Positions 1 through 41,902 of a stretch of 41,902 nucleotides of DNA are shown here, piece after piece. Below the pieces are notes generated by a model. The model saw only the letters and a list, made by a program, of their open reading frames with translations. It ran no database searches and had not been told where the DNA came from. Position 1 is the stretch's first letter, and the number at the start of each line of letters is the position of its first letter. The stretch covers positions 1-41,902 of the forward strand of contig JALJEE010001086.1 in the NCBI GenBank assembly GCA_023231475.1, read 5' to 3'. The position numbers were made by a program, and so were the translations under genes. This stretch comes from Seison nebaliae. Lineage: Eukaryota.

Positions 1-408
1 ACCACAACAACTACGACAACCACAACAACTACGACAACCACAACAACTACGACAACCACAACAACTACGACAACTACGACAACTACGACAACCACAACGA
101 CTACGACAACTACGACAACTACGACAACCACTACAACAACAACTACGACAACTACCACAACTACGACAACTACGACAACAACTACTACAACCACAACAAC
201 TACAACAACTACGACAACTACGACAACTAAGACTACAACTACTACAACTACTACAACAACTACAACTACTACTACAACTACGACTACAACTACGACTACA
301 ACTACAACAACTACAACTACGACTACAACTACTACTACTACAACAACTACGACAACCACAACAACTACGACTACAACTACGACAACTACGACAACTACGA
401 CAACTACG

Positions 409-445
<37 letters not shown>

Positions 446-507
446 CTACAACAACTACAACAACAACAACAACTACAACAACAACGACAACATCGACGAC
501 GACAACT
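1..507 (+). repeat. Coding (ACN)n low-complexity repeat giving an almost pure poly-Thr tract
   Basis: ACA/ACT/ACG/ACC triplets in frame 1 with 18-21 nt higher-order units. A separate 24-nt TTEVTTDT repeat lies at about 690-815. Confidence 0.95.
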
Positions 508-2110
508 CCCATTATTATTAAAACCTCAACAATTACAACTACAAGTACAGATGTAACTTCAGAAGATACATCCGTAATAACTTCAGAAGCCACAAAAGGA
601 ATAACATCGGATGATCCTACCGAGGTAACTTCTGTTACTTTAGATGTATCTTCAGAGGTTTCTACAAATGACATTTCCGATGTCACCTCAGAAGTAACAA
701 CAGATACTACTACAGAAATAACAACAGATACTACTACAGAAGTAAAAACAGATACTACTACAGAAGTAACAACAGATACTGTTACAGAAGTAACAACAGA
801 TACTGGTACAGAAGTAATTTCCGAGTCAATTACAGAAGTAACTTCCGCTATAACTATAGAAAAGTTTATTTATTTGTATAAATTGATTGACTGTGTAATT
901 TTTAATTGAAAATAGTGAGACCACTGATATTACAGACACAATTGAAAGTACCATTGAAGAGACAACTGCTCAGTCACTGCCAACAACTGAAATAACAGAA
1001 ATAATCACAACTACAAATGACGTAAATAAATGTAATTTATTCATTATAAATCGACCACGAGATATTATTATTGATGATGAACGGTCATGCTTTAATGATC
1101 GATTGGAATTGACTAAGTCTTGTTTGATTCAGTGTCCGGATGGATATGTGCAAATATCTACGGACGAAACATTTAATTGTAACAACAATAGACAAGAGAT
1201 TAATTTCAATAACTATTGCGCTGAGGAATCGGAAATAATAGACTTGACAAATTCATTCTTTATTCCATCTGTTCTACAATTCCAATTCGTCGTAGTCATA
1301 ACTCGATCTCCTGCAATTCGAACTGAATTTTGTAACGATTTTTATCAAACCGTGAATAATAATTTATATAATCAATTAAATTCGGTGAAGACAATCGAGA
1401 GACAAAATATAAATGTCTCAATTTCAGATGAAGTCAAATGTCAATTACAAATTTCATTTAAAGTGAATGAAAGATGTGATCCGGAAGAACGAGAGAATTT
1501 ATTAGGGATTGACAATCATCTTAAAAATATTACTGATATTCCAATTGTTGTTAACATTGAATCGGAAGAAAGTTGAATTTTTTTTAAAAAATTTTTGAGA
1601 ATTTCAAAAAAATTGTTTTCTCTTAATTTTTAGTGTTGGGTGATTGTCATGTGAAGAATGTGGACGATCTTGTATTTGACAAACTAACGGGATTATGTGA
1701 ATCTTTATGTAAAATTTCGACAACATGTAATTCTCCCGATGCACGTTGTCATCACGATCGTACAACAAGAAAGATTCGTTGCGAGTTATTCGTTTCTTTA
1801 TTGATTTCCTTCAAATTTTATTTATAGTTGTACGAAAGTTTCTATAATAAAGAATCCGTTCAAAAATTATGTGTTAGGAGATCGCTGTGAAATAAAAGGC
1901 ACTAAATTGAACAGTCTAAATATTTCGCTGACTACCGTAATTCCTATAGCATTCTGTCTAATAGCACTAATATTAATTCTTGTCGTTCGATGGAGGAAAA
2001 ACCATTCAGAAATGGCGAATCATGACATTATGAGCAGAAGCTCATTTCCGTCTAATAATTCATTAGAAACAAAAATTAAATTGTATACACCACAGCCGGA
2101 TTATGAATAA
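1..2110 (+). CDS. 5'-truncated mucin-like type I membrane protein (poly-Thr stalk, Cys-containing SEA-like/EGF-like region, TM helix, short tail)
   Basis: Open ACN-codon frame from base 1. Introns 864-915, 1572-1633 and 1785-1827 (all GTT...AG) join it in frame to ORFs 1103, 1633 and 1871. TM segment TTVIPIAFCLIALILILVV is followed by RWRK. Stop at 2108-2110. Confidence 0.7.
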
Positions 2111-2687
2111 GTTTTATGATACAAACAAAAACAGATTTTTTCGGAAAGAAAAACATTTTTTATATGGCATCGCCCAGGTCATTGGATGTCGCTTCCATCC
2201 CCAAAAAACGAGATTGAATTATATTTTTGTTAATAATATTTCTTCTTTTCCTTACAATTTCAAATAAACAAATGATTATCTCATTAGGAATGATATGAAT
2301 ATTATTATTATGTCGTTAAATAATATGTAAGTTCTTTTCTAATAAACTACATCTGGTTAATTGTCATACAAAAAGTTTCATGCTCATTGAGCATTCCTTA
2401 TTATACTTCTTTATTTATTTAATGACATCCGTTATTCTACTCTTAATAGTGGAACATCAACAATGACAATTCTTCCATAAGACATAGAAGAATCATTCTT
2501 ATAATAAACTATTGTAAACTGGAAATAATTCTCCCAAATTCTCTTCCTCTAACGACATAGGAAATATAAAAGAACTATATATGAAGGACATCTCTTTATT
2601 TATTCCGTGATGTTAAATTAGAAGAAACTTTTTCTCTTCACGTTACATAATTAAGTGTCATTTGGAAATTTGGTAGTAGGTGGAAAA

Positions 2688-4421
2688 ATGAAATGGCAAA
2701 AACGATTATACAGTTTCATCAAAATATTCGGTCCCGCTTATTTTCTCGCTACTGCATATATCGATCCGGGAAATTTGGAGGCCGATTTAGTCGTCGCCAC
2801 CGTCACGAAATATAAAGTAGAAATTTTAATTAAAATTTTGAAACATTTTTGAAAAAATGAAAATTGCAGTTCTTATGGCTCTTATTAATATCGATCTGTA
2901 GCTCATTCTTCATTCAACATCTCACACTTAAACTATCTTTGATTAGCGGACGATGTTTGGGAGAATTATGTCGGATCGAATATGAAAAACAGACATCGAT
3001 GACAATTTGGATTGTCATCGAATTGTTAATTAGATTAACGGAAATACAATTAGTCTGCGGAATAACAATTGCAATTCATTCGATGAGTAACGGATCGTTA
3101 ATATTTGCTAATATGGTTGTGAATATTTTTGATATTTTTATTTAAAGATTACCATCAATATGGTCAGTAATCATTGCGAATTTGGTGGTAGTCGGTTTAT
3201 TCATCGTCCAAAAATATTTGATATTAGGAATAGAAATTATTTGTGGAATTATTATTTGTTCGTTATCAATCGTCTTGATTTATATGGTTAAATTCTAAGA
3301 AATTATTTTAAATAATTTCTTTAATTAATTGTAATTATTTAATTAATTTTCTCATTATCAGTATAGTAGTATTAATCCACCACAAACGGAGATATTGAAA
3401 GGATTGTTTATTCCATGGTTCGAAATTGACAAGGCCGAATTGGCAAACGGACTAATCGGATCCATCATAATCCCACATACATTATTCATTTATTCTGGAA
3501 TAAGTGCTTCTCTTAACGACGAATATATCATAATGAAAGAGAACATTACGTCAACAATGACAAAACATAATATCCAATCGATTATTATCATCATTATAGT
3601 TCTATGTTGGAATATCTTCATTTTCACTACATTCGCTCAAGCTGTTCCTGATAATACTGTCACTCTATTTGATGCCGTTAGTATTTCATGGAAATTTTAT
3701 CATATGTGATTTTCCCCACAGACAAAAGCCATAGGAGCCACCTATGGGGATCATATTCAGATGTTCTGGTTGGTAGGATTATTCTTTTGTGGGATTGGTA
3801 GTATCATCACATTATCGAATGCACATATCCATATCACTGCTGCCTTTTCCGGTGTTTCCATCAATTATTGGAAATATTTAATTCCAACCAAATTCATCAC
3901 ATTCATTCTCACCATATTAATCGTTTCACAAAACATCGAAAAATTAGATACGGTAATCATTTGGATAAACATTTTACAAGCATTTTGCATTCCATTTGTG
4001 GCCTATCCGTTACTACATTTCGTTCGTTCTAGACGGATTATGGGATCATATGTCGTTTCGAAGTTTCTAGATTATTAACTCGAATTTGATTTCTCATTGA
4101 ATTTAAGGTTTGTGATTGTAATCGGTTGGATAATATGTATCAGTTCATTAATATGTAATTTGATCGAATATATCATGTTTATGGTTAATTTCTGTCTTTG
4201 AATTAATTGCTGAAAAAAAGTTGTCAAATTCTTTTTAGTTAAATCAAAATTCGAAGTGGATCTTGACAATTTGTGTTTTATTTTTATTTCCTTACACTCT
4301 ATTCATCGGAAGATTGGTTAGAATTTCTTTTCAAAATTTTTATTGGTAAATTTCATTCTAACGATTACAGATAATTGGAAATAAGAATTATTATAATTTA
4401 AAAGTTAATTTTTTAATATAA
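2688..4421 (+). CDS. Divergent Nramp/SLC11 metal transporter
   Basis: GPAYFLATAYIDPGNLEAD (TM1 DPGN), LWLLL, GSIIIPH (TM6), FWLVGLFFCG and RRIMGSY motifs. Introns 2817-2869, 3097-3147, 3287-3361, 3677-3721, 4063-4107, 4184-4238 and 4317-4370 keep the frame. Start and last exon are less certain. Confidence 0.9.
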
Positions 4422-4581
4422 TATTAATAATTTGGTTTTGATGATAGAGAAAATTTTATTATATTATTCGACATGATACTAATTCAATTGATTCGTTCCA
4501 ACGACAAAAATCAGAATATTTCGATGAATTCTATACCCAAAATTTAATTAACGATGGTTCGTTTTTCATATTCGTCATTTT

Positions 4582-6303
4582 CTATTCACTTGCCGTTGTC
4601 TCTTCGGGGTCGCCTGTAGATTTTTCTACTGCCGCTGATGCTTCCTCATTAGATGGAGATGATTCTTCTCCGGGAGAACTTTCGGGACTTTCAGAAGTTG
4701 GGACTCCTGCCGATGATTCTGGTCCACCTGATGATTCCGGTCCTGGAGATGAATCCGGCCCTCCAGATGATTCGGCTCCTGGTGATGAATCCGGCCCTCC
4801 AGATGATTCGGCTCCTGGTGATGATTCTGAGCCAGGTGATGAATCAGGTCCGCCAGAAGATTCTGCTCCAGGTGAAGAATCTGGTCCATCTGACGATTCT
4901 GGACCGGTAGAACTCTCACCAGCAGCTGTGGATGAATCTGGTCCTGGTGAAGAGTCTAATCCTACACTAGATCCTTCAGCAGGTGAACTATCAAGAGCAC
5001 CGCTTGTCATTCCTGATGATTGTTGATCGTCAGTTGATTCAGCTGATAAGGTAACATCAGTGGGTCCGGTTCCTTCCGAACCCATATTACTACCAATTGT
5101 TGTAAAGATACCTTCGTCTAAAACCATACCATAAGGTAAAGTGAATGTGTAACCAGGTGGCATCGTACGACCACCAGGTAATGTAAACCATTGAGGAAGT
5201 GTGTACACCTTCGGTGTTGTTGTAGTAACGAAGAAGTTGGGAGGTAAAGTACCTCCATTTGGTAAGGTGAATATATAACCTGGTGGCATTGTACGATTTC
5301 CGGGTAAAGTAAACCATGGTGGTAATGTATAATAAGGAATTGTTGGAGTTGTTTCAAATATTCTTGGATCCATCGTTTGACCTGGTGGTAGTCTAAAAGT
5401 AAAACCAGGAGGTAATGTTCGTCCTCCAGATAGTGTAAACCAAGAAGGCAAAGTATAAACTCCAATATTTGGTTGGGTGACTAAATTGGCTGGATTTGGT
5501 AATTCCAAATTCGGCAATCCCGGTAACATATTTTCAATAACTAGTGGCCCTCCTGGAAACCTGGTGTACATTCTATTAATCGCAGTAGTTCCTCCAATGA
5601 CTGGAGGTTTGACGTAATCAAACAATGAGAATGGTTTAGCTGTAGTACCGTAAGGAAGGGCATTTGGTATTAATTTAATTGTAGTTTTCTGTGCTTGAAG
5701 ACCTGGTATGTTCAATGATTTACCTGCACACGCATATCTGACCTTTTAATAAAATTAATTTTCATTTTCTATCGAATAAAATAAACATTTATTGAATGTC
5801 TTCCTCCATTTGATGATTTACTTACAATAATCGCTCTACCTGAAGGATAGAAAAGTGTATTAGGTGATGGTTTCACATTGTCCTTACAAAATCTGGCTGG
5901 TATCGGACTATCTATCGTCACGATAGTTATTCCGTCTCCAATCGAACAACTTCCTGTTTGGAAACTTTGAACTTGGAGATATAATGACTAAATTTAAAAA
6001 TTAATCATTCAAATTGATATGAAACGAAAATGAATGAACCATCGGCAAGTTTGTTTTAGGATTAATTGGACATTCGATAGTTCGTCGACATACGTAAGGT
6101 AATTGATCATTTGGTATTTGAAGAGTATCTTCGATTTTACCAGCTTGTTCTCTCAACACCGATTGACATGGTATGGAATGATAGAGTCGTTTTATTCTTT
6201 TACCGAATAACGATTTGAAAAGAGAGAACGAATTTGATGAATCGATTAAATTCGTAATAATTAAAAAATTTATCAATAATATTATTTCATATTTCACTAA
6301 CAT
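4582..6303 (-). CDS. Secreted protein A: signal peptide, KRIKR site, divergent CUB-like domain, three 42-aa xTLPxG repeats, acidic Ser/Gly/Pro tail
   Basis: Exons 6303-6040, 5987-5787 and 5742-4582 (introns GTTCAT..TAG, GTTTAT..AAG). Cys pattern and intron positions align with paralogues B-D. Confidence 0.75.
4722..4960 (-). repeat. Coding 18/36-nt tandem repeat (PDSSPGAESSGG-type)
   Basis: Exact 36-nt tandem duplication at 4748-4783/4784-4819, with degenerate copies on both sides. Confidence 0.9.
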
Positions 6304-6503
6304 TTTCTGATAAATTTTCTAAATCTCCTATAAATGAATAACATCATTCTCTTTTGTAAAGGAATTTCACTTCTTTGTTTGCATCAGATTTATCATCTAA
6401 AATTTAGAAGTCTTTTTCTTCTGGACTTTTAATAAACTTGCTAAAATATTCATTAGCAAATTTATAAGTTTTTTTTTTTCGATAAATAATCGACAAGAAA
6501 AGA

Positions 6504-7594
6504 ATGAAATTGTCATTATACTCTCTCCTTTTTCTTTCGTTTGTCGCGTCCACTTTCATGGATGTGATCGACAATTCTGAAGTGAATAACATCGAACAAT
6601 TCACAAAATTATTCTCCTCTAAATTCCACATAAAAGACACGATAAAAATGTTTGAGGATATCAAACAATATCAGTTACGTGCAAGTGGAACTGATAATAT
6701 TATTGTGCCATTTTGTCAGAAGATGTTGAACAATGAAGCTGGCATTATTTATACGAGTATTACGATTAATCAATATAATCGTCCATTCACTTGTACACGT
6801 ACCATTGATTGTCCAATCGTCAATAATAGGAAAATGGTTTTGTTGGATATATCAAAAACTTTTCTTTAATTTTCAATTTTAGCATCTTTATGTGTTTCTC
6901 AAAGAATTATCCAATGTGAATTGTAAGATGAATGATAGAGTGATTATCAGATCACCGAATAATGAACAACCGGCGAAATATTGTTCGGATGATGTTCCGA
7001 TTTATCCAAGAATTATGTTATTCTTAAATGGTCAAGCTGAATTGGAATTTAATACAGATAATCTCGGATTCAAACAAGCTCAAGTTAAATAAGAAATAAA
7101 TAATAATTTTAATTGAAAATGTCTTTTATAAATAAATATTCTCTCTCTCATTTTTTTGATAGTTGAGATATGCTTGTTCTGGACATACGATCGATGGAAT
7201 TACTGTTCCGCCATTATCCCAACCAGTCTCCATGAGTTTAATGAAAAGAACAACGTTATTAACGAGAAGTATATCAACTACTTCAACATCTTCGACAACA
7301 ACAGCACCACATCGTTTCTTCACTAATTTCATGAATGGACCACTGATTGTTGATGTGAATATACCGACATTCCCTAATGTTGACATTGGACATCCCCAAT
7401 CAGTGAAAGGAAGACAACGTGATGATAACAATCAAGGGAATAAATTTGGAATTAAAAATTTGCAACATGAACGAACAACAATCCGATGGACGACGAAAAC
7501 AATGAATAAAAACATAAAATTCCTATTTAAAACTCGTCGTTCTTCCACTCAACTCCCATTAGGTGTCACCTTTCCAAATTTCATTTTGAATTAA
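6504..7594 (+). CDS. Secreted protein B: signal peptide, divergent CUB-like domain, Thr-rich tail
   Basis: Exons 6504-6836, 6883-7083 and 7163-7594. PFCQ...PFTCTRTIDCP...C...YC...GQAEL...RYAC aligns with A, C and D. Confidence 0.75.
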
Positions 7595-7604
7595 TTCTAT
7601 TAAA

Positions 7605-8485
7605 ATGAAAATTGTCATTTCTTTATTACTTCTTCTCTCACTCACTAAATGTGCGTTAGTACGAAAACGTCGAGCTGTCCTCAATGTAACACCGTTTTGT
7701 CAAACACCTCCATTGACTGATGGATTAGGTGAAATAAAAACGGAAATTACAATTGATCAAACCAATAATCCATTTTATTGTCGTCGTGATATTGTTTGTC
7801 CGACTGATGCCACTACATTCCGTCCACAAGTTCTCCATAAAATTTCAATAAAAATTTATAAAAACACATTTCTTCTCTCAGGGACTACAAGTTCGAGTGG
7901 ATCGATTTCAAGCTAATCCTTGTGCTACGAATGATCGATTGGAATTTTTGTCATTCTCTTACGGAAAACAACAATTTTGTGTTGGTGGTAATATGCCGAC
8001 ACAAATCTACACATTTCCTGAAGGAAGATTATCAATCATCTTTCGTGCATATTCCAATGGAGATAAATTCGCTAATGTTAAACTATATTTTAAATAGAAA
8101 ATATTTGAATTTTAACTCAAAATATTTAAATCAATTTTTGAAATAGATTCAATATATTTGTGCACCGATGCAATCGCCAGTGACCGATTCCGTTCCTCAA
8201 ACAGAGAATACACCACCTACAATTGGAATTAATCCGACATATACCGTGCCCAGTTGGTTTACCAATCAGAACGGATTGACATTCCCTCCAGGATTCACAT
8301 TTACTATGGCACCTGGACAAGTGTATAATCCGAATCTTTTTACGACAGCCGCTTTCGATTGTGTTCGAGATAAATGTCACGGAAATGCCGATCGATGTGT
8401 CAAAACAGATTTCGGAGAAGATATTTGTTTATGTTCTCTCGGATGGTATGGATACGACTGTACTTTAACTTCCCCACAAACTTAA
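7605..8485 (+). CDS. Secreted protein C: signal peptide, RKRR site, divergent CUB-like domain, one xTLPxG-type repeat, C-terminal EGF domain
   Basis: Exons 7605-7829, 7882-8076 and 8147-8485. EGF pattern CVRDKCHGNADRC...CLCSLGWYGYDC. Confidence 0.8.
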
Positions 8486-8627
8486 ATGGAAAAATTTCTT
8501 CTCTCTCGATCATTCACATCGATCATATTATATATCAATTTGACATTTTCTAATAATAAAAATCTATAAAATTCCTATCATCATTTCCATCATCATTCTT
8601 TTATGTTCACTCTCATTCATCTCAATC

Positions 8628-9566
8628 ATGATTCTTCCAAAAATCGTTTCATTCAATTATTTAATCCTTCTCATTAATATCATTAATTGTTCATTACTTC
8701 TTCATAATAATAACGATATCGATTGTAACGATAATTGTTCATCACAACAATTATTGAAAAAAGATAAATTATTACAAAGTCTTCTAATGAGATTGTCAGG
8801 AGGAATAGGAAGATTAAATCAACTTCCTCCTCATCAAATGATCGAGCCAAAATGCAATACGTTAACTATCAACGAATTAGAAGGAGATATTAAATTCCGT
8901 TTGGAAATTAATCAATTCAATTCACCATTTCATTGTAAACGTCTTTTTCAATGTCCCCCATCAAAACAGAATCATCATAAATTACAACAATTAATTCTAA
9001 TAATTCCTCCTATGGAAATCGAATGTCAATCCAAACTCGATTGGCAACTTCTTCTTGTCACACCTGATTCAGATATATCATTCAAATTTTGTCCTTCAAC
9101 TTTATTATTAGCGGATAATATTCGATTATATTTCCCATCAGGACGTGCCGCTGTCACATACCAATTATCATCAAACGGATTTTTAGATAATCATGTTAAA
9201 TTTTCTCATTATTATCATTCTTAATTATCGATGAATTTTTAGTTCAAATTCGAATGTGAAGAACCGATAGAGAAAACGAACGAAGGAATGGGAAGAAATG
9301 AAATAATTAAATTAATTTCATCAAAAATTAAATCACCTTCACTCACAACCACTCTAAAACCATCAACTACAACTCTCTCTAAAATTATTCAAACCACAAA
9401 AATACCAATAAAATATCATTATCAAACACAATTCATCCGTTCACATTGTTCACCATATCCATGTCTTAATAACGCGGATGGATGTATCAATCTTTCAAAC
9501 ACATTTATCTGTCTCTGTAATGACGCTTATCGAGGCGAACGATGTGAACTTCTAATTGAGAAATGA
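8628..9566 (+). CDS. Secreted protein D: signal peptide, divergent CUB-like domain, Thr-rich linker, C-terminal EGF domain
   Basis: Exons 8628-9194 and 9243-9566. EGF pattern CSPYPCLNNADGC...CLCNDAYRGERCE. It has the second family intron and lacks the first. Confidence 0.8.
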
Positions 9567-9700
9567 TTTTATTCTCTCATTTTTTTTCTTTTTAATAAAA
9601 TTTCTGTGACGAATTTCCAAAAAACAATTCCATCGAATAAGTGAGAAATATTAATGAACTTTTCAATTTTAACGAACAAAATTAGAAATAAAAATTAGAT

Positions 9701-10247
9701 TTATGATTCGGCTGCTTCCTCATTCACATCTTTATCCATATTCACGCTAAAATATTGGAGTTTGTAACTGTACTTCTTCTTAGCGATAACTCTCAACCAA
9801 TCTCTCAAATTACTTCTTTTCAAATATTTCTTCGTTAAATATTTCAAATATCTGAAAAAAAAAATTTTTTTGGGAAAAGTTTGAAAATTTCATAAGGAAA
9901 TAAATTTCAAAAATTTAAGAAAAACCTTTTTGACATTTTTCCTTTTGGAGTCACAATTATTTTCATTTCTGATTGATCTGTGGTAACGGTGAATAAATCT
10001 TTATTGTTCAATTTTCCATCCATTTTAATACGTTCGATCAAGAAAGTTTTCTGAGAAAAGAATCTCATCAAATCAATTTTAAAGGAAAACTAACGAAATT
10101 ATCAATAAGAAAGATTCCGTCATCAACTGGTGTTGTACAATCGATCACATATTTCACTACGTGTTTCGAGAGGTGATTCGCTTTCTTCTTCTTATCACCT
10201 GGGACAATCTTAGCTGCTGCCGGTTTCTCCATTTTCACATCTGCCAT
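9701..10247 (-). CDS. RPL22: 60S ribosomal protein L22 (eL22); absent from the ORF track because it is split into three short exons
   Basis: Exons 10247-10095, 10050-9926 and 9851-9701 translate to ...[30 protein letters not shown]...[26 protein letters not shown]...YKLQYF, the eL22 signature. Confidence 0.95.
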
Positions 10248-11836
10248 TGCGTTAGATCTTGAGAAAAAATAGAATCTTTTCCAATAAATATAATAGAAAA
10301 ATTGGAGAAATTATTAGGAATTATACCCTAAAATGAAAGATTCAAAGATTCAAACATTTTGAAGAAAAATTAACAAAATCCTCTTGTTGTTGTTAAACCA
10401 AAATTTTGAATTTAAAAAAAATATATTTTTCCTTTAAAAACTAAATGATTTAACAGACATTTTTTCATGTTGAGAGAATTTAAAGGAACGTTTAATTATT
10501 TACATAATTAATCCACCTATTTAGTTAAAATAGACATAATTAAATATGATGTTATTGTGAGTGAAGAAGTTGGAGTGTATAAGAAAAAGATGTGTCGTAG
10601 TTATGAGATTTTCATTCTCCAATTTTTTTTCTTTTCATTGATCTCATTCTCTTTATTAAAAATTTAATTGAAATTCATCATTAATTTATTGACGTATATT
10701 TCCTTCATCAAGTAGTGTTAGATTATGGGGAAATATTTGAACTTTTTCTGTAGTTATTTTATTTATTTCATATTCAAAACTGATTGGAAAAATTGGATAA
10801 AAATAATTTTATTTCTAATAAATAAGTGGTAAGAGTTGAATAATAATCTCGTAATTTGAAGAGAGTAAGCTAATAATCTTAATAAAAAATTCATACGAAA
10901 GTTTGTGTAATTGAAAGATTATTAAGTGATATTGTTTTCACATTTGTCTATTATCCTTTTGTACATTTATTTTATTATTATTTGTCAATCTCGAATAACA
11001 CAAATAAATTGAAGAGTGTTTGGAAGAGACACGAAGTGATTGGGAGTGATGTGTATGTAGGAGAAAAGAATGAAATGTATAAATAAAAGAAAATTAATGA
11101 CTTGAATGAGAAATGTGATTTATAGATGCATAGCATTCTTTGTGGGACAGAGAACAATTATCAAGTTCATTACATTGGTTGCATGTGAATGCTAAGTTGT
11201 GTGCGTGTGTGTTGTATACATAGAGATTGAATGGTCACGACTGTGTGTAGAGGTGAAGGCATGATAGAGAGAACGCAAGCACAGTTTAATGTGTGAATAA
11301 CAATGCAGAAGATTCCTGTTGTGGCTGACTCTCCCCATTGTTCAAAAAAAGGGAACATAATTTATGTATCCTATTTCCCTCTATCGAATTAGTCGCTCGT
11401 TCCCAAAATATGGGAAATCTCATTTTATGAAATATCTTTTTAAGAGAAGAAATAATACTTTAGTTTACAATCAAATCTCCTCAATCTAATTTCTCAATTA
11501 ATCCCGTTCATTCTATCCTCATCTAATTTATTAGATATTTGGTCAATAATCTTTTTTTATCGAAAAAATATTTTTTATTAATTTTTCAACAAAACTCATG
11601 AAAAATTGATATATATTTTCATATCTGTTCATTATTATTATTATTATTATGTAAATAAAAGAAGAGAGAACATGTGAAAGGAAGAGAAGAGGGTTGTTGA
11701 ATAGAAGAAGGAAAGAGGATTTTTAATGACCAAATTTCCCCCCACTTTTATAGTAGAACAATATTTTTATCTACTTCTTTCATTCTTCATTTCCTCTCAG
11801 AAATTTTTTTTTCATTCGATTTGAAATAGTTAAAAA

Positions 11837-14800
11837 ATGTCACATGTACCGTTCGATTCGCAACGTCTAACCGAATTAGCTCATCGCGAATATCAATTGG
11901 GTCATTATGATAAAGCGGAGCAATACTGCACGAGATTATGGGCAAATGACAAGAAGAACACGAACGTTCTCTTACTCATGTCGTCCATTCATTTCCAATG
12001 TGGAAGATTGGATCAGTTTTGAATTTTTCTCATTTTTATTAAAAATTCATAAATTGTTTTCAGATCTGAACGTTTCTGTCAAATTGCTATTTCAGAAAAT
12101 CCAGGATTAGCGGAAGCGTATTCGAATCTCGGTAATGTATTAAGGGAGAAAGGAAGATTATCTGAAGCGTTAGATAAATATCGACGAGCAGTCCATTTGA
12201 AACGTGATTTCATCGACGGTTATATTAATTTGGCGTCAGCACTCGTTCAAGCACAAGATATCGATGGAGCCATTCGTGCTTATCTCAATGCACTTCATTA
12301 TAATCCAGTTAATAATTTCCTTCTCTCAATTCCATCATCTCAATTTTCCATCGATAATAGGAATTGTTCTGTGTGAGAAATGATTTAGGTAATTTGCTGA
12401 AGAACATTGGCCAATTGGAAGAAGCTAAGGTTACTTTAACATCAAAATCTGCTCATTTATTTTTTAATATAAACAAATCATTTCTATTATTCATTTCGCA
12501 TCTAATTATTACTAATTTATCCGCTAATAATTATTGGAAAATAATCTCTAATTATTCATCATCATTTATTCTAAAACCAACTGAAAACTTGTTAATTGTG
12601 GAAAAAAAAAGAAAAAAATGCGTAATTACGAATTATTATTATGATGATTATTATTATTATTATTATCTATAAATTGTTTGTGTTGAATTGTGGATGTTCG
12701 ATTTCATTTCTCATCCATTCGTTCTTTTTCTCCGTTATGGACGATATGATTTGAAATCATTTTAAAAAAATTTATTTAAATTTTTATTCTTTTCAACTTG
12801 GTTTACTTTCATCTCATTTTCTTTTCAAAGAAAAATTCCATTTTAATTTCAAATTGAGGGAAAAGAAACTATAAAAATAAATTTAAGTAAGATCTAAATG
12901 AAGTTAATTGCAAATAAAACTAATTGTGTGTTTCGTCTTTCTTTTCATTTATTTACCACAGTGTTAGAGGTTTGAGATGACAATAAACAAAATATTGATG
13001 GAATATGGTTATTCATCCGAATTATAATAATTACTCATATCAGTGGTCGTCATCTCTATAAGTATTTGTTTAGTAATCACTTATTTCTTCTTTTTCTTCT
13101 TTCTTCTTTATTCAATAGCAAATGAGAAATTTTTTATTTTTTAGTTCTCTCTAAGATTTGTGTCTTTTCATTAAGAATTACTTTCCTCATTAGGAGTCGT
13201 GTCAGCGATGTAAGATGAATGTTGTTCGTTGAGATGTGAATATCAATTGGGAAATTAATTAGAATTTTAGTTGTTGTAGAATTTGCACGCGCAACTCTCC
13301 TGGTGAACCGATTTCGGGCGTAAGAGATCTTCATTTTTTATTTTAAATTATCATTATCCATCATCATCATCATCATATCTTTTTTTTTTTGATAAATTTG
13401 AGAAAAACTCTTCGATAATTTTCTTCGATTTTTCTATGCTGTTTTTCCCGAATGATTTTGATAAAAATTCTTCAAACTTTATCAAAATGTCTTTCGGGAT
13501 GACGATTTCAGTTAATGCGTAAGAATTTTTTCTGGATTTTTTTTCTTCCGTTCTAACCGAGGAAAGCGATCAGTTATGTTTTGATTTTTGAGAAAAAAAA
13601 AACATTTTCCTACCCGTTTCCGCTAACGTAGAGATGTGTCAATTTTAATACTCAAAATTCCAACAGGCATGTTATTTGAAAGCAATTGAAACGAATCCAA
13701 CATTCGCAGTCGCTTGGAGTAATCTCGGATGTGTCTTCAACTGTCAAGGAGAAGTTTGGTTGGCAATTCATCATTTCGAAAAAGTTCAAATTTTTTCTTC
13801 TGTCAATTATCATTTAAAAATTATTTAAATTTAATTTTCTTCAGGCAGTTCATTTGGATTCGACATTTTTCGATGCTTATGTCAATTTGGCGAATGTTTT
13901 GAAGGAAGCGAAAATTTATGATCGTGCCGTCACCAATTATTTGAGAGCACTTCAATTAGCTCCAACGAATGCAATAATTCATGCCAATTTAGCCTGTGTC
14001 TATTATGAACAGCAATTATTGGATTTGGCTGTGGAGACGTATCGAAGAGCGATAGAAATTCAACCGAATTTCCCCGACGCTTATTGTAATTTGGCGAATG
14101 CGTTGAAAGGATTGGGAAAGGTACAGGAAGCGGAAGAATGTTATAATAAGGCGTTAGAATTGAAACCGGAACATGCAGATTCGTTGAACAATTTAGCGAA
14201 TATTAAACGGGAACAAGGACAAATTGATGAATCGATGCGATTATATTGGAAGGCGTTGGAAGTCTATCCAGATTTTGCTGCGGCTCATTCGAATTTGGCA
14301 AGTGTACTCCAAACACAGGGACGATTACAAGAAGCGATTAAACATTATCGTGATGCAATTCGTATTCAACCTACATTCGCTGATGCTTTTTCAAATATGG
14401 GAAATGCATTGAAAGAAATGGGAGAAGTTCATGGAGCGATGAATTGTTATCTTCGAGCAATTCATTTAAATCCAGCATTTGCTGATGCTCATTCGAATTT
14501 GGCATCGATTCATAAAGATTCTGGAAATGTGACAGAAGCTATTCAATCATATCGTACAGCTCTGAGATTGAGAACGGATTTTCCTGACGCTTATTGTAAT
14601 TTAGTTCATTGTCAACAAATCATTTGTGATTGGACAGATTATGATGCTCGAATGAATAAAATCGTTACGACGGTACAAGATCAATTGGATAAAGGAAGAA
14701 TTCCATCAGTTCATCCACATCATTCGATGCTCTATCCATTGACTCATACACAACGACGATTGTTAAGTGGAAAGCATGCACAATTGTGTACGGAACGAGT

Positions 14801-16913
14801 GATGATGTTGAAACATCAGACATTCTCATACGAGAAAGCTCTGGAATTTTCTCCGAAGAAAAATTTCCGTTTGAAAATCGGTTTGGTGAGTTCTGATTTC
14901 TGTAATCATCCAACATCTCATCTCATGCAAAGTATTCCGGGAATGTTCGATCGACGATATTTCGAAGTATTCTGTTATGGTTTATCAGCTCATGACGGGA
15001 CGACATTTCGAGCAAAAATCGAAAAAGAAGTAGAAAATTATGTGGATCTAAATCAAATCAGTTGTAATGGGAAAGCGGTGAATCGAATACATGAGGATGG
15101 TATACATGTTCTCTTGAATATGAATGGATATACAAAAGGTGCAAGAAACGAAATATTTGCATTGAAACCTGCACCAATTCAAATTATGTGGTTAGGTTAT
15201 CCTGGTACTTCTGGTGCGTCATATATGGATTATATTATTCTTGATCGAACAACTGCTCCATTAGAATATGTGAAACAATATTCAGAGAAATTAGCATATA
15301 TGCCACACACATTCTTCATTGGAGATCATGCACAAATGTTTCATCATTTACGAAATAAATTATCATTATCACGACCAGAAGATGTGGAGCAAGCACAACA
15401 TTCACCCGAATCATATATTCGAGATAATGTGGCAGTTTATAATCATCCAGATTTCGATGAATTAATTCCAAAAGTGAAATCTGCAATAAAAATCGAACAA
15501 GAAACCGTTTCATGGAATGGAGAGAATGTGAAAGTTCCATTCTATTTCTTACCATTAACACCATTAGATACGATTCATGGACAATTACAAGTCATTCAAG
15601 AAACAGCCGTCCAACAACAACAACAAACAATGGCACAATTAAATGCACAAGTTCAACAACAGACTAGTAATCCACAATTACAACAACAACTTATCCAACA
15701 ACAACAACAATGTCAACCGATGACGATGCATCAAATAATTTTAGATGCCGATTTACCTGGTGTTCATAATGGAACAACAATTATGCATACATCACCGAAA
15801 CATGCGACTGGTGAAATTACACCAAATTTTGGAATTATTACGACGAGGAAACAATATGAATTACCAGAGAATGCTATCGTTTTTGCGAATTTTAATCAAT
15901 TGTATAAACTCGATCCGCCAACAATGAAATTATGGTGTCGAATCATTCTCGATGTTCCCAATTCTGTACTTTGGCTCTTGAAATTTCCACCAGCTGGTGA
16001 ACCAAATCTCATACAATTCGCTCAGAAAATGGGAGTGGAATTAAATCGAATAATCTTTTCCAATGTCGCATCAAAAGAAGAACATGTTCGACGTGGACAA
16101 TTAGCAGATGTTTGTCTCGATTCACCATTATGCAATGGACATACGACGAGTATGGATATGTTATGGGCTGGAACTCCCGTCATCACTTTACCGTTAGAGA
16201 CGTTGGCAAGTCGAGTAGCTGCGTCGCAATTAATGGCATTAGGTTGTCCCGAATTGATTGCGAAAGATGAAGATGATTTTGTGAGAATTGCTGCTAAATT
16301 AGGAACAGATTTGAATTATTTACAAAAAACGAGAGCCAAAGTTTGGCATGCTCGAATTCATTCTCCTTTATTCGATTGTAGTTTATATACGAGAGATTTG
16401 GAACAATTGGCGAAACGTGCATGGGACACATATGAAGTTGATACGACAAAAGAGAATATGATTCATATAACTGATATTGAATCGTTGAGTAAGGAAGAGT
16501 GTGAGGAAGCGAAAAATGGAAGTATTGTCGGTGGGAAATCATTAAAACAATTAGCGGATGAAGCACAACAAGCAGCAGCTGAATTTAAAATGAAGAAAGA
16601 TCAACAAGATCAAACACAATTAACACAATTCGATAATATTTCGAAAAGTCTCAAAATTATCAATTCATTTCAACAATCGCCTAAACAAGAACAACAACAA
16701 CAATATGAGATGCCTCTCGCCCCAATTAATGGTACGAACGATGGTTCTAACATGATGAAACATGATCAACAAAATCTCCCTCAACAACAACAGCAACAAC
16801 AACAACAACAACATTTAAATGGTAATGGACCATCGAATAATAATAATAATAATGCAAATAATGGATTAAGAGAAATCAAACAAGAATTGGAAATGTTAAA
16901 TGGAAAAGTTTAA
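11837..16913 (+). CDS. OGT: O-GlcNAc transferase (TPR repeats plus GT41 catalytic domain)
   Basis: Exons 11837-12015, 12064-12307, 12361-12429, 13667-13783 and 13845-16913. TPRs ([18 protein letters not shown]), [26 protein letters not shown] and CNGHTT motifs. Confidence 0.98.
12430..13666 (+). promoter_or_regulatory. Unusually long OGT intron (1237 nt), candidate detained intron with decoy/poison micro-exons
   Basis: Lies between ...LEEAK and ACYLKAI..., flanked by 69-nt and 117-nt exons. Contains AG-flanked segments ending in GTAAGA and a hairpin at 13446-13499. The intron is well supported; the regulatory role is inferred. Confidence 0.6.
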
Positions 16914-17428
16914 AATTAAAGATGAAATTTCTCAAATGTTTATCTGAAGAATAGAGAGAGACGTGTGAAGAGAGGGAAAGTTTAGATTCGATATTTCATT
17001 TAAGACTTTTTTCTTCTAATCTTTTATCTAACATTTCGAATGAACATTTTTGATTCAACATTTATCTTATTTTCTCTTTTCTATTTATATCTTTATTCTG
17101 ATTGACATATAATTTCTCTTCAATTTGATCTTGGCGTAAAATTGTTGGGAGATTTTAGTACTTTCCTCCAATCCTTCTCCTCATACATATATCATTTCTT
17201 TTTAATCTTTAATGAATTCGCTGAATTTTTTCTCAGAATTCCTTCAACATTAAATTTAGAATTTTATTCTTTCTATTTTACCGCTTCTCTCACTTTTTTT
17301 TGGAAGGAAATATTTTCTTCAAAATTGATTTTCAATTTATAAATAAGAAAAACGAACGAAAAATCTTAAAAATTTTTTGGATTATTATCGAAATTAAAGG
17401 AAATTTATAAAAATATTTCTTCTCGCTT

Positions 17429-20400
17429 TCAACATCGACTGATGTTGCTTGGTGAGAACATGTTCTGTTTCTTCTGTACAACGACAATCGATTCGTCTGT
17501 GGTGGATAAAGAATTTTGTAGATCATCTGACAATCCCGACGTCGATGACGACGATGATGATGATGTGTTGGATGAATTATTTCTATAATCATTCATCTGG
17601 ATATGTTGTGGATAATTTTGTTGGTTGTTATTTTGAGTGGAAGTTGGATGGAATGGTAATTGATTAATGATATTTCCAGGAATTGAATTCATTTGAATAA
17701 TTTGTTGATGAGTGTGAATGTTTGATGTTGGAAAGCGTTGGATGAAATTACCATTCATTAATTTATGATTTTGAGATTGATTATGTGGGAAATTATATTG
17801 GAGTGGCATAAGAGATGGATGTGGAATAATCGTCGGACGATGAAGATGTTGTGGCATTGACAAATGAATAGATGGATTATCTTCTGTATAATAATTCGAT
17901 TCCATACAATTACTGATGGTGCCACTCTGTAATTGACTTTCGATTTTTTTTGTTTTTTTCCCATTTCTCTTCTTCGGTTTCTGTGGAATATCTTTTAAAA
18001 TTTTTGATGGTATTTCATCATTCGATTTTCCTCTTTGCTTCTTAGCTGATTGAGATAAAGATGAAGTTGAAGTTTGGAGAAGATATGGACGTGCATCAAC
18101 ATCATAACTTGTTCTTTCAGAAACATCAGTTTCGGTGGAGACCATACGATTACTATTGAATCGTCGACGGAATTTCTGTTTGAGGAAACGAGACGATTTT
18201 CTTTCTAATTCTCCTGGAAATGTTCTCAGAAAGTTATATGTTCCATGAGATCGTCGTCGTAGATGACTATATCCGAGAACGATTAAGAAAATAATCATTA
18301 ATGTGGAGAATGCCGTCGCTCCAGCAATATAGATACCTAGCCATGCCGAATCAGTCATTCGAATTCGATCGTCGGCGAGAAAATCGAATAAATTTCTTGA
18401 ATTTGGTGAAATTTCTGTTGTTGTTGTTTTTGTTGTGGTGTTGAAATTGAAAAAATTATTGTTCATTTCCGAAGATTTATTGAGTGTGGTGATTGACGGT
18501 TTAATGGGCCAATTATCAGGTTCGTTTTTCACATTGTGAAAAATGGGTAATTTATCATCAGTTTCAATGGGAAAGTCATATGTTGTTGTGGTTGTAGATT
18601 GATGAGGAAATGTTTCATCAACAAATTTTCCTTTCTCTTTAAACTTTTCCTTAAATTTATTATAATCATTCAAATTCACTTCATATTCTGCTGTTGTACT
18701 AGCAAATCCATTTACACGTTTAGACGATGAATATTCATTAAATCGATGAGAATTGAATTGAGAGATTGTTGAACGTTTTCCCTCTATGTTTTCACGTTGA
18801 ATTGCGTAAGAGAAAGGGAAAGTGAAAACTGAGAGATTTGTGGGATTTCTAGTAAACTGAAATTGTCGACGAGGAGTAGGGGAAATGTTGTTTGGTTTAT
18901 GTAAATTAGCTTCATAAAAATTTGGTAATAAATTCTCTTCGGGTTCTCGTATAGGTGAGTTTGTTAGAAATTTACCATAATTATCATATTGATCGTAAAG
19001 TGTGGTGGTGTCAGGAAAATCATTGAATAATAGAAGATTGTTAATTGTTGTGTTTTGTCGATGTTCCTGTGTAGTTGAATTAGAAAAATTGTCATGATGA
19101 TGTCGAGAACAATTGAGACATTCAATTATGGGAAATTGGGAAATTGGGGTGAATGTGATTGAGTCTTTCTTTTTCGAAGTTGAACTAACATCAAGTGAAG
19201 ATGTGGATACTTCCTTAAACTGAGGCTTTTGTGTCATCATTATCGAAGTAGTAATATTAAGAAACGGTGTAATTGGTTCGGTGTAATTGAAAAGATCGTT
19301 ATAATAGCTGGATGATGAGACAATCAGTTTTTTCTGCTTCGGAATTTTAGTGGGAACTTTATGATTATTCCCTTTTCCCATTGCCTTATATTTCGTTAAA
19401 CTTTCTTCAGTAACATTTCTTAAATGAGACTCTCGATCACTTACAGTTGCTTTCTTTAACGATTCGTATGTTTGATAATTTATTAAATTTGACGATTCAG
19501 TTGACGAATGATTTGGAATAAGAGAAGATTTATCAGTTTTCATTTTTTTCATGGGAAAGATGGTGCTGTGAAATAAAGTTAATTTTTTAGTCTTATCAAT
19601 AACGTTTGGGGAATGTATTTCCGTTATATCTGGTACTTCATTCTCATAGAAAGCAACTTCTCGATTGGTCGGTAAGATGATATTTTCTTTATCGAACTTA
19701 TGGTTCGAACTATTAAGTGGAACTAATGATGATGAAAGTTGATCATTATTAGAAATTGCTTCATTATTTATCGTTTCCGTTGGAAGTGTTTCAATTTTTT
19801 CAGAATAAGATATATGTTTGTCTGATGATCTAGATGATGTTTCGGGTATTCTTGAGAACAATTTTGTAGGATGTTGCGATATTGATGAATTTGTTATAGC
19901 ACTTTCGCCACTTTCTGGAAACGTTGTCATTGTTGATAAGATTAATGGAATTGTTGTAGGAGACATCGATATTCGTTTCGTTGAATTTATTTTTTTCGTC
20001 GTTGAACTCGAAAATGTGGATGGTATTCCTTCCGATAATGTGGAAGATGATATCACTGAAGATGTTGATGATAATGTGGTTGTTGATGTGGTTGTTGAAT
20101 TTGATGATATTGTGGTTGTTAATGTGGTTGTTAATGTGGTTGTTGATGTTGATTTGGAAGATGATGATTTGGAAGATGATGATGATGATGATGATGATGA
20201 TGATAAAAATGATGATGATAAAGATGGTGAGGATGAGACTGAAGTCGATTCTGTGGGAAGTTTGAATATAGCTGGATTGTTGATGTTTTTTGAAATGATT
20301 ATTTGTGGTTCAGTTAAATTGGTGATATCTGTCAATTCTTTTACATTCTTTTCACCAATACTTTCTGCTAATGAACTATTTTTTTTGGTTGAATTATTCT

Positions 20401-20581
20401 CACGTTCTGGAGTTGGCAGTGGAATTGATGTTCTGGAATAGATAATCTCTTGTCTATTCATGACAGTATTGATAGCCTCCACGGTAGCAACCATGGTAAC
20501 ATTACTTATTCGACTTTTTACCAAAATGAAGTGAATATAAAAGATGATTAGTTGAAGATGCCATTTATGAAGCATATTCAT
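17429..20581 (-). CDS. Large single-exon type I membrane mucin-like protein (Ser/Thr-rich ectodomain, TM, about 280-aa low-complexity cytoplasmic tail)
   Basis: First ATG at 20581 (the ORF track starts at a TTG). Hydrophobic leader WHLQLIIFYIHFILVKS, many NxS/T sites, TM WLGIYIAGATAFSTLMIIFLIVLGY followed by RRRSHGTY. Confidence 0.8.
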   Translation of the reverse strand: MNMLHKWHLQLIIFYIHFILVKSRISNVTMVATVEAINTVMNRQEIIYSRTSIPLPTPERENNSTKKNSSLAESIGEKNVKELTDITNLTEPQIIISKNINNPAIFKLPTESTSVSSSPSLSSSFLSSSSSSSSSSSKSSSSKSTSTTTLTTTLTTTISSNSTTTSTTTLSSTSSVISSSTLSEGIPSTFSSSTTKKINSTKRISMSPTTIPLILSTMTTFPESGESAITNSSISQHPTKLFSRIPETSSRSSDKHISYSEKIETLPTETINNEAISNNDQLSSSLVPLNSSNHKFDKENIILPTNREVAFYENEVPDITEIHSPNVIDKTKKLTLFHSTIFPMKKMKTDKSSLIPNHSSTESSNLINYQTYESLKKATVSDRESHLRNVTEESLTKYKAMGKGNNHKVPTKIPKQKKLIVSSSSYYNDLFNYTEPITPFLNITTSIMMTQKPQFKEVSTSSLDVSSTSKKKDSITFTPISQFPIIECLNCSRHHHDNFSNSTTQEHRQNTTINNLLLFNDFPDTTTLYDQYDNYGKFLTNSPIREPEENLLPNFYEANLHKPNNISPTPRRQFQFTRNPTNLSVFTFPFSYAIQRENIEGKRSTISQFNSHRFNEYSSSKRVNGFASTTAEYEVNLNDYNKFKEKFKEKGKFVDETFPHQSTTTTTYDFPIETDDKLPIFHNVKNEPDNWPIKPSITTLNKSSEMNNNFFNFNTTTKTTTTEISPNSRNLFDFLADDRIRMTDSAWLGIYIAGATAFSTLMIIFLIVLGYSHLRRRSHGTYNFLRTFPGELERKSSRFLKQKFRRRFNSNRMVSTETDVSERTSYDVDARPYLLQTSTSSLSQSAKKQRGKSNDEIPSKILKDIPQKPKKRNGKKTKKIESQLQSGTISNCMESNYYTEDNPSIHLSMPQHLHRPTIIPHPSLMPLQYNFPHNQSQNHKLMNGNFIQRFPTSNIHTHQQIIQMNSIPGNIINQLPFHPTSTQNNNQQNYPQHIQMNDYRNNSSNTSSSSSSSTSGLSDDLQNSLSTTDESIVVVQKKQNMFSPSNISRC

Positions 20582-21162
20582 ATATTCTTCTAAAAATTTT
20601 TTTGAGATTCCAAACAAGTAATTTAGTATAAGTGAGAAAAAACAGTATATATATTTTTTACATCAAAGTGGAAGAATTAATTAATTCTCGTTTTGAAACG
20701 GCGAAAAAAGTATTGACGCGTAACAAATGACTCTGGTTTTTCTATCAGACAGAAACGTTGAGAATGATATTCATTTCGGTTATGTCTATAGCGATTAGTT
20801 ACGATCAACTAGCAGATAATTGTCAAAATAATTTGAGAGTAGATGCGAATTAGGAGGGTGGTCGATGATTCTTTATTTTTTTGAAATTTGAATCAAATTA
20901 TTCTTTTCACTGACTTGACGTGGACTCACGAAAAAAGAGAAACGTTAAATGATTCAGCTGAGTGAAGGGCATCTTAACTATCCTCACTCAATACCAACAG
21001 CAACAACAACAAGAACGACAAGAAGATAATAAACAATAACCGCAATAACCAATAAACCGGAACGACCAACAACAGATACATGACATATATTTAGAAAGAT
21101 ATGATCTATTCAAAAATTTATAAAATTGGATGATGGTCAATAAAAGGAAAATGAAGAGAAAG

Positions 21163-21657
21163 TTAATAATTTGTAAAATGAATGAGGAGGATGTTGAGGA
21201 ATAAATAAACGACAAATGAATTTGAAGGTGTCACTATTCCCCCTCGATTGCATCCATGAGTTGAGCAGAAGCAATAGTAATCGCGTCGTGTTCCATCGTT
21301 GAACTCCGCACATGACCAGTCAAGTGAACGAAATGGTATTGTTATCAATGTCGAGCAACTTCGTATTATTGTGTATTTGGTGGATAAGTTGTTTAATTGT
21401 GCAACTTTCTTCACACATTGCCCACTGCATGGTCGTAATAATGTTGAGGTAATATTGAATGGATCGTCACATGTCTTGTCTAGTAGACTGTTGCAAACAT
21501 AACATTGAAGATCGTTATCATTATTCAATTTGTACATTTCCTGAATATAACATTCTGCAGGTAATTATTATTTGATTGGGAAAATTCCAAAAAAAAATTA
21601 ACTGTTCAATGGAATATTTATTAAAATTATAACAAATAAGAAATGTGGAAAATCCAT
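21163..21657 (-). CDS. Ly6/uPAR three-finger protein of the Quiver/Sleepless type, probably GPI-anchored
   Basis: Signal-peptide exon 21657-21603, intron 21602-21555. LQCYVCNS..CDDPF..C..CVK..RSC..C..CFCSTHGCN plus a hydrophobic C-terminus. Confidence 0.88.
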
Positions 21658-23453
21658 TATTTATTTTTTTAAATAATCCATTATTGATGGTAACTAGTTG
21701 AGATGAAAATTATTGTGAAATAAACTGTAAAAAAAGAAGAGTTTTTTTGATCGATATTCCAATAATTAGAATTAATAATTTAGAGAAATCTAATTAAAAA
21801 TAAAGAATCCAAGAAAATAGTTAATCAATTTTTTTAGGTTAATCGTTCCAATGAATTAGATTGAACGAGACATAGAATACATATCACAATATGGATTAGA
21901 TTTCTTAAGCAAAGAATATTTTTACTTCAACTTATAATTCTATTCACGTCTTTTCTTCTCATTTCCCCATTTTTATCGTTTATTTGTCTAACAGACTCCA
22001 ATTTACAATTTTGAATCATCTGTTGATCGGATCTCGTCGACAGATAAGTGTTTCAATTATTCTTTCAATCTGACTCATTTATCAATTACTAAAGGTGAGA
22101 CCGTATCTGGTTCGAATTAGGGCATGTAAAATGATTTACTCTTTCAATTGTTTCGGGATATTGTTGGACAATGTAAAATTCTAACTTCTTTCAATTAAAG
22201 AAAACCGATAACTGGTTGGAGGGAAATATATCTCGATTTTAGATGATAAATGAAACGATTGAATTGAATAAATGAGAGACATATGATTTCTCATCGAACA
22301 GATAGAACTCGACACGTCTCACATAAATGTGAGTATGTGTATCGATGTAGAGTGTATGAGAACATTAAAATGAAAAATTGTTGAGAATGAATTGTTGATG
22401 ATAATTTCGTCTTTTATTTCTTTTGAACTCCCATTTCTACATATAATAATAATCGTGTTGAGATATATCAATATAAAATGTGTCAATTGTCGTTATCATT
22501 ACGATTATACATTAATTATTTTTCTAATATTTTATGGGGACGTATGTGGTACGGAAAGTTTATTTTATTTGAATCATCACTCTAATATGAAAGATGGAAA
22601 TGAATTCGATTCATAGAGAATATCGAAGAAGAAAACTAAAGTCTTTTCTTCTGTTTTATTGAATTGAATGAACGACTCACCGCCAACTTTAATAACGTCT
22701 CTTTCTTCCCATTCTTTTCATTCTCTAAAGTTCTTCTTCTCGCGTTCTCAATCAAATTACTCGAATAACATTTTCTCCACCTTCAACAATTACATTCCGC
22801 TATTCATCATTTCTTATGGAATAATGGAGAAAATGAAAGGAAGAAAACCGTGACAATAATTGCACGTACAATGTACATCTCATTTGGAGAGAATGACTGA
22901 CAGGTTTATAATTCGGATCGTTGCCATGGTTACTTGTTAATGAAAGACAACAACTAGCTTACTTATGGGCTTAGGCAATTTATTTAAACGATTTCGACCT
23001 TTTTTCCTATTCTTCCTTCTAAATATTTCCTCCTACAATCTTCTTAATCACATCTGCAACACAGAAATATAACACTTTCTACTTCAATTCTCCATTCCTC
23101 CAGTCGATTCATTTCATAGGGAAAGTTATTTATATTGTTACTTTTATGGCTATGCTTATTGCAATAATATCTTCAGTCTGTACCACAATTGCTACTCTAC
23201 TACAAAATGTCGATGTATGTCTACCATGACTATGTTGATTTCACTTCCTCATTTCTCCATTTTCCTATTCAATTTTTCTTCATTAGTCATTCTACTCTTG
23301 ATGATCATGTTGTTTGAGAAGTAGTCGTTCTCTTGACTCCATCATATAAGAGACTACCGCTTAACAACCACTAAATAAGCGTGAATTTTATTCGAATTTC
23401 TAGCAGAATTTGCGATGATAAACAAGGAGCAATTTGATTTATTACTGACAAAT

Positions 23454-23456
<3 letters not shown>

Positions 23457-23484
<28 letters not shown>
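23457..23484 (+). repeat. (CA)14 microsatellite
   Basis: Perfect dinucleotide run read directly. Confidence 0.95.
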
Positions 23485-23485
<1 letters not shown>

Positions 23486-23662
23486 CTAGCACCAAAACTA
23501 TAATTTGACAATTCTTTATAAAAAACTAATGATTAATATAAGTTTATATAACTACCAATTCTATTTATACAGTCTGGAACCGATTATTGTCTCTAGAATG
23601 AATATGGTAAAATATGGTTCATCCTCAAATATATCACATTATCATGATAATTATATAATACT

Positions 23663-24350
23663 TCACCGGTAATTCTGATGCTGATAGTCAGGAACGGAAT
23701 GATCATATTTCCTTCTTTCAATCACTTCTTTCATGTGGAGTATTTTATTTATTAGGTAAAGGAAATTGTGGTGGGAGACTTTTAGTATGACTCCATCCTG
23801 CCGTGAATGAATGAAAAAAAGGAAGAAATGCAGGAAATCATTTGAAAAAGTAAAAGCATCAGGAAAGAATAAATATTCATAAGTCCACTCATCCTGCACT
23901 ACTAAGAAATTAGCTGAAAGTAGAAATGAATTAAAGGAAATTTAAACTAATTTCTTTTGAATAAAAATTTAACTTACAAGTTAATATTTATCTCCTGAAA
24001 TAGAAGAAGACATTTAATCACATTTTCGCGATTTTTCATCAAAAACTAAATTATTCGAATAATGTTAATTAATGTTTCTTTCATTTCATAGTTCATATAT
24101 ATACAAACATCAAAGTTAGAAAATTTCCCGTGTTATGTTATCAAAACAAAATTCAAACTATTCATTATGGTAATAATATATGACTCATTGATCTATGGAG
24201 TTCTCCTTCAATTCACATATCAAGAAGATATCGCGAATGTGATGTTAAAATTAATTGTGCAAAAATCTAGCTCGAATAATATCACATTCTTTCCTCTCAC
24301 TGGAAATTTCATCAATTTTTTGCATGTAAATTTGAATTTTTTTTTTTAGT
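23663..24350 (-). pseudogene. Possible decayed gene of unknown identity
   Basis: A protein-like minus-strand frame broken by many stops (MQKIDEISSERKECDIIRARFLHN*F*HHIRDIFLICELKENSIDQ*...) leads, via an intron-like segment, to ORF 23663-23899. No recognisable motif and no clean splice solution. Confidence 0.25.
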
Positions 24351-25279
24351 TTCGTTAAGGAAATAAACTTGTCCCAATTTAGCACAATGCAGATCAAGAA
24401 AAGGCACGATTTTTAAATGAGGAAACAGTAGAGTATAGGACATTGTAATATTCCTTTTTTAAATTGTAAAAATTGTATATGAATACAAAAAGACGAATTT
24501 TGCACATCAAAAATTTTCGGCTTCATAATTCTATTTCTGTTAGCAAACGGTAAAGATACAGGTTGCTTCCTTGCGAGTGTTTGCGACGAGTGATTTTACT
24601 TTTTATTTGATATCGTTCTCTATCTGAATCAACTTCCGTTCATTGGTCTCGTTGTTAAACTAATGGAAAAAACAATGTAACGTTAAACGTAATGGTAATG
24701 GAATAACACCATTGAAATACTTTTCCATTTTTTCACCATATTGCAATCTCATAAAATTTCGTTCATTCTTTAAAAACGCAATTCATTTTTACACAATTAA
24801 AGTTTTAATTTTTGTCATAAATCTTTCTTATTATTTTCCTCCTATTTCAGATATTAAACTTTGGTTAAATATTATGATTGCGAATATAATAATATTGAAA
24901 TAGTAATTAATAGATTTTTGTTATGTTCTATTTTGAAAGCAGTTTTAACATGAAAAATATCGAACGCAGAATTTCTAATAAATTTATTGTTATGCAATTT
25001 ATTTTCTTATTTACAAGTCGGAATAAAGACAAGATTTGAATAAATAAAAAATGTAAATTGATAAATATTTCAATTAAAATCAGATCAAATCCTATTCATT
25101 GATTCTATTCCAACTATCATTATCATAACGAACTATGATAGTACTAAACTGATAGTAATCCATTTTTCGATTATCTGATGGACAACTCCAGTGCATTGGA
25201 ATTTCTTTGTTTACAAGATGTTGGACGAATATTTGAATGTCAGATTCAACAAAATTTTCATTTCAATTGTTTTTCATTT

Positions 25280-26753
25280 ATGTTGTTGTTCTATCTTTTG
25301 GTAATTCTTTTAGACTACTTAAAAGTTGATGGATTTAATTGTTCGACTGCAAAATTATTTGTCTCTAATGTCGAAAAAATTCGATATTCCAAAGCAGCAT
25401 CTATGGCTTCAGACCCTAAGTACCAGAAGAAGAAACATGTATATTCAATCGACATAGATTGGATTGAATCTAGTGAAATATGTAACGTTTTGCCATATCC
25501 TGCTACCAAAATGTCACCCTTTTACCCGGTTTCTGTTGCTGGAACAAATTTGAACTTAGCAAATTTTCTCGTTGAATCACTGCCTAATTGGAAACAGGTT
25601 CTAATTATATTTTCTTTAAAATGTCAATATCTTAAGTATGCAAATATATATTAAACTAAAGAAAAAAGTAGGAAAGGGTGGACAAGGTTCGGTTTTCTTA
25701 ATAAGTAGAAAAAGAGGAAACAACACAATTTTTAAGAGTTTGGAATCTTTGGTAGATTGTCATTTTATAATTTTATTCTAGTAATGACTAGGTCAGATAC
25801 AATGCTGGTGGAATTGAATGCTATGAAAGCATTAAAATATCATCCATTAGGACGTTGGCATACACTAAAATTTCTCAGTAATTCAAGAAAGAAAGGAACA
25901 AAACATATGAGAAAAAACCTGCTTGTTCAACAGGTAGAAAGTTAAATTGAATAAAATTGAAAACTGAAAAGTTTTTTACTTCATTAAAGATTTTAAGGTT
26001 GAATATGAAACTCCTGTTAATCAATATTGTATTGAAATGAGTTATGTTAATGGGACAGCTTTTCTGGACGATGATGATTACCAATACCAACTACTTGTGG
26101 ACACAAAGACATTTTACATTTTTGTAATTCTATTATTACGTCAAGTTCAGGCAATTCATTTTACTCTTAACGAATATAAAATATTTGATATGCCTTTAAT
26201 GGACAGCGCTTCATACGCTAATTCACATCAGGATATTCATATTAAAAATATAATGATTACCAATAACTTTTATTATAGTGCAAAGTTGCCCTACATAAAG
26301 GTCCCAATTTTGATCGATTACGGTTTTTTCTTACATAGGATTTATGCAAATGAACATGATGTTGTCAGTGGTTTCTATAACGTTAATTTGAGAAAAGAAT
26401 TAAAAATCGAAGAAAAGAATATAATAGCGAAAAATCGTTTATTGAATGCAGGACAGTCAACCGATTTTTGTACTTTAGGCCATTTGTTTGCAAATATTTA
26501 TACATCCAATGTAGAAGGAAGTAGACCAATGACAACTACTTGTTTTGGACTACGACGGGTTTTAAGTACAAAAGAATTAATGAGTGATAATTTTGGTCCT
26601 ACAATAAAACATATCAACTATGTCACAAATCATTATTCAACTTTACGTAAAATAGCACTACTATTAGAATTAATGTTCAGTTCTATGTTACAATTCAATT
26701 CGTACAAAGTTTGGATCGAAATCGTAAACTTCTTCCAATCTAATACAAATTGA
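25280..26753 (+). CDS. Divergent protein kinase with an N-terminal signal peptide
   Basis: Leader MLLFYLLVILLDYLKVDG. Introns 25598-25661, 25738-25781 and 25941-25989 (or 25934-25997) assemble VGKGGQGSVF, TIFK, VELNAMKALKYHP, IEMSYVNG, HQDIHIKNIMI, ILIDYG and STDFCTLG in canonical kinase order. Confidence 0.82.
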
Positions 26754-27304
26754 GGTAATATACATCTATCGAGATATTTATCGATAATAATTTGTAGATA
26801 AATAAATCTTCGAAAAAAAAAATAAAATAATCAGATAAAATTGACATTTTTTTAAAAGTTTAGCATGAGTTTTTTTTGAAAAATTTCATAGGGTTTGTTA
26901 TAGATTAACCTGAGGATTTTTCCGCATTATATTATGACACTATTTCGTCATCTAATGGAGAATAATCAGTGGTAGTCTAGGCACAATATTTTGATACTTA
27001 CAAATTATAATTGGAATTTACTTAATTTGTTTAGATAAATAGTGTTAAAAAAATTATCATAATGTACTATAAGTTTTATAGTAATAGTTTTAGTAAATAG
27101 TAATTTAAAGTACAAATTACTTTTAATAATTATTTAAATGTTTGAAATTCAACTCAAATACTTGATATAATTGTTCAATTTATTATACAACTAATCATAA
27201 TCAAATCAATTAATTATGAAAATGTTTGTCAAATTGAAGTCATGATTATTCGGTATGATTTTCTGAATGAAGAATTTAGCTTAGTTGAACATCCCAGATA
27301 AATA

Positions 27305-28052
27305 ATGGGTATATTCCAATCGAGAAAGAAGAATAAAATTACAGAAGAAGATAAAGCGATTTTGGTTGTCATTTCAATTAACATACATGTAAATTAATTT
27401 TGTTTGTAGCAATTGAAAAAACAACGAGATACTATTCGAATATATCAGAAACGAATCACTACTCAATTGGAGACTGATCGAGAGAATGCTCGAACATTAC
27501 TCTCCAAAGGCCAAAAAGAGTTTTTAATTAATTTCATTCTTCAAATCTTATTTTCTCCCCATTTCATAGTCGAGCTCTGTTGTTGTTAAAGAAGAAGAAA
27601 CGACAAGAAACTTTATTAGATCGAACAGATAATCAACTACAACAATTGGAGAATTTGGTTTTCAATTTTAATATTATGGGATAAATAATAAAAATTTGAT
27701 TTAGGTTCATGACATAGAATTCTCTCGAATTCAAGTCGATGTCGTCAAACGATTGAGGGAGGGAGCGGATGCATTGAAACATTTGAATTCGTTGTTCGAT
27801 TTGGATGATGTTCACGATATTTTAGCAACGACATCGGAAGCGAAAGAATATGAAGAAGAACTTAATCAAATAATGCATATCGAACCGATGAGTTCGGATG
27901 AAGAAATGGAAATTCAACGAGAATACGAAAAATTGATTGATGAAACAGAGACGATTGATCAATTACCAGCAGTACCTTCCGATGACTTATCGAATAGATC
28001 GAAAGAGAAAAGTAAGAGAAGTGAAAGAGGAAGAATCGCAGTAGCGACTTAA
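27305..28052 (+). CDS. CHMP6: ESCRT-III subunit CHMP6/Vps20
   Basis: Exons 27305-27364, 27410-27519, 27570-27657 and 27705-28052: MGIFQS...ITEEDKAILQLKKQRD...RALLLLKKKK..Q...VHDIEFSRIQ...LPAVP. N-myristoylation Gly2 and a MIM2-like LPxVP motif. Confidence 0.95.
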
Positions 28053-28308
28053 ATAAAATCATCTTTTTTTATTTGCTTTCAACTATTCCCATTCTTTTCT
28101 TATTTATTTCATTCATTTTCGATTAATTATCAAGTAAATCGAATTTCCAGATAAAGTTTCTCTAATAAAAATTAGAAATGATTAATTGAATTTTTCAATG
28201 AAAATATGAAAGAAATCTAAATTAAATTTTCTTTTAGAGAAAATAAAATTTTACAAATAAAAAATTTCATTTAACTTTTAAGAGTGATTTTGTGTCTAAA
28301 ATTAAATT

Positions 28309-30043
28309 ATGTCCAAAATGAAAATTGGAAATGATTTCATGAAGTTCTTCAAACTAAAAATTTTCATTATATATTGTCTGATCATCTCTGTACGGAATTA
28401 TGATTATAATATCACATTTTATACGTCTGATAAAGAAGACTCATCAATCGACCAGAAAGCCTTCATCTACATTACATTAAAACACGCCATCGGATATTCT
28501 GAATTTTTCGAAATCGATCCATCTCAACCATCACTCACTAACACCATACCGTTTCAACGTGGAACTAAAGATCGATATGAAAAAGTTTGGGCTTATGCTC
28601 CACCGAAATATGTCGAATTAATATTCTCTCCACTCAATACGGTGGTGTGGCGCTTAAAAAAAGTTGAAATTCGTTTTCTAATAAAACTCTATCGATTTCC
28701 ATCTCGAATGATATATCATTAACTACAGTTAGTGGTACGAGTAAGATATGGTAAGTATCTGGGTGATTATCATTTTGGTTATGATGATACGAAACAATTT
28801 CCACATTATACGAATGTTCGAATGAAAATAACAAGTTTTTCAGAGTCATCATTCTTAATTTATTAACCTTTTTAATTTAGATGAATATAATTATACATTA
28901 AATGGTGAATTAATCACCGATAAAACGACAACAGTCCAAATTGACAGCACAACAATTACTCCATTGAATGAGGGAAATATTTCAGAAATCATTTCCAATT
29001 TTACAACAACTAACAATTTCCAAGAATTAAATGAATCAACAACAATCGTTTTAATCCCACCGAATAATCAAACTACACTTCATATAACGAAACAAATGGA
29101 TCAAACTACAACTAAACATTTAAACATCGAAAAAACTTCCGTATTGAACATAAAGAAAAGTTCAAATTCCTTATTTAAAAAAACAACCACCATCAGTTCG
29201 AGTATCACCATATTTAAAAAATCCTCTCCATCAATTCGTCCGACCTCTCCCAAATTGATACCTACGACGACTGATCGTAAAATATTACTGATATTAGAAT
29301 CTAAACTACCAATTTTGACTATTAGTAAAACATCTCAGATAAAATTTACATTTATAAGAAGTACCAGAAATTTAACTTCGACTACTATTTCGTCTCATAC
29401 GACATTGAGTACGAAGAAAAAAACAACGAAGGAACGAGAGAAACCATCAAAGATAACTGTTCCCATCATAACGACAACTATAACTACCACATTCACTACT
29501 TCTAATTCGTCGACTATTGAGGAGAGAAGGACAACACTTTTTATGAAACCGCCCATTATTCTACCTGAAATTAAACCAACTCAAAATGAGAAACCTGTTC
29601 CGTCACCCGTTGTAACAACGACGGGAATGTTGGAGAATAATAATGGAACGAATAATATTTCACTTATACAATTGACTCTTTGGAATACGCCTGATCGGTC
29701 GACTCATCCAAATCATCAATTGAATCGAGTGACAATCGATGATGAGACGAAGAATAATCAATCGAAAAGTAGTTCATCTGGTTCTTCGGGTTCGTTTTTC
29801 GATTTTTAAAAATTATTTTTCGATTTTGATTTTAGCTGCTGAAACAATATCTGCTTCGATTCTCATTCCCATCATACTGATCGTTATCATGATAATCATC
29901 ATTCGTTTGAGATTGAAGAGTGACAGTTACTTTTCGTTTTCTTCCAAAAATTGATTAACAGAATTGTTGTAGAAGGCGGAAAACATGTGATTTATCGAGA
30001 TGGTGGAATGACGGTGAATACGATAGAGACAAGATTGGATTAA
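28309..30043 (+). CDS. Type I membrane protein: signal peptide, PLAT/LH2-like domain, Thr/Ser mucin stalk, TM, short tail
   Basis: YNITFYTSD...IYITL...G.SE...FQRGTKDRY...W.LKK fits the PLAT consensus. Introns 28663-28728, 28835-28880, 29790-29835 and 29926-29972. TM ISASILIPIILIVIMIIII. The start may be the ATG at 28339. Confidence 0.72.
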
Positions 30044-30473
30044 TTATTGAATGATTAGAAATGATTTGAAGAGAAGTCTTTCCCCCTTTATTTCTCTTAT
30101 GTGAACTTTCGAAATAAAAAACGACGACGATTGACCTTTTGATAATATGAGATGGTTGCTCTTGCTCCATGTTTGTTTGCGGATCAGAAATGTCACAGCA
30201 GCTGTTTGTCGACTTTCGATCGTTGTGGAATCGTTAACTTCTCTCTAAGTGTCGCGAATAGTTTATTTTACTATTTTGTTCCTCCTATTCCGTTCCTAGT
30301 TGCTGCTAAGGTTACGGTGGCCTCTCATCACTGTGGCGGATTGGATCGGGAGAGATTGGCAGAGAGTCACATTCCAAACAAGTCACAACTCACAAACAGA
30401 AATAAATATATTCCATTTTCTTTCAAAGACTCTCTGAAATCGAATAAAGAATTCGAATGGAATCTTTCTTAAT

Positions 30474-33400
30474 ATGAAAACAGTCGACAATTTAGATCAA
30501 TTATCATCAACCGTCTCCAACGAACTCCCTATCACCACTCACTCACCATCAACATCGCGAAGTACATCAGCAATCGTGGCGAAGAGAACGAGAGATGAAC
30601 AACGTCGTTTTAGTGATAACGACGAATTGTTAATGAAGGAGACTGAAAAGAAACCGAAACAAAATACAGTTTCTCATGAGAACTTGACCGTCATCAACAA
30701 CAACAACGAGATTGATGACGATTCCGATGATGACGATGATAATGGTCAACATAAATATGATGACGATGAGGTTCTAGTTGTTCGAGAGATTGTCGAGCAG
30801 AAAATGAGTCATATTCAACATCTGATACAAACACAAATGCAAAAAAAGAATAAAGAAATCTTATCGGACGAACAAGTCGATATAGAAAAGGAAGATGTGG
30901 AAGAAGAATGTGAAAATAAACTGAGTTTGGAAAAAGATATTGAGAGTGAGAAAGAAACGGAATTAGAATTTGATGTTCATTCATCAATCATCAAATCGTC
31001 AGCGGAAGATGAACACCATAAAATGGAAGAAAGAAATGGAGAAGATGAATGTGAAGAAAATACCATCATTCCATCCGTAGTCCAAGAAACAACTAGTGAA
31101 TGTTGTCTCTCCTCGTCGACATTAGTGAATCATGACATTGAGAGTGATGAATTGAAATTGAATAAAAGTATTATAAAGTGCGAGAAAAATTCGACAATCG
31201 AAGAGAACATGAAAGATAATCTTTCCACAATATCGATTGATGATAAGGACAAGGTTGGTGTTTTTCAATAATTATTTTCAATTTTTTCCTCTTCCTCATT
31301 CGAATACTCTTTTTAAATAACTTTCTCAGATAATTCTTAATCTGTTGAATAATTATTACAATCCGGTGCCAAGTTCGAAGAATGTCATTTAGTTAACGGA
31401 TTGATATCGTCATCTTACTAAACAACAATAATTTCTTTATATATCGATATCATTGATTTCTTCCTGTCAATTTCCATGAGAAGGTATTTCATCTGATGAT
31501 GGAATTGGTTTGAGGAGGAAGTGAATTTGATTGAGATTGATCAAATCCATTAAACATTTTAGGAGATATTGTGTTGTCTAAGGAAATTTCCATTTTAATC
31601 GTGAGATGTTTCTCGTTGGAAATAAAGAAGTTAGGAATGTTTAGATAGTAGTGATGATTATTAGTCACATCTCATTAGTCAGTAAGTAATCGCACCGACT
31701 ATTTTAAGATTTCTCTGAAACGATTAGAGGTCATCTAGGATTTATCACCTATCAAACATATGTTTCGAGATGTAATGACAACATTCTTATAATCTTTTAT
31801 TCTTTTGTCTTATTCTCTTCTCCACATCCAACCAATCATCACTATTATTATTCAGTTCTCTGAAATTTTATGATATCGACAGTTCAGTTTAGAGGAATGA
31901 TTTATTTATTTATGGGGAATTGTGACGCGTATGAAAAGTATCGTTTTCTCGAAGAGATCCGTTTGTAATATCTCGAGATTAACTGTCAATACAAGTCTTC
32001 ATCTATTCTTCTTCATGACTCCCCGCTAAATAGACGAAGTTCGACGAATAATTCTTCCTAATATTCTCCTTGTTCATTGTACAATATTTCTCAAATTTTT
32101 ATCATAGATTATGAACGATAATCATCATTCATCATCATCATCTCCAAATAATCATATCGAAGCTCATGTGTTGTGGTTGAATTCGTCGTTCGGTATGTTG
32201 CCCATTGATACCAATTCAAATATTCTCCAATATCTTCCCGAAAGAAATGGTGATCTGATCAATAATTCAAATTTGACAAATCGACGTCATTCACTTGTCG
32301 ATACATTCAATAATACAAGTCGACTTAATCCGTACACGGGATTGAAGACACATCTCGTTCTCGTTTCCTATTCGCCAACCGACGTCTCAACAACCACAAA
32401 TGTGTCAAATAAAACCGAAAGTACCCCAGTTATCTGTCCATCTCAAAACGATACCGATTCAACATTGAACGATGGTGCAGATTTGGCTTTCCTGTCAAAT
32501 GGACGAGAATTGAAAGCGAAATTCATCGAGAAGAAACACATTCCACTCAATAACAACATTTGTCGTCGAACGAAAGAATTGGAGAAATCATTAAATAACA
32601 TTTTCATTAATCGTATTTCAAAACAAGAGAATTCCATATTATCCAACTGTCTGAAGAAAACGGACAATAATAATAATAATAATAATAATAATTGCAACGA
32701 TAGACAATTATCGTCATCGTCTTCGACATCATCATGGAAAAGAGTTGGTGTCATCGCTAATCTTCAGTAGATAGTCACACCCAAATGAGAAAAGATAAGA
32801 AATCGATTGAGATAATAAGTAAATAAAGGAATTGTAGTCGACACGTTTACTTGTATTGTATACGAAACTATTTCTCTGATTAGGAGTATGGTAGCATACC
32901 ATCATCTAAAGAAAACAATGATAAGAACGAACCAAATATCAAGATGTCAAATGAACAGCCGTCTTAACGGCAAAATGAGAGATTAAGTTAATCAAATGCC
33001 ATAATCGAATATCTCATACACATTCCATCACTTCTCTTTTAAGTCGAGAAACATATATCTCCTTTAAATTAACTTCTCTTTCATTACACTTCTCATTTAT
33101 TATATAATCGACTTCTATTTCCTTTCCTTTCGATTCAAACTTCTTCTTTCATCGAAGGAGATTCCTTAAAAATTCAAAATTTTATTTTATCTCAAACGAA
33201 ATTCTCAACATCTTTCCCTCTATTCCAAACGAAGCTTTCTAAATTTTTTATATTGAAAATTTTCTAGGAATTAGAACAATTCATTGCAAAAACCGTCAAT
33301 AAACAAACGGAGAACAAGAAGAAGAATTCGAATGAGATAACTGTCGTTAGTGTGAACGATAAATTGATAACAATCTCTCCTAACAATTCCATATCACACA

Positions 33401-34717
33401 ACAACAAATCGTCGAATTCAATTAATATTGATGAAACATCAGTAATAAGTGGCAGCACGAATAGTAGTACGGAGAAGAAAGTAATAAAATCAGAAGAAAC
33501 ACAAATTCAATTAAATGAGATAATTTCTGATTCCATCACTCAAGCCACCTCAATTGTTCCTAGTGAATCTCCTCCAATCACCACATCATCATCTATCTCG
33601 AAGAATAGTGAAAGTAATTCGATCGTTACTGCACTGGCATCAGACGTCGCAGCTAAAGCTTCCTTAGGTATTCAAGAATTTTTAAAAAAGCAACAACGTT
33701 TCCTCAATTCCACACAGAAGCAACCCACACAAAGTTTTATTTCTTTTATTTTTATAATTCTTTACTTCATATTTTTCTTAAATTTCAATTTTATAGCGAA
33801 CGTATCAATGATGAGAAATTCGATTGAACAACATAATAGAATAACATATTCTCAAAATAATCATGCTTCACTCTCACCTGAAACACGACCATCATATGAT
33901 GACAATAATGGAAATGTTGAATACGCTTTACCTAATCGACATCAACATCAATCTAATCATCATCAACAACAACAACAACAACAACATAATGATTCGCCCG
34001 ATTATCAGAATTCATACGAAGAGAATGATGGCCCCAATGGTAGTTTCGATGCAGAATTATTAAGTCTACAAGAAATGGAAAGAAAAGGTTCAAAATTATT
34101 TTTCTTCGAATATATTCAAGAATTATTTATTTCGACGTCAGGAATGATCAATGCCAGTCGTAACTGTTCAGCTTATACCATGAGACGTTGTATGTTAAAT
34201 GCGAAAGAAGAACTGGAATGTGTCGATACATTGAGAAAAGTTCTCCTTCTCATTTCATTCACTTTTACTTATTTCACTTAAATAGACTTTAGAGAATAAA
34301 CTCAAAGTTTCCTTACCTGATGATGTCGCTCCAGCTTTGTGTGACGGTGTAGTGCTTTGTCATTTCGTTAATCAATTACGACCAAAAATGGTTCCCTCAA
34401 TCTTCGTTCCATGTGCTAATACGGTTAGAATTTTGATATTCAAATTAAATCTTCTAATAGTTAAAATCAAATGTTCGGACACCAGCCGAAATTGTCGTTA
34501 GCGAAATGCAGAAGAAATGTGGAAAATTTTTTAATCGCTTGCAAAAAAATGGGTGTTATTGATGTTAATATTATTTTAAATTGACAACCGATGACGATAT
34601 TAATAATTTAATTTATTTTAGTTGGATTTATGTAGCGCATCAGAAATCATTGAATGCAAAAATACAATAAAGGTGGCGAGAACGGTAAGCAGTCTGGTTT
34701 ATCTGTGCAAGAAATGA
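30474..34717 (+). CDS. LRCH-like calponin-homology protein with no visible LRR domain
   Basis: C-terminal exons give LENKLKVSLPDDVAPALCDGVVLCHFVNQLRP...PKLSLAKCRRNVENFLIACKKMGV, the LRCH-type CH domain. Introns 31254-32107, 32744-33267, 33734-33796, 34088-34141, 34240-34285, 34424-34485 and 34564-34621. Linkage of the 5' exons is inferred from phase. Confidence 0.8.
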
Positions 34718-35053
34718 GACTATCAATTTAATTAATTTCATTTATTTCCTTACATATTTATTGCGGCAAACTCTCCTTCACGTCTTTTGTTCCTTCTACT
34801 TGTTTTGCTTCTTATCTATCTGTTCGTCGATTTGCTGAATTCCATTTCTTCCTCAACAATTCATATTGTCATTTACCACAACATCTTTGCTCTAGAATTT
34901 ACCATTATTTTCTCCTATAAATTTTCCATTCCATACAACTTGAAAAATAAGAAAGAATGATGGAAACCATCGAATACATGAAACTAAATTTAATTTCCTT
35001 TTTTCACTTGGATCACTTTATTTTCTTCTACTTAAAAAATTTAAATTCGGTTC

Positions 35054-35715
35054 ATGTTGAAACTCCTCCAAATAATTCTACTGCTACTAAATCTTTACTT
35101 CACTTCCTTTTTCTGTTCTCAAGTTGACTCGTTTTCTCAATAAAATTTAAACTTCTCATTTTAGTATAGCACAATACAACGTGCACTTATTTCACAAACT
35201 AAAGCTACTTATCACACATCTATCAATCAAACGAAAATTATTTTTGCTTTACAACTCAAAAGAATTAGTTCATTTCTTCAATTATTGATTAGTAGAACTT
35301 TTCAGAAAATGAATTATTCTTTGCCATGTCTAACACTCGATTGGCATTGGAAGGAATTTTAATAGAAATTACGAAAAGTTTAAGAGAGAAGAGTAAACTA
35401 ATTTCACTCTATGAACATTTATGGTTGTTGGATGTGCGATTAAAACGTTTCACTTCCTTAACAACGGCGACGAAGAAAGCAATAAACAAATTATCACCCA
35501 ATCGTAACATCCATATCAACCAGATAATAAATGATAATCAGATTGAATCGAAAAAGAATATAAACATGAAGAAACCTCCAACAATGCCAAATGCAAAACC
35601 AAATTCGATTAATCACACATCTGAAGAGTTAGCAGACCTTCTACAAATTTATTATAATGAGCAATTACGTGCAAATAAATTGCAAGTTCATGATAACGAT
35701 TATACTCTAACTTAA
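35054..35715 (+). CDS. Orphan secreted protein (about 193 aa)
   Basis: Leader MLKLLQIILLLLNLYFTSFFCSQ. Introns 35123-35164 and 35268-35305 join in frame to ORF 35326-35715. AATAAA follows the stop. Confidence 0.6.
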
Positions 35716-35857
35716 AATTTCCAAAATATAAATAAAAATTTCAAAAATTTTAAAAAGTCATTAATATTTTTTTAATTCAGAAAATGAATAGTTTCCATGA
35801 AAATTTTTATTATATATTCTTTTCTAACAAAATTAATGAGAGGATTTTCAATCATTA

Positions 35858-36576
35858 TCATTTTTTTGAAAATTTTCCATCTACAGATAAAAAGTAAAAA
35901 ACAAATGAGGAATAAGTTTGAACCTGTAGAATAATTCCATTTGTTCTCCGATAAAACCTCTCGATCAGGAAATTGGATATTTGGAAGATTCTTCAAATTG
36001 TTCATTGTATCTGGAAAGCAAAAATAAGTGGCGGTTCCTCCCAAGAACGTCGAATAAAATAATTTTCCGAACACTCCACCTTTAATTAAATTGAATGAAT
36101 TAAAAGTGGAAAAAGTTGTAAAAACTTCGATATGCGATTAATGGTCCCGAAAGGAAACTTATTCCGATTAATGTAAATTGAGGAATTTCATTCTTCTTCT
36201 CATTCCAGAAATCTGAAAAAAACTTCACAATCAATTTCTTTCGGTTAAAAGCAATTTATATACTTAACTTAGCCATAATCGTTTTTGTGACGTGCAAATC
36301 TCATCAACATTTTGAGAAATTGTCTTTTTAATAAAAGTTAAAAATATTTTATCGTATGTTTTCATATTTAAATATTAACAATTACTTGTTCTTTCAACTC
36401 ATCTTTTTGTGCAAATAATTTTTTGGTATCGATTAATTCTGGTAAATTTCCTTCTTCTTTTATCGATAATGATATTTGAGATTCTTCTTCTTTTGGATAA
36501 ATATTTAACTTAAAATATTGAATAATTTTCAAATAATTTAAAAAATAAGAACTTCGTTAATCTTTGAAATTTTCAT
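35858..36576 (-). CDS. MICOS subunit MIC26/MIC27 (apolipoprotein O family)
   Basis: Exons 36576-36553, 36508-36386, 36323-36269, 36212-36126, 36079-35924 and 35880-35858. LNIYP motif and PQFTLIGISFLSGPLIAYRSGVFGKLFYSTFLGGTATYFCFP match the ApoO double hydrophobic segment ending in CYP/CFP. Confidence 0.7.
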
Positions 36577-37883
36577 GATAATGGTGAACAATTTAAAGAC
36601 TAAAAAATATTACATGAAGAAGGATAAGTTCGTCAGCTAAAGTTTTGAGAGAAAAAAAGTCTTTAAAATTCTTGGAAATTAAAATGCAATCATTGAATTT
36701 TCTTCTACCCAATCAGTTTTATAACATGGAGAACATCACTTACTGGTAAGACGGTAACGAACAAGAAACTATTTTCGGAGCGGATTTTGAAATGTTAAAA
36801 TTAATTGCGAAAATTAAAAATGTGAATTGATTAAAATTTCTGTTTTCCATCAAGGACGAATTCTTAATTTAGCATAGTCGCTCTGCTTTTTTGTAAACTT
36901 TCAATTTGAGCATTATTAATTTACATTTTGGTAACAAATTTATCCTATTAGATGACTTGGTACCGAAAGCAAATTTTAATTCATTAGATTTATTGTTTCC
37001 TATAAGAAATTTTGAATTATGTTAACAAATTACCATTTTCTGTGAAAGTTGCTTCTTCAATTTTTTATTTATCTCTTTGATTTTTGAAACTCCCACATGG
37101 ATATACGTAATATGTATGTTGTAATATTAATTAATTGCATGATAAACTCTTCAAAGACACAAAAAATAAAGGGCTTAAAAATTGAATTCTATTAGGTTCA
37201 TGATCCTTTTTATCATTCTGAATTAAAATATTCAAATGAAAAATTTTACACGTTCAACTTTATCTTACAAGTTTAATTATAAATATGTTCATTTTTTTAT
37301 AATTTTCTTATTTAATAATTATATCTCTCTTTCTTAATGATTGATAGTTGTAGGAAAATGTGATGTGTACGATATCTATGGAATATAAAGGATGTTATGT
37401 ACATACATATCTTGAGATAAATAAGGAATATTAATGATTTCTATATAGGATTTAAATAATTATATTTTAAAAAATTATACCACAGTTTGAGAGCACGTGT
37501 AAATTTTTGATTTTCCAAACATTAATTTTTTGAAGATAGCTTAATATTTGAAATTAATGCCTTTGTCTATTGCTGTACAATGTGGTTATGGTTCATTTGT
37601 TTCAAGTAAGATATATTTGTGGTCCATGAAAGATTGTTAATATGATTTACATGTAGTCAAACGTTTATTTTTACAGTGGCACATTTGTCTATAAATCTCG
37701 AAGTATTATATTCATTATTTCACTTAAAGATAAGTTGGTCGATTGGTTAGATGCGCGCAATTTATTCTTTTATTTGAAATGATGTTTATTTTTGAGTGAT
37801 GTGCGGCCAAATTTCTGTATTACGCCTTCCCCATTACTCACGAACGATCTAATGATTTGTATCTTTTATTCATTTTTCGACAG

Positions 37884-37919
37884 AAAAAAAAAAAAAAATT
37901 TAAAAAAAATCCAAAAAAA
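37884..37919 (+). promoter_or_regulatory. Oligo(A) tract in the PABP 5' leader (candidate autoregulatory sequence)
   Basis: A15-TTT-A8-TCC-A7 ending 45 nt upstream of the ATG, directly after a pyrimidine-rich CAG acceptor-like site at 37881-37883. Confidence 0.55.
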
Positions 37920-37964
37920 TCTTACACATTTTAGTGGCTAATTTGAAACAATATTCAACATATC

Positions 37965-39893
37965 ATGTCTTCTCAAATATCGAATGGAACAGGTGCAGTA
38001 GATCCCCCGAAAGCAGCCAATGCAAATCCCACGTTTAGGGCTCGCAACATGGCTGCATTGTATGTGTCGAATTTAAGTGAAAATGTTAAAGAGACGGAAC
38101 TTCATGGAATCTTTCATAAATATGGTCGACCAGAATCGGTTCGATTATGTCGCGATGCAGCCGGCAAATCATTGGGATATGGTTATGTCAACTACTTATC
38201 GGAATCGCAAGGTATTCTTTTTCTAAGAATTTCGTTTCATTTCTTTCTCTCTCTCCCACCCTTTTCTAGCAAGCGAAGCGATGTCTTCTCTCAATTTCAC
38301 TGTTCATTTTGGAAAGGAAATCCGAATCATGTGGAGTCAACCGAATCAGCAAATTCGCAAGAATGGAGTTGGAAATTTAATAATTCGCAACTTGCCCAAG
38401 ACGATGACGAACATTCAATTATATCATACTTTCAGAAAGTTTGGTACGATCATGTCTTGTCGAATTATGATGGATGAGAACAATGAATCTCGTGGTTATG
38501 GATATGTTCATTATACAGTGGAAGAAGATGCGAATAAAGTGATTGAGACAGTCAATGGAAAGACGATTGAGAAATGTGTGATAAAAGTCTCGAAATTCGT
38601 CCCTAAAGAAAAGAGGAAATCTGTAGAGAATCATTTCAACAATGTTTATGTGAAGAATTTCAAGGATGGATTAGATAGTGAGAGTCTCGCTAATCTCTTT
38701 TCCAAATTCGGTCCGATCACTCGAGCTAAAGTCATGAATGATGACGAAGGTCGAAGTAAAGGATTCGGTTTCGTTTGCTTCGAGAAATGGGAAAGTGCCG
38801 AACAGGCAGTTGAACAAATGAATAAATATATGTTGGAAGTGAAAGATACAACAGCGGTTAATGGAGAACCGAAAGTTCTACGATACGAATTATTCGTTGG
38901 AAAAGCGATGAAGAAAGCTGATCGTGAAGCGGCATTGAAGAAACAACATGCTCATTCGAAAGGCAATGGAATCACTTTATTAGTAAGATACATCAATGAA
39001 CAGGTCACTCAGAAACAAGTGCAGGATTATTTTTCGAAAATTGGTAAATTGAGTTCAGTGAATCTTCAAATGGATTCCAATGCTAAGACACAAAATGGTT
39101 TTATTGTTTACGAGAATCGAGAGAATGCCATTGATGCAATGGAACAGTTAAGTGGTACAACATTGGGAGGAAGTACAATTTATATTGTTGTTCAAAAATC
39201 GGATGAAATTAATGAATTAACACGACAACAACAAATGATGTATGGACGTCCACCATATTATCAGAACGGTAATGTGTTCACATCCGGAATTCCCAATATG
39301 CCACCGACATTTGTTGTGCCACCGGGAAATTATCGATTCCCTAATCCACGACCACAATGTTAGAGATTTGTTTTAAGTTTTTCATTAATTATTTTATTTA
39401 GACGCAATGACTCGAAACGATCAAGCTTTCCGACAAGGTAACGGACAAGTTCCGTCGATGGTGGTCAACAATGCAAACATGTCGTCGATGCCATATGGAA
39501 TGAGAGGTGGTATGACAAACCAACCTAACCAAGCCAGAAGTTAATTACTAGAAATAATTGAACAATTTTCTAAATAAATAAATTTCTATTAAAACTCCAT
39601 TTTTATGTTGACAATTGTCATTGTTATGTTCTCAATTTCTGTTTGGAACGAATCAACTTCTACCACACCATTTAGTCAGCGTTCAACCAAACATTCATCC
39701 CTATTCGGTTAACAATCTAAACGAACAAGGGCGAAGACCGATTGATCAGATTATTAGCCGAATTATGAATGAAGCGGGACCGATAAACCAAGAAATGATG
39801 GTAAAAATCACTAATAAGTGTGTAGGCATGAAAGCAGAGGAGTTTGAAGATCCAAAATTCTATCAAGAACTCATGAATGACATTAAAAAATGA
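37965..39893 (+). CDS. PABPC: Divergent cytoplasmic poly(A)-binding protein (four RRMs, Q/P/M linker, degenerate MLLE)
   Basis: SLGYGYVNY, IRIMWSQ, GVGNLIIRNL, SRGYGYVHY, FNNVYVKNF and SKGFGFVCF are PABPC signatures. Introns 38212-38269, 39359-39401 and 39540-39675. Confidence 0.9.
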
Positions 39894-40773
39894 ATCGAGA
39901 CTCCAGGAAATCGATAGACATATTGAAAGATTTCATTTTCCACATCCTATGAATTCCAGAAATAATATTCTTTCCCGTCATTTACTTAATTTGTTCCTCT
40001 TTATCTTTTTTTGCTGAAGATTTCTTTCATTAATCTAACACTTTTTTCTAACATCGATCTATCTCTATACCTAATAATCATCAATCATTCTCCTGATTGA
40101 TTATTCTTTTTCCTCTTTTTCTCATTCTTCCTCTTCTTTGTCATCATTTTTCCAATTCACTATAATTTTGAATGGACATTCTCCCTCTACCTTTCCCAAC
40201 AAACTAACCAATTAACCATTGTCTCATTATCATCAAATGAATGATGTATCTGACAAGATTTATTGGTTTCTTTTCAAATTTTTATTCTTTTCATTGTTGT
40301 CTCTAAACAATTCTTCTATATTTTCAAAAATCATTATTAGCCACTAAATTTTTCTTCATCTCAATTCATTCTCCAATTATCAATTATTCACTCAACATTA
40401 AATGATTTCACCAATTTAAGAACACAGATTGAACCACTATTAGGCTACTGTATTCAGACAACAATTGGCTAATTCTTGTCATGTGCGGAACATTCGCCAA
40501 GAGGGCATAATAAATTTTGAATTTTAAGTGAAATATGATTCCTTATCAGAAGATGCTCTTTGTTTTATTACCACCATAACGTTACTTGTTTCCAATTTTA
40601 CAATAAGACGTAGTTCAACTGAATAAAAAAGCCATATCAGTAAAATATAATTTTAAAAAAAAATGAACATCATTTAACATTTATCATTTCAAACGATTCT
40701 TGTTAAACGAGCCAGGTTTCGACCTTTAGTTTGTAGAATGTTAAATGATTTCCATACCGGACTAACTGATTAA

Positions 40774-41360
40774 TTATATCTTACAAGCAAAAAACGATAT
40801 TTTAGCACACGCTTTTAAAGGAAAACGCTCTTCCACAATGTGATTTGAGGTCCGAACATTGTGAGTGATAGACACCTCTTCAGAATTAACAATGGAAACA
40901 TTGTACAGAAGATCCGTTATACTTACATTAAAGAAACGATATTGCCGTTTGATTTGACACCTGGATCTCCTGGATACATGGACGATTGTTTTCATTTAGC
41001 AGCTTGAAATTTCAAAAATTTGATTTCCTATAGGAAAAGATTAACTCTAATCCTCCACACACAGAGATTCCTAAACCTAAAAGCAAACGACCGAGAATTG
41101 TACTTCTACGAACACCGAAATTAATAGCCGGTTGCCAATGACGAGACGGATTCATAACAGAGATGATAAACAAATCTCAGAAAAGGAGCGTCGATATTAT
41201 AAAGGCGTAAATAATTTAGAGGGAATGAAACGTCAAAAGCTTTAGAAGCATCAAGAAAAAGAAGATTTAGAAAAACCTTCTGTTCTTTAGCGTAAGAAAT
41301 AATGAAGCGAAAAGGGGCGTGCTTAGCGCAGTGGTCTACGCACGTTCCACGCATATTTGC
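40774..41360 (-). mobile_element. Decayed non-LTR retrotransposon (LINE) reverse transcriptase fragment
   Basis: RFIISYAKEQKVFLNLLFLDASKAFDVS...LRLYNIDAPFLRFVYHL matches the LINE RT region around the (F/L)D..KAFD motif. Stops and frameshifts follow and no YADD motif is visible. The left boundary is uncertain. Confidence 0.7.
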
Positions 41361-41539
41361 GAAATAACGTACCCTGCAGCTCGATAGAGTCATATTGGGG
41401 CGTGCGTAACACAGTGGTTTATGCACGTTCCCAAAGCCACAACGATGGGACATACGTCTCACTGAGATCTCCTACCACTGACCGTACAGGAGATCGATCA
41501 GAAAATTTATCCCGACGGGAATTTAACTTAAAAAAAAAA
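41314..41539 (+). ncRNA. Candidate structured RNA element (duplicated hairpin, several further stems, terminal A10)
   Basis: 35-nt imperfect direct repeat at 41314-41348/41397-41431, each copy folding as a 13-bp stem. An 8-bp perfect stem at 41466-41473/41488-41495. G-T pairs favour the + strand. Transcription is not shown. Confidence 0.5.
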
Positions 41540-41902
41540 GAATGTGGCAATGGTATAATTTAGTAGATTGTCAACCAATTTTAACATTAAAGATGAGATT
41601 CATATCGAACGACTGGAATTTAGAAAGAGGAATCTAGTTTCGCCTTTTTTTAATTTTTAATTTTAATTTCCTTTCCTGCATATCGGATACTTCCCTTGTG
41701 AGAGATGTATCGTTTGTAATCAAGAGAAATCGAAAATCTTAACAGACATTTCTCTTCCTTCCATGGATGGGGATATGAAAAACTGATTCACTACATAAAT
41801 CTATAATAAATATAATAATAAAAATATAATAAAATAATATAATAAGAATATAAATAAAAAACTAATCTGCTTCGTCCAATAATAATTCTTCATTTTTCTC
41901 CA

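Follow-up and report, generated by a model that had tools for sequence, protein, structure and literature searches.

A SINE-like repeat in the Seison nebaliae genome

The 221-bp element at positions 41315-41535 (+ strand) of contig JALJEE010001086.1 is probably a copy of a quasi-dimeric SINE-like retroposon. It represents one copy of a dispersed SINE-like repeat, delimited by steps in contig depth at ~41315 and ~41539, by unrelated loose contig ends at both edges and by a joint from 41309 to 41536, and its length includes an A tail of ~6 nt. An unclassified SINE or retroelement-related folded RNA was among the readings offered by the original prediction, and it is the one borne out by the multiple dispersed copies, the A tail, the apparent empty site and an A-box at the 5' edge. 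In the mechanism that we propose, the RNA would be transcribed by Pol III, a step for which the balance tips slightly in favour, and a LINE enzyme would then quite likely bind the 3' hairpin and tail and prime at the T-run of the target. LINE DNA has been reported to make up 4.49% of the S. nebaliae assembly, and unclassified repeats 4.34% (PMC8351084). The family is apparently undescribed: neither it nor a kissing loop in a non-7SL SINE was described in the literature searched, from which Repbase, Dfam and most subscription papers lay outside.

The window, meaning the whole stretch of 41,902 nucleotides that was analysed, has 30% GC and contains a single copy of the element, the region of which is its second most GC-rich stretch of 226 nt. 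Seison nebaliae, a rotifer relative, is epizoic. A divergent multi-RRM gene (37966-39893, +), which we read as similar to poly(A)-binding protein, precedes the element by ~1.4 kb. Matches to this gene at ~81-84% occurred in three or more other contigs, all with single-copy depth, which suggests an expanded paralogue family. Further upstream, an O-GlcNAc transferase with a glutamine-rich insert and tail (13854-16913, +) had ~52-55% identity to its best animal matches over most of the searched region. The window also contained a Quiver/Ly-6-like domain exon (21163-21564, -), a Snf7 domain exon (27705-28052, +), a threonine-rich mucin-like coding repeat with 9- and 24-bp periods that is not telomeric (1-850, +), and a frame of 1077 codons (17429-20662, -) without a Pfam match. 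A protein-coding reading of the element itself was rejected, as the open reading frames at 41121-41471 (-) and 41327-41563 (+) had no Pfam family at cut-off.

Copies of the element are dispersed and of different ages

Copies were read from assembled DNA contigs, taken from four sequencing runs for 37500-41902 and from one for 41262-41590. Part of the stretch was present in five of the seven listed runs, and no contig of run X6 aligned on 37500-41902. Summed contig depth in the bin 41322-41468 reached 5960, 5027 and 2899 in runs X1, X2 and X3, compared to 29, 26 and 15 in the unique flank. Depth in X1 was 3000-9900 across 41328-41536 (1863 in one bin) and 88 beyond 41548, so that summed depth inside the element was roughly 100-340 times that of the unique flank, with sharp edges. 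Summed depth is not equivalent to copy number; the value for the tail, 104-110 times single copy, is a rough ceiling, and one contig alone had a depth of 639, ~22 times single copy (X1). Our estimate of the family size is some tens of copies, perhaps about a hundred. Identity to the window copy ranged widely among 180 contigs, with 27 at 99% or more, 48 at 95-99%, 59 at 90-95% and 46 under 90%, and therefore young and older copies both exist. Diverged copies were found in other surroundings, on contigs of 2.7-5.7 kb at depths of 16-30.

SINEs are short (<1 kb), interspersed, non-tandem repeats with a simple-sequence 3' tail of variable length. The element is 221 bp long with unrelated flanks on both sides, and the loose ends behind 41539, found in at least 10 contigs, were A-rich with a mutual agreement of 0.56. 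Loose ends before 41315 (at least seven contigs) agreed with each other at 0.62, and those before 41392 (at least four contigs) had low mutual agreement. At least six contigs with loose ends before 41504 shared the last 35 nt alone with the window copy. The 3' terminal segment at 41504-41535, composed of the hairpin TCCC-GAC-GGGA (41510-41520) and the A tail, is the end common to these contigs with unrelated upstream letters, and is a candidate recognition site for a LINE reverse transcriptase.

Depth was 3800-4300 in the spacer between the two heads of the element (described below) and 3000-3200 in the tail; the similarity of these values suggests that most copies carry both heads. Other contigs lacked parts of the spacer, carried a head of the first type in second position, or had a replaced middle. 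In the last group, a head and the 3' part were kept on either side of joints at 41361->41468, 41371->41463 and 41407->41504. The unit 1 spacer (41349-41396), which contains two small stems, is the most variable part of the family, holding four of the 11 listed variant places as well as the deletions seen in other copies. At two positions the window copy was atypical of the family: C accounted for 6270 of 6357 depth at 41435, and G for 5359 of 5491 at 41487 (X1).

An apparent empty site and a likely target-site duplication

One contig per run joined 41309 to 41536 without the element, at depths of 39.6, 46.3 and 18.5 in X1, X2 and X3, respectively. Five letters fit either side of this joint, and therefore the element is placed at 41315-41535, flanked by AAAAG at 41310-41314 and again at 41536-41540, where it merges with the A tail. 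The AAAAG pair is likely a target-site duplication; we call it likely and not proven because the joint carries the flag 'between: not known' and A makes up four of its five bases. The original prediction described the element as ending in A10. The run is present in the window copy (41530-41539), though not as a single feature, as it likely resolves into ~A6 of the tail and four A of the putative duplication. The 5' end proper may sit a few bases upstream of 41315, because other contigs have ATATT-like letters ahead of heads of either type, and copies with one head and no B-box may exist.

The flank of the element is present approximately three to five times, and the joint therefore reads as a paralogous site without the insertion. 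Taken together, these features point strongly to the element having inserted into a single copy of the duplicated region, with a likely 5-bp duplication at the site. Within the flanks, 40880-41310 and 41540-41700 were present several times and one contig per run joined 38534 to 40941; this region reads as part of a rearranged duplicated block. A second multi-copy repeat was situated at 41699-41782 (bin depth ~1000 versus 29), with loose ends before 41699 and 41703 and behind 41761-41782. At 41267, the window has T whereas all contig depth in the three runs was G (343.6 of 343.6 in X1); the T may be an error of assembly or a private allele.

Insertion in an A/T run with a short or no duplication, together with hairpins near both ends, would also fit a repeat mobilised as DNA, such as a Helitron- or Helentron-type non-autonomous element or a MITE, with the hairpins acting in single-stranded DNA. 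We consider this origin very unlikely, since the ends share no inverted repeat, the stems rely on G-U pairs that work on one strand and the A-rich 3' end varies in length. Helitron end motifs were also absent on inspection by eye.

Promoter signs and the origin of the head

The A-box consensus of Pol III promoters has been given as TRGYNNARNNG (PMC12498455). A perfect match, TAGCGCAGTGG, was found at 41324-41334, 10 nt inside the 5' edge (+10), where it overlaps the loop of the first head hairpin. By chance, about one strict A-box is expected per window (mean 1.39); one within the first 30 nt of the element arose in 100 of 100,000 shuffles of the same composition. In the second head, the highly conserved third position of the A-box is changed from G to A and no good B-box follows. 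Behind the first head, a weak B-box-like site at 41379-41387, 44 nt after the A-box, fits five of the seven positions of GTTCRANNC, a score that is not significant in the window copy alone and is equalled by another site in the spacer. Two sister contigs read six of seven at this site, with the highly conserved G missing in the sister versions. No T4 terminator occurred on the + strand inside the element. Promoter signs that are better or complete in the left unit have been described as the pattern of dimeric SINEs (PMC13023118).

SINEBase recognises a parental RNA by an identity of 60% or more to tRNA, 5S or 7SL RNA across a minimum of 60 nt, or by experimental Pol III transcription, and treats A and B boxes as indication, not proof (PMC3531059). 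We compared the head with tRNAs from 80 of at least 120 loci, 53 of which had a tRNA (45 distinct); these were viral, A-box-selected sequences and not Seison's own RNAs. None of the 45 viral tRNAs reached 60% over 60 columns, a value that 109 of 200 A-box-keeping shuffles did reach, and the best score of unit 1 against this set (46) equalled that of such shuffles (46.1 +/- 4.7). A tRNA HMM matched 41321-41343 alone (E 0.11), ARAGORN found no tRNA genes, and the sequence did not conform to a cloverleaf. The search against Rfam, named as a check in the original prediction, returned no family at the gathering threshold in the window. At E<=10, no tRNA, SRP, 5S, 7SK, Y or ribozyme family matched the element, and the sub-threshold matches were RT-18, mir-2188, DUF805b, Afu_198, Vault and HIV_FE. 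We do not file the element as a tRNA, 7SL or 5S SINE, because its head matches none of these RNAs beyond the A-box.

Compared to quasi-dimeric and dimeric SINEs such as B1, Urop and Alu (PMC3531059), the element is similarly short (221 bp versus a SINE median of 236) and interspersed, and shares a layout of head, body and tail, an A tail, an internal duplication of the head and better promoter signs in the left unit. Unlike them, its ancestry was undetected beyond a stretch of ~23 nt resembling an A-box/D-arm, its B-box is weak, and its head is refolded into one long hairpin.

The lack of detected tRNA, 7SL or 5S ancestry and the weak B-box could alternatively be explained by a short non-autonomous derivative of a LINE that kept the structured 5' and 3' ends of its parent. 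The A-box would then be incidental, and the complementarity between CAGTGGT in the heads and ACCACTG near the 3' end would be a 5'-3' contact inherited from the LINE RNA. Contigs with a head and the 3' part around a replaced middle, and the six or more that share the last 35 nt alone, agree with such an origin, though a SINE that had undergone internal deletion and 5' truncation would give the same joints. We regard a LINE derivative as unlikely: chance seldom places a strict A-box at +10, the left head has this box intact and the right head has it degraded, and no reverse-transcriptase domain was found in 36 scanned ORF queries (some overlapping).

Head duplication and fold

Self-comparison confirmed the two 35-nt copies that the original prediction had reported, at 41314-41348 and 41397-41431. 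They are 83 nt apart and 86% identical (30 of 35), differing at positions 10, 13, 15, 23 and 26. The first forms head hairpin H1 (41314-41348; -16.7 kcal/mol, z -2.87), with a 13-bp stem that includes two G-U pairs and one mismatch, and the second forms H2 (41397-41431; -18.0 kcal/mol, z -4.4). The predicted details of the stems were also recovered when their pairs were listed, namely the use of G-U, the mismatch in copy 1 (pair 10-26, U-C in copy 1 and G-U in copy 2) and the closing pair 13-23, which differs on both sides between copy 1 (G-C) and copy 2 (A-U). The 7-mer CAGTGGT was found in both loops at the predicted places (41329-41335 in H1, 41412-41418 in H2), as was its exact complement ACCACTG (41474-41480) in the third hairpin, H3 (41462-41501), the core stem of which is GATCTCCT/AGGAGATC. 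The small stems listed for the rest of the element are present. One of these, GGGAC-ATAC-GTCTC (41447-41460), had two listed family variants (41452 and 41453), both at loop positions. An outer CTGA/TCAG extension of H3, part of the original description, exists in the window copy and is absent from most others; it is not a family feature, because extra bases occur at 41462-41463 in most of the cover there (one extra base at 41463 in contigs with 251 of 362 depth, ~6 extra at 41462 in others) and A accounts for 665 of 2625 depth at 41501. At 41487, the family G in place of C permits a shifted bulge in H3, and by inspection both registers are possible.

The fold was strand-biased. For 41300-41560, none of 200 shuffles was as stable on the + strand (z -4.64), compared to 11 of 200 on the - strand (z -1.88), and the element alone gave z -4.49 on + and -1.68 on -. 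A single-copy sequence folding no better than shuffled controls, the outcome set in advance as refuting a folded RNA, was not what we observed. Without pseudoknots, the predicted minimum has copy 1 and copy 2 cross-paired with a probability of 0.98, burying both CAGTGGT loops, and the form with two local hairpins lies 4.3 kcal/mol above it. Folding of prefixes indicated that H1 is able to fold ahead of H2 synthesis, and the local-hairpin form could therefore be trapped.

The 11 variant places listed for the family (X1) included none in the three 7-mers or in the lower parts of the main stems. This table is filtered in that it omits differences near contig ends (41487 is absent from it), and it does not amount to a covariation test. 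Finding 0 of 11 in 21 of 221 nt is expected by chance approximately one time in three. This pattern, the strong + strand fold and a weak resemblance of the 5' end to vault RNA raise the possibility that the copies comprise the genes of a functional small RNA made by Pol III, either vault-like or of an unknown kind, and its processed pseudogenes; the structure and loop pairing of this RNA would be under cellular selection. Vault (RF00006) was the sole non-miRNA hint on the 246-nt stretch, matching 41315-41358 with 13.7 bits (E 2.5) over what corresponds to the vault A-box arm, and vault genes are described as carrying internal A and B boxes (PMC7904556). The score is far under the gathering threshold of 34, however, and the alignment deletes 53 central positions. 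Unlike vault RNA, the element has no U-run terminator on the + strand and is multi-copy with an A tail; the repeat has a body, unrelated flanks and a spread of divergence, and the variant count is no different from a frequent chance result. We therefore judge a cellular small-RNA family improbable, somewhat more so than a LINE derivative.

A compact multi-hairpin fold with a possible pseudoknot could also belong to a self-cleaving ribozyme or an endogenised viral untranslated region, both of which the original prediction had entertained. We searched both strands with crude descriptors of our own for a hammerhead CUGANGA-GAAA core or an HDV-like nested double pseudoknot and found no matches, and no Rfam family supported a ribozyme. 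In IMG/VR, the head pattern had no matches. An 18-mer from hairpin 3 had three, in which the likeness was confined to the 18 nt, and a 15-mer from the A-box had 25, none of them a tRNA and none with an Rfam match in the 20 scanned. These 18-mer and 15-mer matches are of the size expected by chance. Exact pattern searches returned no matches in metagenomes (0 and 0) or in prokaryote genomes (0). No viral relative was found in IMG/VR, and the family is spread through the host genome. Neither the viral reading nor, in the searches for known classes, the ribozyme reading gained support, and we consider both extremely improbable. The quasi-dimeric SINE-like retroposon remains our preferred reading of the element.

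A possible kissing loop between the heads and H3

Dinucleotide shuffling of the 3' part produced a 7-mer complementary to the loops in 192 of 20,000 trials; the ACCACTG complement is thus unlikely by chance but not extreme, having been found by looking. ACCACTG was retained in the majority lines of loose ends in X1 (four contigs) and X3 (three contigs). In the predicted fold, its first two bases pair within H3 about half of the time, with unpaired probabilities of 0.48 and 0.45. Freeing ACCACTG together with the H2 loop would cost 4.6 kcal/mol, compared to 7.0 with the H1 loop and 1.9 in an RNA with one head. With a 7-bp helix, the pseudoknot penalty at which the contact breaks even is 8.9 kcal/mol for H2 and 6.5 kcal/mol for H1 in the dimer, and 11.6 kcal/mol for H2 with the 3' part alone. 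Pseudoknot penalties in common models are ~7-10 kcal/mol. Set against these penalties, the modelled kiss would be energetically borderline in the two-head RNA and plausible in a one-head RNA. By inspection, the linkers are of suitable length for a 7-bp loop-loop helix, with 2 nt towards the head and 7 nt towards H3. A nested, non-pseudoknotted helix between CAGTGGT and ACCACTG was rejected, as it lies ~11.6 kcal/mol above the minimum.

The original prediction held that two loops compete for one partner. This was not supported, as the heads are predicted to cross-pair and, if the kiss forms, the second head would be favoured by ~2.4 kcal/mol, making the H2 loop the better predicted partner on sequence and energy estimates. 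Nor is such a contest needed to account for the sequence, because duplication of the head suffices; in our view the second loop is likely to have arisen in this way. A mismatch may be present in some copies at H2 pair 13-23, where G accounted for 447 of 7346 depth and C for 853 of 8789, the two positions being unphased. Overall, we doubt that a 7-bp kiss between H2 and H3 both forms and matters, although if it did it may compact the RNA, as the loop-loop pseudoknot of Alu RNA does.

That pseudoknot is the nearest functional analogy, and an analogy only. In the Alu domain of SRP, a UGU U-turn is described as setting the position of the loop-loop pseudoknot, to which SRP9/14 binds (PMC8137916), and a folded 5' domain of 46 nt has been reported as required for Alu retrotransposition (PMC12199147). 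The element would be alike in that the loop of a 5' hairpin could pair with the loop of a second hairpin in a retroposon-like RNA. Unlike Alu, it had no Rfam SRP match and no UGU in the linker at 41432-41461 (no TGT in the DNA), its kissing hairpins are ~30 nt apart with another hairpin between them, and seven kiss pairs are possible compared to three in human Alu.

Significance for the genome of S. nebaliae

The kissing-loop mechanism is a testable possibility suggested by modelling, and not a result. The strongest version of it, a recently active retroposon whose head derives from neither tRNA, 7SL nor 5S RNA (possibly from a vault-like RNA or a LINE 5' end) and whose mobilisation needs a 7-bp kiss between head and 3' domain, seems to us a long shot. 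Were that use of the kiss in mobilisation true, the element would provide an analogue of the Alu loop-loop pseudoknot that is of independent origin and unrelated in sequence, in a clade reported to have almost no SINEs; if the kiss is not real, it would be an ordinary lineage-specific repeat. The route by which non-7SL SINE RNAs reach the LINE enzyme has been left open (PMC12199147), and this question could be tested directly on a compact RNA in which a 7-bp loop-loop contact is defined.

SINEs are reported as little represented in rotifer and acanthocephalan drafts, and the repeat annotation of S. nebaliae lists 152 SINE hits (13,488 bp, 0.03%), 443 small-RNA hits and 11,273 unclassified hits (PMC8351084). 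In the parts of this annotation considered here, no family sequences are given. Near-identical and diverged copies together with an apparent empty site would show SINE-like retroposition in this reportedly SINE-poor rotifer/acanthocephalan clade, and the family could supply insertion markers for the two reported S. nebaliae strains.
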